NCBI GenBank assembly: GCA_963745835.1
Contig: CAVUZH010000019.1
Coordinates: 486,360 to 550,359 of the forward strand
Origin: an uncultured delta proteobacterium
Lineage (GTDB): Bacteria; Desulfobacterota; Binatia; UBA9968
Length of the DNA stretch: 64,000 bases
Direction: 5' to 3'
The position numbers were made by a program, and so were the translations under genes. Shown in pieces: positions 1 through 64,000 of the stretch; within the stretch, counting starts at the first letter, position 1, and the number at the start of each line of letters is the position of its first letter. The notes below the pieces were generated by a model that was not told where the DNA came from, made no database searches, and was given only the letters and a program-made list of their open reading frames with translations.

Positions 1-1
1 A

Positions 2-1057
2 CCCTGGGTGACGGGTGAGGTCGCCGGGAGTTGCGTCGACTCACGCGACCACATCTTCACGGTCAATCGTGGTTACAACAACGGTCTGGTCTCGCCAGAG
101 ACACTTGTCGCAGTCGCGTCCCCGCCTGTCCTCGAGTATGATCCTCACGGCAACGTGGTGAACGCATGGGGTGAGGCGGCGGTTCTGCCGAACGGCGTCC
201 ACGGTTGCTTCGTCGATTATCAGGACAATGTCTGGATTGCCGGCAATGGCGATGGCATCGTTCAGAAGTACTCGCGCAAAGGCGAACTGCTGCTCCAGAT
301 CGGCACGAGGGGAGTCTGCGACTCGCCAACTGGTGCATGCGGCGCGCCGGGTTCTAACTCGAGCCCCACGCTCTTGAACCAGCCGGCCGATATGGCCGTG
401 GATCCGACCAACGGCGACATCTACATCGCTGACGGCTATGGCAACCACCGTGTCGCGGTCTTTGATCGCTCCGGCGCGTTCCTCCGACAGTGGGGAAGCT
501 CAGGCACCGGTCCGGGTCAGTTCGGGGCTGGCGGCGGTGGCCATCCGCATTGCATCGTTCTTGGCAACGACGGACTCGTCTACACCTGCGACCGTGGCCA
601 GGATCGCATCCAGGTGTTCGACAAGTCAGGTAACCTAGTAAAGGTCATTCCCGTGATCCCCGGAACCGGCACCCCTGGTATAGGAACAGCCGGGTCGGCT
701 TGGGATGTCGAATTTTCTCCCGACAGAAGGCAGGAGTTGATGTTTAACGCCGATGGCGGCAACGAGGTCGTGTGGACCTTCAACCGCTTGGCTGCTCTGG
801 CAGGCGGCGCTCTCACTGCGACGCCCGGTCAGGGAATCCTCGCCGGCTTCGGACGTCCCGGTCACAATGCGGGAGAGTTCACATTTCTGCATACCATAGC
901 GGCGGACTCGAAAGGCAACCTGTACATCGCCGAGACGGTCGGCGGCCGCAGGATCCAGAAGTTCGTGCCACGGCGCGGCAAAGGAAACGACCTCCATGTC
1001 TTCACTCCAGCCGGCAATCCGGACCAGCTGTTGCCTCATTACGATCCGGTGAGGTAA
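2..1057 (+). CDS. NHL-repeat beta-propeller protein (PAL-like), 5' partial
   Basis: NHL motifs (PADMAVD, IYIADGYGNHRV, PHCI, DRGQDRIQVF); the frame is open to the window edge. Confidence 0.85.
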   Translation, partial: PWVTGEVAGSCVDSRDHIFTVNRGYNNGLVSPETLVAVASPPVLEYDPHGNVVNAWGEAAVLPNGVHGCFVDYQDNVWIAGNGDGIVQKYSRKGELLLQIGTRGVCDSPTGACGAPGSNSSPTLLNQPADMAVDPTNGDIYIADGYGNHRVAVFDRSGAFLRQWGSSGTGPGQFGAGGGGHPHCIVLGNDGLVYTCDRGQDRIQVFDKSGNLVKVIPVIPGTGTPGIGTAGSAWDVEFSPDRRQELMFNADGGNEVVWTFNRLAALAGGALTATPGQGILAGFGRPGHNAGEFTFLHTIAADSKGNLYIAETVGGRRIQKFVPRRGKGNDLHVFTPAGNPDQLLPHYDPVR

Positions 1058-1120
1058 TCGGATCGCTTCGCCTGCCGGAAGCGAAGGCCGTTCCGGCAGG
1101 CCTCCACCTGGAGGTACGTC

Positions 1121-2512
1121 GTGATGGCATTTCGCCGCGGGATTCTGTTTAACGCACTTGCGCTAAGCCTTTATGTTGCTGCGGGGCTATGTCCGGTTGG
1201 GATTTCGCGGCTGGCGAACGCGCACGAGTTCACGATGGAGAGCCTAATCAATGCGTTCGTCAAGATCGACTCGCGCGAGGCTCATCTAGTCTTACGGTTA
1301 CCGCTCGAGATCCTCAAGTCGGTCAAGTTCCCGGTGAGTGGTCGCGAAATCGACCTCGCCGCTGCCGACTCCGCAATCCAGCAGGCGCTGACGCAGATCG
1401 GCCGCGAGATCACGATCTGGGAAGCGGGCCGGCCGCTGGTGATATCCCGTGCCTTGGGTCGCCTGACCTTGCCATCGGACCGCTCATTCGAGAGCTACCC
1501 GGATGCCGTCGCTCACGTTGCTCGGCCGATAACATCCGGCACGAGCATCTTTGTCGACCAGGGATACCTTGACGCCCACTTCGCGTATTCCATCAGCTCG
1601 CCGAATTCCCACTTCATGATTCAAACGGCGGTCGCGCCCGAGCTCAAAAACTATCTCAAGTTTGCGATTCGGTATCTGCCGCTCACTGATGAGGGGCGCG
1701 CGATGATGATTACGAGCCGTTCGGGTCGAGTCGCGCTCAACCCGACGTGGTATCAGGCTGCCGCCGGATTTGCGACGCTCGGGATTGTGCACATTCTAAG
1801 CGGCATTGATCACCTGCTTTTCCTGCTATGTCTTCTCATCCCGGTGCGACGCGTTGGCGAGATCCTGCGCATCGTCACGGCGTTCACAATCGGTCACTCG
1901 ATCACTTTGCTCGGCTCAGCCTACGACTTGGCTCCGGCGGGCGCGTGGTTCCCACCGTTGGTCGAGACGCTCATCGCGGCATCGATTCTGTACATGGCGA
2001 TTGAGAATATTCTGAGTGTCAACCTTCGCGGGCGTTGGATGATTGCCGCAATCTTCGGCCTGGTTCATGGCTTCGGCTTCTCCTATGGTTTGAAAGAGAA
2101 CTTACAATTTGCCGGTAAACATCTTGTGGTCTCGCTTTTCTCGTTCAATGTCGGGATCGAGATTGGACAAATACTCGTCCTCATCCTCACGCTACCTCTT
2201 CTTGCGCTTCTTCTGCGGCGCGTGCTCGTCGGACCCACTGGCATGATTATCCTTTCGGCGATCGTGGCTCACACTGCCTGGCACTGGATGATCGAGAGAG
2301 GTGATGTGCTGTGGCAAGTCGAGTGGCCAGAGCTGGATCGAGCCGGCATCACCATCCTCGCTCGTTGGTTGGCGGGACTTCTGATTGCGGGGGCCGCAGT
2401 CAGGTTTTTGGCAAGACGAATGCGGATCGCACGCCGGCCCACGCTTCCATCCCTCGAAGGGGGCGACTTGCCGGGCTCGCGGGAACGGCGTGGAGTCTCG
2501 GCGGGAATGTGA
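1121..2512 (+). CDS. HupE/UreJ-family membrane protein with N-terminal extracytoplasmic domain
   Basis: Signal peptide ending ANAH; motifs GIVHILSGIDHLLF, FTIGHSITL, FGLVHGFGF, FNVGIEIGQ. Confidence 0.85.
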   Translation: MMAFRRGILFNALALSLYVAAGLCPVGISRLANAHEFTMESLINAFVKIDSREAHLVLRLPLEILKSVKFPVSGREIDLAAADSAIQQALTQIGREITIWEAGRPLVISRALGRLTLPSDRSFESYPDAVAHVARPITSGTSIFVDQGYLDAHFAYSISSPNSHFMIQTAVAPELKNYLKFAIRYLPLTDEGRAMMITSRSGRVALNPTWYQAAAGFATLGIVHILSGIDHLLFLLCLLIPVRRVGEILRIVTAFTIGHSITLLGSAYDLAPAGAWFPPLVETLIAASILYMAIENILSVNLRGRWMIAAIFGLVHGFGFSYGLKENLQFAGKHLVVSLFSFNVGIEIGQILVLILTLPLLALLLRRVLVGPTGMIILSAIVAHTAWHWMIERGDVLWQVEWPELDRAGITILARWLAGLLIAGAAVRFLARRMRIARRPTLPSLEGGDLPGSRERRGVSAGM

Positions 2513-2518
2513 TCAGAG

Positions 2519-3547
2519 CTAATTCCCCAGCAACTTCATCATCTGTTCGACCACGTCCGGCGGCTGGGATACCACTTCTTTGGCGAGCTTGGCCAACTCT
2601 TCACCGCTGACCGCATCCACCGACCATCGCCGTTTCTTCAACTCTTCGAGAAGAGCGGGATCCTTTAGCGACTGTTCATACGCGTCGCGCAACATTTTTA
2701 TACGATCCGGCGGCACGCCCGGTGTCGCCACCATCGGTCGTCCGAAAACCGCGGGTGCGAGCAGCACCGTAGCCACTTTCCGGGTTTCCTCCGGTGTTTT
2801 CAGTTGGTCCATCAATTCATAAATGGACGGAACATCAGGAACCAGACGATCTCTTTTTTTTCCCGTCTGTAGTATTGGCCGGACAAAGCCTTTCTTGTGC
2901 CAGGTCAGAAACGGCTCGCGCGCGAAGTAGGTGCTGATCGTCAAATTGCGGCATTGGAGCTCGCCGCGCTCGATGCCGAGATCGATCTCGCCGCCGCCGG
3001 GATAGCCGCTGACGATGTTGAACTTGATCCCCAGCCCTTCGTCCAGAAATTTCGGCATGTAATAACCCGAGGTGCTGGTACCCGTCGCGCCGCATTTGGG
3101 CGGCTGCGCGGCCTTGCGCACATCCTCAATCGATTGATACGGCGTGTCGGTCCTCATGATCAGGATGAATTCCGTTTGCTCCGGCGTGCCGATCCACGAG
3201 AATCTCGCCCAATCGAACTGCACTTCGGGACGCTTGGCCAGTTGGTCGAAGTACATCGACGGCCCGAATGTGCCCAGAGTGAGCCCGTCCGGCTTCGCCA
3301 CGGAGTAAACGTAATTGGCGGCGATGATTCCGCCGGCTCCGGTCATGTTCTGCACGATGAACGTGGGATTTCCCGGAACGTACTTGCCCATGTGCTGAGC
3401 GAAGATTCTAGCCCACAGATCGTAGGCATCGCCGGCGAGATTACCGACGATGATGCGGATGGTTTTTCCTTGATAGAAAGGCGCCTGAGCGTGAACGTTA
3501 GCTATCGACGCCAGCAGAAATAACAGCGCGCAGACGAAGCGTTTCAT
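2519..3547 (-). CDS. Tripartite tricarboxylate transporter substrate-binding protein (Bug/TctC-like)
   Basis: FYQGKTIRIIVG, QNMTGAGG, KPDGLT, GYPGGGEIDL motifs; signal peptide. Confidence 0.85.
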   Translation of the reverse strand: MKRFVCALLFLLASIANVHAQAPFYQGKTIRIIVGNLAGDAYDLWARIFAQHMGKYVPGNPTFIVQNMTGAGGIIAANYVYSVAKPDGLTLGTFGPSMYFDQLAKRPEVQFDWARFSWIGTPEQTEFILIMRTDTPYQSIEDVRKAAQPPKCGATGTSTSGYYMPKFLDEGLGIKFNIVSGYPGGGEIDLGIERGELQCRNLTISTYFAREPFLTWHKKGFVRPILQTGKKRDRLVPDVPSIYELMDQLKTPEETRKVATVLLAPAVFGRPMVATPGVPPDRIKMLRDAYEQSLKDPALLEELKKRRWSVDAVSGEELAKLAKEVVSQPPDVVEQMMKLLGN

Positions 3548-3771
3548 CGCACCCTCCGAACTGCCTGATTAGGCGTGAGAACCCATCTCTCTATAAAGCG
3601 GAAACGCCGCGGATCATAAGGCGGTCGGAGCGAATGTGTCAAGCGAATGCTCTGCGCATGTTCTAGCAAGGCACCGTTTTCTTTGACTTGGATGAAATCA
3701 GGGTGATAGCTTACGTCCAACGAAAGTTTCTCAGTTATCGAGAACACAAAGGCGAACAGGAGGAGGCCGTC

Positions 3772-4821
3772 GTGAAAAAAACTTTATGCGCAATGCTGGC
3801 TACGATTTGCACAGTCGCCGTATCAGCCGGTTTTCCGCCTCACTCTGAAGCGCAGAGCAAGAAAGTCGTGGTTCAATTGGCCTGGGTCGTTGGCGGGCTT
3901 CATGCAGGGTTTTTCGTCGCCAAAGAAAAAGGCTTCTACTCCTCCAAAGGCCTGGACGTGAGCATCAACCGCGGCTTCGGCAGCGGCGACACCGCGAAAG
4001 TAGTCGCAACCGGAACCGCGCAATTTGGTGAAGTGAATGTGCCCACGGCAATCATCTCGCGTGGTAAAGAACTGCCCTTAACCGTTGTCGGTGTCATCAT
4101 CGGCAAGGCTCCGGAGAGCATCCTGTCATTTGCAGACAAAGGAATCCGCAAGCCCAAAGATGTTGAGGGCAAGACTTTCGCAGAGGCATCCGGAGCTGCC
4201 ATCATGGTGACCTGGCCCGCCTTCGCCAAGCTGGCGGGAATCGACATCAGCAAAACGACCCATATTCCGGTGGAGGCTGCTGCCAAGCCCGCAGTGTTTT
4301 TCAGCGGCCAGGTCGATTGGGTTCCCGGATTTCGCCCTGGCTTTGATGAACCGTTGATAATTCGCGCCCGGAAAGAAGGGAAAAAGCTCCATTTCATTCG
4401 TTGGGAAGACTTTGGCTGGAAGGTTTACGGCAACGGTCTCGTTGCGAATAATGATCTGCTCAAGCGGGAGCCGAAAACGGTCGCTAATTTTGTCAGCGCC
4501 ACCATGGAAGGCTATGCTCACGCCGTTGCGCACCCCGATGACGCGCTCGATATCACGCTCAAGGCCAATCCTGAACTGGACCGGGAATCCGCCCGCCTTT
4601 CGCTCCTTTTCGCTATCGACGCCATGATGACGACAGCTTCGCAGGAAAAAGGCTTGGGTTACATGGAAGAGGACCGGATGGCCTTTCAGATCAAGCTCAT
4701 GTCCGATCTAATGAAGATCAGTCCGCCCAAGGATGTGTACACTAATCAATTCATTAATAAGAAATCGGTTACGGTGCCTCCCGCGCTTGCAGCAGAACTG
4801 AGCAAGTTGCAGTCGAAGTGA
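3772..4821 (+). CDS. NMT1/THI5-like ABC substrate-binding protein
   Basis: GTG start at 3772 after AGGAGG; signal peptide; HAGFFVAKEKGFY, RGFGSGD. Confidence 0.85.
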   Translation: MKKTLCAMLATICTVAVSAGFPPHSEAQSKKVVVQLAWVVGGLHAGFFVAKEKGFYSSKGLDVSINRGFGSGDTAKVVATGTAQFGEVNVPTAIISRGKELPLTVVGVIIGKAPESILSFADKGIRKPKDVEGKTFAEASGAAIMVTWPAFAKLAGIDISKTTHIPVEAAAKPAVFFSGQVDWVPGFRPGFDEPLIIRARKEGKKLHFIRWEDFGWKVYGNGLVANNDLLKREPKTVANFVSATMEGYAHAVAHPDDALDITLKANPELDRESARLSLLFAIDAMMTTASQEKGLGYMEEDRMAFQIKLMSDLMKISPPKDVYTNQFINKKSVTVPPALAAELSKLQSK

Positions 4822-4954
4822 CAACGACGATAGTTGTCATTCCAGGCATCTGGATTACAGTGCAGCGTAGCGCGACCCTTAATCCGGCAGATAAACTAGC
4901 TAACCGCGTCCGCGGATATGTTCGCAAGTATGACAGTCGAGTAAGCTGCTAAAT

Positions 4955-6043
4955 TCAGCGGCCGCCGGCAAAAATCACCGCCAGCTCTTCTGGTGCGACG
5001 ACTTCGAGCTGGTCATACGTGCAGTCGCCCGGCTTTTTGTCCGTGCGCCACCTGCGAAATTGCGCCGTGTGGCGGAAGCGGTTGCCCTGCATGTGATCGT
5101 AAGCGACTTCGACAACCAGTTCGGGACGGAGTGGCTCCCAGGACAAATCCTTCCCTCCGCTCCAGCGACTCTGACCGCCGGGCATGCGACGCTCGGCATC
5201 ACCGCCGGTCGCTTCCTGCTCGGCCCAACCTTTCCAGGGGTGGGCCACCAGCGCGTTCTGGCGGTATGGCGCGAGAAATTCCACGAGCTCGCGTCGCTTT
5301 TTGTCGGTGAAGCTGGCGCAAACGCCGACATGCTGCAGCGTGCCGGTATCGTCGAAGAGTCCGAGCAAGAGTGAGCCGACGGCGGTGCGCTCACCTTTTT
5401 TGTGCCAACGAAAGCCGGCAACCACACAATCGCACTCGCGCTCGTGCTTGATCTTGAGCATCAGCCGCTTGTTGGGCTCATAGGTTCCCGAAGCCGGTTT
5501 GGCAATGACGCCATCGAGACCAGCGCCCTCGAAGCGACGAAACCAGTCCTGCGCCACCCCTAATTCGCTGGTTACGGGGGTGACGTGTATTGGCGGCGCC
5601 GCGGATGAAACCAGCGATTCGAGAATTCGGCGACGATCTCTGAACGCCATGCCGCGCACATCCCGGTCTCCCTCGGCAAGAATGTCGAACAACACGATCG
5701 ATGCCGGGATCTCCTGTGAAAGAAGCTTTACCCGCGACGCAGCGGGATGAATGCGCAGTTGCAAGGCATCGAAGTCGAGCGCGCCGTTTTGGGTGATGAC
5801 GATTTCACCGTCAAAAACACAGCGAGCGGGCAACTGCGTTCGGATCGGCTCGAGCAATTCCGGAAAGTAGCGGTTCAGCGATTTTTCGTCACGGCTCTGG
5901 AGCAGGATCTCGTCTCCGTCGCGAAACACCAGGGCGCGGAATCCATCCCATTTCGGCTCGAAAATCCAGTTTACGCCTGGCGGTAATTCGCCGACCCGTT
6001 TGGCAAGCATCGGTAAGACCGGCGGGTTCACGGGAAGGTGCAT
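4955..6043 (-). CDS. ligC: ATP-dependent DNA ligase, LigC-like
   Basis: EPKWDGFR adenylation motif, DGEIV, GLDGVIAK, SRWS..KDLSWEPLRPELVVEV, RFRH. Confidence 0.85.
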   Translation of the reverse strand: MHLPVNPPVLPMLAKRVGELPPGVNWIFEPKWDGFRALVFRDGDEILLQSRDEKSLNRYFPELLEPIRTQLPARCVFDGEIVITQNGALDFDALQLRIHPAASRVKLLSQEIPASIVLFDILAEGDRDVRGMAFRDRRRILESLVSSAAPPIHVTPVTSELGVAQDWFRRFEGAGLDGVIAKPASGTYEPNKRLMLKIKHERECDCVVAGFRWHKKGERTAVGSLLLGLFDDTGTLQHVGVCASFTDKKRRELVEFLAPYRQNALVAHPWKGWAEQEATGGDAERRMPGGQSRWSGGKDLSWEPLRPELVVEVAYDHMQGNRFRHTAQFRRWRTDKKPGDCTYDQLEVVAPEELAVIFAGGR

Positions 6044-6062
6044 ACTTAAATTTTATCAACTG

Positions 6063-6222
6063 GTTCCGGGCGTTCCAAACGTTCCGCAGGTTCCATAAGC
6101 GGTTGCGTTCAAATCGTTTAAGCTGTTCAAAGCCATCGGGTTCCAGTCGTTCCATCGCTTCGCTACGTTCCAAATGTTCCAGTCGTTCCAAACCTTCAAA
6201 ACGTTGCAACCATTTATTCAAT
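6063..6222. repeat. Degenerate ~9-nt tandem repeat (GTTCCANNC-like)
   Basis: Repeated gttcca/gttcaa units; similar tracts at 24364-24438 and 40905-40952. Confidence 0.7.
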
Positions 6223-6241
6223 CTCCAGCGGCACCGGCTGC

Positions 6242-7117
6242 TTAGATCGTGCGGGCGGCTATTTCGGCGAGGCGGTCCATTTGATCCAACTCGTCGGCGC
6301 AGGGCCGCAGAATGAATTCATCGACCCCCATGTCGGCCTGCCGCTTGATCGACTCTTCCACGGCGGTATCCGAAGCCGGCAAGGTACTCAGGCGCCGCGC
6401 CGCAAGGTCGGGATTGTAGCCGTAGTTTGCGTTGATATAGCGGCTCGCATGATCCCGAGCGTTGGGGCCGAGCGCATAATAGGTCGCGCCCACCCAACGC
6501 GGTTTTCCGGTGCGGCCCGCTTCTTGCCACGCGTCCTCGATCTGGTGCCATGTCTTGAGCAGGTTTTCCGGCTCGCCACCGCCCGGAGCCATGTAACCGT
6601 CGCCCCACTTGGCAATACGCTGCACGATCGCGGGAACATAACCGCCGATCAGCAGTTCGGGACCATCGGCGCGAGCTGGCCGCGGCCCGATGGCTCCGAT
6701 TTGATCTGACATTGCCGCGCCGGACCACAGCCGGCGGAGGGTTGGCAACTGCTCTTCGGCGCGGCGGCCGCGGCGATGAAAGTCAAACCCTGTGGCAAGA
6801 TAATCGTTGTCGCGCACGCCAATGCCGATGCCGAGAGTGAGCCGGCCGCCTGAAAGCACATCGATCGTCGCGGCCTGACGGGCAAGCAACGTGGTTTCAC
6901 GCGTCGGCCCAATCACGACGCTCGTCATCAAACCTATACGTTGGGTCGCTCCGGCGGCCATCGCCAGGACCGTAAGCGGCTCGAGTGACTGGGAAACCAC
7001 TCGATCGGTGACCACGACACTCGAAAAGGGCCCGCGGTCCGCGCGGGTGATCCATTCGAGCATCACTGCGCCGGAAGCGGAGGATACTCGACTCGGTAAC
7101 CCTATGGCGATGCGCAT
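6242..7117 (-). CDS. LLM-class flavin-dependent oxidoreductase
   Basis: EPLTVLAMAAGATQRIGL, LARQAATIDVLSGGRLTLGIG. Confidence 0.9.
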   Translation of the reverse strand: MRIAIGLPSRVSSASGAVMLEWITRADRGPFSSVVVTDRVVSQSLEPLTVLAMAAGATQRIGLMTSVVIGPTRETTLLARQAATIDVLSGGRLTLGIGIGVRDNDYLATGFDFHRRGRRAEEQLPTLRRLWSGAAMSDQIGAIGPRPARADGPELLIGGYVPAIVQRIAKWGDGYMAPGGGEPENLLKTWHQIEDAWQEAGRTGKPRWVGATYYALGPNARDHASRYINANYGYNPDLAARRLSTLPASDTAVEESIKRQADMGVDEFILRPCADELDQMDRLAEIAARTI

Positions 7118-7175
7118 AATTTCCTCCGTGATCTGAATATCGCTGGAAGCGGTCCGAACCCGACGCCTACTTTGA

Positions 7176-7523
7176 TCAACTCTCGGCAGCTAACAACGTT
7201 CCGAGTTTTTCCAAAACCTCATCTGTCGTTTTTCGCGGCAGTTTGCATATAAACTCCGCTTTTCGAACGCGCCAATCGAGATTTTTCACCTGATCGGCAA
7301 GAACCACTCCGGCGAGCTTTGATCCGGAAGGAATCGCCACCTCGAACGGATACCCTTTTGTCTGGCTTGTGATCGGACACAGGATCGCTAGGCCGACCTT
7401 ACCGTTGTAAGCAGAAGGAGAAAGAACCAGTGCAGGACGGCGCCCCGCTTGCTCGTGCCCCGCCTGTGGATTAAGCGTGATCCAAACCACCTCGCCGCGG
7501 GCGGGAACGTATCGTCGAGCCAT
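7176..7523 (-). CDS. mazF: MazF/PemK endoribonuclease toxin
   Basis: PQAGHEQAGRRPALVLSP..YN, CPITSQ.KGYPFEV, DQVKNLDW; TGATG coupling to mazE. Confidence 0.95.
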   Translation of the reverse strand: MARRYVPARGEVVWITLNPQAGHEQAGRRPALVLSPSAYNGKVGLAILCPITSQTKGYPFEVAIPSGSKLAGVVLADQVKNLDWRVRKAEFICKLPRKTTDEVLEKLGTLLAAES

Positions 7524-7765
7524 CACCAAATCTCGCCGCCTGCAGGCCGACCAAAATCAATTTCCCGATGCAGGTTCTTTTTATTCACCTTCGCTAAGAG
7601 TTCATTGAGGGAGAATTTTCTTTGTTCGACCGGAGTGGCCACAACCTTTCCACCGGATACCGCTAAATTTAAAACGGTTCCCTCCCTAACCTCGGCATCT
7701 TTAGCTAAGGGTTTAGGAATTCTCACAGCTAGGCTATTCCCCCATTTTTGGACTCGGACGTGCAT
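7523..7765 (-). CDS. mazE: MazE (AbrB/SpoVT) antitoxin
   Basis: VQKWGNSLAVRIPK; C-terminal EIDFG...GGEIW. Confidence 0.95.
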   Translation of the reverse strand: MHVRVQKWGNSLAVRIPKPLAKDAEVREGTVLNLAVSGGKVVATPVEQRKFSLNELLAKVNKKNLHREIDFGRPAGGEIW

Positions 7766-7985
7766 GACAGACCTCCCAATGGTTTCTACAATGAAGATAC
7801 AATTGTAACCTGCTTGGCGTCAAGTTTGGCTGGCGTTGCCGCTGAGGAACTATCCTTGTGCACGGTTGCGACACAATAAGGATAGTGCTCCATTGCCGTC
7901 GAGGCGCTTGGAAAGCACCCGGCAAAATAGCAAGATGGGATGCGCCGAGACTTTTGCAGGAGACACGTAACTTGGTGGAGGCTTT

Positions 7986-8966
7986 ATGATCCCAATGATG
8001 AATACGTACGACACGATTCGCACGAGTTTGCACTTCAATAAGTTCGTGGTCGGGGAGCTGCTTTTCGTCGAATACAAGTGCCCGATTGAACAGGAAGCCG
8101 CCGGCGTGTGGACGCCGATGGATTATTTTGTTCATGTGCTGAGCGGCAAAAAAACCTGGCGCACTACTGACGGAACTTGGATAGCAGAAAAGGGCCAGAC
8201 TTTGTTTTTCAAGAAAGGCGCCGCCGTTGTCTACCAGGATTTCAAGGACGATTTCTGCGTTTTGGTGTTTTTCGTTTCGGATAATTTCATCCGGGATGTT
8301 GTCAGAGAAGTTTCCGGTCAATTGAGCAGCCGGCGCGACGCCAACGCGCTTCAAAAAGCCGCGATTCTAATCAATGCCGATGTGACTTTGGCCGCCTATT
8401 TTCAATCCATGCTGGCCTATTTCACTGGGACGGCAAAGCCGGCCGAAACTTTGTTGACGCTCAAGCTCAAGGAATTGATCGTGAGCATACTTTTGGGGGG
8501 CAGGAATCCCGAGCTCGCCGGTTACTTTCAATCGCTGCTCAAAAGCGATGCCCCTGTGCTGTCGCAAATCATGGAGGCGAATTTTTCTTACAATCTGGCG
8601 CTGGAAGATTTCGCAAGATTATCCCATCGCAGCCTGTCGACGTTCAAACGCGACTTCCGCAAGTACTACAACCAATCCCCGGGCAAGTGGCTATTGCAAA
8701 AGCGACTGGACTATTCAGCCGTGCTGTTAAAAAATCCCGCGCTCAACGTTTCGCAAGTCGCCTTGGATTGCGGCTTCGAAGACCTCTCGCATTTCAGCCG
8801 GGCGTTCAAAGAAAAATTCGGCACCTCCCCGGCGCATTACCGTAAAGAAATTCCTGGTCGTGGCGTCTCGCGGCTTAGTGAAACAGACCTCTTGCAGGCT
8901 GCTCAAAAAGATCCAGAGGCGAGGCCCGCGAAGATCGATAAGCGGAGGCGTGCTCTTGCACGTTGA
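7986..8966 (+). CDS. AraC-family transcriptional regulator
   Basis: SLSTFKRDF and VALDCGFEDLSHFSRAFKEKFG HTHs; the last ~24 codons come from a MITE-like repeat. Confidence 0.9.
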   Translation: MIPMMNTYDTIRTSLHFNKFVVGELLFVEYKCPIEQEAAGVWTPMDYFVHVLSGKKTWRTTDGTWIAEKGQTLFFKKGAAVVYQDFKDDFCVLVFFVSDNFIRDVVREVSGQLSSRRDANALQKAAILINADVTLAAYFQSMLAYFTGTAKPAETLLTLKLKELIVSILLGGRNPELAGYFQSLLKSDAPVLSQIMEANFSYNLALEDFARLSHRSLSTFKRDFRKYYNQSPGKWLLQKRLDYSAVLLKNPALNVSQVALDCGFEDLSHFSRAFKEKFGTSPAHYRKEIPGRGVSRLSETDLLQAAQKDPEARPAKIDKRRRALAR

Positions 8967-9017
8967 CGCGCAATCGGTCGAGAGCAACGAAGCCTATGGG
9001 CTTTTTCAGCAACCTGC
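8894..9017 (+). mobile_element. MITE-like repeat, copy 1
   Basis: TIRs GCAGGCTGCTCAAAAAG / CTTTTTCAGCAACCTGC (15/17); internal gcaacgaagc shared with other copies. Confidence 0.75.
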
Positions 9018-9118
9018 TGGAAAGAGCCGCTCAGTCAAACATCTGGCCTCTCAAACAAAGCATCTTTCTCTGCCCCGCTTTATCTTTGGCAGCAGAATAA
9101 ATCTTTAAGGAGCCAATT

Positions 9119-10222
9119 ATGAACTATTCGAACGCATCCCAATGGACCGAGGTTGCTCACAGTCTGGGCCGGGAATTCGCCGCCCGCGCTGCGGCCCACG
9201 ATGAGCAGGACACATTCGTCGGCGCTAACTACGCGGCGCTGAAGGAGCGGCGGGTGTTCTCCGCGGCGATTCCACAAGAATTGGGTGGCGGCGGCGCCTC
9301 GCACCGTGGGATCTCAGACATGCTTCGCGTACTTGCCCAATATTGCGGCTCCACCGCGCTGGCACTCTCGATGCACCAGCATCTCATCGCCGCCACAGTT
9401 TGGAAATACCGACACGGTCAGGGCGGCGAGCCCTTGCTTAAGAAGGTCGCCGAAAGCCAGCTCGTGCTCGTCAGCACAGGCGCCGGCGATTGGCTGGAGT
9501 CCAACGGCTCGATGAACAAAACCGATGGGGGCTATGTCGTCAGCGCCCAAAAACACTTCGCCAGCCAGTCTGCGGTCGGCGACATGCTGGTCACGAGCGC
9601 GCCGTTCATGGATGAGGTCCTGCACTTTCCGGTGCCGATGAACGCGCCGGGAGTCACAGTCCTGAACGACTGGCGCGCGCTCGGCATGAGAGGCACCGGT
9701 TCTCATACCGTCAAACTGGAGAACGTCTTCGTACCCGAAGCCGCCATCGCTCTGCGACGGCCGCGCGGCGCCTATCACCCGGTTTGGAATGTTGTGCTAA
9801 CGGTGGCAATGCCGCTGATCATGTCCGTCTATGTGGGCATCGCGCAAAAGGCGGCGGAGTTATCGGTTAGCCATCTCCGACGGAAAAAAACTCGGAAACC
9901 GCAGGTGCCCTCTTTGATCGGTGCAATGAACAACGATCTGATGGCCGCTGAGATTCAGCTGAATGACATGCTGCGCATCGCCAACAATTACGAGTTCGAA
10001 GCCATCGACAAAAACGGTCATGACATTCTCGCGCGAAAGACCAACGTCGCCAACGCCGCCATAGGCGTTGTCACCAAAGCGATGGAAATCGTTGGCGGTG
10101 AGGGTTTGTACCGTGATTTCGGTTTGGAGCGGCTTTTCCGCGATGTTCAAGGCGCGCGCTATCATCCGTTGCCGGAAGCTGAGCAGGTAAAGTTTTCGGG
10201 AGAGTATCTCTTACGCGACTGA
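9119..10222 (+). CDS. Acyl-CoA dehydrogenase-family protein
   Basis: IPQELGGGG, STALALSMH, DWRALGMRGTGS, LERLFRDV; AAGGAG RBS. Confidence 0.9.
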   Translation: MNYSNASQWTEVAHSLGREFAARAAAHDEQDTFVGANYAALKERRVFSAAIPQELGGGGASHRGISDMLRVLAQYCGSTALALSMHQHLIAATVWKYRHGQGGEPLLKKVAESQLVLVSTGAGDWLESNGSMNKTDGGYVVSAQKHFASQSAVGDMLVTSAPFMDEVLHFPVPMNAPGVTVLNDWRALGMRGTGSHTVKLENVFVPEAAIALRRPRGAYHPVWNVVLTVAMPLIMSVYVGIAQKAAELSVSHLRRKKTRKPQVPSLIGAMNNDLMAAEIQLNDMLRIANNYEFEAIDKNGHDILARKTNVANAAIGVVTKAMEIVGGEGLYRDFGLERLFRDVQGARYHPLPEAEQVKFSGEYLLRD

Positions 10223-10580
10223 CGCATGTCGCCGGGTGGCAGGCTGCCAGCGGCCTGCGCCGTGGCAGCGGAAGAGACGATAAGTCGCAGCGCGAACTTA
10301 CTGATTCAATTTGCTTTGCTGGCATCAGAGCGCGGGGCATTTAGGGTCAACTTGAGCTAGCGCCTTCTCCTTCGTATTCGGTGTAAATCGGCCACCGATT
10401 CTGGTTGAAAGCGGTCGAGGTCGGAGCGGCACGCAGGAAGCAAGTCTTATAGAATTTAATTGAAAGTTTAACTCGACGTGATTTCTGTTGCGAAAGCAGG
10501 ACGACATATGCATCGGAGTGGCGTCATGAGTATTTTCTCATTGAAATTTTCGTGTCGAAATTTCAATCGACAACCTAAGC

Positions 10581-11556
10581 TCAAGGCTTTTTATAAAGTT
10601 TCTCCATAAATCCTTCACGAACCATGCGGTCCACGATAGAATTATCGACGATTGTTTCCAACGAAGTACCTTTCTTACCCATAAATTCAAGTATGGTATA
10701 GACTGCCTCTTTTTCTAGCCGGGGCACCCGGTCCAGATAAGTAGTGGCGTCCGCATATAAGGTCTCGATTCGCTTCGGGTCATCGAGACGAGAATACTTA
10801 GCCAGTATTATCAACGCCTTACCTTTAGATGATGCAGGGCGGCCACACCCTCGACGTATGCCCGGATCATGCCTCCCACGCCTTCTCTATTTTGATTGTA
10901 GTAGTCGCGTGAGACCACAATCATATTCATCGAATATGGGATGCCTAAGTCAATCAAGTTCAGCAGCACCTTCGCCGGAATATTTGGATCTACGACCAGA
11001 TCTGAGGTCACTGTACCTTCGATGACGCGCTGTTGGAAGGCGGCTGCAACCTCACGGGTCCGCCCTCCGAACAGGCGGATTTTCACAGCGTCTTCAAACA
11101 AATATTTTCTCAGCAGGATCTTCGTTAGGTTAACCGAGAAGCCCCGAAGCGTGTGAATCCGAACGTCATTCCCGGCAAATCCTCAATTCTGTCAATCGGG
11201 GGCGGCACCCAGGGCTGAGATAAGGCCGATTGGCGTTCCGGAGACGCCAATGATTGAAGCTCTATTCACAACGCGTTGATCACAGCATTACAGCGGCTAT
11301 CCACGCGTGCAGATCACCGCCAACAAAGCGGTGCACAGCACGGGCACGGCCGGTATATATATGAGACTGGCTTGCATCGCATATTTCTCAAATGCGCCGA
11401 TCTCCTTTGCCATCCACAACGCGGCAGCCATCGGGCCGATGGTGGAATAACGAATGTAATCCTCTTCGGCTCTGCCGGCAAAGCATAAGAACCGAGCAGC
11501 AGAAAGACGAGAAAAAAAACACCTACACCAAACGTAAATAGTAGTGTCTGCTTCAT
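10581..11556 (-). pseudogene. NitT/TauT-type substrate-binding protein with multiple frameshifts
   Basis: Fragments 11314-11556, 10811-11101 and 10581-10814 resemble the intact SBP at 18468-19463. Confidence 0.75.
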
Positions 11557-11563
11557 GTTCTAT

Positions 11564-12559
11564 TCAGTCATCTAAATCGATGAAGAGTTCTTCAAGCGCG
11601 GGCTTTCTACGGATCAGTCCCTGACTGTTAGAATAGTCAAGAAACTTGTTTAGTATACGGGCATTCTTGCCAATTCCATGTGCCCAAGGATCATCTCCCA
11701 TCATCTCTGCAATTTCCTCAACATATTCATCAAACCAGGGGAAGACAGCATTCCTCCTCACGATTGCCACCTTTTCATAGAAATCTTGCCTTAAACTCTG
11801 AAGTAGCCGATGGACTCTGCTCGCTATTTCCCTTCCGTCCCCGGGGAGCCCCTTCTTCAAAACCAGCATGTGCATTATTGGAAAGATCCGGTGTTTCAGA
11901 TAATATGTTTTCTCGACCTCTTTACAATCTGGAAACAGGCACCGGATAAGAGACCCGCTTTTTTGCGCAAGCTCAGGCTTGTGAACACACATCACTGCAT
12001 CGAGACGGTCATCCAGCAGCATTTTAAACAAAGTGTCGTTTTGCCCAATAGGTTGAATGCGACCTGCAATCTCCGCGGGAAGTTCGACCCGCTCCACGCG
12101 TCCAGGGTGTTCTGCTCCTCCAGTAAACCAATGGATCTCTGCCGGATTCACCCCGAAGTCTTCCCGAAGCATTCCTCTTACCCACACTGCCGCCGTCATG
12201 CCATATTCCGGCATACCAACTCTTTTCCCTCTGAACTGCTCGCCGCTGATTGCATCGCTCTCGGCTTTTACGAAAAGTGCAGAGTGACGGAATCGCTTAG
12301 AAGGAAAAATGGGAAGCCCGACGTATTTGTCCCAGCCTTGGTCCCTCAGCATTGTGTAAGTCGATAGGGACATCTCAGCGGGATCATATGGAGCTGATTC
12401 TATGACCTGGCGAAAGATCAAGTGCGGCGGGGAGACGTAATTCCACGTAAGTTCAATCCCATCGGACGCGTAATGTCCGTCCAGGAGTTTTCCAAAAAAT
12501 GGATAGTACATACTAGCAAACTTAAGCGTAAGCACCTTAGCCTCCTCGTCTTCGTTCAT
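11564..12559 (-). CDS. 4,5-dihydroxyphthalate decarboxylase-like protein (SBP fold)
   Basis: AEMSLSTY, LPIFPSKRFRHS, GKRVGMPEYGMTAAVWVRG, IFPIMH; start estimated. Confidence 0.8.
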   Translation of the reverse strand: MNEDEEAKVLTLKFASMYYPFFGKLLDGHYASDGIELTWNYVSPPHLIFRQVIESAPYDPAEMSLSTYTMLRDQGWDKYVGLPIFPSKRFRHSALFVKAESDAISGEQFRGKRVGMPEYGMTAAVWVRGMLREDFGVNPAEIHWFTGGAEHPGRVERVELPAEIAGRIQPIGQNDTLFKMLLDDRLDAVMCVHKPELAQKSGSLIRCLFPDCKEVEKTYYLKHRIFPIMHMLVLKKGLPGDGREIASRVHRLLQSLRQDFYEKVAIVRRNAVFPWFDEYVEEIAEMMGDDPWAHGIGKNARILNKFLDYSNSQGLIRRKPALEELFIDLDD

Positions 12560-12638
12560 CCGACTCAACCTCATTCGCGCCGATGCTTCATCCTTTAAAA
12601 TTGATTTGTTGCTCCGCTTTTTACTGAATCGGAGCAAG

Positions 12639-13103
12639 TCAATCTAGTGTCTGGATCATCATTTCAGTTTCTACTGGTGCACCGGCGCCTAGAGACGCGA
12701 CGCCTATAGCTGCCCGTGCATGCTTGCCTCGTTCACCCCACAGTTGAACGAGAAGATCGGATTGACCGTTTATGACTTTAGGGATATCGACAAAACCGGG
12801 AGCCACGTTTACATAGCCGGTGACCTTAACGATGCGTTGAACCAGATCAAGATCGCCTAGCGCACCTTTGATGATAGCCAGGTGATTGAGTGCACAGCAA
12901 CGTGCCAACTCGTAAGCCTGCTCCAAACTTACTTCGGCGCCAACTTTTCCTTTGTACTTGAGCGGCGCGCCGTTGATCCTGCCAATATTGCCACCGATAA
13001 TCATGAGGCTGCCCACTCGGACGAATCCAATGTAATTCGCAATTGGCTGGGGAAGATTCGGCAATTCCAAGCCGAGGGCATTTAGCTTTCGCTCTATTTC
13101 CAT
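12639..13103 (-). CDS. RidA/YjgF-family protein
   Basis: PIANY, RIVKVTGYVN, VINGQSDLL..WGERGKHARAAIG. Confidence 0.9.
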   Translation of the reverse strand: MEIERKLNALGLELPNLPQPIANYIGFVRVGSLMIIGGNIGRINGAPLKYKGKVGAEVSLEQAYELARCCALNHLAIIKGALGDLDLVQRIVKVTGYVNVAPGFVDIPKVINGQSDLLVQLWGERGKHARAAIGVASLGAGAPVETEMMIQTLD

Positions 13104-13144
13104 AATTTTCTCCTGTTAATTTCTGTCGATATATTGCGCCGGAT

Positions 13145-14130
13145 CTATTGACTCATCGATTTGAAGAACCCATTTCGCTCCAACTCTGAAAAGAAACTCG
13201 AATCGATGAAATCTTCGGGCTTGAAGTTTTTTACTTTAGGGTTGGTCTCGGCAAGTTGTCCCATGAGCGTTGCTAAGCCCTTGTAAGGTAGATTGGGGAT
13301 ACGCTCAATAAAGTTCTTTGCATAATCGTAGGCGGAATCGAGGATCTCCGGATCATTGACACGCATATATTTCGAGAAAACAGTCTGGGAAAATGCCTTA
13401 TCTTTAAAGAGTCTCGCTACCCCCTCAGTGTAAGCCATTAAGATCCCTTTCACCGTCGCGGGGTCTTTGCGAATAAAAGAGCGCGTGGTTACGAGGGAGT
13501 TGATCGGAAATTCAACGCCGATCTTACCCATGTCCTGCAAAACGATAAATCCGGCCTTTCGCGCCATGAACTCTGTCGGCGATCCGGTAACGCCGGCTTG
13601 AACGGTGTTAGCCTTCATTCCAGCGAGTATCTCTGGCTGGCCGCCCATCTGAAGTATTTTCACCTCCCGGTCCGGTTCATTCCCGACTTCTGCAGTAGGA
13701 ACCGGATGATAAAGTCCGTTGAAGAACCATAGCGCGTAATACCGACAGCCTTTCCCTTGAGATCGGTTAATTTTTTAATCGATGGATGAGCGGTCAAATA
13801 AAAATTGGGCCGATTAACAACTCCTCCGATAATGGCGAAATCGGCACCGCTTACATTCGCCGTTACAATGGAGCCACCCACCAGCCCTGCCAAGAACTCT
13901 CCGGAAATCATTGCCTGCGAGACCGTGGTCCCGCTCGCCACATAGACCAAGTCGGCATTGAGGCCGTATTTTTCGAGAAGCCTGGCCTCTTTAGTTACCC
14001 AAATGCCGGATTGAACGACAGCTATGGAACTAAATGCAATTGGAACTCTTTTGAGTTGTGCCTGGACTAGAACAGGAGAAACGAGGATAGCTACGGCGAT
14101 AAAGTTTTTAATAACTTTCTTGCAACACAT
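13145..14130 (-). pseudogene. NitT/TauT-type substrate-binding protein split by one frameshift
   Basis: ORFs 13660-14130 and 13145-13663 join near 13670 into one SBP. Confidence 0.8.
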
Positions 14131-14140
14131 AACCGAATTC

Positions 14141-14983
14141 CTAACCGGATTTCTTCATCCGATGACGGTTTAAAAAGTCAAGGTAAATGGCGTTTGCGAC
14201 TTCAGGCTTCTGCCAGAGATATCCATGATTGCAGCCATCAACAGTTTGGAATTCGGCTACTTGAATTCCTGCCAGCAAGGCTTGGCAGGAAGCTACGTGC
14301 GAAAATGTACCTGACATATGGATATCGCCAGCGCCGCAAATGAGCAAAGTCGGGCACTTGATTTTGTCCAGCAGTTTGCTGGTTTCGTGCTCCTGACGTG
14401 CCAGCATATGCCTCAGATAGGCGCGCGCAGGCGTTGGATATTTCAGATTGGCGTCCCTAAGACGACCTACAGCCGTGGGATGTTCCTTAACGAATTCCGC
14501 AGGAAACATGAATTTGCTCTCATGGAAATCGCGCATGTAGTTGTCAAAGCCCTGTTCCATCATTTGAGCACAGGTTCCAAAGGGAAGGCCTCGTTCGAAG
14601 GTGTATCCCTTGACTTCACCTGGACCGGTGCTGGATAGAATCAGACTCGCCACAGCTTCAGGGTGGTCAATCGCCAACCATTGAGCGACTCGTCCTCCCA
14701 TAGAGTGGCCTAAGATGTGGGCGCGCGCGATGCCCAGTCCTTGCATTAGGTCAAAACAGTCCTCAGAAAACATTCGGGTTGAGTAATGCGCGTCGGGCTT
14801 GTCACTTTGCCCGGTGCCCCGGAAATCCCAGGTGACCACCTGAAAGTGATGGCCAAGCTCAGGGAGTTGAAAGTACTTCCAGTGCTCACCGGAATTACCG
14901 GTACCGCTCAGAAGCACAAGGGGCTCACGATCCCCATGCAGCTCATAAAAAATATTAATGTCGTTTGCGCGGAGTGTAGGCAT
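14141..14983 (-). CDS. Alpha/beta hydrolase
   Basis: DFRGTGQS, GHSMGG nucleophile elbow, C-terminal NHG. Confidence 0.9.
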   Translation of the reverse strand: MPTLRANDINIFYELHGDREPLVLLSGTGNSGEHWKYFQLPELGHHFQVVTWDFRGTGQSDKPDAHYSTRMFSEDCFDLMQGLGIARAHILGHSMGGRVAQWLAIDHPEAVASLILSSTGPGEVKGYTFERGLPFGTCAQMMEQGFDNYMRDFHESKFMFPAEFVKEHPTAVGRLRDANLKYPTPARAYLRHMLARQEHETSKLLDKIKCPTLLICGAGDIHMSGTFSHVASCQALLAGIQVAEFQTVDGCNHGYLWQKPEVANAIYLDFLNRHRMKKSG

Positions 14984-15085
14984 TTAAGTTTCTCCTCGTA
15001 TTTAGTGGCTCAATGGTTTTTGATTGCCAGAATTGAATCATCAAATCAAATATATTAAATCTGATGATTCCATAGATATTCATTT

Positions 15086-15972
15086 ATGCCCTCGATTCCT
15101 TCTCTTCACCTTCTCAAGGTCTTCCTGCGGGTCGTCAATGAGCGCGGTATCTCCAAAGCCGCGGCCGCCCTCAACGTAAGGCAGCCTTCGGTTTCCATGC
15201 AGATTCGTCAACTCGAAACCACCTTCGGGGTGAAATTGCTCGATCGTCTTGGGCAAGAGATCCATCCAACCCAAGCAGGAATGATGTTACGAGAATACGC
15301 GACGAAGATCCTTGACTTGGTTGATCACTTGCACGCCGACATGGCGAATCTGCAGAACTTGAGAACCGGCCGGCTGGTAGTGGGTGGGAGTAAAGTACCA
15401 AGTGCTAGAAGATTCCTCTGGCCATTGCAACGTTTCAAAAGTTGTACGGGCAAACAGAGATTTTGATGGAAGTGGCAAGCAGCGATGCTGTGGAACAATG
15501 GGTTCTTGAGAACCACGTTGATTTTGCAATCGTCGTAGGCGATCCCGTCGCACCTCAAATCGTGGAAGAACCGTTTTATAAGGAAGATTGGTACTGTTCT
15601 ACCACCCAAACACCCCATGGAGAAAAGGAGATAGGTATCGGCTTATCAGATCTCAGAAATGCGCTTGTTTCTGCCGCACGATGGACGGGTGAAGACATAT
15701 ATTGAGAACTGCTTTGCAGAAAAAGGAATACCGCTCAATCGGAGGGTATCTCTCGGATCGATGGATTCAGTTAAGACTGCGATTGGTGCCGGATTAGGGG
15801 TATGGATCATGGCCAGATCGACAGTCGAAAGAGAAGTAAAAACCGGTTTGCTATTGACAAAAGACTATGCGATCTGGAACTGAAGTATCCGGTAAACATC
15901 AACTATCATAAGGATAAGCATTTTTCCCGGCTAGCCACGGAATTTCTTGCTGTTCTTAGAGAGTCTGTCTGA
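15086..15972 (+). pseudogene. LysR-family regulator, frameshifted, divergent from the hydrolase operon
   Basis: ISKAAAALNVRQPSVSMQIRQLE HTH; substrate-binding domain continues across frames to TGA at 15970-15972. Confidence 0.85.
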
Positions 15973-16299
15973 ACGAGAATCTCACCCCGATTACCCTACA
16001 GCTCGTTGAGAAACAGAGATCGTGAAACGATCGCGATTACTTATACCCGGGATCAGGTTATACCGGGGATCAAGCGAGGGATGAGATATGCGATCTTCAC
16101 TGGAAAATCGGCCTCGGTGATGATGCCGTTATCGATGAGCAGCTTTTGCCGCGTCGGTTTGCGGCTAAATTTGCAACCAACTCGAGACGGCATGAGCCAC
16201 GCGGCGAAACGCTATCAGGTTGCTGATCTTATAAACGGAATGGCCTCCGCGCGACCGGCTGTGGTACACCGGCGGAGACAAAACCTTAGGAGGCCAGCG

Positions 16300-17309
16300 A
16301 TGGAACATTTTGTTGGTATCGATTTACACAAGTACGTATCACAATTGGCTGTGTTGAGGGAAAGCCGATCTCCTTCACAGTTACGTTTGGCGAATGATGT
16401 TGTGACGGTGGAACGGATTTTAAAGAAACTTCCCGAGGGGAGCAAGATAGCGGTAGAGGCGATGGGTTCGTGGTGGTGGATGGTTGAGCTAGTGCAAAAG
16501 ACTGGCCACGAAGCGTTTTGGTCGCATCCAAGCAGACAAGGCGTTCGGTCAGCGCGATTGAAGTCCGATAAGGTCGATGCTTGGATATTGGCCAAGTTAC
16601 TTAAGGCCGATCTGCTTCCCGCGGTGTAGATCCCTCCTGAAAACCAACGTCATATTCGCGAGCTTCTGACCCACCGGGCGCGCCTGGTGCGTCAACGAAC
16701 CGCTGTGATCAACGAACTGCGTGCGGTTTACGCCAAGCGAAACATCGATCCTCAAGCCAAGCTTCAGCGGGCCGAACCCCAAGTCTCGGGAGCCGAGGAT
16801 CTCAGCGGCTATGCTCCGAGGATTGTGGGAGAAGATGTGGAGCTTTTGGGGTTTGTCAATGGGCAGATTGGAGGACTGGACAAGGAGTTGATGAAGATCG
16901 CTCTTGAAGATGGCTCGGCTAAGCGGCTGATGACGATCCCGGGGGTGGGAGCGGTGAGTGCGGTGGCGATGAGCTGCTGGATTGGCGAGATTGCTCGATT
17001 TTCTAATGCGAAAAAGTTGGCCAGCTACTTTGGGTAGGCGCCGCGGGTGCGCCAGAGCGCCGACACCGAACGCCATGGACATATCACCAAAGAAGGCGAT
17101 CGCATGGTGCGCTCTCTGGTGATCCAAGCCGCCCTGGTGTATACGCGAAGGGGTAAAGGCCTGAGCGTAGCATTATTTGGGGTGCTTAAAAGAAGAGGCA
17201 AGCCGATTGACCGGGTGGCGGCGGCCAACAAACTGTTGGGCGTGATTTTTCATATGCTCAAAGAATGCATCGACTATCAGGAATCCTCAGGCGTAGCGAC
17301 GCACAGTGA
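16300..17309 (+). pseudogene. IS110 DEDD recombinase/transposase, inactivated
   Basis: AGGAGG RBS; GIDLHK, AVEA, KSDKVDA, LMTIPGVG, RF.NAKKLASYFG, RQS, GHITKEG; in-frame TAG at 16627-16629 and 17035-17037 plus small deletions. Confidence 0.9.
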
Positions 17310-17435
17310 GGCCGTACTTGTTCATGGTCGTAAGACCGAGTTGCTGATTGGGCAGCTGTGCCTCTCCAGAGGGAGAACCGCCGGATTTAAGATATGCGCT
17401 TTTAAAGGGCGCGAAGAGATGAGTGGGTCGCTACC
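17301..17435 (+). ncRNA. Predicted bridge RNA / seekRNA guide region (target loop and donor loop)
   Basis: CTTGTTCA-hairpin-GTTGCTGA matches both strands of the target; TAAGAT(-)A-hairpin-AGAGATGA matches both strands of the circle junction; RNA boundaries uncertain. Confidence 0.8.
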
Positions 17436-17613
17436 CATACGTTGATCAGCCCGGCGATCAGAGCCGAAAAGGGGAATACCGGGAGTCATATTAAACTGAG
17501 ATAGTGCGTTATAAGCGAAATACGGAGGTCTTTTTTTGAGAAATCATTGCAAAACAAAATCAAGCTGTAACCCGCTTGACTGAGCCGTTCCGTTTAGAGA
17601 TGAAAAAGCCTTT

Positions 17614-17755
17614 GCGGGTTGCTCAAAAACCAAAGACGGGACGCGCTACGAACCGTGATCGTTTCCCGTGAAAATCCACACGAGCATGACACGCTTCAGG
17701 ATCCGATCTAGTGGGGCGACGCAACGAAGCTAATCGATGTTTTTCAGCGGCCCGT
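17614..17755 (+). mobile_element. MITE-like repeat, copy 2
   Basis: GCGGGTTGCTCAAAAAC ... gcaacgaagc ... GTTTTTCAGCGGCCCGT; abuts the stop codon of the convergent gene. Confidence 0.7.
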
Positions 17756-18177
17756 TAGGCGCCTGATCGGAGACTGCCATAAAGGCGCTCGGGGGTAATG
17801 AGAACCAGATTTCTCTCTTCCTCACGCATCTGCCTGGCGAATTCCTCGTCCGTTCCTTTGGGGGCGCGGCCCATGGCCGTGTAGAGCTCCTTCAGCCGCT
17901 TGATATGCGCTGGCGTGTCTTGCCACGGCTCGATGGAGGTCGGGCCCTCGACGGTGACATAGCGCCGCGTGTCGAGCTTGATCACTGTGATCGTCGCCCG
18001 GCCCGTTCTCTGAATGTTCTTGATTTTTACCGTCCATCCGCGCGATGCAAACCCGACCTTACCATCCAATACGGCGGTCGAGACGACGGTCGACTGCGCA
18101 CGGCCGTTGGGCATGACGCTGATCGCGACGCCGGTGTGATTTTCTTGCAATAAGGGGAGCGCTTCTTTCCATTCCAT
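17755..18177 (-). CDS. PPOX/pyridoxamine 5'-phosphate oxidase-like protein (possibly F420-dependent)
   Basis: PNGRAQSTVV, KIKNIQR, RYVTVEG, R.LVLITPER; GGAGG RBS. Confidence 0.75.
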   Translation of the reverse strand: MEWKEALPLLQENHTGVAISVMPNGRAQSTVVSTAVLDGKVGFASRGWTVKIKNIQRTGRATITVIKLDTRRYVTVEGPTSIEPWQDTPAHIKRLKELYTAMGRAPKGTDEEFARQMREEERNLVLITPERLYGSLRSGA

Positions 18178-18467
18178 CTAAATCGTTCCTCCGAACTTTG
18201 AAGTGTTGGGGGCCCTCAACCACGATGAACTCGGAACCTATAACGCTGCATGCGACAATCAGTCAAGCCGGATTGCGGCTGATTTTTTGGAAGCGCTCGC
18301 TGCGGGGGTGAGACATGATAATCGTAAATTTTTTTTCCGAACCTTACTTAGCGGGAAGTGCAGACTTGTCGAGAGACTCATCTATCCGTCATCACAGACG
18401 GTGTTGTAAACTTGTCCGTAAATCGTGAGTGGAATCGATTTGATGAAGTCGTCGTCGAACCGTACAA

Positions 18468-19463
18468 CTAATTTCCATAAAGTTTTTTGATGAAGCCGCT
18501 GTCCTCGATTTCTTTCAAGATCGACGGATCGATGAAGTCTCCGGGGTTGAGATTTTTCATCTGCGGCCGGGTTTTGGCGAGTTGATCGATGATGGTCTGA
18601 ATTCCTTCGCGGTCCGGATAAGGGACCCGGCGAATCAGTCGCTGCGACATCTCGTCGTAAGCCACTTGCACCAGGGATAGATCGTCGAGCCGGGTATATT
18701 TTTTCAGCACGTTCAAGGCGACATCTTTGTTGGTTTTGAAGACAAAGATTCCCTCGAGATAGGCCTTCATGAATCGGACGGTGACGTCGCGATTGGCCTG
18801 GATGAAGCTTTTTCGTGCGCCAAAACCGTGCATCGAATAAGCCACGCCGAGCTGGCTCAAGTCGGCGACAATGGTCGAGCCCTGCCGCTGGGCCAGTGTC
18901 GCGAAAGGCTCGGACAAAACGACGGCGTCCACCGCTTTGTTTTGTAGCGCCAGAAACTCTTCCTGCTCGCCGCCCACCTGAATAATCGCCACGTCTCTGT
19001 CGGGAACCAGGCCCCAACGCGTTAGCGCATAGCGGATTGAGAAATCGCTGGCGCCGCCCAACCGGGAAATACCGACTTTTCTTCCCTTTAGCATCTCGGG
19101 CTTTTTGATTTCCGGACTGCCGAGAATCTTGAACACGAAAGTATTGAGAGTCGCGGTGAGACCGACGAAGTCGCCGCCGCTGACATTAGCGTTGATGTTG
19201 GCGACGCCGGCGCTGGTGATGAACTGAATCTCACCGGCGAGAGCCGCCTGAACCGCGCGCGAGCTCACCGGCACAAAAAGAATTTCAGCGTCGACGCCGT
19301 GTTTCCGCGGCAGCTCGAGTTCCTTCATGATGTAAACCGGATCGAATTGGATGCCGATTGAAGTATAGGCAGCGCGGATTTTGGGCAGGCTTTGCCCGAG
19401 CGCCTCTGCCGCGAATGCGACAACGAAAGCAAACCCGATCAGCAAGCCTTTCACTTTCAACAT
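18468..19463 (-). CDS. NitT/TauT ABC substrate-binding protein
   Basis: Signal peptide; LKGRKVGISRLGGASDF, GLVPDRDV. Confidence 0.9.
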   Translation of the reverse strand: MLKVKGLLIGFAFVVAFAAEALGQSLPKIRAAYTSIGIQFDPVYIMKELELPRKHGVDAEILFVPVSSRAVQAALAGEIQFITSAGVANINANVSGGDFVGLTATLNTFVFKILGSPEIKKPEMLKGRKVGISRLGGASDFSIRYALTRWGLVPDRDVAIIQVGGEQEEFLALQNKAVDAVVLSEPFATLAQRQGSTIVADLSQLGVAYSMHGFGARKSFIQANRDVTVRFMKAYLEGIFVFKTNKDVALNVLKKYTRLDDLSLVQVAYDEMSQRLIRRVPYPDREGIQTIIDQLAKTRPQMKNLNPGDFIDPSILKEIEDSGFIKKLYGN

Positions 19464-19623
19464 GGTTCCCTCCGTAATCCGTCAAACGATCGGGTATCAC
19501 CGGCGCTCGCATGCGTCAAGACAATCATCTCTTATTGAGGATCGGGCTTCTTGTTAGTTGTTGGCTCTCCTTCGCTAGTCGGAAGATGCAGCGCCCGCAA
19601 GCGGCTGATGGATGTGCGAAGCT

Positions 19624-20046
19624 TTAAGACGATTGAGCGGCGACGCTGACCATCCAGCCGAGGCCGAAGCGGTCGGAGAGCATGCCGAAACGGGGCGACC
19701 AAAAGGTCTTGCTTAGCGGCATCTGTACCTGCCCACCTTCAGCGAGAGCGGCGAAGACCCGATCCGCCTCAGCTTCATCCGCCACCGTAAGCGATAGAGA
19801 GAACCCTTGAAAAGAGGGTGCGCCTTCACATCGGCCGTCGGAGGCCATCACCATCGTATCGCCGATGCGCAGGCAAGTGTGCATGACTTTATCCTCGGAA
19901 CCGGGTGGAATCATGCCCGGCTGTGGCGGTTCAGGGCTGTCTTTGAAACGCATGAGCATCATGACCTCGACGCCGAGAGTCTTCTTGTAAAAGTCGATTG
20001 CTTCCTCGCACCTGCCAGCGAAAAATAAGTAGACTTGGACTTGCAT
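19624..20046 (-). CDS. VOC/PhnB-family protein
   Basis: YLFF.GRCEEAIDFY, KVMH, MASDG, MPL.KTFWSPRFGM..DRFG. Confidence 0.9.
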   Translation of the reverse strand: MQVQVYLFFAGRCEEAIDFYKKTLGVEVMMLMRFKDSPEPPQPGMIPPGSEDKVMHTCLRIGDTMVMASDGRCEGAPSFQGFSLSLTVADEAEADRVFAALAEGGQVQMPLSKTFWSPRFGMLSDRFGLGWMVSVAAQSS

Positions 20047-20139
20047 GGCATCTCCTTTCTTTTTCCTGATTGCGCATTGCAAAACTTTTCAATGTTTGAT
20101 TCCTATTCTTGTTGTTTGAAACTCTGCCCCCGCCATCAA

Positions 20140-20243
20140 TTCTCAGGCGCAAGCGCGAGGCGGTCTAAGAGCGAAGTCGTACAGTTTAGTATGTTGACAA
20201 AAGCCGGAAGCGGCAAAGCTATTAGGTTTTTTCAGCAACTTGT
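20140..20243 (+). mobile_element. MITE-like repeat, degenerate copy 3
   Basis: Right end GTTTTTTCAGCAACTTGT and internal similarity to copies 1 and 4; left end eroded. Confidence 0.55.
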
Positions 20244-20636
20244 TTGCGGAGGCGCTCCTCTTGCTCCCTAAGCTCGGCGTTAATTCGGCGCCAAAATCCT
20301 CCGCTTCGAACACCTGACGAATCTCAACTTCGGTGTCGTCGAATGGGCGCGCTTTAGCCATTCGATCGCTTCGTCCTTCGATTTCACCTGCCAGATCCAA
20401 AAGCCGGCTATGAGCTCTTTACTTTCGGCAAACGGCCCGTCGATTAAGATTCTTTTATCGCCTGAGAACTTGATGCGCGTGGCCTTGGAGCTCGGATGCA
20501 GCCCCTCACCCGCGAGCAGCACGCCGGCTTTCGCCAGTTCCTCATTGAATTTGCCCATCTCGGTAAGCATCTGTTCGCTCGGTATCATCCCTGCTCCGGA
20601 TTCATTGCTCGCCTTTACCAAAATCATAAAGCGCAT
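20222..20636 (-). pseudogene. YciI/DGPF-family protein with two frameshifts
   Basis: GEGLHPSS, DGPFAESKELIAGFW; the corrected C-terminus reads EIRQVFEAEDFGAELTPELREQEERLRKQVAEKT*. Confidence 0.85.
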
Positions 20637-20829
20637 TTTCGTGCCTCCTTTTTTATATCAGGCCCGAACTGTTCAAGGGTATCAACCCGGATTCTATCTA
20701 CTTGACGAAGGAGAGGTCGCCAAATGGACATCCCGTCCGCGAGGCAAATCAAAAATTAGATACACACGCGCGAGATCTGCCGGACGCCGTGGCCAATTCA
20801 AGACGTAATCTCCGACCTAAACGTGAATA

Positions 20830-21516
20830 TCAACGTGCCACGGTCACAGAGTAGGATTGCGCACCCTGCGGCAGCAAAGCGGTCGTCCTCGCTACATCAG
20901 CGCGGGAAAAGATCTGGAAATGTTGGCGATCGATAAAGTCATAATCGGCAGCAAGCCGGTAACCTGCGGATTCCATTTCCCGTCGGACCTCTTGTTTTGT
21001 CGTTCCATGGCCGAGCAAACCGGAAAAAAACCCTTCGGCGTGAAAATCCAGGATCGCCACTTTGCCGTCAGGCTTGAGGTAGCGTGCCAGTGACTGAAAG
21101 TATGCTACGCGATCTTGCATATGATGGTAGGTATCGCAGCTAAACACGAGATCCACAGGCTCAGGGAGGTTGGCGTCATCGGGTTCGGCGCGGATAGGCA
21201 CGACATTCGTTACTCCTCGGGACTTCATTTCCTTCTCGATGATCGCCAAAGCGGTGTCGTCGATTTCAACCGCATAAACTTTTCCTTGCGGTCCAACCGC
21301 TGCAGCCAGATACCAGGTGAAGTAACCGCCGCCCGCGCCCAGATCCGCCACTCGCGCTCCTGGTTGGATATCAAGCCTTTCGACGACCTGTTTAGGTTTT
21401 TGCCAAGGATCTCGGGCAGGATCATTCATCTGCCGGTATCCCCACTCGGCACAACCGGAAAGCCATACGCTTACGATCAGTAATGCGCTTAAGGACGTGT
21501 TCGAAAAGGCCTTCAT
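20830..21516 (-). CDS. Class I SAM-dependent methyltransferase with lipoprotein signal
   Basis: VADLGAGGGYF, VYAVEI, DTYHH; N-terminal lipobox LSGC. Confidence 0.85.
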   Translation of the reverse strand: MKAFSNTSLSALLIVSVWLSGCAEWGYRQMNDPARDPWQKPKQVVERLDIQPGARVADLGAGGGYFTWYLAAAVGPQGKVYAVEIDDTALAIIEKEMKSRGVTNVVPIRAEPDDANLPEPVDLVFSCDTYHHMQDRVAYFQSLARYLKPDGKVAILDFHAEGFFSGLLGHGTTKQEVRREMESAGYRLAADYDFIDRQHFQIFSRADVARTTALLPQGAQSYSVTVAR

Positions 21517-21777
21517 CGTCTCTCTTTTTTGTAAGGAGTCCACCAAGATAGACTATATCGTGCGCAAGCGGAGTTAAACTCCGGTGAAAGATTTAACTGC
21601 CAGTCTTCCCACCAGAATTAAAATGCGTTGACGCGTGGAAAATGATCAGGGAGTTCCGAACGAGTTTATGGATCGCCGGGATTTAAGATGGAGAAACGAA
21701 AATTGGCGCGCTTCAGCGTGGTGCATTCATGCGCCATCAGCAAGCTGCTTTTAAATTCTGAAGTGGTTCATCCACGT

Positions 21778-22065
21778 TCACAAACCGGCTTTGTTCGATC
21801 TTTTGACGTCCCGATGAAAGTAGAGAACCGTGAAAAAGACTGCCGAGAAAAAGAGCGAGTTGGTGATCCCGAATACCACTAGAACTGGATCCGGAGACTG
21901 CAAGCTTGACGGCAGCATGGCGATGACAAGCTCCAGACGCCGATCAGCCAAACCATTCTGATATCTCCGGAGGACCGGCGACGGATGATTCGGAGTATCA
22001 GGGGAATATTGAAGAGCGGCATGATAATACCGCTGAGCATTCCAATGATTTGAAATTATCCGCAT
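21778..22065 (-). pseudogene. SemiSWEET/PQ-loop-like small transporter, frameshifted
   Basis: An alternate frame gives IIGMLSGIIMPLFNIPLILRIIRRRSSGDI..VWLIGVW, joining VIAMLPSSLQSPDPVLVVFGITNSLFF. Confidence 0.65.
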
Positions 22066-22130
22066 AAGCCTTACGGATTAGAGTTTCTACAGAGCTGATG
22101 TTGCCAGCTCCTCAACGGCGAATCACGGAC

Positions 22131-23138
22131 TTACGGCTTCCAAGCCGTTTTGTTCAGCTGCTGCTCGGCCTGCAATGCGAACGTGAAATCGTAAGCTCGA
22201 TTGCTGGGCACGGGTTGGCTGGCGTTTACCACTTCTCGGATGATATCGAGGTCATTTTTCTGCGCTTCTTCATCTACGGCGCCGTTGCGCGTAAACGTGC
22301 CGATCAAGTCTTCATAAACACGGGTCGCTTGTTGTTGTGAAACACCGGCAAATTTCATCATCGCTGCGACAGTCCCTTCCTTGTCCTGGCGCATGTAGCG
22401 CAAGGACTTCAGAGCGGCGCGAACAAAGCTGCTGATCATCTTGGGGTTTTCCTTGATGAGCTTGTCGGTGGTGGACAATGTTCCCCAGGAATTTTTCACT
22501 TCGTTGCCGAAGAAGAACATCTCCCGCATGCCCTTGTCGAGACCGACGTAGCGCTGCTCGACGCTGAGCACCGCCGCGTCCATGGTGCCCGCCAGTAATG
22601 CCGTCAATTGATTTCCCTGGCCTACGTCTAGATAGAGCGGGTCCTTGTTTCCATCAAGCCCGTGTTTGTTGAGAATCTGCTTGAGCATGAAGGTCGCGAT
22701 CGCCGCCACGCCGGTTGTGGCGATCCGTTTGCCCTTGAGATCTTTCGGATGGGTTAGATCGGGACGGGTCAGGAGCCATTGCAGAACACGATCGTTGGTC
22801 GCCAGGACCACCTTGAGAGGCGCATTCGCACGAGCGATGCTCACCAGAGCGCTCGAACCCGCCCCGGTAAATTGAACATCCTCGCTGAGCATGGCTTGGA
22901 TGCTGGTGGTCGGGGCGATATAAATCACCCGCAGGTCGATGCCCTCCTCTCTCATGTAGCCCTTCTGCTGTGCGATCGGATAGATCACCATTTGAAAACT
23001 CTTGGCGGGTATTGCCACATTGACGACCTGGAGCGACTGAGCGCCGGCCGGATCCTGGTCGAAGGACATTATCGAACAGACTACAGCGACAACGAGGCAC
23101 CGGGCCAAAACCCTCGTCACATTCACCGACTTTTTCAT
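22131..23138 (-). CDS. NitT/TauT ABC substrate-binding protein
   Basis: Signal peptide; KGYMREEGIDL, DLKGKRIA. Confidence 0.9.
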   Translation of the reverse strand: MKKSVNVTRVLARCLVVAVVCSIMSFDQDPAGAQSLQVVNVAIPAKSFQMVIYPIAQQKGYMREEGIDLRVIYIAPTTSIQAMLSEDVQFTGAGSSALVSIARANAPLKVVLATNDRVLQWLLTRPDLTHPKDLKGKRIATTGVAAIATFMLKQILNKHGLDGNKDPLYLDVGQGNQLTALLAGTMDAAVLSVEQRYVGLDKGMREMFFFGNEVKNSWGTLSTTDKLIKENPKMISSFVRAALKSLRYMRQDKEGTVAAMMKFAGVSQQQATRVYEDLIGTFTRNGAVDEEAQKNDLDIIREVVNASQPVPSNRAYDFTFALQAEQQLNKTAWKP

Positions 23139-23199
23139 TGAATACTCCCGATTGGCGCCCGCTCTCTCCGATGAGAGAGCGGGTGATAGAAAGGATGAC

Positions 23200-24315
23200 C
23201 TACGATTCTGAGACGCGACTCAATTTAGCGGATAGAGCCGCCTTGGGATTATCGAAGAAGATCTTGTCGGTGAGCGCGCGTGGAATATCTTCCCGGGCGC
23301 GCATCGCCGCCACCAGCTGGCGCTCCTCGGAAGGATCCTGATGTCCGTAGTCCGAGCCAATCAGGAGATGATCTTCGCCGGTATATTGAGCGATATAGCT
23401 TACGTCCTCATCCGCTTCGCAGGCAACGAAGATCCGATACTCGCGAAACATGTCCTGGTCCGAGGAGAATTTCCATTTTTCGCGGAACAATCTTTTGATG
23501 ATGTGCATCATGAACGGCACCCAGCCGGCGGATGCTTCGATGAAGCCAAATTTCAGGCGCGGAAACTGCTCCGGAATCTTGTTGGCAATCAGGTCACGAA
23601 ACGCGAATAGCGGCTGCACACGGCTGTGGCCGAACGTATGATTGCGCTCGACATCGAAGAGATTCAAAAACAGCGGGCAGCCCGCGCCGGTATGGATCAA
23701 TACCGGCAGATCCGTATCGCTCGCCGCCTGATAAATCGGGTTGAAGTAAGGATTGTCGAGGGTCCTGAACCCTTCGATACCGCGGAAGAAAACTCCCACA
23801 GCGCCATTATCTTTGCCCCATTTGATTTCCTTCACCGACTCTTCTACCGAATGGAGCGGCGGCACCACCACCCAACTCATGCGCCCGCCGGATTTGGCGC
23901 ATGCCTGCGCGATAAACCGGTTGTAAGCGCGAGCCATCGCCACGTCCAAGGCTGTGTCATCGGTGACGTAGATCAGAAACAATGTCGGAAATACTACCTG
24001 CTTGTCGACGCCGAGCTTGTCCATGTCCTTGAGACGGCCCGGAATATCGGTCATCTCCCGGTAAGCCAAATGGATATCGCCCCGGGATGATTCCAACTTC
24101 GACGCCGACGGGGTAATCAAACGGAAACTACCCTTGCCATTGGGCTTGGGAAAGATGTTGCCGTCGATCAGCCAGAAAGCATTACGCGGCCCGTACAATG
24201 TATCTTCCGGAGCTTTGAGCAGCACCGGCCGTCGATGGTACATGTCCTTGTCGAGAAAGGTCCACATCGCTTCGGACTCTGAGATATGAGTATCGGCATC
24301 GATGATACCTGGCAT
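23200..24315 (-). CDS. Amidohydrolase_2-family protein
   Basis: IDADTH, LPVLIH, FIEASAGWVP, IGSDYGH. Confidence 0.9.
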   Translation of the reverse strand: MPGIIDADTHISESEAMWTFLDKDMYHRRPVLLKAPEDTLYGPRNAFWLIDGNIFPKPNGKGSFRLITPSASKLESSRGDIHLAYREMTDIPGRLKDMDKLGVDKQVVFPTLFLIYVTDDTALDVAMARAYNRFIAQACAKSGGRMSWVVVPPLHSVEESVKEIKWGKDNGAVGVFFRGIEGFRTLDNPYFNPIYQAASDTDLPVLIHTGAGCPLFLNLFDVERNHTFGHSRVQPLFAFRDLIANKIPEQFPRLKFGFIEASAGWVPFMMHIIKRLFREKWKFSSDQDMFREYRIFVACEADEDVSYIAQYTGEDHLLIGSDYGHQDPSEERQLVAAMRAREDIPRALTDKIFFDNPKAALSAKLSRVSES

Positions 24316-24519
24316 GAGTGACCTCCTTCTGTAATTGTCTAATATGTAGCTGGTAAAAACTTTTGTTCAACCGCTACGGCCAATGTTAATCCGTTCAACC
24401 GCGCCTACGTCGCTATTCAAACGTTCAATGGTTCAACGTCAGACAGCGCGCCTATTTTTTGTCGTTGACCGTTGATTGGGGCGTACTGTGCGCCGGTTGA
24501 ACTGCTGAACGGCTGTTTA

Positions 24520-25419
24520 TCATATCCGTAGCGCTCCCGGGATAATCCACTCCGAAGCAATCTGCTGCGCGCCGTCTGGAATGTTCGGCGCAATTTGCGC
24601 AACCAGTTTTTGTAAATGCTCGAAGTCCACGGTAAGGCGATCATCCATGCAAATTAAATATTCGTCGAGCGTCTTCGCGGCTAATTCCGGCGAGTGCCCG
24701 AAGCGGGTTTGTAAAAGGCTCAGGGTATCGTCTCTATGAGTGCGCAAATACCGGATGCCTTCGCGATGTGCCTGGACAAATCGAGAGAAGTCGTCGGCGC
24801 GCTCTCGTGATAGTGAAGCCGTCGTTTCCATGGTTATCGGCAGCGGGTCGTCAACGATATCGGACCCTTCGTTAAGCCTTACGAATCCCTCCTCCTCTGC
24901 AATCAATGCGTACGGGCGCGGCAGCCAGGCGCCTTGAACTTGGCCTCCTAACAGAAGCCGGAAAGCGTCCTGGTCGCCTTCGGTAAACTGAAGAGTCAGA
25001 TCCTTACCGAGTGTTAGGCCGGCTCTTTCTTCCAACAATCGTCCAAACGGCACGCCCCGGGCAGGACCTTCCCGGCAGGTGATCGTTTCATTTTTCAGTT
25101 CGCTAATCGTCTTGATCCCCTGAGTTGTCATTAGGTAATAGCTACAGCTATTCATGACACAACCCAACAGTTGGGTCTTTTTAGTATCGAGAAAGTGCTG
25201 CAGCGACGCGCGGCCTACTACCATTGAAATATGAGCGGCGCCGCTTTCGAGTTGCTGATAGCGCGCCTCCGTGCCTTGCACATGACGCCATGAAACATCC
25301 AGTCCATATTTTTCATAGATGTCGGCATCGATGGACAGGTAGCCGGAGGGGTCGCGCGCAAACTTGCCCTCGGTTCCTTCAAGGTGTCCATACATGACAT
25401 TGAGCTTTGCGAGTTCCAT
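24520..25419 (-). CDS. SBP-fold protein lacking a signal peptide
   Basis: IYEKYGLDV, GIKTISELK, SBP-like C-terminus; no hydrophobic N-terminus. Confidence 0.7.
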   Translation of the reverse strand: MELAKLNVMYGHLEGTEGKFARDPSGYLSIDADIYEKYGLDVSWRHVQGTEARYQQLESGAAHISMVVGRASLQHFLDTKKTQLLGCVMNSCSYYLMTTQGIKTISELKNETITCREGPARGVPFGRLLEERAGLTLGKDLTLQFTEGDQDAFRLLLGGQVQGAWLPRPYALIAEEEGFVRLNEGSDIVDDPLPITMETTASLSRERADDFSRFVQAHREGIRYLRTHRDDTLSLLQTRFGHSPELAAKTLDEYLICMDDRLTVDFEHLQKLVAQIAPNIPDGAQQIASEWIIPGALRI

Positions 25420-25583
25420 GCGAGCTCTCCTGTGCCGGTGATTTCACCTTTCTATATTACGGATGGGTGCGGCAGACAAATAAATTGCGGGCAAGCTCCA
25501 TATTGACAGCGCGCTTGGCGCGGGAATAGAGTCGCGGATAAGCAAGTGCAGTTAAACTACCTGCAACTAAAAAGGAGGTCATC

Positions 25584-26009
25584 ATGGAGACGAAGGACGT
25601 TTTCGAGTTAGCGAAGGAAAGAAAAAAGGGACAGCGGCGCCTGGATCTTTTTCGCAGGGACAATCTAGAAACATGGATCCTATATTTCCCTCCAGGAGAT
25701 GTGCAGAGAATGCACAATCATCCATCGGATCGAACTTATTACGTTCTCAGCGGCCGCGGCGTGATGAAGGGCCTCAAAGAAACGCATGAGCTTTCTGCGG
25801 GTCAGATCATCAGCATACCCGCCCACGAATACTATGAAGGATCCAACCCGCACGACGAGCCGATGATTCTCTTGGGCAACAGTCACAAAGCAACGCCTGA
25901 GGATGTTGCCAAGGCCGGCGGCCAACGCAACGAAATCGATGACAAGACCGGCAAGCGAATTATTTATCAGCACGGCGGCGGCAGAGATGAGGGAGTGCTG
26001 GCCGACTGA
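25584..26009 (+). CDS. Cupin-domain protein
   Basis: MHNHP...YYVLSGRG; AGGAGG RBS. Confidence 0.85.
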   Translation: METKDVFELAKERKKGQRRLDLFRRDNLETWILYFPPGDVQRMHNHPSDRTYYVLSGRGVMKGLKETHELSAGQIISIPAHEYYEGSNPHDEPMILLGNSHKATPEDVAKAGGQRNEIDDKTGKRIIYQHGGGRDEGVLAD

Positions 26010-26036
26010 GCCGATTAGCCGGTTACGCTTGTACAG

Positions 26037-26070
26037 AAGTCCGGCGGGGTGATTCTCGCCGGACTTTTTT
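26037..26070 (+). terminator. Intrinsic terminator
   Basis: AAGTCCGGCGGGG-tgat-TCTCGCCGGACTT followed by a T-run. Confidence 0.8.
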
Positions 26071-26254
26071 ATTTTGTACTGAGCGACGTCTACAAGCGAA
26101 GTTTAGATACATATTTCGTATGGGAATTGAGCTGCAAGCATTTCGCGAATAGCGATGACGCTTGTAGAATTACATCTCCCTCCGGGCATTCCGACAACAC
26201 CATTTAACACGACCTTAACCCCCGCCGAGAACAACTCTGGGTGCCATAGCCCGG

Positions 26255-29200
26255 ATGCTATCCAACGCGAACTTCGAGTTAGGATTTTTTAACAATTATG
26301 CTATCATTCTTTCGCTCACCCAAATGAACAGCAAACCCATCGACTTAACCGAGGTTTCGTCGTCCACTTCCTGGTTCTCTACTGTGCTAACCAAGAGACG
26401 GCTCAAGGTATGGTTATGGCTCGCGCTTTCATTGCTGTTGCTGGCTGCCGGCATCGTCATCGAGTTCAAGACTTCGATCGTTCAGGCGTGGATTTTTACC
26501 CGCACCAACGAACGGCTCTCCTTTGAGCTGGCGCAAGGAGCGGCGTCAAGTATCGCGTTTCCTGCCCCGGCACCCTTCGACGATCGTCGTGGTTACTCGA
26601 AGTTGGCCGATTTTCAGAGCCGGCTTCTATCGCAAGGTTTCCAGGTCAGCCAACAGGCAAGACAATCAGAGACCATGGTCAATCTAATCAGCCAAGGCAT
26701 TTCGCCGCCTTATATCGAGCCGCCGGAGACCGGCATCGACATACGCGGCGCCGCCGGCGTACCGCTCTTTCGCCATGCGCAATCCGAATTCCTGTTCGAG
26801 AAAATCGATAACATTCCGCCAGTACTGGTTAAAACACTGCTTTTTCTCGAGGATCGCGATCTCGACAGTCCTAATTTTTCGCGTCAAAACCCCGCAGTCG
26901 AATGGGACCGCTTCTTCAAAGCGGCTTTGTTCTATTTGGGTTCAAAACTCTACCTGGATGTTCCAGTCCAAGGTGGCAGCACGTTAGCGGTGCAGTTGGA
27001 GAAGTTCCGTCATTCGGCGCACGGCCGCACCGATTCGCCGCTGGACAAATTCCGGCAAATCGTCGGCGCCAGCTTGAAGGCTTACCGCGCCGGCCCCAAC
27101 ACCCGCGCCTGGAGAGACCGAATTATTGTTGATTATTTCAATACCGTTCCGCTCGCCGCGGCACCCGGTTACGGTGAGATCCACGGCTTGGGAGAAGGGC
27201 TTTACGCCTGGTTCGGCATGCAGCTCGCGGATGCTGTCCGCGCGCTCCGGACCCCCGGGATCACTATTCCCAAGGTGCGCGTCTATAAGCATGTTTTGAC
27301 GTTGCTCATATCGGTTCGGGCGCCGTCGGTATTCCTAGTCGAGGAACGGGGATCGCTCGAGCACAAAGTGAATCAGTTTACTCAGTTGCTCGCGCGCGAG
27401 GGGATCATTGACGACGACTTTGCCGCTGCCGTTCAAGAGACGCCAATACAGTTCTTGTCCCATGGTCCCGTACCGCCCCAGCCTTCTTCCGGCAGAAACA
27501 AGGCGGCCAATGCGATACGGATGACGATGACGGAGCTGTTGGGGGTTACTAATCTATACGATCTGAACCGCTTGCATGTCGAGGTCGAGAGCACCATCGA
27601 TGTTCCATTGCAGAAAAAAGTTGTTGAGTTTCTGCAATCTCTTACGCTTCCGGAGACGATCAAGGCCTACGGGTTGAACGGTGAACGGCTGTTGGAGAAT
27701 TCCGACCCGAAGCGGGTCATCTATTCTTTCCTTTTGATCGAACCGACACGCCATGGGAACTTCGTAAGGGTGCAGGCTGATAACCTGGCCGCGCCTTTCG
27801 ACTTCAACAAAAGCGTCAAACTCGAATTGGGAAGCACGGCCAAGCTGCGAACTTTGACACATTACCTCGAGGTGATAGCCGAACTCCACAAAGAGCTTTC
27901 TCCGCTGGATCAAAAAGAGCTGGCCCAGAGAATGCGCCAGGCTCGTGACCCACTCACCAGTTGGGCCATTGAAACGTTAAAGACTCAACCCAGCATTGCT
28001 CTACAGCCGTTTCTTGAGCGCGCCATGGAGCGCCGCTATTCCGCCAGCCCCTTTGAAGCATTCTTCACTGGCGGCGGTTTGCACCATTTCGAGAACTTCG
28101 ACCGTGAGGATAACGGCAAGATTTTGCTGCTGCGCGACGCCTTCAGGAACTCTACCAACTTAGTCTTCATTCGCCTCATGCGGGACGTAGTGAGCTATCA
28201 CCGGGCGCGCCTTGGATACAATGCCGATGCCGTGCTCAGCGATCCGGATAACAAAGAACGACAAGCCATGCTGGCGAGGATTGCCGAAGAAGAATCCCGC
28301 GCTGCTTTGCGCCGAGCCTATCAAAATTTTCGTGGTCAAACTCCGGAACAGATTACCGCCCGATTGCTAGGGAACAAAGGGAATGCCGAACGGCGTCTGG
28401 CGATCCTCTTCTTTGCCTGGCGCATCGGCGCAGACGAGCAAGCGCTGGCTTCATGGCTGGCGCAGAACCAACATCAGGCGACCGGCGAAGTGGTCGGCAA
28501 GCTGTTCCGGGCTTATCGCAACCCGCGGCTGACGTTGGTCGATTACGCTTACCTGTTATCGTTACATCCGCTGGATCTCTGGTGCGCTAGCGAGTTCCGC
28601 AGCAACTCTAATCTTTCCTGGGAAGAGCTCTACAATAAAAGCGCTGAGGCCCGGCGCACAGGATCGGCTTGGCTGCTCACGCCGCGCAACCGCAAGGCGC
28701 AGGATCTCCGGCTGAGAATACGTTTTGAGCGCGACGCGTTCGCGCGCATGACTCCTTACTGGCAGCGGCTCGGCTTTCCATTCAAAACGATGGTGCCCTC
28801 CTATGCCACGGCCTTAGGCAACTCCTCGGATCGGCCGGTGGCGTTGGCGGAACTGATCGGCATTCTGGTGAACGACGGGCAACGCAAGCGCAGCCTCAGT
28901 CTGAACAAGATTCACTTCGCCCGCAGCACCCCTTATGAAACCCTGATGGAACCCGAGCCGCGAATCGGCGTACAGGTGCTGGCCCCGGAGGTAGCTCGTA
29001 GCGTCAGGAAGGCGATGGCCGATGTGGTCGAGCACGGCACGGCACGGCGTCTCAATGGAGTTTTCAGGCTGGCCGACGGCCAACTGCTCACGGTCGGCGG
29101 TAAAACCGGATCAGGCGACAACAAGTATGAAACCTTCAACCGTTACGGCGGCGTGATTTCTTCGCGGGCAACCAATCGTACCGCTGCTTTTGCCTTTTAT

Positions 29201-29422
29201 ATCGGCGACCGCTACTTCGGCGTGATCACCGCTTACGTGCAGGGACGCGAGGCCGCCAACTATCGCTTTACCAGCGCGTTACCAGTCACGTTGATGAAAA
29301 TTCTTGCGCCGACCCTGACAGCCAATATCAACGCCAGTACAACCCGACGTTCCGACAATCCTGAAAATGGCATCAAAGCAACTCTACGCCGCATAAGATC
29401 AGCTTTGATGGTCCCAGCCTGA
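26255..29422 (+). CDS. Large bifunctional transglycosylase/transpeptidase (class A PBP-like)
   Basis: N-terminal TM; FLEDR and GGSTL..Q GT51 motifs; STAK, STN and KTG motifs. Confidence 0.85.
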   Translation: MLSNANFELGFFNNYAIILSLTQMNSKPIDLTEVSSSTSWFSTVLTKRRLKVWLWLALSLLLLAAGIVIEFKTSIVQAWIFTRTNERLSFELAQGAASSIAFPAPAPFDDRRGYSKLADFQSRLLSQGFQVSQQARQSETMVNLISQGISPPYIEPPETGIDIRGAAGVPLFRHAQSEFLFEKIDNIPPVLVKTLLFLEDRDLDSPNFSRQNPAVEWDRFFKAALFYLGSKLYLDVPVQGGSTLAVQLEKFRHSAHGRTDSPLDKFRQIVGASLKAYRAGPNTRAWRDRIIVDYFNTVPLAAAPGYGEIHGLGEGLYAWFGMQLADAVRALRTPGITIPKVRVYKHVLTLLISVRAPSVFLVEERGSLEHKVNQFTQLLAREGIIDDDFAAAVQETPIQFLSHGPVPPQPSSGRNKAANAIRMTMTELLGVTNLYDLNRLHVEVESTIDVPLQKKVVEFLQSLTLPETIKAYGLNGERLLENSDPKRVIYSFLLIEPTRHGNFVRVQADNLAAPFDFNKSVKLELGSTAKLRTLTHYLEVIAELHKELSPLDQKELAQRMRQARDPLTSWAIETLKTQPSIALQPFLERAMERRYSASPFEAFFTGGGLHHFENFDREDNGKILLLRDAFRNSTNLVFIRLMRDVVSYHRARLGYNADAVLSDPDNKERQAMLARIAEEESRAALRRAYQNFRGQTPEQITARLLGNKGNAERRLAILFFAWRIGADEQALASWLAQNQHQATGEVVGKLFRAYRNPRLTLVDYAYLLSLHPLDLWCASEFRSNSNLSWEELYNKSAEARRTGSAWLLTPRNRKAQDLRLRIRFERDAFARMTPYWQRLGFPFKTMVPSYATALGNSSDRPVALAELIGILVNDGQRKRSLSLNKIHFARSTPYETLMEPEPRIGVQVLAPEVARSVRKAMADVVEHGTARRLNGVFRLADGQLLTVGGKTGSGDNKYETFNRYGGVISSRATNRTAAFAFYIGDRYFGVITAYVQGREAANYRFTSALPVTLMKILAPTLTANINASTTRRSDNPENGIKATLRRIRSALMVPA

Positions 29423-29700
29423 TTCCTGCGCCCTTAAGCGTCGCCCATTAGCACATCTCACAGTTGGCGCGAGCACGATGCTTACGCATGTCAATGAGCA
29501 TCGTTTAGCGGAGCGCGAGAGCCACCGTTTCTGCTGCCACAGGCCGTATAAAAGCACTTGATCATTCCTCACAGCCTCTAACTCCGGCCAGCCACCATCC
29601 AGCCGAGACCCGAGCTAACCTATCCGCATCCATATTCCTTAATCTTCCTTGCAAATCGTGCTGCTGCGAGGATAGAAGTAATCGCAATACGGGAGGAGTG

Positions 29701-29818
29701 ATGAAACACCGGACATTTTGTCTTAGCGTTTGTCGCCTTCGTTCTTTCGCTGATGCTATTGCCGCTTCTGCTGTATGAAGAAAACCGGGCCTTGAGTAAA
29801 CCTGTGAGCCACACTTAA
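29701..29818 (+). CDS. Putative 38-aa single-TM small protein (needs removal of one T in a TTTT run)
   Basis: GGAGGAG RBS; corrected frame MKHRTFVLAFVAFVLSLMLLPLLLYEENRALSKPVSHT*. Confidence 0.4.
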
Positions 29819-29841
29819 CCAACGGTTAACGAGCGATCGGA

Positions 29842-32800
29842 ATGCACTGCCTTCGTTGCCGGCATGAAAATCCCTCCGGGGTGAAATTCTGCGGCGAATG
29901 TGGCGCGCGATTAGAAGGGCTATGTCCTTCCTGTAAAGCTGCAAATCCCCCGACCAACAAATTCTGCGGCCAGTGTGGAGCGACGCTCGGTCAAACCGCC
30001 GCATCGAATGTCATCTCCCTTCAGGCGTACACACCTAAGCATCTGGCCGAGAAAATTCTCACTTCCAAAAGCGCTCTCGAAGGCGAGCGCAAACACGTCA
30101 CGATTCTTTTTGCTGACATCAAGGGTTCTATGGAGCTGCTGGCCGACCGTGATCCTGAGGAAGCGCGGAAGCTTCTCGATCCCGTCCTTGAGCATATGAT
30201 TGACGCCGTCCATCGTTATGAAGGCACCGTCAATCAAGTCATGGGCGACGGCATCATGGCTCTCTTCGGTGCGCCACTCGCGCATGAAGATCACGCGGTG
30301 CGCGCGTGCTATGCGGCGCTCAAGATGCAGGAGTCCGTAAAGCGTTACGCCGAGGGAGTCAGACGGAGCGAGGGAATACCCATTCAGATAAGAGTGGGTT
30401 TGAACTCTGGAGAGGTAGTGGTGCGCTCCATCGGAAGCGATCTCAAGATGGATTACACGGCGGTGGGCCAGACGACCCATCTTGCTGCGCGCATGGAGCA
30501 GATGGCGATGCCAGGATCGATCCTGATGAGTGCCAATATTCTTCGTCTAGCGGAAGGCTATGTCCAGGTAAAGCCTGTTGGCCCGGTTAACGTGAAGGGA
30601 ATGAGCGAATCCGTCGACGTCTATGAGGTCACGGGCGCAGGGAGCGCGCGGACGCGGCTCCAGGCCGCGGCTGGTCGAGGTCTTACTCGGTTTATCGGGC
30701 GGGATGTCGAGACCGAGCAGCTTCGCAAAGCCTTGGAGCAGGCGCGGAAGGGACATGGTCAAGTTGTCGCCGTAATGGGCGAGCCTGGAGTTGGAAAGTC
30801 TCGGCTGTTTTATGAGTTCATGAATTCGCACCGTACTGAGGGATGCTTGATCATTGAATCCGGGTCGGTTTCTTATGGCAAAGCTACTCCGTACCTGCCG
30901 GTCATCGACTTGCTCAAAGCTTATTTCAAAATTCACGACCGCGACACTCAGCGCGATGCGCGCGAGAAAGTCACCGGTAAGCTACTGACACTGGACAAGA
31001 CTCTGGAGCCTGCTATGCCGGCGTTACTGTCGCTCTTAGATGTTGCGGCGGAAAATCAGCAATGGAAAAACCTGGACCCGCTCCAACGCCGCCATCGCAC
31101 CCTGGAAGCGGTCAAGCGCTTGCTGTTACGTGAGAGCCAAGTTCAACCTTTGCTCGTAGTCTTCGAGGATCTGCATTGGATCGATTCGGAGACCCAATCG
31201 TTCTTGGATAGCTTGATCGATAGCCTGCCCACCGCGCCGCTTCTCCTGCTGGTTAATTATCGGCCGGAATACCGCATAGCTGGGGCAGCAAGACTTACTA
31301 TAGCCAGCTGCGGATCGATCCATTAGCTCTCGAGAGTGCCGAGGAATTGCTTCGAAGCGGTATCTGGGAGACGACGAAAGCTTGCAGCCGCTGAAGCAGG
31401 TTTTGATCGAGCGTACCGAGGGCAATCCGTTTTTCTTGGAGGAAAGCGTCCGGACTCTGGTCGAAACAAAAGTTCTGCTGGGCGAGCGCGGCAAGTATCG
31501 TCTTACGGGCCCATTGCGACAGCACGCGGTGCCTGCCACTGTACATGCGGTGTTGGCCGCGCGCATCGACCGGCTGTCGTCTGACGAGAAACGACTGCTT
31601 CAATCGGCGGCAGTCATCGGCAAGGATGTGCCGTTTGTCCTGCTCCAAGCGATCGCCGAACTGTCGGAAGAAGAACTCGGCGCGAACTCGGTCAGTTTGC
31701 AGGCGGCGGAGTTTGTTTACGAGACGCGCTTGTTTCCCGATCTCGAATACACGTTCAAGCATGCGCTGACACACGAGGTCGCTTATGGAAGTATTTTACA
31801 AGAACGACGCCGCACGCTGCACGCCAGAATCGTCGAAGCAATCGAACAGCTCTATCCCGATCGGTTGATCGAGCAGGTTGAGTTGCTCGCGCACCATGCT
31901 TTCCAAGGCGAGCTGTGGGGAAGGCGGCGACGTACTTACGGCAAGCTGGCGCCAAGGCGGCGGATCGTTCGGCGCACCGTGAAGCGGTCAGTTACTTCGA
32001 GCGAGCACTCGAAGCGCTCGAGCATCTGCCCGAAAATCGTCAGACGATCGAACAAGCCATCGATATTCGTATCGACATGCGTAGCTCGCTCCTGCCGCTT
32101 GGGGAACAAGCCAAAATTTTAGCACGCATGCGCGAGGCGGAAGTGCTCGCTGAGTCTCTCGATGACCAACATCGGCTCGGGCAAGTATCGGCCTATCTGA
32201 GTGGTTACTTTATTCAGGCGGGGGATGAGCCTACTCAGGCGATCGAGAACGGACAACGGGCCCTCGCGATCGCCTCGGCAACTGGCGATTTCGGTCTCCA
32301 GGTCCAGGCGAATCACTTCCTGGCGCGCCCATCCATGCAGTCAGGCGACTATGATCGCGCGATTAACCATTTCAGAAGAAATGTTGAGTCCCTGTCCGGC
32401 GATCAGATCTACGAGCGTTTCGGCTTGGTGTTTCTTCCTCGGTTGGGATCGCGTTATCAGTTGGTTTTGCTCCTTTCCGACCGCGGCGAGTTTACCGAAG
32501 CAGCCACTCATGGGAGCTGAAGCGGTTCGCATTGCGGAACTGGCGAATCATCCGTTCAGCCTTTACACGGCATATTACGGTGTTGGCGTATATGAACGTG
32601 AGCGAAGGGCGCCATCGATAAGGCGATCGGTGCGCTTGAGCATAGCCTGGAAGTTTGTCGGTTATGGAACATTCCTCAGAATCTTCACCCGCGTGGCGGC
32701 TGCTCTCGGTTATGCATATGCGGTGGCTGGGCGAGTTGGCGAGGCTTTGCCACTTCTGAACTTGGCGAACGAGCGAGCCATCTGGCGCAACCGTCGATAG

Positions 32801-33199
32801 CGCGTCCAGTTAGCCCAGGGTTATCTTTTAATTGGCAAGCTAGAAGAGGCGGCTTTGATCGCCAGCCAGCCCTTGATATTTTCGCGGCATCACGCGGAAC
32901 AGGCCGCGAAGCATTGGCACTCTACGTTCTCGGTGAGATTTCGTGCGGGTTGGTGCGCCGACGGATCTTCGAGAAGCGCGAAGAAAATTATCAGCCAAGC
33001 GATAGCTTTAGCCGAGAGAGCGCGGTATGCGCCCGCTTCTCGCGCACTGCCACTCGGGCTTGGAAAACTGTATCGAGCGCACCGGCAATAACGACAGCAA
33101 GCTAAGGTGCATCTCACCAACGGCGTCGCAATGATGCGGGAGATGGAAATGGGATTGTGGTTGGAAAGGGCGGAAGCGGAGTTGAAGGAATTGAGTTGA
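29842..33199 (+). pseudogene. Double zinc ribbon - class III nucleotide cyclase - AAA (STAND) - TPR protein, frameshifted in the 3' half
   Basis: CxxC ribbons, FADIKGS, GDGIMALFG, GEPGVGKS, FEDLHWID, TEGNPFF, FKHALT. Confidence 0.85.
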
Positions 33200-36100
33200 T
33201 GCGTTGCGCGCAGTGTCAGCACGACAATCCAACTGGGGCCAAATTCTGCTTGGAGTGTGGGACTCGTTTTGCTCTCAGCTGCACCAACTGCGGCACGGAG
33301 CTTCCCGCCGGTGCCAAGTTCTGTCTTGAGTGTGGGCAAGCAGTGGAGCTCAAGCCGCTGCCATTCAATCGCGCTTTGCGTCACCGGAAGCTTACACGCC
33401 AAAGCACCTCGCCGAAAAGATTCTCACTTCCAAGAATGCGCTCGAAGGCGAGCGCAAGCAAGTCACGGTGTTGTTCGCTGACATCAAGGGCTCGATGGAG
33501 TTGCTGGCGGATCGTGATCCGGAGGAAGCGCGCAAGCTTCTCGATCCCGATCCTCGAGCATATGATGGACGCCGTGCATCGTTATGAAGGCACCGTCAAT
33601 CAAGTCATGGGGGACGGCATCATGGCTCTGTTCGGCGCACCGCTGGCCCATGAAGATCATGCTGTGCGCGCTTGTTATGCGGCGCTGAAGATGCAGGAGT
33701 CGGTGAAGGATTACGCTGAAAGCGTAAGACGGACCGAGGGCATTCCCATCCAGATTCGAGTTGGTTTGAACTCCGGTGAAGTTGTGGTGCGCTCTATCGG
33801 CAGCGATCTCAAAATGGATTACACGGCAGTCGGCCAAACGACCCATCTTGCTGCGCGCATGGAGCAGATGGCGACGCCGGGCACAATCCTGATGACGCCA
33901 GATACCCTTCGATTGGCGGAGGGTTACGTGCAGGTGAAGCCTCTCGGTCCTGTAGCCGTGAAGGGCCTCAACGAACCCGTAGAAGTTTACGAGGTTACGG
34001 GCGCCGGTCCGGTACGTTCTCGGCTGCAGGCCGCAGCCGCGCGCGGACTCACTCCGCTTTGTCGGACGTGATCCCGAAACCGAGCAGCTTCAAAAAGCGC
34101 TGGAACAAGCAAGAGCGGGCCAGGGTCAGGTGGTCGGTGTTGTAGGAGAACCTGGTGTTGGTAAATCACGGCTGTTCTTCGAGTTTATCCATTCGCATCG
34201 AACCCAGGGGTGGCTGATCATCGAAAGCGGCTCGGTCTCCTACGGCAAAGCCACCGCTTATTTGCCTGTGATCGACCTGCTCAAGGGCTACTTCGATATC
34301 CTGGATCGAGACGATGCGCGGAAAATCCGTGAGAAGGTCACCGGCAAACTGCTCACTTTGGACAAGGCTTTGGAGTCTACTCTGCCCGCCGTTCTCTCGC
34401 TCTTAGATTTGCCCGTCGAGGACGCAGCGTGGGAGACATCGGATCCTCCCCAGCGTCGTCAGCGTACGCTGGAAGCCATCAAGCGTTTGCTTCTACGGGA
34501 GAGCCAGGCCCAGCCTCTCCTTCTCGTTTTCGAGGATCTCCACTGGATCGACTCCGAGACCCAAAGCTTACTCGACAGCCTGATCGAAACTCTCCCGACG
34601 GCGCGGCTTCTGCTTCTCGTTAATTACCGGCCCGAATACCAGCATGCTTGGGGAAACAAAACCTATTACACGCAGCTTCGAGTCGATCCGCTCCCTGCTG
34701 AAAATGCCGACGAATTCTTGACAGCTCTGTTGGGAGACCATGCAGCGCTTCAACCGCTAAAGCGGATATTGCTCGACCGAACCGAAGGAAATGCTTTTTT
34801 CTATAGAAGAAAGTGTCAGAGCGCTTGTCGAAACAAAATTCTTAGTGGGCGAGCGAGGGAGCTTATCGGCTGGAAAAAACACTGGAAGGCACACAGGTGC
34901 CGGCGACGGTGCAAGCGGTGTTGGCTGCTCGGATCGATAGACTTCCGCCGGAAGAGAAGCGGCTTCTCCAGTCCGCCGCCGTTGTTGGAAAGGATATTCC
35001 CTTTGTGCTGCTCCAAGGCATCGCGGATCAGTCTGCAGAAGAACTTCGCCGGAGCCTCAGTCGGCTTCAGGCCGCGGAGTTCCTCTACGAGACCAGTCGG
35101 TTTCCTGATCTCGAATACACTTTCAAACATGCGCTGACTCACGATGTGGCTTACGGAAGTCTTCTGCAGGAGCGGCGCCGCGACGCTTCACGCGAAGATC
35201 GTCGAATCTCTCGAACAACTTTATCCTGATCGCTTGAGTGAGCACGTGGAGCTGCTGGCCCACCACGCTTTACGCGGCGAGCTATGGGAGAAGGCCGTAG
35301 AATATTTGCATCAGGCCGGCAAGAAAGCGGCGAGCCGTTCTGCCGCTCACGAAGCAATCGCGTACTTCGAGAAGGCATTGCAGGCTCTCAATCATCTACC
35401 GGAGAATCGCCAGAAAATCGGACGAGCTATTCATATCCGGGTCGACCTCGGCCCCTTGTTGATTGTCACCCTAAGCTTTGCGGCAATCGAAGTGGAAGAA
35501 AACTATAAGAAGGCCCGCGAACTCTGCGAGCGGATCGGCAACACATCGCAGCTTTTCCCGATCTTGTGGGCACTTGCCAGAATGCATGACACCCGAGGGG
35601 AGTTAAGGACGGCGCAGAAGCTGGGAGAGCAACTCCTTCATCTAGCCCAGACAGCAGGGGATTCTTCGTTGTTACTCGAAGCTCACCACGAACTCTGGGC
35701 CAACTTGTCTATGCAAGGCGAGTTGGTTTCTGCGCGATTGCACATGGAGCAGGGCTTGGAGCTGTACGATCGCGAAAAACACAGGCACCATGCCTTTCTC
35801 TATGGAGGTCATGATCCTGCAGTATGCTGCGCCTTTCATTCAGCTGAAGTGCTGTGGCTGCTTGGTTACCCGGACCAGGCACTGCAAAAAAGTCACGACT
35901 CGTTGGAGTTGGCTCGCGAGCTATCTCACTCGGCCACGATGTCTTTTGCTTTGGCCTTTGCCGCCTGGTTCCACCAGTACCGCGGTGAGCGACAGGCAGT
36001 TCAAGAGCGAATGGAAGAGGGCATACGGCTGGCAACGGAACAGGGGTTCGCACTTGGGCGGGCAAACGTCAGGTTCCTTGAAGGATGGCTGTTGGCCGAG

Positions 36101-36583
36101 AACGGTCAATGGCAGGCCGGCATAAAACAGATGTCCAACTTTTTCATCGAGCGAGCGAGAGGAGCTTCCGGACGGTGGATGGCGCATTGTAATGCTTTGT
36201 TAGCTGATGCCTATAGAAAATCAGGGCAGCCCGCCGAAGGACTCGAGATTGTCAGCAATGCACTGGTGAGAGTGGACCAGACCGATTGCCGGTATTACGA
36301 AGCTGAGCTGCATCGAATCAAAGGCGAATTACTGTTCATGCAGAGCGTGCCCGCCGGAGAACACGCCGAAGCGTGCTTTCAGAACGCCTTGACAATTGCG
36401 CGCCGCCAGAGCGCTAAATCATGGGAACTGCGCGCGGCGATGAGCTTGAGTCGCCTGTGGCAGAGACAAGGCAAGCGGGACGAGGCGCGGAAACTTCTTG
36501 CGGAAATTTATGGCTGGTTCACTGAAGGCTTTGACACAGCAGATTTGAAAGATGCAAAGGCACTGCTTGATGAACTTACGTGA
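33199..36583 (+). pseudogene. Second tandem cyclase-AAA-TPR protein, several frameshifts
   Basis: TGATG overlap with the first copy; same motifs; ends KSWELRAA...FTEGFDTADL. Confidence 0.85.
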
Positions 36584-36601
36584 TGCAGGAGTGGACGAGC
36601 A

Positions 36602-36632
36602 ATTTTAGATTTTCGATTTTGGATTTTAGATT
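36602..36632. repeat. Heptamer tandem repeat ATTTT(A/C/G)G
   Basis: ATTTTAG ATTTTCG ATTTTGG ATTTTAG ATT. Confidence 0.75.
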
Positions 36633-36642
36633 GGGAGAAACT

Positions 36643-37641
36643 ATGAATCGAAGGCTTATGATCGTTCTGTCGCCCGCTATCGTAAAGACGATTCTTCTAT
36701 TTACTGTCCCACTCTTTGCCGCGTCCGCGCCGCACAAAGCCATCTTTACGTTCGGCGGTCTAAACGAGCGCAGCGGTGTGCTGTTCGTCGCCCGCGACGC
36801 CGGCATATTTCAGAAACATGGGCTCGATGCCACCGTGGTTAACGTTCGCAACGCCGCCGTTGGCATGTCCGCCCTGGCTTCGGGCGAAACACAGTTTCAT
36901 GTGGGTTCCGCCACCGGCTCTTCGATCGGCGCCATGGCCGGCGGAGTCGATTTGGCGTTCATTGCCGGTCTCATCAATAAACTCGACGGGACGTTTGTCG
37001 TCGCACCGAAGATTCGCGCGCCGGAGGATCTCAAAGGCAAAAGAATCGGCGTGCAGAGCATCGGCGGCGGTGTCTGGATGTTTACGATGCTGGCGTTCGA
37101 AAAATGGGGTCTCAACCCCGAGCGCGATAACATTCAGTTTAGAGTGCTTGGCGATCAGTCGGTGATTGCCCAGGCGATGACTCAAGGAATCGTCGACGGC
37201 GCTTATCTGGGCTACACGTTTGGCACGCAGATGGAACGCCAGGGCTACCGGATATTGGCCGATCTGGCCACAATCGGCGTGCCGTATCAGGGTCTTGGCG
37301 TCATGGCCAAGCGTAGTCTCGTCGATCGCACGCCGGAAGTTGCCGAGAAAGCTTTGCGAGCAATGGTGGAGTCCATTGGCTTCATCAACAATCCTGCGAA
37401 CAGAGCGTTGGTTCTAAAAAGCTTGAGCAAGGAACTGCGCCTGTCGAAACCTGAGGATGCCCAGGCCGGCTACGACGTGCTGCGCACCCTTTATGACCGG
37501 CGTATCTATCCCAATGCCGAGGGGCTACGAAATGTAATCCGCTTACTGGGTAACAGCAGCGAACAACTGAGGAAAGTAAAAGTGGAAAATATCGTCGATG
37601 ATCGGATCGTCCGCAAACTTGAAAAAGAGGGGCTCTTCTAA
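36643..37641 (+). CDS. NitT/TauT ABC substrate-binding protein
   Basis: Signal peptide; GIFQKHGLD, DLKGKRIGVQSIGG. Confidence 0.9.
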   Translation: MNRRLMIVLSPAIVKTILLFTVPLFAASAPHKAIFTFGGLNERSGVLFVARDAGIFQKHGLDATVVNVRNAAVGMSALASGETQFHVGSATGSSIGAMAGGVDLAFIAGLINKLDGTFVVAPKIRAPEDLKGKRIGVQSIGGGVWMFTMLAFEKWGLNPERDNIQFRVLGDQSVIAQAMTQGIVDGAYLGYTFGTQMERQGYRILADLATIGVPYQGLGVMAKRSLVDRTPEVAEKALRAMVESIGFINNPANRALVLKSLSKELRLSKPEDAQAGYDVLRTLYDRRIYPNAEGLRNVIRLLGNSSEQLRKVKVENIVDDRIVRKLEKEGLF

Positions 37642-37805
37642 AACGGAATAATGGAGTGGAGTGATGCGCTTAAACCAACATTCCAATACTCAGTACTCCG
37701 ACACTCCTTGCCCGAAACTTGACGCTTCGAGGGGCGCGGTGATACAGCTTCAATAGAAACCATCAGAACTGAATACCAATCAGGTAACACACAAGGAGGG
37801 ACGTT

Positions 37806-38868
37806 ATGGCTGGCTAATGGTGATAATGCGGGATTCGAAGTAATCATCTCTTCCGACTCTCATGTAATGGAGCCGTCTGAGATCTTGGTCGAGAGGGTAC
37901 CGAAGGGCTTTAAAGACCAAGCGCCGCGTTTTCCCCAGTTGAAACTCGGTGAGAGTTTTCAAACACATCCCGGAGGTTCGGATCCGACGCACCGAATCAC
38001 CGAGATGGAAACCGACGGCGTCAGCGCTGAAATCTTGTACCCGACGTATCTTCTGCCGCACTTTGCTATGGACGATGCCAAGCTGCAAGCCGCCTGTTTC
38101 CGGGCCTATAACGATTGGCTGATCGATTATTGCAGCACATCGCCCAAGCGTTTGCTCGGCATCGCCGCCATTTCGGTTTACGACATTGACGAGGCGGTGA
38201 AAGAGCTTGAACGCTGCGCCAAGGCCGGTGTGAAGGGCTCGATCATCTGGCAAGCGCCGCATCCGGACTTGCCGTTTCATTCGGAGCATTACAATAAATT
38301 CTGGGAAGCGTCTCAGGCGCTGGATTTGCCGGTTCACCTGCACATACTCACCGGGCACGGCTACCACAAGGAGTCGGTGTTCGGCAACAAAAGAACCGGA
38401 GTCGAGGCCTACCGCGGCAGCGTCAATTTGAAACTCAAGGAGATTATCGACGCCTTCTTTGAATTGATCTTCTACGGCGTGCTGGAGCGTTATCCCAAGC
38501 TCAAGTTCGTCAGCGTAGAAAATGAGATCGGCTGGATGCCCTTCATGCTGCAGCAGTGGGATTATTATTATAGGAGGTTCCGCGGCGTGAATCCTCTGCC
38601 AATCACCAAGGATCCCAGCGAATTTTTTAAGACTCAGATCTTTGGCACTTTCTTCCGCGACACGGCCGCCGGTCACAGTTTTGAATGGTGGGGCCAGGAC
38701 AACTGCATGTGGTCGAACGACTATCCGCATGGCAATTCAACTTGGCCGGAGTCGCGCAAGTATATCGACCGCGATCTCGGCCACTTGCCGCCGGACGTCC
38801 GTAAAAAGCTGGTTTATTCGAACGTCAAAAGTCTCTATGACATCGACATAGCCCACCCGGTGCAGTAG
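37806..38868 (+). CDS. Amidohydrolase_2-family protein (apparent GGCT duplication just after the start)
   Basis: GGAGG RBS; corrected N-terminus MANGDNAGFEVIISSDSHVMEP; LPVHLH, VENEIGW, WSNDYPH. Confidence 0.85.
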
Positions 38869-38974
38869 GAGCGCGTTTGCTGATGTGAACGATCGGCGCG
38901 CTTGTAGACGAAAAAAGTCTGCCGGCGCGCTTTTTTTTTCGGCGATGATATGCGCAAGTGCGCACGAACAAAAA

Positions 38975-39132
38975 AAATCGAAGCACGAAATCCGAAATTC
39001 GAAACAAATCCAAATAGTAAAATCTGCAAATTCCTAAACAAGCGTCGTTCGATTGGGCGGTTTCTGGATTTCCGGATTGGAAATTTGCTTTATCCGAATT
39101 TTTTCGGATTTCGATATTCGGATTTCGAATTT
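38975..39132. repeat. Inverted arrays of heptamer repeats (AAATCCG/CGGATTT)
   Basis: aaatccgaaattcgaaa on the left and tttcggatttcgatattcggatttcgaattt on the right. Confidence 0.75.
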
Positions 39133-39158
39133 GTTTTCAATCGAAATGAGGAGGTTTT

Positions 39159-40907
39159 ATGCCGGCACGGTATGGTTCCGATCTGGTCGTCGATCTGCTC
39201 AAAGTTCTCGGCATCGAATACGTCGCGCTCAATCCAGGCTCGAGCTTTCGCGGTATCCATGATTCTCTGGTGAATTACGAAAGCGGCCGCACGCCGAATC
39301 CGGAAATGATTCTCTGCTGCCACGAAGAGATCGCCGTGGCGGTGGCGCACGGCTACGCTAAGGCGACTGGGAAAATTATGCCGGCCATCGTGCACAACGT
39401 CGTCGGCCTGCAGCACGCTTCCATGGCAATTTACAATGCCTGGTGCGACCACACCCCGGTGATGGTCATGGGCGGCACCGGGCCGATGAACTCGAGCAAG
39501 CGACGGCCTTGGATCGACTGGATTCACACCGCGCACGTGCAAGGCAATCTGGTGCGCGACTTCGTCAAATGGGACGACCAACCGGTGGGAGTCGAGGCTT
39601 TTCCGTCGTCGATCATGCGCGGCTATCGCATCGCCATGAGCGATCCCGGCGGTCCGGTCTACCTCTGTTTCGACGTGACCGATCAGGAGGCGGCGATCGA
39701 TAAGGAAATTCCGCTGCCCGATCCGAAACGATTTCGTCCAGCGGCGCCCCTGCAAGCCGATTACGACGCGATCAAAGAAGCCGCTCAGCTACTCTCGACG
39801 GCGCAAAACCCGGTGATCCTTGCCGATTACGTCGGGCGCAATAACGAAGCGGTGATGAGTCTAGTGGCGCTGGCCGACCTGTTGTCGATTCCGGTAATCG
39901 ATTTCGGCGCGCGCTTGAACTTTCCCAACACTCATTCTTTGAATCTCACCGGCAGAAATCGTGAACTGATCGCCAACGCTGATGTGATCATGGGTTTGGA
40001 CATGACCGATCTTTACGGCGCGCTGGTGCGCTCCGATCCAAACACGCACGCCAACGTTCCAGCGACCAAACCCGGCTGCAAAGTGATCAATGTCACGCTC
40101 AAAGATATCGTAGTTCGCAGCTGGACCAGCGACTTTCAGGAACTGGCGCCGGTGGACGTGCCAATCGTCGCTAATACCAGAGTCTTTCTCCCCGCCCTCG
40201 CCGAGGAGATCAAAAAACAAGGAAAGTTTTCCAAGAGCGTGGTCGACGACCGGCGCAAAGCGATGGCGGGCCAGCATGAAGAAGTGCACGCGCGCTGGCA
40301 GGCCGACTTGAAGAAGCGTTGGGATGAGCGGCCCATCGCGCCGCCCCGTCTCGCCTACGAAATTTGGGAAGCGCTGAAAAAAGAAGACTGGCTACTGGTC
40401 GCCGGAGCCTTTCGCGGCTGGCCAAGCCGGCTATGGACCTGGGACAAGCCCGGACTGTTTCTCGGCGGCTATGGCGGCGGCGGCTTGGGCTATGGGCCGG
40501 CTGCATCTGTCGGCGCATCTCTGCCGTACCGCGGCACGGGCAAGATCTGCGTCAACCTGCAGCGCGACGGCGAGATGCTGTACACGCCAAGTGCCCTGTG
40601 GACCGCCGCCAACACCGGCGTGCCGCTGCTGACGGTGATGACCAATAACCGTGTTTACTACAATGACGTGGAGCATCAAGAAAAAGTTGCGATTCACCGC
40701 GGCCGGCCGGTGGAAAACAAGCTCGTGGGTATGGAGATGGCCAAACCGCCGGTAGATTTTGCCAATCTGGCTCGCACCTTCAGTGTTCATGGCGAGGGAC
40801 CGATCACCGAACCGGAACAGATTCGGCCGGCGGTGGAACGGGCGATCAAGGTCATCAAGGAAGAGAAGCGGCCGGCCTTGGTCGATGTGTATATGCAGAT
40901 GGTTTGA
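39159..40907 (+). CDS. Thiamine diphosphate-dependent enzyme (ALS/benzoylformate decarboxylase-like)
   Basis: NPGSSFRG.HDS, HEEIAVAVAHGY, RDGEMLY...NN ThDP motif. Confidence 0.9.
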   Translation: MPARYGSDLVVDLLKVLGIEYVALNPGSSFRGIHDSLVNYESGRTPNPEMILCCHEEIAVAVAHGYAKATGKIMPAIVHNVVGLQHASMAIYNAWCDHTPVMVMGGTGPMNSSKRRPWIDWIHTAHVQGNLVRDFVKWDDQPVGVEAFPSSIMRGYRIAMSDPGGPVYLCFDVTDQEAAIDKEIPLPDPKRFRPAAPLQADYDAIKEAAQLLSTAQNPVILADYVGRNNEAVMSLVALADLLSIPVIDFGARLNFPNTHSLNLTGRNRELIANADVIMGLDMTDLYGALVRSDPNTHANVPATKPGCKVINVTLKDIVVRSWTSDFQELAPVDVPIVANTRVFLPALAEEIKKQGKFSKSVVDDRRKAMAGQHEEVHARWQADLKKRWDERPIAPPRLAYEIWEALKKEDWLLVAGAFRGWPSRLWTWDKPGLFLGGYGGGGLGYGPAASVGASLPYRGTGKICVNLQRDGEMLYTPSALWTAANTGVPLLTVMTNNRVYYNDVEHQEKVAIHRGRPVENKLVGMEMAKPPVDFANLARTFSVHGEGPITEPEQIRPAVERAIKVIKEEKRPALVDVYMQMV

Positions 40908-40970
40908 TTCAAATAGTCCAGTCGTTCCAATTTTTCCAAGTGTTCCAATCGTTTGATTGGAGGTGATTTC

Positions 40971-41981
40971 ATGGTGCGATTCAAATTCAATTTCGCGATA
41001 GCGGTGGTGCTTTCGCTGTTAACCCTCGGCGCTTCAGTGTCGGCGCAAAATAAGCCGCTGAAAAAGATTCGCGTCGGCGTGCCTTCCGTCGGTATGGGCA
41101 ACATCATCATCTTTGTCACCAAGGAGGGTAGGCTGTTCGAGAAGTACGGGCTCGACGCCGAGGTGATTACGGTCATGGGCTCAGGGATCGGCTCGAAAGC
41201 ACTGATCAGCGGCAATCTGGACATCATTCCCATCGCCACGCCGACGGTCATCGCGGCCAATCTTGCCGGCGCCGACATGGCGATCTTGGCGCACACCATG
41301 CCCGCCGTGGTTCACGCCTTGATGGTCCGGCCGGAGATCAAAAAGCCGGAGGATTTAAAAGGCAAAAAGATCGGCGTCTCGAGCTTGGGATCGCTTACGG
41401 ATTTTTTGGTGCGCTCGATCGCAAAAAAGAAGGGACTTAATCCTGATCGCGACATCACTCTGGTCACGACCGGCGGCAGCGATACCGAGCGGGTCATGGC
41501 GCTCAAGGCCGGCGCGGTCGAGGCGACGGCGGTGTCGCATCCCGGCTACGGCTTGGCGCGGAAAATGGGCTACAGCATGCTGTGGGATTCGGCCAAGGAG
41601 CTCAACTATCCATGGATGGAAATCACCACGCGCCGGGCGGCCATCAAAAGCGATCGGGAACTGATCACAAACTACATGAAGGCGCACCTGGAAGGCATCG
41701 CGTTGTTCAAAACCAATCGCGATTTCGGCATCAAGGTCATCAAAAAGTACCTGAAAACGTCCGACGATGATTTGGTTAACGAATCCTACGACATCTTTTC
41801 AAAGATGTTTCTGCCCACTCCGTACCCCAATCATCCCGGGATGAAAATCAGCTATGAGTACGTCGCGATGACGCGCAACGACAACGAGGTTTGGAACCAT
41901 AAACCTGAGGCGTTCACCGATTCGAGTTTCGTCGCCGAGCTCGACAAGAGCGGCTTCATCAAGAGGCTCTACGAGAAGTAA
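40971..41981 (+). CDS. NitT/TauT ABC substrate-binding protein
   Basis: GGAGGT RBS; signal peptide; LKGKKIGVSSLGSLTDF. Confidence 0.9.
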   Translation: MVRFKFNFAIAVVLSLLTLGASVSAQNKPLKKIRVGVPSVGMGNIIIFVTKEGRLFEKYGLDAEVITVMGSGIGSKALISGNLDIIPIATPTVIAANLAGADMAILAHTMPAVVHALMVRPEIKKPEDLKGKKIGVSSLGSLTDFLVRSIAKKKGLNPDRDITLVTTGGSDTERVMALKAGAVEATAVSHPGYGLARKMGYSMLWDSAKELNYPWMEITTRRAAIKSDRELITNYMKAHLEGIALFKTNRDFGIKVIKKYLKTSDDDLVNESYDIFSKMFLPTPYPNHPGMKISYEYVAMTRNDNEVWNHKPEAFTDSSFVAELDKSGFIKRLYEK

Positions 41982-42297
41982 GTTGGTCCGCAAGATCTGG
42001 TTGGGAAGAGGATTAAGAACTTCTCGAGAGTCGTGGGCCAGGCAGTCTGATTTCGATGATAGATGTGGGGGTGCCTCAGGGCGTTAGCTCACATCCAGAT
42101 AACCGGTTAACCCGGTGGTCCGCCGATTGACGCATGAGCCGATACCAGGAAAAGAATGATCCATCACTCGCGTCGAGCAAGCTTGATCTTTCAAGCAGTC
42201 TCTTGCTTTTGTTCAGAAGATTTCCGTCAGAATAATTGCGGCATTTGCAAAGCTGTCGAGCGCTGAAGTAGCATCTAGGGAGAGGAGATAACTCCGT

Positions 42298-43197
42298 ATG
42301 GCAAAATTTATCATCCAGCCGCATGGCAGGCTCAACGATTGGGTCGCCGACGAAAAGGGCTATTTCCGTGAAGAAGGTCTCGATTATGAACTCAATGTAG
42401 AAGGAAGCCGCAAGAACACGCCCCCGCTCGCCACTGTACATGCAAGCGGATCACTCGCCAATAACTTTTTTGGCGCATTCGAGCGTTATGCCGAAGGACA
42501 CGGGCGCAAGGGGAAAAACGCAGGCGATGTCAGCTGCGCTTGTCACTGGACTATCAATCAGGCTGCGAAGATTGAAGAAGGCGTGATGTGGGCGAAGGCT
42601 TACAGCGTTTGTGAGGCGGCCATCGTGGTGCCGGCCGATTCCGGCGTATCCCAGCCCGTAGATCTGGCACGCAAAGAAATTGCCGTGGGGTATCATTCGG
42701 GAAGCCATTTCTCGGCGCTGCAAGCCTTAGAAGTTTTTTTGCCGCGGGAGGATATCGCGCTCAAGTTCGTCGGGACCTCCTGGTCGCGGGTCGATGCAGC
42801 TCTGGCTCGGAAAGTACCTGCGGTGAATGCCTGGGGACCGCAGCTGTACCTGTTGGAGCAGCATGGATTTCGGAGAATCGTTTCCACGACGTTCATGATG
42901 GCGTTTATGTATCCGCCTGCCGCGGATGAAGAAAACGTCAAGCGCTATATGCGCTCCCTGATCAGGGCACAAACCGATATCGATTTCGAACCGGAGCGGT
43001 ACAAGCACTACTTCATCAACGAGATTCCCGAACGCTTTCGCGATAAAGTCGACGTTCGGCGCTTCGGCGTCGGCGAGCGCGTAGTCCCGCAGATCTACAC
43101 CGAGGCAATCTTTGACAAGACCCAGGCTTGGCTGCGTGAGCGTAAACTTTTCGATGTCAGCTCGAATGCCGGCGTTTCAGGCAAAGAAGCGGTGTGA
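42298..43197 (+). CDS. SBP-fold protein without signal peptide, CACHW motif
   Basis: WVADEKGYFREEGLDYE, DVSCACHW, VGYHSGSHFS. Confidence 0.75.
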   Translation: MAKFIIQPHGRLNDWVADEKGYFREEGLDYELNVEGSRKNTPPLATVHASGSLANNFFGAFERYAEGHGRKGKNAGDVSCACHWTINQAAKIEEGVMWAKAYSVCEAAIVVPADSGVSQPVDLARKEIAVGYHSGSHFSALQALEVFLPREDIALKFVGTSWSRVDAALARKVPAVNAWGPQLYLLEQHGFRRIVSTTFMMAFMYPPAADEENVKRYMRSLIRAQTDIDFEPERYKHYFINEIPERFRDKVDVRRFGVGERVVPQIYTEAIFDKTQAWLRERKLFDVSSNAGVSGKEAV

Positions 43198-43340
43198 CCT
43201 TTTAAGGTTTTCACCGCATCACTCAGCTTTGCTCCCCTGGATTTCTTAAGGAATAGATATCGGTGGCAGGATCGATTGATGTGCTGGGAGGCCGCATTCG
43301 GCCAGCCTCCCAGGAACACGCTAAAATCTAATACGGGATA

Positions 43341-44162
43341 TTACCAATCCGGACGGTCGTGCGAACCTACACTGCCTTTGACTAAAACACCGACAGCCAA
43401 ACCTACCAGGCAGGAATAAATCGGATATTTTCGAATAAGGTTGCGCAGGTCTCCGGTGAATTCGTCCAGGTTTGTGTCGTGAATATAAGAACTCGCCGAA
43501 TGCCGGGTACTTGATAACCGGCCTACGGTTTCACCAGCCTTTTTTGTTAAATTTGCTCCCAATTCACTGGCACCGGCTTTCAGCTTAGCGGCCATGTCAC
43601 TGCCGCTGATGTGCTCTGCTTGGCGTTCGGCGGCGGCGCGCGTTTGCTGGTATCTTTCCCCAACCAATCCCAATAATTCATCTTTCTTTTGGCGGCCTAA
43701 TCTTTCCAAGTTGGCGGCGCCGTTAACGCCTTTTCCCAAGAAATAGCCCGCAGCGAGTCCTACTAAGGAGGCATAGATCGGGTATCTCTGAATCGCGCCG
43801 ATCAGGTCATCTAGCAGTTCGTTTCCGCTTCTGTCATGTAAATAGGCGCGGGCGGAATCCACCCTGCTCGATACGGCGCTGGACGCCTCTCTCGCTTTAC
43901 TTGATAAGTTCGATCCGAATTCGCTGGCGCCGGTTTTTAGCTTAGCTCCGATTCCTCCGCCGTCGCCGTATTCTCTCAAGCGTTGCTCTACCTCACGTTC
44001 CGCCTGTTCGCGCGTTTGTCCGTATTTCTCTTGGACTAGTCCCACCAACCGATCTTTTTGACCGCTGATTCTATCGAGATCATCATCAGTCAGTCTCCCC
44101 CACCAAGATTTCAGTGATCCGCGCAACTGCGTCCATTGCCCTGTGAAGACATCATCATTCAT
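43341..44162 (-). CDS. CsbD-family stress protein with duplicated ElaB/YqjD-like modules
   Basis: GQWTQLRG..K..WGRLTDDDL..I.G..D.LVGLVQEKYG; two YPIY..LVGLA.G repeats; GGAGGT RBS. Confidence 0.8.
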   Translation of the reverse strand: MNDDVFTGQWTQLRGSLKSWWGRLTDDDLDRISGQKDRLVGLVQEKYGQTREQAEREVEQRLREYGDGGGIGAKLKTGASEFGSNLSSKAREASSAVSSRVDSARAYLHDRSGNELLDDLIGAIQRYPIYASLVGLAAGYFLGKGVNGAANLERLGRQKKDELLGLVGERYQQTRAAAERQAEHISGSDMAAKLKAGASELGANLTKKAGETVGRLSSTRHSASSYIHDTNLDEFTGDLRNLIRKYPIYSCLVGLAVGVLVKGSVGSHDRPDW

Positions 44163-44215
44163 GGGAAAATACCTCCATTAGGATTTGCATAGGATGGTTC
44201 TAAGGCGTTTTCAGG

Positions 44216-44230
44216 GCAAACCATATGCCA
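44216..44230 (-). promoter_or_regulatory. sigma54 -24/-12 promoter for the csbD-like gene
   Basis: TGGCAT-ATGGT-TTGC, 53 nt upstream of the ATG. Confidence 0.75.
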
Positions 44231-44549
44231 TTGAACTGAGATAAAAATCCTGTGGATTCGGGGTTTTTTCAGAGCACCGTCCGAAATTTGAGACACAGAG
44301 CTCCGGCGTGTGCCAAAGGCGCGTCCCAGTGCGCTCCCACTCTCAAGTCGTGCTGTTTTAAATCTACAAAGACGATCAGCCGGTTAGATATGGGCTCACG
44401 TTTTCCGCTGGAGTTCACTACCCGCTGATAACGTCATTTGCGGCGTTAGGAAATGATTTGCGGTGTTTGTTGCCGTTAATATTGGATTGTAACCAGCGCA
44501 CAGCTTACAATTATCACGGTATTTGATTGTCAGCAGTTATGACTGCAGT

Positions 44550-46106
44550 TTAACTGTCGTTGATATCCGACCGATCGGATAAAGGCGGAAGCCAGACTTC
44601 GATCTTGCCCGGCGCGGCATGTTGGAATCTTCTGCCGTCACGCTCAAGCAGCTGCAGCGAGATCGGCAAGCCGCGTTTACGAAGTTCCGCCTCGATGAGA
44701 AACTTTACTGTATTAGCTTCTCTTCGATCACCGGGAAAAAAGAACCGAACATCTCCTCCGGTTCTGCCATTGGCAATCCTCGGATCCGGAAGCTCATAGC
44801 CCGCCGCTTGCAGCGCTTTAGCAATTTGCGCAATCACGGGCCGGTCTGTGTATTCCGGCGTGTGCACGAAAACTCGGGCACTTCCTCGCACTGTTTCCCT
44901 TGTTGGAGGCGCAAAACTCGGAAGAGGATCGAAAGCGCTCGCCATTAACGGGGCTGGCTGCTGATGCTCCTCGACTGATGCGGGAAAACTGGACTCATCA
45001 ATGTTCGCCTGGCCGATGGCGGATCGGTCGAGCTGTGCGTGATCGCCGACAGATCGGAAGTAAATCAGGGCAGCCACGGTGATAAGAACAAGAGCCAGGA
45101 ACAACAAGCGCGCACCTTGCGAACGAGAACGCCCCTGCTTCCCTTTCCGAGCTTCGTCAATGGCGAGAGCGGCATCGAATTCTTCTTGCCACGAATCTTC
45201 GTTCCCTGATTGCTCGTCACTAAGATAGAATTCTCCGGCTGGGTCGGACGGCAAATCGGCAGCGGGCAGATCGCTTTGTTGGATTTGGATTTTGAGATCT
45301 CGAGCAGCTTTATCGATGCGCTCAACTGAAACGGATTGTTCGAAAGCGCGGTAGGTAGCCAGGAGCGCATTATCGCAAACCGAACTGATCAGACGCGGAA
45401 TCCCTCTGGAATAATAACTGATCCGTTCTACTGCACTCCTATCAAACAGATCTTTCCCCTGGTACCCAGCCTTTTGCAGCATGAACTTTATGTAGCCATC
45501 CACCTCTTCCGGCTGCAAAGGCGACAGCTGAAGCCGGAGCGCAATCCGCTGCTGGAGAGCCGAGAAGTTTGCTTCAGAAAGCTTTGTTTCGAGCTCGGAC
45601 TGTCCGACCAAGACGATCTGCAGGAGCTTTTCCCGGTCAGCTTCAAGATTCGATAGCAGGCGCAATTGCTCGAGCAAATCGTCGCTTAGTGTTTGAGCCT
45701 CATCGATTAACAGCACCACGGTTCGTTGCTGTTTCAGCTCACGCTTTAAATGAGTCTCGAGCCGCCGCATCATGCCTTCGCTATCGGATCGTGGCGCATT
45801 GATGCCGCATTTGCTGAGGATCAGCCGCAGCATCGTTTTCCAGCTTATGCGAGGATCAAAGATGATTGCTGTTCGGGTATTCGGCGCCGCGCTGGCCACA
45901 AGCATCCTAAGCAGAGAGGTTTTTCCTGTGCCGGGTTCACCGATGACTGCAATCAGCCCCTTCCGGCATTGGACGCCGTAATGCAGGTTGGACAGGGCTT
46001 CCTGATGAGTCGAGCTCAGGTAAAAATTGCCGGGATCGGCGGCGACACTGAAGGGAAGTTTTGAAAAGCCGAAATGTTTCTCGTACATAGAATGTTTGCT
46101 GTCCAT
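44550..46106 (-). CDS. ExeA/GspA-type AAA ATPase with TM and C-terminal domain
   Basis: HFGF...PF, GEPGTGKT, LIDEAQ, EQLRLLSNLE, GIPRLI...CDNALL. Confidence 0.9.
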   Translation of the reverse strand: MDSKHSMYEKHFGFSKLPFSVAADPGNFYLSSTHQEALSNLHYGVQCRKGLIAVIGEPGTGKTSLLRMLVASAAPNTRTAIIFDPRISWKTMLRLILSKCGINAPRSDSEGMMRRLETHLKRELKQQRTVVLLIDEAQTLSDDLLEQLRLLSNLEADREKLLQIVLVGQSELETKLSEANFSALQQRIALRLQLSPLQPEEVDGYIKFMLQKAGYQGKDLFDRSAVERISYYSRGIPRLISSVCDNALLATYRAFEQSVSVERIDKAARDLKIQIQQSDLPAADLPSDPAGEFYLSDEQSGNEDSWQEEFDAALAIDEARKGKQGRSRSQGARLLFLALVLITVAALIYFRSVGDHAQLDRSAIGQANIDESSFPASVEEHQQPAPLMASAFDPLPSFAPPTRETVRGSARVFVHTPEYTDRPVIAQIAKALQAAGYELPDPRIANGRTGGDVRFFFPGDRREANTVKFLIEAELRKRGLPISLQLLERDGRRFQHAAPGKIEVWLPPLSDRSDINDS

Positions 46107-46381
46107 CCGAGCAGTCGGAAGGAGTACCTCCTCGCCAACGAATCTGATTACGGCAAAACCAGCGCAGCGCGGGCGGCAGTAACGTGCTGAATGCAGGAAG
46201 GTGGGAATTTAATCGCGCTTCGCTGTAAGAACCCGCAGTTCATCGCGGTACCGGTAAAATTTACCAGGAACAGTCGATCAGTCAAGAACAACCAGAGAAC
46301 AGCGCTGGCTTACTAGGATTTCAGAATAGGCTGAGTTCGTCCGAGGTGAATTGATTGTTGGCCGGAGCCTTGCTCGACCTT

Positions 46382-46753
46382 CTACTTGGCTCTTTGTGCT
46401 TTTTCTTTGCTCAAGCGACGGTAGGCTTCGCCGATCCAATACTGTGATTCTCTGTGAGCGTCCGGATCGTCATAGCCAAGAAAATACTCGTTGCAATCGA
46501 CTTCATCTGCGCCGATGATTTCAGTCTCGATAACATTATCGACGACGATGAGATGGTCGAACCGCTGCTCCATCCCGCGCACTTCGGTTCGGCCTCCCTC
46601 GCTGCCGCCGTGCTGTTCGACCAATGCCCAGCAAACAATCGCCCGCTCAAACATCGCAAGCTGGCCGCTTTCTGATTGCGCGCAATGAACCGCTTTCCAG
46701 CCTCTCTGTGCTGAGATAATCTGTTTGATCTTCAATTCTTTGTTCGAATTCAT
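46382..46753 (-). CDS. Hypothetical protein
   Basis: 123-aa ORF with AAGGA RBS; no family recognised. Confidence 0.55.
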   Translation of the reverse strand: MNSNKELKIKQIISAQRGWKAVHCAQSESGQLAMFERAIVCWALVEQHGGSEGGRTEVRGMEQRFDHLIVVDNVIETEIIGADEVDCNEYFLGYDDPDAHRESQYWIGEAYRRLSKEKAQRAK

Positions 46754-46900
46754 AAATCCTTTCGGAAAGACTCGCGCCGCTCTGCGATCCTGAGATCCTG
46801 CCGTAAACTGTCAGTGGTTCAGCGACTGTCGATCATGTCTGGTGAGACCCACGGAAGAATTCTAGCGCGGACATCAAGGTGAAGAGCGGCGCTCAACAAG

Positions 46901-47158
46901 CTAAAACTGCTGCAGTCCTCTTAACCTGCTATCGATATGGGCTCGGGCAAATTGGCGCATATATTCTTCAGCCTCCAGATGAGTTGTAAAACTGCGCTGG
47001 CTAATGAATTTCATTTCATGCCCGTCTTCAAAATCGATATGACCGCTCCATGTCCATGCAAAGGTGTTTGGATCTTTCTTCACTATGCCGACAAACGATT
47101 GATTGCGATGAGAATCCTTAATTCTATATCTCTGCCGGTCTTCTGGGCTGGTTTTCAT
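46901..47158 (-). CDS. Hypothetical protein
   Basis: AGGAG RBS before MKTSPEDRQRY. Confidence 0.55.
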   Translation of the reverse strand: MKTSPEDRQRYRIKDSHRNQSFVGIVKKDPNTFAWTWSGHIDFEDGHEMKFISQRSFTTHLEAEEYMRQFARAHIDSRLRGLQQF

Positions 47159-47344
47159 ACCACTCCTGTATGGGTTTGGCAGCCATAGCAAACGTCATGT
47201 CCGTTTCGCTGTGCCACACTGACAGATCTCATGTCCGTCTACATTTCTCAAGGTGCAAACGACTTTTCTGAAGTTTCGCCTTCCGGAGAGCACAGGCACT
47301 GACCGCTCCGATTGTGCTGGATTCCCCCGAAAACTCGCTTCCGG

Positions 47345-47992
47345 CTAGTACATTTTATCTTCGTGCACCCAACGATCGAGATTGTCGAAGTACTGGCGGC
47401 GCAAGATTAGACTCATCGCCACGGCCCGCGCCGCTCTCTCTTGCTTCTCCGGTGTCGTCGCGTATTTGACGAGAATCTCGAAAGGATAGTTGCCGTGTTC
47501 TTCTTCATCTTCATGAATTTTTTGGTACGGGCTTGTGACCCACGCCGGAACCGTGCCGACGTTCAGGCTTTTACCGATCAAATAGTCGGCAACACCTTCA
47601 CCCGCCATGGGAAAAGCGGCGATGCGCTCGACCGTCTCGGTTAATCCCTCGAAGGCATTGAACATAGCCATCTGCGCGGGCAGTGGCTTGTATTCATAGG
47701 GCACCACGCCTTTTGATTTGAGCGCTTCCTCGAGGTAACCGGCGTGAATGTATTCTTCGTGCACGGCTTCGGCAAGAGTCTTTTTGACGTCCAGTTCCGG
47801 CGTGCTCTTGAGCCATCCGCCAAAAATTTCGCCGGCGCGGATTTCGTTGAACAGACGGCTCTGCATGACTTTGATGCGTGCTTCGTCCGAGTCCAGCGGG
47901 ATGTAGCTGTACGCAGGCAGCTTGGTGTTCAGAGTTTCGCAGAAATCAGCGACTTGTCTCTCGAGCGTTTTTGCGAATTCACGACTATCCAT
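47345..47992 (-). CDS. Ferritin-like diiron-domain protein
   Basis: Paired E..ExxH motifs (NE, EEYIH, GE, EEEH); start at MDSREF. Confidence 0.75.
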   Translation of the reverse strand: MDSREFAKTLERQVADFCETLNTKLPAYSYIPLDSDEARIKVMQSRLFNEIRAGEIFGGWLKSTPELDVKKTLAEAVHEEYIHAGYLEEALKSKGVVPYEYKPLPAQMAMFNAFEGLTETVERIAAFPMAGEGVADYLIGKSLNVGTVPAWVTSPYQKIHEDEEEHGNYPFEILVKYATTPEKQERAARAVAMSLILRRQYFDNLDRWVHEDKMY

Positions 47993-48221
47993 CAGGTTAC
48001 CCCTAAACTTCCCGTGCCGGGCACGCAATTTAGTTCTTGTTATCAGGATTGTTGTGAAACGGTCAAGCAACACGCTCATGCGCATCGAGTTCGAGCTCTC
48101 GACAAGGCATTCCTGTGGAGTGTCCGGAAATTGGTCAGCGGTAAATTGCGAATGCCCCAAGATTGAGCCAGAGCGATTGTCGAAGTATCGCAAGACGCAG
48201 TGACAAGCCTTCCCTTACTAA

Positions 48222-48236
48222 TGGCATAGATGTTGC
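48222..48236 (+). promoter_or_regulatory. sigma54 -24/-12 promoter for katE
   Basis: TGGCAT-AGATG-TTGC, 72 nt upstream of the ATG. Confidence 0.75.
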
Positions 48237-48308
48237 GCAAAAAGTTGCCTCCTAGCCACAATCGATTATTTCACATCGTATTTAAGTTAACAAAACGAGG
48301 AGAAACTT

Positions 48309-50444
48309 ATGCCTAAAAAAAGCTCGTCCAAAGGCACGCGCCAAGGCCCTGCCAACGACCGAAAGAGTGTGCACTACGACGATCAGAATGTAACGATGGG
48401 CACCGGCGGAGAAACGCACCAGATTGCCGATGGCGAGAGACCTATACTGACTACCCAGCAAGGAATTCCTGTATCGGATGACCAAAATTCCCTCAAGATC
48501 GGAGCGCGCGGGCCGACCGCGCTCGAGGATTTTCACTTCCGCGAGAAGCTCTTCCACTTCGACCATGAGCGTATCCCCGAACGGGTGGTTCATGCCCGTG
48601 GTTTCGGAGCGCATGGCTATTTCGAGAACTACGAATCGCTGTCCGATATCACCAAAGCCGACCTGTTTCAGCGAGCAGGAGAGAAAACGCCGCTGTTCGT
48701 GCGTTTCTCGACGGTGGCTGGTAACAAAGGCTCGCCCGATCTGGCGCGCGACGTCCGCGGCTTTGCCGTAAAGATCTATAGCAAAGAAGGCAACTGGGAC
48801 ATTGTCGGCAACAACATCCCGGTTTTCTTCATTCAGGACGCCATCAAATTTCCGGATATCATTCATGCGGCGAAGCAAGAGCCGGATCGAGGATTCCCGC
48901 AAGCGCAGACAGCGCATGATAACTTCTGGGACTTCATATCCCTGACACCGGAAAGCATGCACATGGTCATGTGGATCATGTCGGATAGGACAATCCCTCG
49001 CTCATTTCGCTTTATGGAAGGTTTTGGTGTTCATACCTTCCGCTTTGTCAATGCCGATGGCAAGTCGACCTTTGTGAAATTCCATTGGAAGCCAAAGCTC
49101 GGCTTACAGTCGGTGGTTTGGAACGAGGCCGTAAAGATCAACGGCGCCGATCCCGATTTTCATCGACGCGATCTTTGGAACGCAATCCAGATGGGCGACT
49201 ACCCCGAATGGGAACTAGGGTTGCAGCTCTTCGATGAAGATTTCGCCGACAAGTTCGACTTCGATGTGCTCGATGCTACCAAGATCATTCCCGAGGAGGA
49301 CGTGCCGGTTCGGCGCGTCGGTCGACTCGTGCTCGACCGTTGTGTCGATAATTTCTTCGCCGAAACCGAGCAGGTCGCGTTTTGCACGCAGAACATCGTA
49401 CCTGGAATCGATTTTACGAACGATCCGTTGCTCCAGGGTCGGAACTTTTCGTACCTGGATACCCAACTCAAGCGGCTCGGCAGCCCCAACTTTACCCACA
49501 TTCCAATCAATGCGCCGAAGTGTCCATTTGCTCATTTTCAACAAGACGGGCAGATGGCCCTAGTCAATCCAAAAGGACGGGTAAACTACGAGCCGAATTC
49601 GTGGGAGGGCGAGGCGAGCGGTCCCCGTGAATCGCCCGATAAAGGCTTTCGATCTTTCCCTGACGAGGAGGAGGGCCAAAAACTTCGCATCCGGTCAGAG
49701 ACCTTCGCCGATCACTACAGCCAGGCAAGACAGTTCTATCTGAGCCAGACCGACACCGAACAGAATCACATTGCCAACGCCCTCATCTTCGAGCTCAGCA
49801 AAGTCGAACGGCTTGCCATTCGCGCGCGCATGGTCTCGCATCTCCTTAATATCGATTCAGGTTTAGCAAAACAGGTCGCCGACGGTTTGGGTCTTAAAGA
49901 AATGCCCAAACCGGCAGATGCCGCCAGGCCGACGCGCGAAGACCTAAAGAAGTCGCCGGCCTTGAGCATCCTGCTCAACGGCCCCAAGAGTTTTAAGGGA
50001 CGTAAGGTAGGCGCCCTCGTCACTGACGGCGTAGACATCAAGATCTTGGAATCGCTCAAATCCGCTTTGAAGAGCGAAGGCGCGCTGCTTGAAATTGTCG
50101 CGCCGAAGGTGGGTGGCGTTAAAGCCAGTGACGGTTCCTGGATCGAAGCTGCGCAGAAGATTGACGGCGGGCCATCCGTGCTTTACGACGCCGTCGCGCT
50201 GTTGCCGTCCGAAGACGGCGCAAAAGTGCTTGTGAAAGAACCGGCGGCGCGCGACTTCATCGCCGATGCTTTTGCACACATGAAGTTTGTCGGTTACACA
50301 GAAGGCGCCGTCAGTGTAATGATGCACGCCGGAGTGCCTGAAACCCGCGATAAGGGATTTATCGCGATCAAAGGTCAGGATGATTGTTCGACCTTTGTTG
50401 CGGCCTGCCGGCAGCTGCGCTTTTGGGACCGCGCCAAGATGTAA
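48309..50444 (+). CDS. katE: Large-subunit monofunctional catalase (HPII type)
   Basis: [34 protein letters not shown]-terminal DJ-1-like domain. Confidence 0.97.
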
Positions 50445-50511
50445 TCATCCCTTATCCCATGGATGATCTTTGCACATGAAGGTAGGACGATCCTTGCCTC
50501 TGCTCACGCTC

Positions 50512-50549
50512 CGGACTCCCGTTATCGCAGCAACGATAACGGGAGTCCG
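50512..50549. terminator. 16-bp perfect hairpin between convergent genes
   Basis: CGGACTCCCGTTATCG-cagcaa-CGATAACGGGAGTCCG. Confidence 0.65.
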
Positions 50550-50617
50550 TTCAAAACGTTGAAATAAACGCGGCGGGTAATCACGACTAAGCTAGTCTGG
50601 CGGTCGTGCTGCGGATC

Positions 50618-51415
50618 TCAGTAGTCAACCGGCTTGCGCGCAAAAAAGTTAACCCCCTGCACGTAAAGATCTTTCGACAATTTGGCTTTGGTTGACGTGC
50701 CTTCATAACAATCGAAGCGCTCGACGATCTTGCCATCCATCAACCCGGTGCTTTGACTCAACTCGTAAAGCTCGGCCTCCGGCAGAGCCCCGCCGATTCA
50801 GGCAACCCAGAGATTGATATCGCTGCGCGCATTGAGTGAGAGTTCGCGCTGCACGACAACGTCGGCAAGATAGAGGCGGCCGCCCGGCCGCAGGACCCGG
50901 TAGATCTCGCTGAATACCCTGCGTTTGTCGCAGGATAAATTCACCATCCCATTGGAAATCACAACATCGATCGTGCCGCTTTGCACCGACAATTCTTCGG
51001 CCATACCGCGGCGTATCTCAACATTCTGCCACACGCCGGTTTTGAGCGCGGCGCACTTCGCACGCTCGATCATGGCGGGCGTCATGTCGATGCCGATGGC
51101 GCGTCCCATGGCGCCCGTTCGTTTGGCCGCCAGGAGCAAATCCATGCCGGCGCCGCAGCCGACATCGAGAATTGTTTCACCCGGTATGATCGTTCCGATG
51201 CGATGAGGATTGCCGACGCCGGAAAAAGACGCGGTACATTCCGCTGGGATTGTTGCCAATTCATCTGGATTGTACCGGAGCATACGAGAAGCGTACTCCG
51301 GTCCTCGATGGAAATGAAAATTGCCGCTGGGCTCGCGGGCCAGCCGATCGTAGTTTTGGCTTACCTGTTTACGTAATCGCGCTATATCAAAGCCTCTCGG
51401 ACAACTAGCTGCCAT
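50618..51415 (-). CDS. ArsM-related SAM methyltransferase, probable selenoprotein (UGA at 50798-50800 read as Sec; 265 aa)
   Basis: LDVGCGAGMD; LWVA-U-IGGALPE continues 59 codons to ...GVNFFARKPVDY*; UGA at the W-x-x-C-I-x-G-A Cys position; SECIS-like hairpin follows. Confidence 0.8.
50767..50791 (-). promoter_or_regulatory. Bacterial SECIS-like hairpin
   Basis: GGGGCUC-U-GCC-GGA-GGC-C-GAGCUUU; the G-first apical loop begins 17 nt after the UGA. Confidence 0.65.
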
Positions 51416-51491
51416 CGTTTTTCTCGTTGGTCAAAGTTTCGGCACGGTGCTGTCGTTTCCCTAAGGTATCCCGTGCACTACGACCGACTGA

Positions 51492-51908
51492 TCAGAAGTA
51501 TTGACAATGGTCCGCTGTGAGCGCCTTTTCGTTTAAGAACCAGCCGGGGTCGACGATTCCATCTGCCTCCGGCATGAGGTCCGATGGCTTCACGCCAAAG
51601 GTTGAAGCAGCTAGCTCGCAGCCGTAGAGCTTTACGTTGCCGGTCGCTGCAAGCAGCTTCAGATAATCGTAAATCTCTGTCGGCTCACCATCATCGCTCA
51701 TGCGTTGTCGCAGCCATTCGAATTCGGAAGCATGCCGGCCGTCCATTGTGAGTGAGCGCGCCCCAGTTTCTGTCAGTGCGCGAACTGCCCAGAGCACGAA
51801 CAACACGTCCACTTTGACACCCTTCTTGGCTTGCACGTAGGCGAAGGTAAGCGGTGTAAGCATCTTGTCGTACCCGTCGTCACGAATTACGATAGCTAGT
51901 TTTTTCAT
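51492..51908 (-). CDS. DsrE/DsrF-like (DrsE-type) protein
   Basis: KKLAIV, V.VLF..WAVRAL, VKLYGCE.A; AAGGAG RBS. Confidence 0.75.
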
Positions 51909-51972
51909 AAAGACTCCTTCTTTCACCTGATCACATTCTCATGAGCTTCCTGGAACCTGTTCCGGCGTGGCG

Positions 51973-52221
51973 TTATCGGCGATCAAACCCCGTACTGGAT
52001 CGACTCGTAGCCGGGTTGATGTTGGCATCGTATGCCAGCATGCGCGCACTATTTGCGCGACGCATAAACGTCGAAGTTCCACCGGACATGTTAAGGCTAT
52101 CGCTTCTCTCGCTTGCCATGACTTTTGAAATACCTCGGTGCTTCCCGACTCGCTCGATCCACTGACGAATGTTGCCGTAGATTACCGCAAGCGCAAACAG
52201 TAAGAACGCGTCGACGCTCAT
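51973..52221 (-). CDS. Possible small membrane-anchored protein
   Basis: Fills the gap in the operon; hydrophobic N-terminus. Confidence 0.3.
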   Translation of the reverse strand: MSVDAFLLFALAVIYGNIRQWIERVGKHRGISKVMASERSDSLNMSGGTSTFMRRANSARMLAYDANINPATSRSSTGFDRR

Positions 52222-52223
52222 AT

Positions 52224-52862
52224 TTAGACCCATCGTGCTGATGAAGAATTTTCCTGTAAATCCAATTCCGCGCGGACTAATACGCGTTGCGGCTTTCGCA
52301 CCATCGGAAAGAGAGGCGGCGATGAGCCGACCTGAATCGTCCCGAGTAACTCAAACCCGTGCCGCTGATAGAGTGGGATATTCTTTGGGTTCGACGATTC
52401 CAGGTAAGCGAGCTTGTCGTCGCGATCGCAGCGCGCAAGCGCCTGTTTCAGCAATGCCGAGCCGTAGCCTTTGCCCTGATGGGCAGGATCGACACCGATC
52501 ATCGGCAAATACCAATGCGGCTCGGTCGGATGATAAGCATCCATCTGTTCGAGCACGCCAAACACGCCTGCCTGGTCAGGTTCAGGAATCGTCTGCTGGA
52601 GCAATTCGATCAGCGCCTTCTCTTCTGAATGAATTCCTGGCGGCAACCAAAGCGCGACGCCAGAATAATCTTCCACACACTCGGCGCTGCCCTGCTCAAA
52701 GGCGGCCCCGGCAAATGCTCTGACAAACCGCGGGAAGTTGGTCAGGTATTGATGCGGGTTAGTGTAGAGCCATCGCGCTGCAGGATCGGCACTGAACGCC
52801 AGCACGATTGCGTGAACGGCGGCATTCTCCTCCGACACCGGTACAGTATTGGGCGTAATCAT
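52224..52862 (-). CDS. GNAT acetyltransferase (puromycin N-acetyltransferase-like)
   Basis: AFSADP, LWLPPG, HWYL..IGVDPAHQGKGYGSAL, YLESS...N..LYQRHGF. Confidence 0.9.
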   Translation of the reverse strand: MITPNTVPVSEENAAVHAIVLAFSADPAARWLYTNPHQYLTNFPRFVRAFAGAAFEQGSAECVEDYSGVALWLPPGIHSEEKALIELLQQTIPEPDQAGVFGVLEQMDAYHPTEPHWYLPMIGVDPAHQGKGYGSALLKQALARCDRDDKLAYLESSNPKNIPLYQRHGFELLGTIQVGSSPPLFPMVRKPQRVLVRAELDLQENSSSARWV

Positions 52863-52933
52863 TGATTTTCTCCTACGATCACCTTTGCGTTTCTACTTCG
52901 TGTCCTTTGCGCCCTCGTGATTGTCTAATCCGA

Positions 52934-53506
52934 TCAATTTTCGACCTGCAGCCTGGCGTCAATCCGCACTGGCTGCGAAACGTTGAAATAGTTGGGCGAT
53001 GTCTTGATGACATTCTCATGAATTTCCTGGAACTGCTCCGGCGTGCCATTGCCGGCAATCCGAACCACGGATTGCAGCGATTCGTAACCGGGCTTAACCT
53101 TTGTATCGAGCCCGAGGAAGCCACGAAGATCCAGACTGCCGCTGGTTTCGATTTCCAATTTACTCAACGTTATTCCATTCACCGCCGCGCCCGCCACATA
53201 ACCGACCGAGATGCAGGCATTGAGCGCCGCCATCAGTAGCTCTTGCGGATTCGGTGAGGTGTTTTCGCCTAGAAGCTCGAGCGGTTCGTCCGCCTTGATC
53301 GTGAAGCGGCGTTTGATTTCATTGCCGTTGAGTTTGTAGGAATCCACCACGGTCTCGGAGCGGGTTTGTCCTTTCCAGCCGGTTTTTACCTTGAATTCTA
53401 CAATGCCTTTTGCAGGGTCTCTTTTGACCTCTTCGATAACTTCGTGCAGGGCATCGACGTCGACACCGTTCACGGTTCCGATATTTCTCGCTTCAAGTGC
53501 AGACAT
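52934..53506 (-). CDS. OsmC-family protein
   Basis: VNGVDV, ADEP.ELLG.N..PNPQELLMAALNAC, DLRGFLG. Confidence 0.9.
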   Translation of the reverse strand: MSALEARNIGTVNGVDVDALHEVIEEVKRDPAKGIVEFKVKTGWKGQTRSETVVDSYKLNGNEIKRRFTIKADEPLELLGENTSPNPQELLMAALNACISVGYVAGAAVNGITLSKLEIETSGSLDLRGFLGLDTKVKPGYESLQSVVRIAGNGTPEQFQEIHENVIKTSPNYFNVSQPVRIDARLQVEN

Positions 53507-53579
53507 GTCTTTCTCCTTTTTTCTTTCGGGTTATTGGCCTTAGCAACTGCCGCGAAAGTTTTACAAGATTTGGTACAGA

Positions 53580-54962
53580 TCAGGGTCTGATGTTTTGATT
53601 ATTATGAAAAACATTGTCCGGATCGTAGCGTCTTTTGATCTCGACCAGGCGCTCGTAGTTGGAGCCATAAGCCGCCGCGATCCGGTCGCCCTCCTCGGCG
53701 GTCATAAAATTTACGTAAGCGCCGGCCGATGCATAAGGCGCACTGGCTTTAAAGAACTCGCGCGCCCACGCGATGCATTTCTGGTCGTCTTTCGCTTCGT
53801 CCCAGCGGCCATGCACGTTCAGCACGAACTTCGCGTCCCTAGCGGCATAGGCCATCGAATTGGGGGCGATACGGTTCGGCGCGCCGGCAATCAGGCCGAT
53901 GAAAATTTCGCACTGCGGCGAGGGCAGACTCCCGGCAAACTCAATAATTGAATTCAACGCTCCGTCGGCAAGCTGTGTGAAGTTATGGGACTTCCAATAG
54001 TTCCTTGCACCGGGGGCGAGCAAGGGGTCGAACGCCTTCTGCCAGTCGGCGTAAGACTGAGCCCCGATGTGCTCGCCGAGGACATCGCCGAAGGCGCGCA
54101 CAGGAGCGATGAGTGTCTCCCCTTCCGCTACGGCACCGCAGTAGAAGATAGGCAACACGACCACTTCTTTGCCGTGCACGTTTTCCGGAAGAAAGGGCAA
54201 TGGAGGAGCCTGGCGCAGCACGGCCCAGACATTGAGCTCCTCGGGTGCCGAATTTATGAATTGACGATACTCGGTGAGTATCTGTCGGGCCTGGCTGAAC
54301 GGAAAAACTATCAACCCCGCGAGAATTTTGGGCCCCACCGGAAAGAGTTGGAATTCGAATTGGGTGACCACGCCAAAGTTTCCGCCGCCGCCTCGAAGTG
54401 CCCAGAAAAGATCCGGGTTTTCTTTTTCACTCGCGCGTATTTTCTTGCCATCGGCCGTGATCATATCGACGGAGACAAGATTGTCGATGGTCATGCCGTA
54501 TTTGCGAGTCAGCCAGCCGAAGCCGCCGCCTAGAGTTAGTCCGGCAATGCCGGTGGTGGAATTAATCCCCACCGGGGTGGCCAGACCATGCACCTGGGTC
54601 GCCTGATCCAGATCCGCAAGCGTCGCGCCAGGCTCGACATACGCGCGCTTCTTAGCGGCGTCTACCCGGACGTTCTTCATGTTCGAAAAGTCGATCGTCA
54701 GGGCGCCGTCAGAGAGGGCGTTTCCGGCGATATTATGCCCGCCACCGCGAATCGAAATTTCCAGTTTGTTCTTCCGCGCAAATGCGATCGCGGGTGACAC
54801 GTCGTCAGCCTCGGCGCACTGCACGATCAGCGCCGGCCGGCGATCGATCATGGCGTTCCATATCCGGCGAGCTTCCTCGTATCGCGGTTCATCTGGAATT
54901 AGCACGGGGCCTTTGACCGTGCCGCTGAGCTGGTCTTTCGCGTTTGATGCCTGCAGGTTCAT
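53580..54962 (-). CDS. FAD-linked oxidase (BBE-like)
   Basis: RGGGH covalent-FAD His, GLTLGGG, DLFWALRGGGGNFG, YVNF...RL.EIKRRYDP. Confidence 0.92.
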   Translation of the reverse strand: MNLQASNAKDQLSGTVKGPVLIPDEPRYEEARRIWNAMIDRRPALIVQCAEADDVSPAIAFARKNKLEISIRGGGHNIAGNALSDGALTIDFSNMKNVRVDAAKKRAYVEPGATLADLDQATQVHGLATPVGINSTTGIAGLTLGGGFGWLTRKYGMTIDNLVSVDMITADGKKIRASEKENPDLFWALRGGGGNFGVVTQFEFQLFPVGPKILAGLIVFPFSQARQILTEYRQFINSAPEELNVWAVLRQAPPLPFLPENVHGKEVVVLPIFYCGAVAEGETLIAPVRAFGDVLGEHIGAQSYADWQKAFDPLLAPGARNYWKSHNFTQLADGALNSIIEFAGSLPSPQCEIFIGLIAGAPNRIAPNSMAYAARDAKFVLNVHGRWDEAKDDQKCIAWAREFFKASAPYASAGAYVNFMTAEEGDRIAAAYGSNYERLVEIKRRYDPDNVFHNNQNIRP

Positions 54963-54994
54963 AATCTTGATCTCCTTGTTAGATTTTCTCGCCT

Positions 54995-55906
54995 TCAGCA
55001 AAAAGCCGGCGCCATTTCTTCAATCTGTTTGCGTGCCCCCGGTTTGATCGCCTCGACTGTGGCGAGGAAGTTCGGATGCGTCATGCCGGTACCGAGATAA
55101 GTCCAGCGCATTCCCTTCAGCACAGCATTCTTGACCTGCTCGCGCTCGGTGCTGGACAGATCTCTGCCGGTCGCTTGCACGAAACTCTCGACATCGAACT
55201 CGGCCTGCTGCTGAATGCCTCTATCGAGGAATGCTCCGATATCGGCGTATTCGGCAAAAGCCTGGTCAATCTCCTGGGCGGTGGAATTGACGACGACTTC
55301 CTCAACCATCAGGGTATCGAGCTTGGTGTGTTGGGATTCTTCCAGCCAATGATGCTTGAGCAGGCTCTTGAACTGAGTGTCAAGTTCCTGGCTGTCGCGC
55401 ACGCCTTCGATATAGTGCCTGAGGGTAATCCATTCGATGTGGAGGATCGCGATGCCGGTCCCGAGAGGGCTGTGCGACAACACAAAACGCGAGATATCCT
55501 CAGCCGGTCCGATGAAGTCGCACTTGCTGCCGAAGCCTGCCTCGAATTCTTGGCGGAAGCGCTTGAACAGGTGAATGTGCTTGGCTTCCTCGCCAGCAAA
55601 TTGAAGCAGCGCGCGCACGCGGTAGTCATCGCCAGAAAGCTGCGGACGGGCATGATCGACCACGTAAGGAAGAATAAACTCCTCGACCAGACCGAACATC
55701 GACAGATACTCATGTCCGCGGATCTGGTTCAGTGTCACTTGCTGCTCTGGCGTGAGGAAGGATAGCTGCTTTACCTGCGCCAAGGATTCGGGCATGAACG
55801 GTTTGGTGAAGTCGAGCTTTTTATCGCCGCCGATAAGGTCGTCCACTTTCCACCCTATGCGCTCCGATGCAGCCAGTGCCAATTGATATGTGTAGTTGTG
55901 TCCCAT
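54995..55906 (-). CDS. Ferritin-like diiron (AurF-like) protein
   Basis: VEE, EEAKH, IE, EESQH carboxylate/His pattern; AAGGAG RBS. Confidence 0.7.
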   Translation of the reverse strand: MGHNYTYQLALAASERIGWKVDDLIGGDKKLDFTKPFMPESLAQVKQLSFLTPEQQVTLNQIRGHEYLSMFGLVEEFILPYVVDHARPQLSGDDYRVRALLQFAGEEAKHIHLFKRFRQEFEAGFGSKCDFIGPAEDISRFVLSHSPLGTGIAILHIEWITLRHYIEGVRDSQELDTQFKSLLKHHWLEESQHTKLDTLMVEEVVVNSTAQEIDQAFAEYADIGAFLDRGIQQQAEFDVESFVQATGRDLSSTEREQVKNAVLKGMRWTYLGTGMTHPNFLATVEAIKPGARKQIEEMAPAFC

Positions 55907-55943
55907 TTTTTTCTCCTTTTCAGAGCAGTTATCGATCTCTAGC

Positions 55944-55958
55944 GCAGCTTGTGTGCCA
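55944..55958 (-). promoter_or_regulatory. sigma54 promoter of the diiron-to-methyltransferase operon
   Basis: TGGCAC-ACAAG-CTGC, 37 nt upstream of the ATG, with a bEBP gene adjacent. Confidence 0.75.
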
Positions 55959-56027
55959 GATTCTTATGCTTCGAAGTTGTGGAATGATATCGAAGGGATA
56001 GCTAGATTAGAACGATTCATGATTCAC

Positions 56028-56080
56028 TGTGAGATCTCGCAAGTTATGAAATCTCACGGTGCTAGTTGTGAGATCTCACA
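56028..56080. promoter_or_regulatory. Three palindromic upstream activator sites
   Basis: TGTGAGATCTCGCA (56028), TATGAAATCTCACG (56045), perfect TGTGAGATCTCACA (56067). Confidence 0.7.
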
Positions 56081-56208
56081 CCCGGTATCTCGTTTCACGA
56101 ACCGGCGGAACGAATCGGCAGTCAGTTTAAAGACGGGTGAAAAGTCAGGTTCTGAAATGGAACGGCGCGGCACTCTGCCGAGTACGCTGAGCCAACAAAG
56201 ACGAACAC

Positions 56209-58161
56209 TTACCTCGGGCGTTGTATTCCGAGAGCGCGGATGCGGGAATTGAGAGTAGACGGATTGATTCCGAGCATGCTCGCCGCGCCGTCCCTGCCGG
56301 CGACACGCCAGCCCGATGAGTCGAGAGCGCGCAAAATGTTCTCTCGCTCCAGTTGCTGAAGCTCGCGAATCGGCAGAATTCGCTGCGCCGGCTGGATCAC
56401 GCTTTCAATGGCCGGTACCGTTCCAGCAGCGACCTCCGAGGGGATTTCCGGCAGAGCCCGGTCAAGGTTGATAGACCCATCCCGGGAGGTAATCACAGCC
56501 CGCTCGATCACATTCTGTAACTCACGCACATTGCCCGGCCAGGAATAAGCCTTCAAACGTTTCTTGATCTCTTGTGAAAGAGACTCGATGCGCTTACCCA
56601 TACGCTGCGCGAATTTGGCGGCAAACTCCGATGCCAGAATCACGACATCTTCGTTTCTTTCACGCAATGGCGGCATATTGATCGGAAACACGTTCAAACG
56701 ATAGTATAAATCCTCGCGAAAACGCCCTTCGCGTATCGCCCTTTTGAGGTCGCGGTTGGTTGCCGCGATGACACGCACATTCACTTTGCGCAGATGGGAG
56801 CCCCCGACGGGAGTGAATTCGCCTTCCTGCAAAACCCGCAACAGCTTGGCCTGTAAATCGAGCGAAAGCTCGCCCACCTCGTCCAGAAAGATCGTGCCGC
56901 CGTCGGCCAAAGCAAAACATCCCTCGCGTCTCTGCGTCGCACCGGTAAAGGCGCCCTTCTCATGCCCGAAAAACTCGCTCTCCATGAGCGCGGCTGGGAT
57001 CGCGGCGCAATTGATCGTGATCAGGGGTTTGTCGGCGCGACGGCTGGAGCCTTTAATCGCCCTGGCGATCAATTCTTTGCCGGTGCCGGTTTCGCCAAGA
57101 ATCAGGACCGTGGTGTCGCCGACCGCGACTTGCTCGACATCCTCCAGCACCGTCTTAAGCGCGGCGCTTTGCCCGATAATTTGCTCAAAGCCGCCAAGCT
57201 TGTTAAGCGCTTCACGCAGATATTCGGCTTCGGCGGTGAGAGAGTTAATTTTCCGGTCGGCTTCGATTCGCTCATTGATGTTTCTCAAGATCACGGTGTA
57301 GAAGGTTTGCCTGCCAATTTCGAAGCACGAGATGGTGGCTTCTGCTGGAAACTCATTACCACCGCTCGCCACTCCGCGTAATCCGCCCGGAACCCATGCA
57401 GAGCGGCGTTCCGGGGGACACGGCTTGAACTCATCGATGAGCCTCAAGATCGTTTGATAGCTCTTGCTTGAAACGAACCGACTGAATTCACCGCCAACTG
57501 CCTGCCGCGCCGGACACTGAAATGCCTGCTCGGCGGCGGGATTCACTCGGGTCACTTTGAGATTCTGATCAAGCTCGATAATCGCATCCATGGCGCTGTC
57601 AAATAGGCGCCGTAACTTCTCCTCGCGCTCTCGGACCTGTTTTTCGACGCTTTGCCGTTGCAACTCGGCCGCGGCTCTGGCGGCGAAGATTCTAAATAGA
57701 GCCTGAACCTTGGGTTCTTCTGGAATTGGCCGTCGATCGATCACCGCAAGATGGCCGAGAATTTTGCCATCGACGTCCTTCAGGGGCATTCCCAGATAGC
57801 TCACCGCGTTGATCGCGGTTATGTCCGGATCGTCTGGAAAGAGTTTAAAAAGATTATCGGGAAAATGAACTATATCGGCGCTGTCGATCACTTTTTCACA
57901 AGGGGTGCCGGCAATATCGGTTTCGTAGTCTTTTATCCATTGCCCATCCATCCAAAAGGCAAGGGCGCGCAGCCGGCGGCGTTCCTGGATGTATTCAGTG
58001 ACCCAGGCGCCGTGAGTGCTCAGCGCTCGCGCCAGATTTTCAACTAGCGCGGCAAAAAACCGCTCGCCGGTCTCATTTGCGGTGCCTTCCAGTATCGTCC
58101 GGAGCGCGAACTCTTCATCCAGCGCGGCGAGGGGGGTTATTCCAGGATCTTCGTTAATCAT
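56209..58161 (-). CDS. sigma54-dependent activator (GAF-PAS-AAA-HTH)
   Basis: GETGTGKE, GAFTGA, FLDEVGE, WPGNVRELQN, C-terminal Fis-type HTH. Confidence 0.95.
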   Translation of the reverse strand: MINEDPGITPLAALDEEFALRTILEGTANETGERFFAALVENLARALSTHGAWVTEYIQERRRLRALAFWMDGQWIKDYETDIAGTPCEKVIDSADIVHFPDNLFKLFPDDPDITAINAVSYLGMPLKDVDGKILGHLAVIDRRPIPEEPKVQALFRIFAARAAAELQRQSVEKQVREREEKLRRLFDSAMDAIIELDQNLKVTRVNPAAEQAFQCPARQAVGGEFSRFVSSKSYQTILRLIDEFKPCPPERRSAWVPGGLRGVASGGNEFPAEATISCFEIGRQTFYTVILRNINERIEADRKINSLTAEAEYLREALNKLGGFEQIIGQSAALKTVLEDVEQVAVGDTTVLILGETGTGKELIARAIKGSSRRADKPLITINCAAIPAALMESEFFGHEKGAFTGATQRREGCFALADGGTIFLDEVGELSLDLQAKLLRVLQEGEFTPVGGSHLRKVNVRVIAATNRDLKRAIREGRFREDLYYRLNVFPINMPPLRERNEDVVILASEFAAKFAQRMGKRIESLSQEIKKRLKAYSWPGNVRELQNVIERAVITSRDGSINLDRALPEIPSEVAAGTVPAIESVIQPAQRILPIRELQQLERENILRALDSSGWRVAGRDGAASMLGINPSTLNSRIRALGIQRPR

Positions 58162-58314
58162 AAAAACACCTCGGCAACCCTCGGAAGGGTAATACCAGCC
58201 TGGGCGCCTAGTCCTCAGAACAGCCGTAATATCCGGGACCCATTTGCTTGTGTCAAGCGCTGGAACTGCCGTCTAACAGCGCTCAATCGGCTGGATCAGA
58301 ATCTTGAACCGTAA

Positions 58315-59181
58315 TCACCGGCTGGTAATCGTCACGATGCCTGCGAACATGATAAGCGCGCCAAACACGATGCGCCGGTTGACCGTTTCCACCTTGCGCA
58401 GGAAAAGAACACTTAACAGCACGGTAAATAGCGGTGTGGTATTCAAGAGCGGAATAATCACCGACAACTCGCCTCTCCCTAATGCGACAAAATTGAGGAC
58501 TTGAGCTGCCGTTGCCAGCAGCGCCGCCGCGAGAAAAAATGAAAAACCCTGGCGTTCCATGCGCAGCGACTTGGCTCTGCCGGTAATCAGCACAAAAATC
58601 AAAAACAGAACCAGCGAAACGGTGGTGACGATCGCTACGGCAACAAACGGATCGGGTAAAATTTTCAGCCCTTGCTTGCGCAAGCTTTGCGAGATAGCAG
58701 AAACCAACGCCGCGGTGATCGGGAAAGCGGTATCGAGGAGTCGCCACTTTGCCGCGCCGTCGTGCTGACCAGAGATCAACCAGAGACTTGTCATGATCAG
58801 TATCGTGCCCATATAAACCAGCGCGCCGGGCTCTTCGCGCAAAAAACTCACGCCAATAATCGTCGCAAACAACGGCTCTGTGCCGCGCAGCGGACCGGCG
58901 CGAGCGACGCCGATTCGGGTAATTCCTTCATAGAACAGGGCTCGCGCCAGCAACGGTTGCACGCAACCGCTGATGACAAAATAGATCATCGCCGGCGAGG
59001 ACAGGAACTCGAGCGAGGTGGTGGCAATCAGGTAGCTCCACATGCACGCGGTCGAGACCGCGAAGCTCATCAACATCGCTGCGAAGATGTTGGATCGCCG
59101 TAAGCCCAGCCGGACCAGAACAGAATCGGACGCCCAGCCCATCGCGGAGAAAATAGCTGTGATTTCAGCAAGTAGAGACAT
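58315..59181 (-). CDS. DMT/EamA-family transporter
   Basis: About 10 TM segments in two repeats (PLFA..FLRE, PLFT..FLR). Confidence 0.85.
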   Translation of the reverse strand: MSLLAEITAIFSAMGWASDSVLVRLGLRRSNIFAAMLMSFAVSTACMWSYLIATTSLEFLSSPAMIYFVISGCVQPLLARALFYEGITRIGVARAGPLRGTEPLFATIIGVSFLREEPGALVYMGTILIMTSLWLISGQHDGAAKWRLLDTAFPITAALVSAISQSLRKQGLKILPDPFVAVAIVTTVSLVLFLIFVLITGRAKSLRMERQGFSFFLAAALLATAAQVLNFVALGRGELSVIIPLLNTTPLFTVLLSVLFLRKVETVNRRIVFGALIMFAGIVTITSR

Positions 59182-59354
59182 GGGCGCGCCAAGATGTGGG
59201 AGATCCAGATAAACCCACGTCCTGATTATTTGCAACCGCCAAAATTCGGCATGAAGCGGCGTGTTTCTTCGATCGTGTATTGCACAATAGCGACGACCTG
59301 ACCTAGAATCGTGCCCGGTAGCGATGGAACAACCAACAACTAACAGGAGGGGTT

Positions 59355-59804
59355 ATGGAAAACGGCAAACAAACCGAAGCAAAAGTGGTTATGTTGCGAA
59401 CTCAATTGGTGAAGGAGGGGCACACGCGCAACCTGCTGGCGGAAACAGATTTAATGACATTGCGTATCCATTGCTACGCCCCGGGCATCGGCGAGAACGC
59501 GCTCCACTCCCACACCAAAGAGGATCATATTTTCCTGGTTCTTGAAGGAACCGCTGAATTCAACACCGGTCGCGACGGCAAAACCGTTCTCAATGCGAGC
59601 AAGCATCAAGCGATCGTTCTTCCAGCGGGTTGCTACTATCAGTTTCGCAATTCCGGAGATACCCCTCTGGTGATGACTCGAATCGGCGCCGGTCCGGATA
59701 AACAGGATCAGCGTCTGAACCCGGACGGCACACCGATTCCTGGAAGAACTCACGAGCAAGGCGCGGCAAAGCCGGTGCTGATTGAAGGAGCCTTTTTCGA
59801 ATAA
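59355..59804 (+). CDS. Cupin-domain protein
   Basis: GENALHSH..EDHIFLVLEG, LPAGCYYQF; AGGAGG RBS. Confidence 0.85.
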   Translation: MENGKQTEAKVVMLRTQLVKEGHTRNLLAETDLMTLRIHCYAPGIGENALHSHTKEDHIFLVLEGTAEFNTGRDGKTVLNASKHQAIVLPAGCYYQFRNSGDTPLVMTRIGAGPDKQDQRLNPDGTPIPGRTHEQGAAKPVLIEGAFFE

Positions 59805-59886
59805 TGTGACGGAATTTACAGAAGGCAATTACCCGCAGAAACCTAGACGTGAACTGCGGCATTGCGGCGATGCCGCAGTTCACTAT

Positions 59887-60093
59887 TCAAGCTATTTTCA
59901 TGCGCTCGATGGTAACCTGAAGCTCCCTCAGCTCAGTCACCAACCATTCGTCCTTCAGCCGGTGCCGGGCAAGATGCGGCTTCAAAAGTGAACTGGGATA
60001 AATCTTGGCGCCACACTCGGCGCACTTTGCCGCATGCAATTTCTTGTTGGCGATTGATATCGCCACCTGGTTGCTCGCCAGTGCTGTTCGCAT
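59887..60093 (-). CDS. 68-aa C2H2 zinc-finger protein
   Basis: C-AE-C-x12-H-LAR-H; AAGGAG RBS; sigma54 promoter upstream. Confidence 0.7.
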   Translation of the reverse strand: MRTALASNQVAISIANKKLHAAKCAECGAKIYPSSLLKPHLARHRLKDEWLVTELRELQVTIERMKIA

Positions 60094-60133
60094 GTGCAGT
60101 CTCCTTAGTTGAAAAATTTGGAACGGTCATTGA

Positions 60134-60148
60134 GCAATGCTGATGCCA
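60134..60148 (-). promoter_or_regulatory. sigma54 -24/-12 promoter
   Basis: TGGCAT-CAGCA-TTGC; palindrome TCGTGACA-acc-TGTCACGA at 60251-60269 is a candidate UAS. Confidence 0.75.
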
Positions 60149-60352
60149 ATAGCATCTTGCGAACGAACGCAACTGGTGATGCGGGTTTTTGATTCCATTA
60201 ACGTTATATCCGGTTCTTCCACTGCTCGATCTGACAGTAATCGTTTGACATCGTGACAACCTGTCACGACTCGATCCTGGCCGCGCTTCAATTGATAAAC
60301 GCGGATGCAGTTACCGAACGGGAACGGTTGGTGGCTAGATGCGCGGCGGCGC

Positions 60353-61330
60353 TCAAGAATGAGCAAATAACTTCTTCACTGATTGGACAATTCGCTTCTG
60401 GCCAGGGAGAAATTCTTTCTCCAATGCCGGGCTGGCGGGAACCGGAGCGAACGGAGCCGCGACACGCAGAATTGGCGCGTCCAGATAGTAAAGCGCATGT
60501 TGTTGAACAGCCGCGGTAATTTCCGCGCCCACCCCGCCCTGTTCCACGGCTTCGTGCGCGACAACCATGCGCCCGGTCTTTCTGACGGATTCGACGATAG
60601 TTCTGATATCCAGAGGTGCAACGCTGCGCAGGTCGATCACCTCCGCGGAAATTCCGCTGGCGGCCAATTCATCGGCTGCTGCCAATGCCGCGCCCACCAT
60701 ATTTGCCAGCGCGACAATAGTGACTTGTTGACCGGCATGCAGAACCGCCGCCTGGCCGATCGGCACCAGATGATCGCCGTTCGGCACGTCGCCGCGGGCC
60801 CAGTACAAACCACGATGCTCGATAAAGACCACCGGATTGTCGTCACGAATGGCGGCCTTGAGCAGCCCTTTGGCGTCGGCGGGATTTGACGGCATCACAA
60901 CCTGCAATCCCGGAACGTGCGCCAGCCACGACTCCAGGCTTTGTGAATGATGCGCGCCCATGGCGCCGCTGATGCCGCATTGCACGCGCACAGTTAACGG
61001 GATCGCGAGCTGGCCGCCGGACATGTAATAGAGCTTGGCCGCATGATTAACCAGTTGATCGAGAGCGAGCGTGATGAAATCGATGAACATGATCTCAATC
61101 ACCGGGCGCAATCCTGCCGTAGCGGCGCCAATGGCCAACCCCATGACCGTGCCTTCGCTGATTGGCGTGTTGACCACGCGTTGGCGCCCGAAGTCTTCCG
61201 CCAATCCTTTGGTGACGCCGAAGGGTCCGCCGAGTGAAACGTCTTCGCCGAAAACGTAAACCGCCGAGTCGCGGCTCATCTCTTCGTGAAGTCCGGCGCG
61301 AATCGCTTCTAAAAACGTCTGCTCTGACAT
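60353..61330 (-). CDS. 2-oxoacid/acetoin dehydrogenase E1 beta subunit
   Basis: GEDV, RVVNTPISE, GAHHSQSLE, EVIDLRS; start MSEQTF. Confidence 0.92.
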   Translation of the reverse strand: MSEQTFLEAIRAGLHEEMSRDSAVYVFGEDVSLGGPFGVTKGLAEDFGRQRVVNTPISEGTVMGLAIGAATAGLRPVIEIMFIDFITLALDQLVNHAAKLYYMSGGQLAIPLTVRVQCGISGAMGAHHSQSLESWLAHVPGLQVVMPSNPADAKGLLKAAIRDDNPVVFIEHRGLYWARGDVPNGDHLVPIGQAAVLHAGQQVTIVALANMVGAALAAADELAASGISAEVIDLRSVAPLDIRTIVESVRKTGRMVVAHEAVEQGGVGAEITAAVQQHALYYLDAPILRVAAPFAPVPASPALEKEFLPGQKRIVQSVKKLFAHS

Positions 61331-61413
61331 ATTCGATTTGGTTCCAAATGTTGAAGAAGAGGTTGCTACTTCCACACGCGTTTCGTCGACGACATTGTCT
61401 CGGACCCTGGGAA

Positions 61414-62406
61414 TCAACTAAAAAAAGGCTGGGAGTTAATTGTGGTAACTTGAGTCGCGACTTCCTCGCTGGCTGGCCACGATGATGAGAGGGAAAAGCT
61501 GGCGGCTTCTTCAACCCGGGCGCGGGCTTCAGATTCAATCGCTTGAAGTCCCCTATCCGTCATCATCTTCTTGCTTTTCAGCAGGCGCGCGAATCTGGCA
61601 ATCGGATCTTTCTTCTTCCACTCGGAAAGCTGCGACAACTCTCGATATTTGGCGGGGTCGCCTTCATAATGGCCGCGCAGCCGATGCGTTAAACATTCGA
61701 TAAATACCGGTCCTTTGCGTGCGCGTGCGATCTCGAGCGCCTTGCTTGTCGCCGAACGCACGGCTAAGAGATCGTTGCCGTCCACCGTGCTGCTGGGGAT
61801 CCCATAAGTCTTTGCATGCTGCGCCAACCGCTCGATCTTCGTATGCGCCGATAGCGGTGTGAATTCCGCATAACCATTGTTCTCGCACACGAAGATCACC
61901 GGTAACTGCCACAAGCTGGCGATGTTCAAAGACTCATGAAACGGACCCGCTTGGCCGGCGCCATCGCCGAAAAAAACCACGGCGACTTGGCCTTGTTTTT
62001 TTTCCTTCCCGGCGAATGCTGCGCCGAGCGCCAACGGTATCGTTCCACCGACCACCCCGGTGGCAGTGATGAAGCCCGCATTCAGCGCGACGATGTGCAT
62101 CGAGCCGCCCTTGCCGCCGCAGTAGCCGGTGGCGCGACCGGCGATTTCCGCCATCAGCCGATTGACTTCCGCTCCTTTGGCCAGGGCATGACCGTGAGAG
62201 CGATGCCCGCCGAATACGAAATCGTCCGGGCGCAGCAAACCGCAGACGCCGACCGCAACCGCTTCTTGGCCGATGCCCAGGTGAAGCAGGCCGACAATCT
62301 GCCTTTCGGCGTAAAGCGCCGAAACTTTTTCCTCAAAAGCGCGAATCAACCACATGCGCCTCAGGAGATCGACGAGATCTTTTGAGCTTTCTTGTTTGCT
62401 GGCCAT
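61414..62406 (-). CDS. 2-oxoacid/acetoin dehydrogenase E1 alpha subunit
   Basis: HL.IGQEA, GKGGSMH, GDGA...ENN, R.RGHYEGD. Confidence 0.92.
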   Translation of the reverse strand: MASKQESSKDLVDLLRRMWLIRAFEEKVSALYAERQIVGLLHLGIGQEAVAVGVCGLLRPDDFVFGGHRSHGHALAKGAEVNRLMAEIAGRATGYCGGKGGSMHIVALNAGFITATGVVGGTIPLALGAAFAGKEKKQGQVAVVFFGDGAGQAGPFHESLNIASLWQLPVIFVCENNGYAEFTPLSAHTKIERLAQHAKTYGIPSSTVDGNDLLAVRSATSKALEIARARKGPVFIECLTHRLRGHYEGDPAKYRELSQLSEWKKKDPIARFARLLKSKKMMTDRGLQAIESEARARVEEAASFSLSSSWPASEEVATQVTTINSQPFFS

Positions 62407-62544
62407 GGATGATCAGGAGCTGGGTAACGTCAAACGAAGGTCGGAAGGAGATAACTACCGATCACGAAGTGTGTCATCAGTTTACACTGGCCCACACAGA
62501 ATCAAATGAGTACGTCCTTCAGGCCCTGATTCTCTGAGGAGTCT

Positions 62545-62620
62545 GTCATTCCCGCATGCTTCTAGCGGGAATCCAGGCGGAATTCGGACTGGACCCCCGA
62601 TTAAAACATTCGGGGGTGAC
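62545..62620. repeat. REP/RPE-like bipartite palindromic element
   Basis: GTCATTCCCGC...GCGGGAATCCAG...CTGGACCCCCGA...TCGGGGGTGAC. Confidence 0.75.
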
Positions 62621-62776
62621 GGTCTTGGGTAGTCGCATCTCTTCACCTTCGCCGAAATTTTCGAAGGAGTACCACGAAGGTTTCAGATTCATTTGTTTTG
62701 ACTTCGTACTCTTCATGGTGAATTTGATGTTTCACAGCTCGCAAGTTGCTGCTCAGTTTTCTGCAGGAATAGCAGA

Positions 62777-63747
62777 TCATGCCAACGCTGCGCGGATCGC
62801 ATCGACGATGCGATCGTCTCGCGGCCCGATGTATTCTTCCAATGGCGGGCTAAAGGGCACCGGCACATCCAGAGTGGAGACACGGCGAATGCGCGTCTTC
62901 AACTTATCGAAACCGCTCTCGGCGATGCGCGCGGCGATTTCGGCAGCGACTCCGCAACTCTGATGCGTCTCGTCGACGAGCACCACGCGATGGGTCTTCT
63001 CGATTGAGGACAGGATGGTTGCCAGGTCGAACGGCACCAAGGTGCGTGGATCGATGACCTCGACGTCGATGTTCTCCTTGGCCAACTGCTCGGCAACTTT
63101 GAGGCAGCGCTGGACGGTATATGAGGTTGCGATCACCGTCACGTCGCCGCCCTTGCGCTTGATGTCTGCAACACCGAATGGAATCGGCTTTTCGTCTTCG
63201 GCAACTTCACCGCGCACGTCCAGAAGCTTAACGTGGTCGACAAAGATCGTCGGGTTGTCACTGGAAACGGCTGTCTTGAGCAGGCCTTTGACATCGCGCG
63301 GCGTGGATGGAAGCACGATCTCCAAACCAGGCACATTCCACAGCATCGCCTGGGGGCTGCCCGAGTGCTGTGCCGCGCCACCACCGCGGAGTCCGTGAAA
63401 TAGATGGAAGACCACCGGCACCCGGGTCTGGCCACCGGACATGTAATAAGCGTTGGCCGCTTCATTGGCGACTTGCGGCCACGCCTCATAGATGAAACTA
63501 CCGGTGCTCAGATCGACGATGGGACGGAGACCGGCCATCGCCGCTCCCGTGGCCAGCCCGCAGAAGCCAAGTTCGGAAATAGGCGGCGAGATCATGCGCT
63601 CCCGGTATTTCTGCAGAAGCTTCTGATAGACGTGGCGGTGCGGGCTCAGGCTCAGGAACGTGCCATTGATCAAGTGCACTCGCCCATCGCCGGCCATAAT
63701 TTCGTCCAATGCCTCGAACTTCATTCGTAATAGTTTAGCTCTCTCAT
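62777..63747 (-). CDS. Second E1 beta subunit (apparent frameshift after about 8 codons)
   Basis: MRELNYYE then FEALDEIM; PPISELGF, AQHSG, EVIDPRTL. Confidence 0.85.
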
Positions 63748-63756
63748 ATAAGGTCC

Positions 63757-64000
63757 TCAGGCTGCTGAAAAACACCCATATGCTTCGTTGGGCTCGAGTT
63801 CCTCGCTGAGACATACAAAAAAAGTTGAACTTCGATCGTCGATACTTCGCCCGTCTTGCATCTGGGTCTTTTTGAACGGCCTCTGGACGGTCTTGAAGGT
63901 CGATTCGGCGAAGAAGTCGCGCTCTGCTTCTTCGGGTTTCGGATAGGGACTAGCCACTGCAAATACAAAGGCGGAGGCGATTTCGTCTTTGACTTGCTGT
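63757..64000 (-). CDS. 3' end of a second E1 alpha subunit, partial, extended through a MITE
   Basis: EIASAFVFAVASPYPKPEEAERDFFA is a typical E1 alpha tail; the stop TGA lies in the repeat's TIR. Confidence 0.7.
   Translation of the reverse strand, partial: QQVKDEIASAFVFAVASPYPKPEEAERDFFAESTFKTVQRPFKKTQMQDGRSIDDRSSTFFVCLSEELEPNEAYGCFSAA
63758..63883 (-). mobile_element. MITE-like repeat, copy 4
   Basis: Reverse complement GAGGCCGTTCAAAAAGACCCAGATGCAAG...CAACGAAGCATATGGGTGTTTTTCAGCAGCCTG aligns to copy 1. Confidence 0.75.

What the first reader, a model, noticed from the sequence alone, without database searches (positions are those of the whole stretch)
16213..17610. The IS110 appears programmed to insert into the terminal repeat of a resident MITE family
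Seen: removing the IS at the TGA core (16224-26 / 17601-03) restores CAGGTTGCTGAAAAAGCC. This is an exact 18/18 match to the reverse complement of the unoccupied MITE end at 8999-9016, and it resembles ends near 20225-20242 and 63758-63775. Established: some IS110/IS1111 members target repeated DNA (REP sequences, attC sites, Tn21-type IRs). Inference: this is an element-on-element relationship using an abundant, mostly intergenic repeat as a safe landing pad. I do not know of this target class being described.
Basis: partly seen in the sequence, partly recalled or inferred. Interest (0 to 1): 0.85.

Follow-up and report, generated by a model that had tools for sequence, protein, structure and literature searches.

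The report
RNA-guided IS110 element targeting MITE ends
A decayed copy of an IS1111-type insertion sequence sits exactly inside the end repeat of a small, abundant, mostly intergenic repeat, and its relatives carry a guide RNA whose two arms spell out that repeat end; this is a clear but already known kind of behaviour.

Summary
Window 16227-17600 is an IS110-family element of the IS1111 type. It is bounded by TGA at 16224-26 and 17601-03 and lies inside the terminal repeat of a ~155-bp MITE-like repeat (235 nhmmer hits in the genome). The window copy is dead: two in-frame TAG stops, several 1-bp indels and damaged guide arms. An intact copy lies on contig C22.

Two same-genus genomes carry the orthologous C22 locus with an uninterrupted repeat end and no IS, joined with a 3-bp TGA overlap. 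That is the predicted empty allele.

At least 14 distinct insertion loci of this IS in soil genomes and metagenomes have the same junctions. Ten of 11 reconstructed sites match the repeat model.

The 3' non-coding region folds into a loop with two arms, CUUUUUCA and G(U/C)UGCUGA. These read the two strands of the target in the order published for IS1111 seekRNAs. The U/C position follows the T/C of the left flank in 7 of 7 elements. A sister IS has both arms rewritten to match its own, different flanks.

The interpretation therefore holds, but the novelty claim does not. IS1111 in Coxiella targets QMITE2, IS4321/IS5075 target Tn21 terminal repeats, and IS621 and ISPpu9 target REPs. Verdict: a new member of a known kind.

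The parts
16212..16226 (+). Left part of the outer-left terminal repeat of a MITE-like copy (CTATCAGGTTGCTGA). The TGA core is at 16224-16226.
   Evidence: The reconstructed site matches the repeat HMM at positions 2-155, E 9.3e-10.
16227..17600 (+). IS110-family (IS1111-type) insertion sequence, 1374 bp, decayed copy.
   Evidence: 96% identical to the intact copy C22:70287-71668. Same junctions in relatives.
16232..16244 (+). Left subterminal inverted repeat, TAAACGGAATGGC.
   Evidence: 12 of 13 complementary to 17584-17596, read.
16302..17309 (+). Transposase pseudogene. In-frame TAG at 16627-16629 and 17035-17037, plus several 1-bp indels relative to the intact 338-aa gene.
   Evidence: The intact homologue matches PF01548, PF02371 and NF033542.
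17301..17364 (+). Predicted target-binding loop of the seekRNA/bridge RNA: an outer stem enclosing two arms and a small hairpin (17326-17337).
   Evidence: RNAalifold consensus, alignment columns 2-65.
17317..17324 (+). 5' arm. In this copy it reads CTTGTTCA, a mutated form. Ten other elements read CTTTTTCA, the complement of TGAAAAAG.
17340..17347 (+). 3' arm, GTTGCTGA, identical to the left target plus core (16219-16226).
17389..17394 (+). Candidate right-donor arm. The intact copy has AAGATCA, the complement of TGA+TCTT; this copy lacks the C.
   Evidence: My reading of the alignments. One co-varying position with the G003 element. Inferred.
17415..17422 (+). Candidate left-donor arm, AGAGATGA, equal to the right-end terminus plus core.
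   Evidence: My reading. Inferred.
17584..17600 (+). Right end with its subterminal inverted repeat (GCCGTTCCGTTTAGAGA).
17601..17758 (+). Remainder of the interrupted MITE-like copy: the second TGA, the inner-left repeat GGGTTGCTCAAAAAC and the right repeat TTTTTCAGCGGCCCGTTAG.
   Evidence: nhmmer hit at C19:503960-504116.
8871..9019 (+). Unoccupied MITE-like copy. Its right end, 8999-9016, is the exact empty target.
20225..20242 (-). End of another, partial MITE-like copy; 2 mismatches to the target.
63758..63775 (+). End of another MITE-like copy; 3 mismatches to the target.

Best explanation
Window 16227-17600 is a decayed copy of an IS1111-type member of the IS110 family. It inserted by site-specific, RNA-guided recombination into the terminal repeat (CTAGCAGGyTGCTGAAAAAG) of a ~155-bp MITE-like repeat.

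The intact element (C22:70287-71668) encodes a 338-aa DEDD transposase. Its 292-nt 3' non-coding region encodes a seekRNA/bridge RNA. In that RNA a stem closes a loop with two arms on either side of a small hairpin. [quoted passage not shown] A second loop carries arms that match the joined IS ends: AAGAUCA and AGAGAUGA.

Recombination at the shared TGA (or TG) places the IS in the repeat end without a duplication beyond the core. Because the repeat is abundant and almost always intergenic, it works as a harmless landing pad.

Shown here: the anatomy, the junctions, the empty allele, the repeated targeting, and the agreement of arms with flanks. Inferred: that the RNA is made and guides the transposase, the donor arms, and the selective benefit.
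For: Family. Pfam PF01548 (4.9e-18) and PF02371 (5e-24). NCBIfam NF033542 'IS110 family RNA-guided transposase', 246 bits against a cut-off of 140. Homology to the solved IS621 transposase, E 4.9e-14.

IS1111-type layout. The left non-coding end is 73 nt and the right one 292 nt. A 13-bp subterminal inverted repeat is present.

Empty allele. G006:C28 and G005:C376 show the flanks joined with a 3-bp overlap.

Targeting. All 4 IS copies or fragments in G000 abut repeat hits. At least 14 distinct loci in other assemblies share the junctions CAGGyTGCTGA| and |TGAAAAA. Ten of 11 reconstructed sites match the repeat HMM (E from 3.9e-7 to 4.2e-49): 3 in the outer-left repeat and 7 in the right repeat.

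Guide. The only two 8-mer matches between the 1382-bp IS and the 23-nt target are CTTTTTCA (reverse complement, IS position 1098) and GTTGCTGA (same sense, position 1121). They sit on the two sides of a hairpin inside a conserved stem. The top-strand match comes first, as published for IS1111 seekRNAs (PMC11187229, abstract and section 9).

Covariation. The T or C of the 3' arm equals the T or C of the left flank in 7 of 7 elements that have both: 4 T/T and 3 C/C.

Sister IS. In G003:C216, TAGCCTGA matches its left flank 8 of 8, and AAAGGGGAC is complementary to its right flank 9 of 9, while the surrounding stems are conserved. Two further copies in G088 have the same right flank, matching 9 of 9 and 8 of 9.
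Against: No Rfam family matched the non-coding region. The simple scans found no promoter or terminator there.

The 7 co-varying elements are close kin (82-98% aa identity), so they represent few independent events.

One element (L030) lies in a site that does not match the repeat, with arm matches of only 7 of 8 and 6 of 8.

The deleted element in G027 matches on the left arm only: 8 of 8 there, but no match between the right arm and its flank.

The empty orthologous sites in G006 and G005 read GGCTGCTGA and GACTGCTGA, whereas the occupied G000 flank reads GGTTGCTGA. The site therefore changed, or differed, before insertion.

The window copy itself has a damaged 5' arm, a damaged candidate donor arm and a broken gene, so it cannot act alone.
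Confidence: 0.85

Rival explanations
1. Target choice is made by the transposase protein, which recognises the repeat end as DNA sequence or hairpin. On this reading the two matching RNA arms are coincidental or serve another purpose.
For: No direct RNA evidence was obtained here. At least two 8-mer matches anywhere in the IS occur in 13% of shuffles. The repeat end is partly palindromic.
Against: The arms sit at the homologous positions of a conserved loop. The T/C position tracks the flank in 7 of 7 elements. In the sister IS both arms, 17 nt in all, are rewritten to its own flanks while the transposase and the stems stay similar. Experiments in print show that such arms determine the target in this family (PMC11187229 abstract and sections; PMC11208160 passages).
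Confidence: 0.07
2. The copies did not transpose into repeat ends. Instead, one ancestral IS-in-repeat unit spread by homologous recombination or gene conversion between repeat copies, or the flanking 11 and 8 nt belong to the IS itself.
For: The four T-type elements share an identical 11-nt left flank. The repeat is abundant enough to support recombination.
Against: The empty alleles have exactly the predicted joint. Insertions lie in both the outer-left and the right repeat, with the same polarity relative to the repeat sequence. Left flanks of C-type elements vary: GGCTACTGA, GACTGCTGA, AGGCTGCTGA. No two left flanks are alike beyond the repeat.
Confidence: 0.04
3. The association is an assembly or binning artefact of a mixed metagenome-assembled genome.
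For: G000 has 9.33% estimated contamination and 7.28 Mb, against 3.9-5.5 Mb in its genus. Some repeat loci appear twice with identical flanks.
Against: The same junctions occur in independent assemblies from other samples. Shared repeats of 10-18 bp are too short to mislead an assembler.
Confidence: 0.02

Closest known systems
IS1111 of Coxiella burnetii inserting into QMITE2 (PMC5896051; passages read)
   Same: An IS1111-type element whose copies nearly all lie at one position near the end of a MITE. Occupied and empty MITE copies differ between strains.
   Different: A different host lineage, a different repeat sequence and a different site. There the site is a GTAG REP inside QMITE2; here it is the terminal repeat itself, in two of the repeat's three copies of that motif. 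No guide analysis was made in that paper.
[quoted passage not shown]
   Same: An IS1111-family element with subterminal inverted repeats aimed at the terminal inverted repeat of another transposable element.
   Different: That target is an autonomous Tn3-family transposon on plasmids, not a chromosomal miniature repeat present in hundreds of copies.
IS621, ISPpu9 and ISPa11 targeting REP elements (PMC11208160 passages; PMC12288879 abstract and passages)
   Same: Site-specific insertion into abundant intergenic repeats, with an RNA guide holding target and donor loops.
   Different: IS621 is IS110-type: the guide is in the left end, the arm order is reversed and the core is CT. REPs are short palindromes rather than a ~155-bp element with terminal inverted repeats.
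seekRNA of ISEc11, ISPa11 and ISKpn4 (PMC11187229; abstract and sections 6, 9 and 13 read)
   Same: The non-coding region is downstream of tnp. The top-strand-complementary segment lies 5' of the bottom-strand-complementary one. The matches overlap in the target. The transposase is 330-350 aa.
   Different: The conserved motif here reads GLAPRVRQSA (S-A), whereas the paper lists SG, TG or occasionally TA. No sequence similarity of the RNA to those elements was tested.

Membership tests
IS110 family (DEDD transposase) | N-terminal RuvC-like DEDD domain (PF01548) and C-terminal PF02371 domain. | tested here: met
   Intact copy: PF01548 at 4.9e-18 and PF02371 at 5e-24. NF033542 at 246 bits, cut-off 140. 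IS621 transposase in the PDB at E 4.9e-14. Individual catalytic residues were not checked.
IS110 family (DEDD transposase) | Site-specific insertion with only a short shared core and no longer target duplication. | tested here: met
   Occupied and empty alleles differ by the IS plus one TGA.
IS1111 subgroup | The long non-coding region lies downstream of tnp and the left end is short. | tested here: met
   73 nt upstream and 292 nt downstream. Criterion taken from PMC11187229 section 6 and PMC11208160 section 12.
IS1111 subgroup | Subterminal inverted repeats of 7-17 bp. | tested here: met
   TAAACGGAATGGC against the reverse complement of GCCGTTCCGTTTA: 12 of 13, starting 5 nt inside the ends.
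IS1111 subgroup | GL-P----S(t)G motif; transposase of 330-350 aa. | tested here: inconclusive
   The length of 338 aa fits. The motif reads GLAPRVRQSA, that is S-A rather than SG, TG or TA (one search compared).
seekRNA / bridge RNA | Two short segments complementary to opposite strands of the target and overlapping at the core, with the top-strand match 5' in the IS1111 type. | tested here: met
   CTTTTTCA then GTTGCTGA, overlapping at TGA. Both are rewritten in the sister IS.
seekRNA / bridge RNA | The RNA is transcribed, binds the transposase and is required for transposition. | not testable with these tools
No Rfam model matched.
seekRNA / bridge RNA | A donor-binding loop matching the joined IS ends. 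| tested here: inconclusive
   AAGATCA is the complement of TGA+TCTT, and AGAGATGA equals the right-end terminus plus TGA. One co-varying position appears in G003 (TCTC with GAGATCA), but G027 does not follow it.
MITE | Small, non-coding, many copies, terminal inverted repeats. | tested here: met
   ~155 bp and 235 nhmmer hits. The ends are CTAGCAGGyTGCTGAAAAA and TTTTTCAGCAGCCTGCTAG, with a third, inner copy of the motif.
MITE | Target-site duplication and insertion polymorphism. | tested here: inconclusive
   Copies are bounded by CTAG...CTAG. That could be a TA duplication at CTAG or part of the repeat. At one locus G001 and G004 lack the ~135-bp inner part that G000, G005 and G006 have; insertion and deletion cannot be told apart.
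MITE | A related autonomous element with the same ends. | tested here: not met
   No pair of ends encloses a transposase. The 12 Y1_Tnp and 1 DDE_3 genes are not flanked by these ends, and the IS630-type element has other terminal repeats. Only G000 was searched.

The most novel reading that the evidence does not exclude
The IS and the repeat family are co-evolving at single-base resolution. Guide variants (U or C in the 3' arm) track sequence variants of the repeat end. The resident U-type IS occupies the rare T-type ends: 4 occupied, against 9 empty GTTGCTGAAAAA sites and 44 empty GCTGCTGAAAAA sites. Insertion splits the repeat's terminal repeat and so disables the repeat copy, which would make the IS a hyperparasite. 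A related possibility concerns the two internal IS fragments that are still framed by the two target halves. They could be products of guide-directed recombination at pseudo-sites inside the IS.
Probability: 0.15. Interest if true: 0.55.

Novelty: new member of a known kind. Interest (0 to 1): 0.3.

Why it matters
This is a clean natural example of bridge/seekRNA programming in an uncultured soil lineage. It offers an occupied and an empty allele, natural single-base guide-target covariation, and a sister element with both arms rewritten. It adds a documented guide-target pair and a second case of an IS1111-type element living on a MITE. It does not change what is known about the family. It is useful for annotation: such IS copies and the repeat should be masked together, and the 18-mer predicts insertion sites.

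Tried and rejected
Empty allele at the window locus. Same-genus genomes share only the right flank, from window 17756 onward. The left side is not syntenic, so no empty allele exists for this copy. The test was made on the C22 copy instead.

Rfam. Nothing relevant appeared in the 14-kb locus holding the intact IS; there was one spurious weak hit.

Promoter and terminator scan of the intact IS. No promoter was found, and no terminator in the non-coding region. I considered a junction promoter (the conserved TTGAC in the right end with TATAAA in the left end) and dropped it, because by my count the spacer in the circle would be 25 nt.

Parent element of the repeat. Not found.

Other IS110-family genes in G000 (C13, C15, C5; 23-35% identity). 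Two have no repeat hit within 1.5 kb, and one has a repeat about 1 kb away. They are not part of this system.

G003 target pattern search. Only one near match, so that sister target is not an abundant repeat in G003.

G027 element. It is internally deleted with a non-canonical right junction, so it tests the left arm only.

The T/C tally of the outer-left repeats was confounded by the inner repeat and is not used.

Internal IS fragments (C22:64763-65263 and C3:491052-491541). Only 1 of 4 junctions (C3 right...CTCTGG-TGA-AAAAC) is a precise join at a TGA. The others have 1-5 nt missing or added. No mechanism is claimed.

Supplementary tables of PMC11208160 and PMC11187229 (natural target lists) could not be opened. 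They may already list repeat or MITE targets.

A G018 flank was printed but not used.

Full report
1. WHAT IS IN THE WINDOW

The sequence reads CAGGTTGC-TGA|TCTTATAAACGG...CCGTTTAGAGA|TGA-AAAAGCC, with the two TGA at 16224-26 and 17601-03. The restored 18-mer has an exact match at 8999-9016 (minus strand) and near matches at 20225-42 and 63758-75. That is 3 matches where 0.08 are expected, and 0 of 100 shuffles reached 3.

Between the two TGA lies a 1374-bp element whose reading frame resembles an IS110-family transposase. The frame is broken by in-frame TAG codons at 16627 and 17035 and by several 1-bp indels.

The window is C19:486360-550359 of a 7.28-Mb assembly in 25 contigs. Estimated completeness is 97.1% and contamination 9.33%.

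2. OTHER COPIES IN THE GENOME

BLAST of the element against the genome finds three more pieces:
- one full copy at C22:70270-71678 (96% identical);
- an internal fragment at C22:64763-65263;
- an internal fragment at C3:491052-491541.

The C22 copy has an intact 338-aa gene. It matches PF01548 and PF02371 and NCBIfam NF033542, 'IS110 family RNA-guided transposase', at 246 bits against a cut-off of 140. It is also homologous to the solved IS621 transposase (E 4.9e-14).

The layout is that of the IS1111 subgroup. The left non-coding end is 73 nt and the right one 292 nt. A 13-bp subterminal inverted repeat is present. The criteria come from PMC11208160 section 12 and PMC11187229 section 6.

Three other IS110-family genes in the genome (23-35% identity) are unrelated to this system.

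3. THE REPEAT

The sequence at 8871-9019 belongs to a family with 134 BLAST hits and 235 nhmmer hits at E <= 0.01. The 155/156-position consensus has three copies of one ~19-bp motif:
- an outer-left copy, CTAGCAGGTTGCTGAAAAAC;
- an inner-left copy, TTGCAGGCTGCTCAAAAAG, which lacks the TGA;
- an inverted right copy, CTTTTTCAGCAGCCTGCTAG.

Fifty-eight hits include the outer-left copy and 62 start at the inner one.

Copies are rarely inside genes. Ten of 188 are spanned by an open frame of 200 aa or more, against 676 of 997 random 141-bp segments.

No autonomous partner with these ends was found in G000. The CTAG at both ends may be a TA duplication at CTAG, but that is not shown. I therefore call it MITE-like.

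4. THE IS IS INSIDE THE REPEAT END, NOT THE REVERSE

In the window the IS splits the outer-left repeat of a diverged copy. The reconstructed site matches the model at positions 2-155 (E 9.3e-10). At C22 it splits the right repeat of another copy. Both internal fragments are also framed by the two halves of an outer-left repeat.

The decisive test was the empty allele. The C22 locus is conserved in the genus. In G006:C28 the left flank (96% identical) and the right flank (91%) are contiguous, overlapping by 3 bp at 39618-39620. The sequence there reads ...TTAGCGGGCTGCTGA|AAAAGCCCATAGG... G005:C376 shows the same, at 7865-7867.

For the window's own locus no empty allele could be found, because synteny to the left of the repeat is not kept.

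5. REPEATED TARGETING

Scans with the transposase found close relatives (82-98% aa identity) in soil genome and metagenome contigs: L003, L004, L020, L026-L035 and L039. Every junction found reads ...[C/G/T][A/T]G[G/A][T/C]T[G/A]CTGA|TCTTATAAACGG on the left and CCGTTTAGAGA|TGAAA... on the right.

None of the 12 left flanks resembles any other. Two right-flank pairs may be the same locus (L031 with L033, and L027 with L032). That leaves at least 14 distinct loci.

Of the 11 elements with a right flank, 10 give a reconstructed or partial site that matches the repeat model (E from 3.9e-7 to 4.2e-49). Three are in the outer-left repeat and 7 in the right repeat. L030 does not match. The 5 elements with only a left flank have too little repeat sequence left for the model, but 4 of the 5 end in CTAGCAGGCTGCTGA or CTAACAGGCTGCTGA.

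6. HOW THE TARGET IS READ

According to the literature read here:
[quoted passage not shown] - In IS1111-type elements the RNA is encoded downstream of tnp. The top-strand-complementary segment comes first, and the two matches overlap in the target (PMC11187229 abstract and section 9).

In the intact IS, the only two 8-mer matches to the 23-nt target on either strand are CTTTTTCA (reverse complement of TGAAAAAG, IS position 1098) and GTTGCTGA (same sense, position 1121).

An alignment of nine non-coding regions and its RNAalifold consensus place the two arms on either side of a small hairpin (GGUC...GACC). They lie inside a loop closed by a 12-bp interrupted stem, which has one compensatory pair.

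The base after the G of the 3' arm is U in four elements whose left flank has T (window, C22, L026, L031). It is C in three elements whose flank has C (L027, L028, L030). That is 7 of 7, although these are close kin.

The 5' arm is invariant except in the window copy, which reads CTTGTTCA. Right flanks match it at 6 to 8 of 8 positions.

7. AN INDEPENDENT TEST

A sister IS in the same genus (G003:C216, about 70% nucleotide identity) keeps the stems and the hairpin but has different arms. Its 3' arm, TAGCCTGA, equals its own left flank at 8 of 8 positions. Its 5' arm, AAAGGGGAC, is complementary to its own right flank, GTCCCCTTT, at 9 of 9.

Two 5'-truncated copies in G088 have different right flanks that start with the same TGTCCCCTTT, matching at 9 of 9 and 8 of 9.

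A deleted derivative in G027 matches on the left arm (8 of 8) but not on the right. Its right junction is not canonical.

In these sister elements attL reads TGA and attR reads TGT, so the exchanged core may be only TG.

8. DONOR SIDE (INFERRED)

A second loop holds AAGATCA, the complement of TGA+TCTT (core plus left end), and AGAGATGA, which equals the right-end terminus plus TGA. The G003 element has GAGATCA together with a left end starting TCTC. G027 does not follow this pattern. I give this part moderate confidence only.

9. STATE OF THE WINDOW COPY

The gene is broken. The 5' target arm has a substitution, and the candidate donor arm has lost a base. The ends are intact, so movement in trans is conceivable but untested.

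10. CENSUS IN G000

Empty GTTGCTGAAAAA sites number 9, of which 5 lie in or beside repeat hits. Empty GCTGCTGAAAAA sites number 44, of which 40 do. Fewer than 1 of each is expected by base composition. Four sites are occupied by the IS or its fragments, and all four are T-type. The empty orthologues of the C22 site in G006 and G005 are not T-type.

11. COMPARISON WITH WHAT IS KNOWN

Targeting of abundant repeats by this family is established:
- REP elements by IS621 and ISPpu9.
- The Tn21 terminal repeats by IS4321/IS5075. I saw only the citation; the content is recalled.
- A MITE, QMITE2, by IS1111 itself in Coxiella, where 20 of 21 copies are involved and occupied and empty copies differ between strains (PMC5896051 passages).

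The finding is therefore a well-supported new member of a known kind.

12. LIMITS

There are no expression or activity data. G000 may be a mixture of strains.

Noticed in passing
G000 C22:64763-65263 (L001 about 2764-3264) and C3:491052-491541 (L002): Two internal fragments of the IS (about 500 bp, from the middle of tnp). Each is still framed by the left and right halves of a repeat-end target. Only one of the four junctions is a clean join at a TGA. The origin is unexplained.
   Followed up: partly
L001 about 9565-9606; G000 C14:246785-246826, C13:760177-760218, C3:1165302-1165343: A ~40-nt module of the IS 3' non-coding region (GAGATCGTGCGTTATAAGCGAAATACGGAGGTC followed by a T-run) recurs at 84-95% identity in another repeat. 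That repeat lies at the end of an rve/DDE-type transposase frame on the opposite strand. The module was also matched in most of the 22 other genomes of the order that had any hit.
   Followed up: partly
window 15086-15972: Three successive overlapping frames translate like pieces of one LysR-type regulator, with the helix-turn-helix at the start. This may be a frameshifted pseudogene just left of the IS.
   Followed up: no
window 17755-17758, compared with L089 and L090: The stop codon of the minus-strand gene 17755-18177 lies in the TTAG that ends the repeat. Same-genus genomes have CTAG at the same point but different sequence and a different neighbouring gene beyond it. The locus is therefore a synteny breakpoint.
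   Followed up: partly
L097 (G001:C16) and L099 (G004:C39), compared with L001 9670-9830: At the C22 locus two genus members have only the outer-left repeat plus TTGCAGG and lack the ~135-bp inner part of the repeat. This is a presence/absence polymorphism of the repeat core.
   Followed up: partly
G000 C3:297688-298849: An IS630-family element (DDE_3) with its own terminal repeats abuts, at its right-hand CTAG, a sequence like the repeat end (CAGGTTTCTGAAAAAC).
   Followed up: partly
L112 (G057:C7), minus strand, about 1461-1739: A ~280-bp element has the left and right ends of this IS family but no transposase and no target loop. It may be a miniature derivative of the IS.
   Followed up: no

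What the first reader, a model, noticed from the sequence alone, without database searches (positions are those of the whole stretch)
17301..17435. Readable two-loop guide RNA (bridge/seek RNA) downstream of an IS110 recombinase
Seen: two loops share one layout, [bottom-strand guide]-T-hairpin-GA-[top-strand guide ending TGA]-NT-GGG. Loop 1 is CTTGTTCA (17317-24), hairpin GGTC-GTAA-GACC, then GTTGCTGA (17340-47), closed by GCACAG/CTGTGC. These match the empty target GTTGC-TGA-AAAAG at 8/8 on the top strand and 7/8 on the bottom strand. Loop 2 is TAAGAT-A (17388-94), a GCGCTTT/AGGGCGC hairpin, then AGAGATGA (17415-22). These match the element's circle junction AGAGA-TGA-TCTTA at 8/8 on top, with one C missing on the bottom. 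Established: IS110/IS1111 DEDD recombinases use ncRNAs that base-pair with target and donor DNA, and IS1111-type elements carry them downstream of the gene. Inference: this is a programmable RNA-guided recombinase ortholog with a 3-nt shared TGA junction and a new specificity.
Basis: partly seen in the sequence, partly recalled or inferred. Interest (0 to 1): 0.92.

Follow-up and report, generated by a model that had tools for sequence, protein, structure and literature searches.

The report
Guide RNA of a decayed IS1111 element
This stretch encodes the two-loop guide RNA (bridge or seek RNA) of a small jumping gene of the IS1111 type, a known kind of RNA-guided mobile element; the copy in this window is broken, and an intact twin lies elsewhere in the same genome.

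Summary
Window 16226-17602 is an IS1111-group (IS110-family) insertion sequence. Positions 17293-17434 fold into a two-loop RNA whose loop segments match the target and the element's joined ends.

The window copy is decayed. Its transposase gene has two in-frame TAG stops and seven deletions, and the RNA has three lesions.

In homologous elements from other genomes and metagenomes, the target guides covary with the flanks:
- Left guide: 18 classes, 81.7 of 90 positions matched against a null of 26.9.
- Right guide: 18 classes, 93.5 of 108 against 39.6.
- No permutation out of 20,000 reached either observed value.

The secondary structure is also supported: 97.5% of cells are paired, against 37-41% in slid controls, and 14 pairs show compensatory changes.

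Two points are corrected or added. The shared core is TG, not TGA. The target is the terminal repeat of an abundant ~135-bp repeat in this genome.

Donor-loop covariation is weak, because the element ends are nearly invariant.

Verdict: a real feature, and a new member of a known kind.

The parts
16216..16225 (+). Left half of the target (CAGGTTGC) plus core TG (16224-25).
   Evidence: The only left-flank stretch shared with the second copy. It matches the loop-1 3' guide.
16226..17602 (+). The insertion sequence, 1377 bp counting one TG. This is a decayed copy.
   Evidence: 96% identical to C22:70270-71678. The ends were defined by comparing two copies and 50-odd homologous loci.
16232..16244 (+). 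Left subterminal inverted repeat, TAAACGGAATGGC.
   Evidence: Inverted repeat I2: 13 nt, 92% complementary to 17584-17596.
16300..17309 (+). Transposase pseudogene (DEDD plus Tnp domains). It has TAG stops at 16627-29 and 17035-37, and six of this copy's seven deletions fall inside the gene. The stop codon of the intact frame is TGA at 17307-09.
   Evidence: The intact twin is 338 aa with PF01548 + PF02371 and NF033542 at 246 bits.
17293..17434 (+). Guide RNA (bridge / long seek RNA), 142 nt. Its first 17 nt overlap the end of the transposase gene.
   Evidence: Structure counted on 33 sequences: 38 pairs, 97.5% paired, 14 pairs with changes on both sides, 0 of 500 shuffles as high.
17293..17300 (+). 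Outer stem P1, 5' strand (GTAGCGAC). It pairs with 17427-17434.
   Evidence: Helix 1: 4 of 8 pairs have compensatory changes. Also inverted repeat I5.
17301..17361 (+). Target-binding arm. It contains stems 17301-07/17355-61 and 17310-14/17349-53, an internal loop, and hairpin 17325-38. G17311 breaks a conserved C-G pair.
   Evidence: Helices 2 and 3.
17315..17324 (+). Loop-1 5' guide (TACTTGTTCA). It is complementary to the top strand of core plus right target half. G17320 is a lesion; T is found in the intact copy.
17340..17346 (+). Loop-1 3' guide (GTTGC plus TG). It has the same sequence as the top strand of the left target half plus core, so it is complementary to the bottom strand.
17363..17376 (+). 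Middle hairpin P3 (TCTCC / GGAGA).
   Evidence: Helix 4: 5 of 5 pairs have compensatory changes.
17381..17426 (+). Donor-binding arm. It contains a 3-bp closing stem 17381-83/17424-26 (invariant), an internal loop, and hairpin 17395-17413.
   Evidence: Helices 5 and 6.
17388..17394 (+). Loop-2 5' guide (TAAGAT-A). It is complementary to core plus the left end, TGATCTTA. One C is deleted in this copy.
   Evidence: (intact copy reads TAAGATCA).
17415..17421 (+). Loop-2 3' guide (AGAGATG), identical in sequence to the right end plus core.
   Evidence: Invariant in the RNA alignment apart from L098 (AAAGATG), and the right end AGAGATG is invariant too.
17576..17602 (+). Right end. It holds a -35-like TTGACT (17576-81), a 17-nt spacer and then GATG, which becomes GATGAT only when joined to the left end.
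   Evidence: TTGAC[AT] is present in 46 of 51 loci, with a 17-nt spacer in 44 of them. The promoter role is inferred.
17584..17596 (+). Right subterminal inverted repeat.
17603..17610 (+). Right half of the target (AAAAAGCC).
   Evidence: Shared with the second copy only up to here.
9001..9014 (-). Unoccupied exact target GGTTGCTGAAAAAG in the same window. It forms one end of a repeat unit, 8897-9014.

Best explanation
Window 16226-17602 is a decayed copy of an IS1111-group insertion sequence of the IS110 family of RNA-guided DEDD/serine recombinases. Positions 17293-17434 encode its guide RNA, called bridge RNA by Durrant 2024 and long seekRNA by Siddiquee 2024.

The RNA is a clamp: an 8-bp outer stem holds three arms.
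- Arm 1, the target-binding loop: the 5' segment pairs with the top strand of TG plus the right target half, and the 3' segment pairs with the bottom strand of the left target half plus TG.
- Arm 2 is a plain hairpin.
- Arm 3, the donor-binding loop, uses the same layout to read the circle junction, that is the right end AGAGA-TG-ATCTTA left end.

The proposed cycle is as follows:
1. The element excises as a circle.
2. The joined ends create a promoter (TTGACT, 17 nt, GATG+AT) that drives the transposase gene and, on the same transcript, the RNA.
3. The protein-RNA complex synapses the circle junction with the site CAGGYTGC-TG-AAAAAG.
4. Strands are exchanged at the TG core.

The target is the terminal inverted repeat of an abundant ~135-bp repeat of this genome.

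What is shown here: the anatomy, the guide-to-flank match and its covariation, the RNA fold, the repeat target, and the decay of this copy. What is inferred from the family: that the molecule is an RNA, that it binds the protein, the circle, the promoter, and the chemistry.
For: Protein:
- The intact twin has PF01548 + PF02371 and scores 246 bits on NF033542, 'IS110 family RNA-guided transposase', against a cut-off of 140.
- It aligns to the IS621 transposase 8wt6 at E 4.9e-14, with its Ser254 opposite the Ser of IS621's ESG.

Element:
- 13-nt subterminal inverted repeats.
- Two copies sit in the same 18-bp site in the same orientation.

Guides:
- The intact copy matches the target at 8/8 and 8/8, and the joined ends at 8/8 and 8/8.
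- Left guide, 18 classes: 81.7 of 90 positions match the cognate flank, against a null of 26.9 +/- 5.8 (0 of 20,000 permutations).
- Right guide, 18 classes: 93.5 of 108, against 39.6 +/- 6.5 (0 of 20,000).
- Near-identical elements differ by a single base in both guide and flank. Examples are the window GTTGC against L008 GCTGC, and L012 TGAAA against L013 TGAAG.

Fold:
- 97.5% of cells are paired, against 37-41% in slid controls.
- 14 pairs change on both sides, against 2-5 in slid controls.

Order of the guides: the top-strand-complement segment lies 5', as reported for IS1111 seekRNAs.

Target:
- GGYTGCTGAAAAAG with up to 1 mismatch occurs 161 times in the genome, against 12 for the control pattern, in pairs about 107 nt apart on opposite strands.
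- The joined flanks match 4 uninterrupted repeat loci.

Promoter: the -35 hexamer is conserved in 46 of 51 loci. Siddiquee 2024 reports no promoter other than the junction promoter.
Against:
- No Rfam family matches at E <= 1.
- No sigma-70-like promoter is found on the + strand in the integrated state.
- Donor-loop evidence is weaker. The 3' guide and the right end are both invariant, so no covariation test is possible. For the 5' guide only positions 6-8 vary, matching 17.5 of 39 against a null of 11.4 +/- 2.0 (46 of 20,000 permutations as high).
- Not every insertion fits its guide. 6 of 27 unique left combinations have 2 or fewer contiguous matches beyond TG. 11 of 32 unique right combinations have fewer than 5, the window copy among them.
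- Related elements share guides and targets by descent, so the permutation figures overstate the number of independent events.
- The MFE fold of the window RNA alone is only moderately better than shuffles (z = -2.15).
Confidence: 0.93

Rival explanations
1. The RNA guides target choice only. Loop 2 is a structural or protein-binding module, and the ends are recognised by the transposase through the subterminal inverted repeats, not by base pairing.
For: The loop-2 3' segment and the right end never vary, and 5'-segment covariation is weak. Siddiquee 2024 found that a 70-100-nt RNA carrying only the target matches was sufficient for ISEc11, and left the role of the long form open. IS1111 elements have long subterminal repeats that could serve as protein sites.
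Against: Loop 2 repeats the layout of loop 1. In the intact copy it matches both sides of the joined ends at 8/8. Positions 6-7 of the left end covary with the guide in several classes: TT in the window, TC in L009, CT in L061, AC in L067. Durrant 2024 reports donor-complementary loops in IS1111 examples.
Confidence: 0.12
2. The folded guide acts as single-stranded DNA of the element itself, as in IS200/IS605, and not as RNA.
For: Sequence covariation cannot tell RNA from single-stranded DNA. No transcript was seen here.
Against: Related IS1111 and IS110 transposases co-purify with RNA that is RNase-sensitive and DNase-resistant and comes from this very region. The fold uses many G-U pairs, for example the invariant G-U at columns 31/77 and 120/163, which are favoured in RNA.
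Confidence: 0.02
3. The matches are chance, or the region is an ordinary terminator or attenuator of the transposase gene.
For: The single-sequence fold is only z = -2.15, and there is no Rfam hit.
Against: Guide-flank covariation across 18 classes, structural covariation, and perfect guides in the intact copy.
Confidence: 0.01

Closest known systems
IS1111-group elements with seekRNA: ISEc11, ISPa11, ISKpn4, ISPst6 (Siddiquee et al. 2024, PMC11187229; sections 6, 8, 9, 13, 14 read).
   Same: - Transposase of about 340 aa.
- Subterminal inverted repeats.
- Long non-coding region downstream of the gene.
- An RNA from that region carrying one segment complementary to the top strand 5' of one complementary to the bottom strand.
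- Matches that overlap at the insertion point.
- A repeat (REP) as target, as for ISPa11.
- Natural reprogramming among relatives.
- A promoter formed only by the joined ends.
   Different: - A different target, the end of a ~135-bp repeat of this genome, and a TG core.
- The catalytic-finger motif reads SA here, where the paper lists SG, TG or occasionally TA. Among the 120 listed homologs it is SA in 82 and SG in 25.
- No sequence comparison with those elements was possible, because no reference sequences were available in the tools.
- Nothing here has been tested at the bench.
IS621 / IS622 bridge RNA systems of the IS110 group (Durrant 2024 PMC11208160, passages; Hiraizumi 2024 PMC11208158, passages).
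   Same: - One RNA with a target-binding loop and a donor-binding loop.
- Each loop reads both strands around a 2-nt core.
- DEDD plus Ser active site. The Ser aligns with IS621's and the DEDD residues sit in invariant columns.
   Different: - The RNA lies in the right end, downstream of the gene, not the left end.
- The order of the strand matches within a loop is reversed.
- The core is TG, not CT.
- The subterminal repeats are long.
- Protein similarity is only remote (E 4.9e-14).
- Handshake bases could not be demonstrated here. The two bases after the loop-2 3' guide match the first right-flank base in 9 of 19 classes, against 5.2 expected.
REP-targeting IS110-family elements ISPpu9 and ISPpu10 of Pseudomonas putida (PMC12288879 and bioRxiv 10.64898/2026.03.19.712850; search listing and abstracts only).
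   Same: Insertion into one position of a repeated extragenic palindromic element present in many copies.
   Different: A different host and a different repeat. Details of those RNAs were not read.

Membership tests
IS110 family RNA-guided transposase | N-terminal DEDD (RuvC-like) domain plus C-terminal Tnp domain. | tested here: met
   Tested on the intact twin L002:1591-2604: PF01548 at 4.9e-18 and PF02371 at 5e-24; NF033542 at 246 bits against a cut-off of 140. The window copy has the same domains but two in-frame stops.
IS110 family RNA-guided transposase | Catalytic D, E, D, D and the serine nucleophile. | tested here: met
   D8, E53, D91, D94 and S254 lie in invariant columns of 15 homologs. 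S254 aligns with the Ser of ESG in IS621. The IS621 residue numbers come from the Hiraizumi passages.
IS110 family RNA-guided transposase | Site- and orientation-specific insertion. | tested here: met
   Two genomic copies sit in the same 18-bp motif in the same orientation. The same holds in metagenome loci L019-L036.
IS1111 group | Subterminal inverted repeats of 7-17 bp. | tested here: met
   13 nt, 12 of 13 complementary, 6 and 5 nt inside the TG cores. The 7-17 bp range comes from Durrant 2024.
IS1111 group | Long non-coding region and guide RNA downstream of the transposase gene. | tested here: met
   Left non-coding end 16226-16299 (74 nt) and right end 17310-17602 (293 nt), with the RNA at 17293-17434.
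IS1111 group | Transposase of 330-350 aa with the GL-P----S(t)G motif. | tested here: inconclusive
   338 aa. The motif reads GLAPRVRQSA, so SA stands where SG or TG is expected. Relatives have SA (82) or SG (25) of 120.
IS1111 group | Placement among IS1111 transposases in a tree. | not tested
   No IS1111 reference sequences were available from the tools. Only IS621 and ISCro4, both IS110 group, are in the PDB search.
Bridge RNA / seekRNA | A conserved fold with internal loops presenting the guides. | tested here: met
   6 helices, 97.5% of cells paired, 14 pairs with compensatory changes, slid controls at 37-41%.
Bridge RNA / seekRNA | Loop segments complementary to both strands of the target, varying with the target. 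| tested here: met
   0 of 20,000 permutations as high on either side. Single-base co-changes are seen.
Bridge RNA / seekRNA | Loop segments complementary to both sides of the joined element ends. | tested here: inconclusive
   Identity is 8/8 and 8/8 in the intact copy. Covariation is possible at only 3 positions and is weak (46 of 20,000).
Bridge RNA / seekRNA | The RNA is made and bound by the transposase. | not testable with these tools
Bridge RNA / seekRNA | Changing the guides changes the insertion site. | not testable with these tools
   This is a bench experiment. Natural variants behave as if it holds.

The most novel reading that the evidence does not exclude
This clade may carry regulatory layers not yet described for bridge or seek RNAs.

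1. An outer clamp stem is built partly from the last codons of the transposase gene. This would tie RNA folding to translation termination.
2. A conserved (T)GATC lies 5-6 nt after the clamp. It copies the top strand of the left end and could pair with the loop-2 5' guide as a built-in donor mimic.
3. Two ~490-500-bp internal pieces of the transposase gene sit exactly between the two halves of the target motif. They may be footprints of RNA-guided recombination at pseudo-ends inside the element.

If these hold, the family would give a natural view of self-inhibition and of off-site recombination by a bridge recombinase.
Probability: 0.1. Interest if true: 0.55.

Novelty: new member of a known kind. 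Interest (0 to 1): 0.3.

Why it matters
RNA-guided recombinases of the IS110/IS1111 family are being developed as tools for inserting large pieces of DNA. This finding adds one well-delimited IS1111-type family:
- a 338-aa protein and a 142-nt RNA;
- a TG core;
- at least 18 natural guide classes with their cognate sites, taken from soil and sediment metagenomes.

That set is a ready natural record of which guide positions are read: 5 nt plus TG on the left, and 6-9 nt plus core on the right. It also shows how much mismatch is tolerated.

For the genome itself, it explains one pseudogene and shows that an abundant ~135-bp repeat serves as a landing pad. It does not reveal a new mechanism.

Tried and rejected
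- Rfam scan of 15900-17900 at E <= 1: no family matched. This says only that no curated family matches.
- RNAalifold on the first alignment proposed a small hairpin, TGGGT/ACCCA, in place of the outer stem. I rejected it as the main fold. The outer stem has 4 of 8 pairs with compensatory changes and 96.9% of its cells paired, while the GGG/CCC of the small hairpin never varies.
- The 3-nt core TGA was rejected in favour of TG.
- Handshake reading of the two bases after the loop-2 3' guide: 9 of 19 against 5.2 expected at position 1 (383 of 20,000 permutations as high), and nothing at position 2. Too weak to claim.
- Promoter scan of the integrated element: no + strand site. The junction promoter was read by eye from the two ends and not scanned, because a joined sequence may not be typed.
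- My first regexes for the loop segments failed and were rewritten.
- A genome-wide motif search with one mismatch gave mostly spurious hits. Only the two known copies carry the scaffold in context.
- The 40-nt block at 17498-17537, matched elsewhere in the genome, belongs there to a different repeated element. Its role was not resolved.
- ISfinder could not be consulted, so I cannot say whether this element already has a name.
- Supplementary files of the papers were closed. The seekRNA folds and target logos of Siddiquee 2024 and the IS1111 bridge RNA models of Durrant 2024 (Supplementary Table 5) could bear on how close this RNA is to described ones.

Full report
**What is in the window.** It lies in the right-hand non-coding part of a 1377-bp insertion sequence, 16226-17602. 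The left junction is CAGGTTGC-TG-ATCTTA (16216-16231) and the right junction is AGAGA-TG-AAAAAG (17596-17608).

- The gene starting at ATG 16300 translates as an IS110-family transposase.
- It is interrupted by TAG at 16627-29 and at 17035-37.

**A second, intact copy.** The genome holding the window (7.28 Mb, 25 contigs) has one other full-length copy, C22:70270-71678, at 96% identity. It also has two ~490-500-bp internal fragments. Aligned with the C22 copy, the window copy has:

- both stop codons replaced by sense codons in C22 (TGG and TTG);
- seven deletions totalling 8 nt;
- a T-to-G change in the first loop, CTTGTTCA against CTTTTTCA;
- a deleted C in the second loop, TAAGAT-A against TAAGATCA.

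A third RNA lesion, G17311, breaks a C-G pair that is kept in 31 of the 33 aligned sequences.

The C22 gene encodes 338 aa.

- It carries PF01548 and PF02371.
- It scores 246 bits on NF033542, 'IS110 family RNA-guided transposase', against a cut-off of 140.
- Its nearest solved structures are the IS621 transposase (8wt6, E 4.9e-14) and ISCro4.
- D8, E53, D91, D94 and S254 lie in invariant columns of 15 homologs.
- S254 aligns with the serine of IS621's ESG.

**Group assignment.** The features below are those that two papers give for the IS1111 group. The papers are Siddiquee 2024 (sections 6, 8, 9, 13 and 14 read) and Durrant 2024 (passages).

- The ends carry 13-nt subterminal inverted repeats, 16232-44 and 17584-96, with 12 of 13 positions complementary.
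- The left non-coding end is 74 nt and the right one 293 nt.
- The protein is 338 aa.

One small departure: the catalytic-finger motif reads GLAPRVRQSA, with SA where the paper lists SG, TG or occasionally TA. Among the 120 listed homologs it is SA in 82, SG in 25, and absent in 13. I could not place the protein in a tree with IS1111 references.

**Relatives.**

- A protein search gave 2524 hits, graded from 98% down to 53% identity among the 120 listed.
- From a 15-sequence alignment I fetched 11 loci from genome contigs. By their record titles these come from Acidobacteriota, Nitrospira and deltaproteobacterial bins.
- I also fetched 80 loci from metagenome contigs.
- Of the 99 sequences then held, 71 carry the scaffold motif TTGGGCAGC downstream of the gene.
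- 66 had the whole RNA region, giving 51 distinct sequences.
- The scaffold is strongly conserved.

**Do the guides follow the flanks?** I located junctions independently of the guides, using the conserved end motifs. This gave 48 loci with a left junction and 50 with a right junction. They reduce to 27 and 32 unique guide/flank combinations.

| Side | Unique combinations | Well matched | Intermediate | Poorly matched |
|---|---|---|---|---|
| Left | 27 | 17 with at least 5 contiguous matches beyond TG | 4 with 3-4 | 6 with 2 or fewer |
| Right | 32 | 21 with at least 5 | - | 11 with fewer than 5, including the window copy itself |

Taken by guide class:

| Guide | Classes | Positions matching the cognate flank | Null from reassigned flanks | Permutations as high |
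|---|---|---|---|---|
| Left, 5 nt | 18 | 81.7 of 90 | 26.9 +/- 5.8 | 0 of 20,000 |
| Right, 6 nt | 18 | 93.5 of 108 | 39.6 +/- 6.5 | 0 of 20,000 |

Shared descent inflates these figures. The pairs of near-identical elements that differ by one base in both guide and flank are not explained that way. Examples are GTTGC in the window against GCTGC in L008, and TGAAA in L012 against TGAAG in L013.

The misfits (L021, L026, L039, L063, L067, L079 and others) look like insertions into near-cognate sites or later drift.

**The core.** The only bases shared by the left flank's end and the right end in all elements are TG. In 17 of 32 unique right junctions the base after TG is T, G or C. The A that follows TG in the first loop is an invariant scaffold base. 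In this window the target happens to have an A there, which made TGA look shared.

**The donor loop.**

- Its 3' segment AGAGATG equals the right end plus core in every locus. The one exception is L098, which reads AAAGATG. Both the segment and the end are invariant, so this is agreement without a covariation test.
- Its 5' segment ends in GATCA, the complement of the invariant TGATC of the left end.
- The next three positions vary. They match in 17.5 of 39 cases, against 11.4 +/- 2.0 expected, with 46 of 20,000 permutations as high.
- I therefore regard donor reading as likely but less firmly shown than target reading.

**The fold.** I wrote a structure with six helices on a 33-sequence alignment.

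| Measure | Structure | Slid controls |
|---|---|---|
| Cells forming a standard pair (of 1250) | 97.5% | 37-41% |
| Pairs of 38 with changes on both sides | 14 | 2-5 |
| Shuffles reaching the observed value | 0 of 500 | - |

The outer stem is 17293-17300 with 17427-17434. It starts inside the last codons of the gene, whose intact-frame stop codon is TGA at 17307-09. The MFE of the window sequence alone is only z = -2.15. No Rfam family matches.

**Layout compared with the literature.** In both loops the 5' segment is complementary to the top strand on the right of the core. The 3' segment is complementary to the bottom strand on the left of the core. This is the order Siddiquee 2024 reports for IS1111 seekRNAs, and the reverse of the IS110 type (abstract and section 9). 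The 142-nt size is close to their 'long seekRNA' of 145-170 nt.

**The target.**

- GGYTGCTGAAAAAG with at most one mismatch occurs 161 times in the genome, against 12 for the reversed control pattern.
- The sites come in pairs about 107 nt apart on opposite strands. They are the terminal inverted repeats of a ~135-bp repeat.
- The window itself holds an unoccupied exact site at 9001-9014 on the minus strand.
- The two flanks of the window element, joined in a script, match four uninterrupted repeat loci across the junction.
- Metagenome relatives with the same guides sit in the same repeat.
- Targeting of repeated extragenic elements is known for this family, for example ISPa11 and ISPpu9 and ISPpu10 (abstracts).

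**Expression.**

- No sigma-70-like promoter is found on the + strand of the integrated element.
- The right end carries TTGACT at 17576-81, then 17 nt, then GATG at the very end.
- Joined to the left end, this reads GATGAT. In the integrated state it reads GATGAA.
- The -35 hexamer TTGAC[AT] is present in 46 of 51 loci with a recognisable right end, and the spacer is 17 nt in 44 of them.
- This fits the junction promoter that Siddiquee 2024 describes, from which gene and RNA would be co-transcribed.
- It is an inference here.

**Verdict.** This is a bridge/seek RNA of an IS1111-group element. The target guides are demonstrably reprogrammed in nature, and the donor loop is plausible. The three corrections are:

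- this copy is dead;
- the core is TG;
- the 'new specificity' is an abundant local repeat.

It is a new member of a known kind and of modest interest.

Noticed in passing
window 8897-9014; also 17603-~17750, 20227-20240, 63760-63773; genome-wide: An abundant ~135-bp repeat with terminal inverted repeats CAGGCTGCTGAAAAAG / CTTTTTGAGCAGCCTG. It often has an extra outer half-site 10 nt away. The genome holds 161 half-sites with at most 1 mismatch. It looks like a MITE or REP-like element and is the landing site of the insertion sequence.
   Followed up: partly
L003 (G000:C22:64763-65263) and L004 (G000:C3:491052-491541, minus strand): Two internal pieces of the transposase gene, about 490-500 bp each, lack both element ends and the RNA. 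Each still sits between the two halves of the target motif (GGTTGC... and ...TGAAAAAC). In L004 the right boundary falls at an internal CTCTGG-TG-ATCC that resembles the joined ends. These are possibly footprints of recombination at pseudo-ends.
   Followed up: partly
window 17498-17537; L005, L006, L007: A ~30-40-nt block (…GTGCGTTATAAGCGAAATACGG… followed by a T run) is conserved in the right non-coding region of the whole family. It also occurs, at 88% identity, near the end of a different repeated element present at least three times in this genome. Its function is unknown.
   Followed up: partly
window 17443-17447 and the same place in relatives: A conserved (T)GATC lies 5-6 nt after the outer stem of the RNA in most family members. 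It has the sequence of the left end's top strand and could pair with the loop-2 5' guide. No covariation is seen beyond the five bases.
   Followed up: partly
window 15086-15883: A LysR-type regulator, with an N-terminal helix-turn-helix-like sequence, appears split over three overlapping reading frames: 15086-15466, 15442-15705 and 15659-15883. It is probably a frameshifted pseudogene just upstream of the element. The name is from recall; no family search was run.
   Followed up: no
loci L047, L049, L059: Near-identical elements carry right guides that differ at one base (…TTAAAAC against …TAAAAAC). Two of them sit at each other's best site and not their own, a natural case of one-mismatch tolerance.
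   Followed up: no
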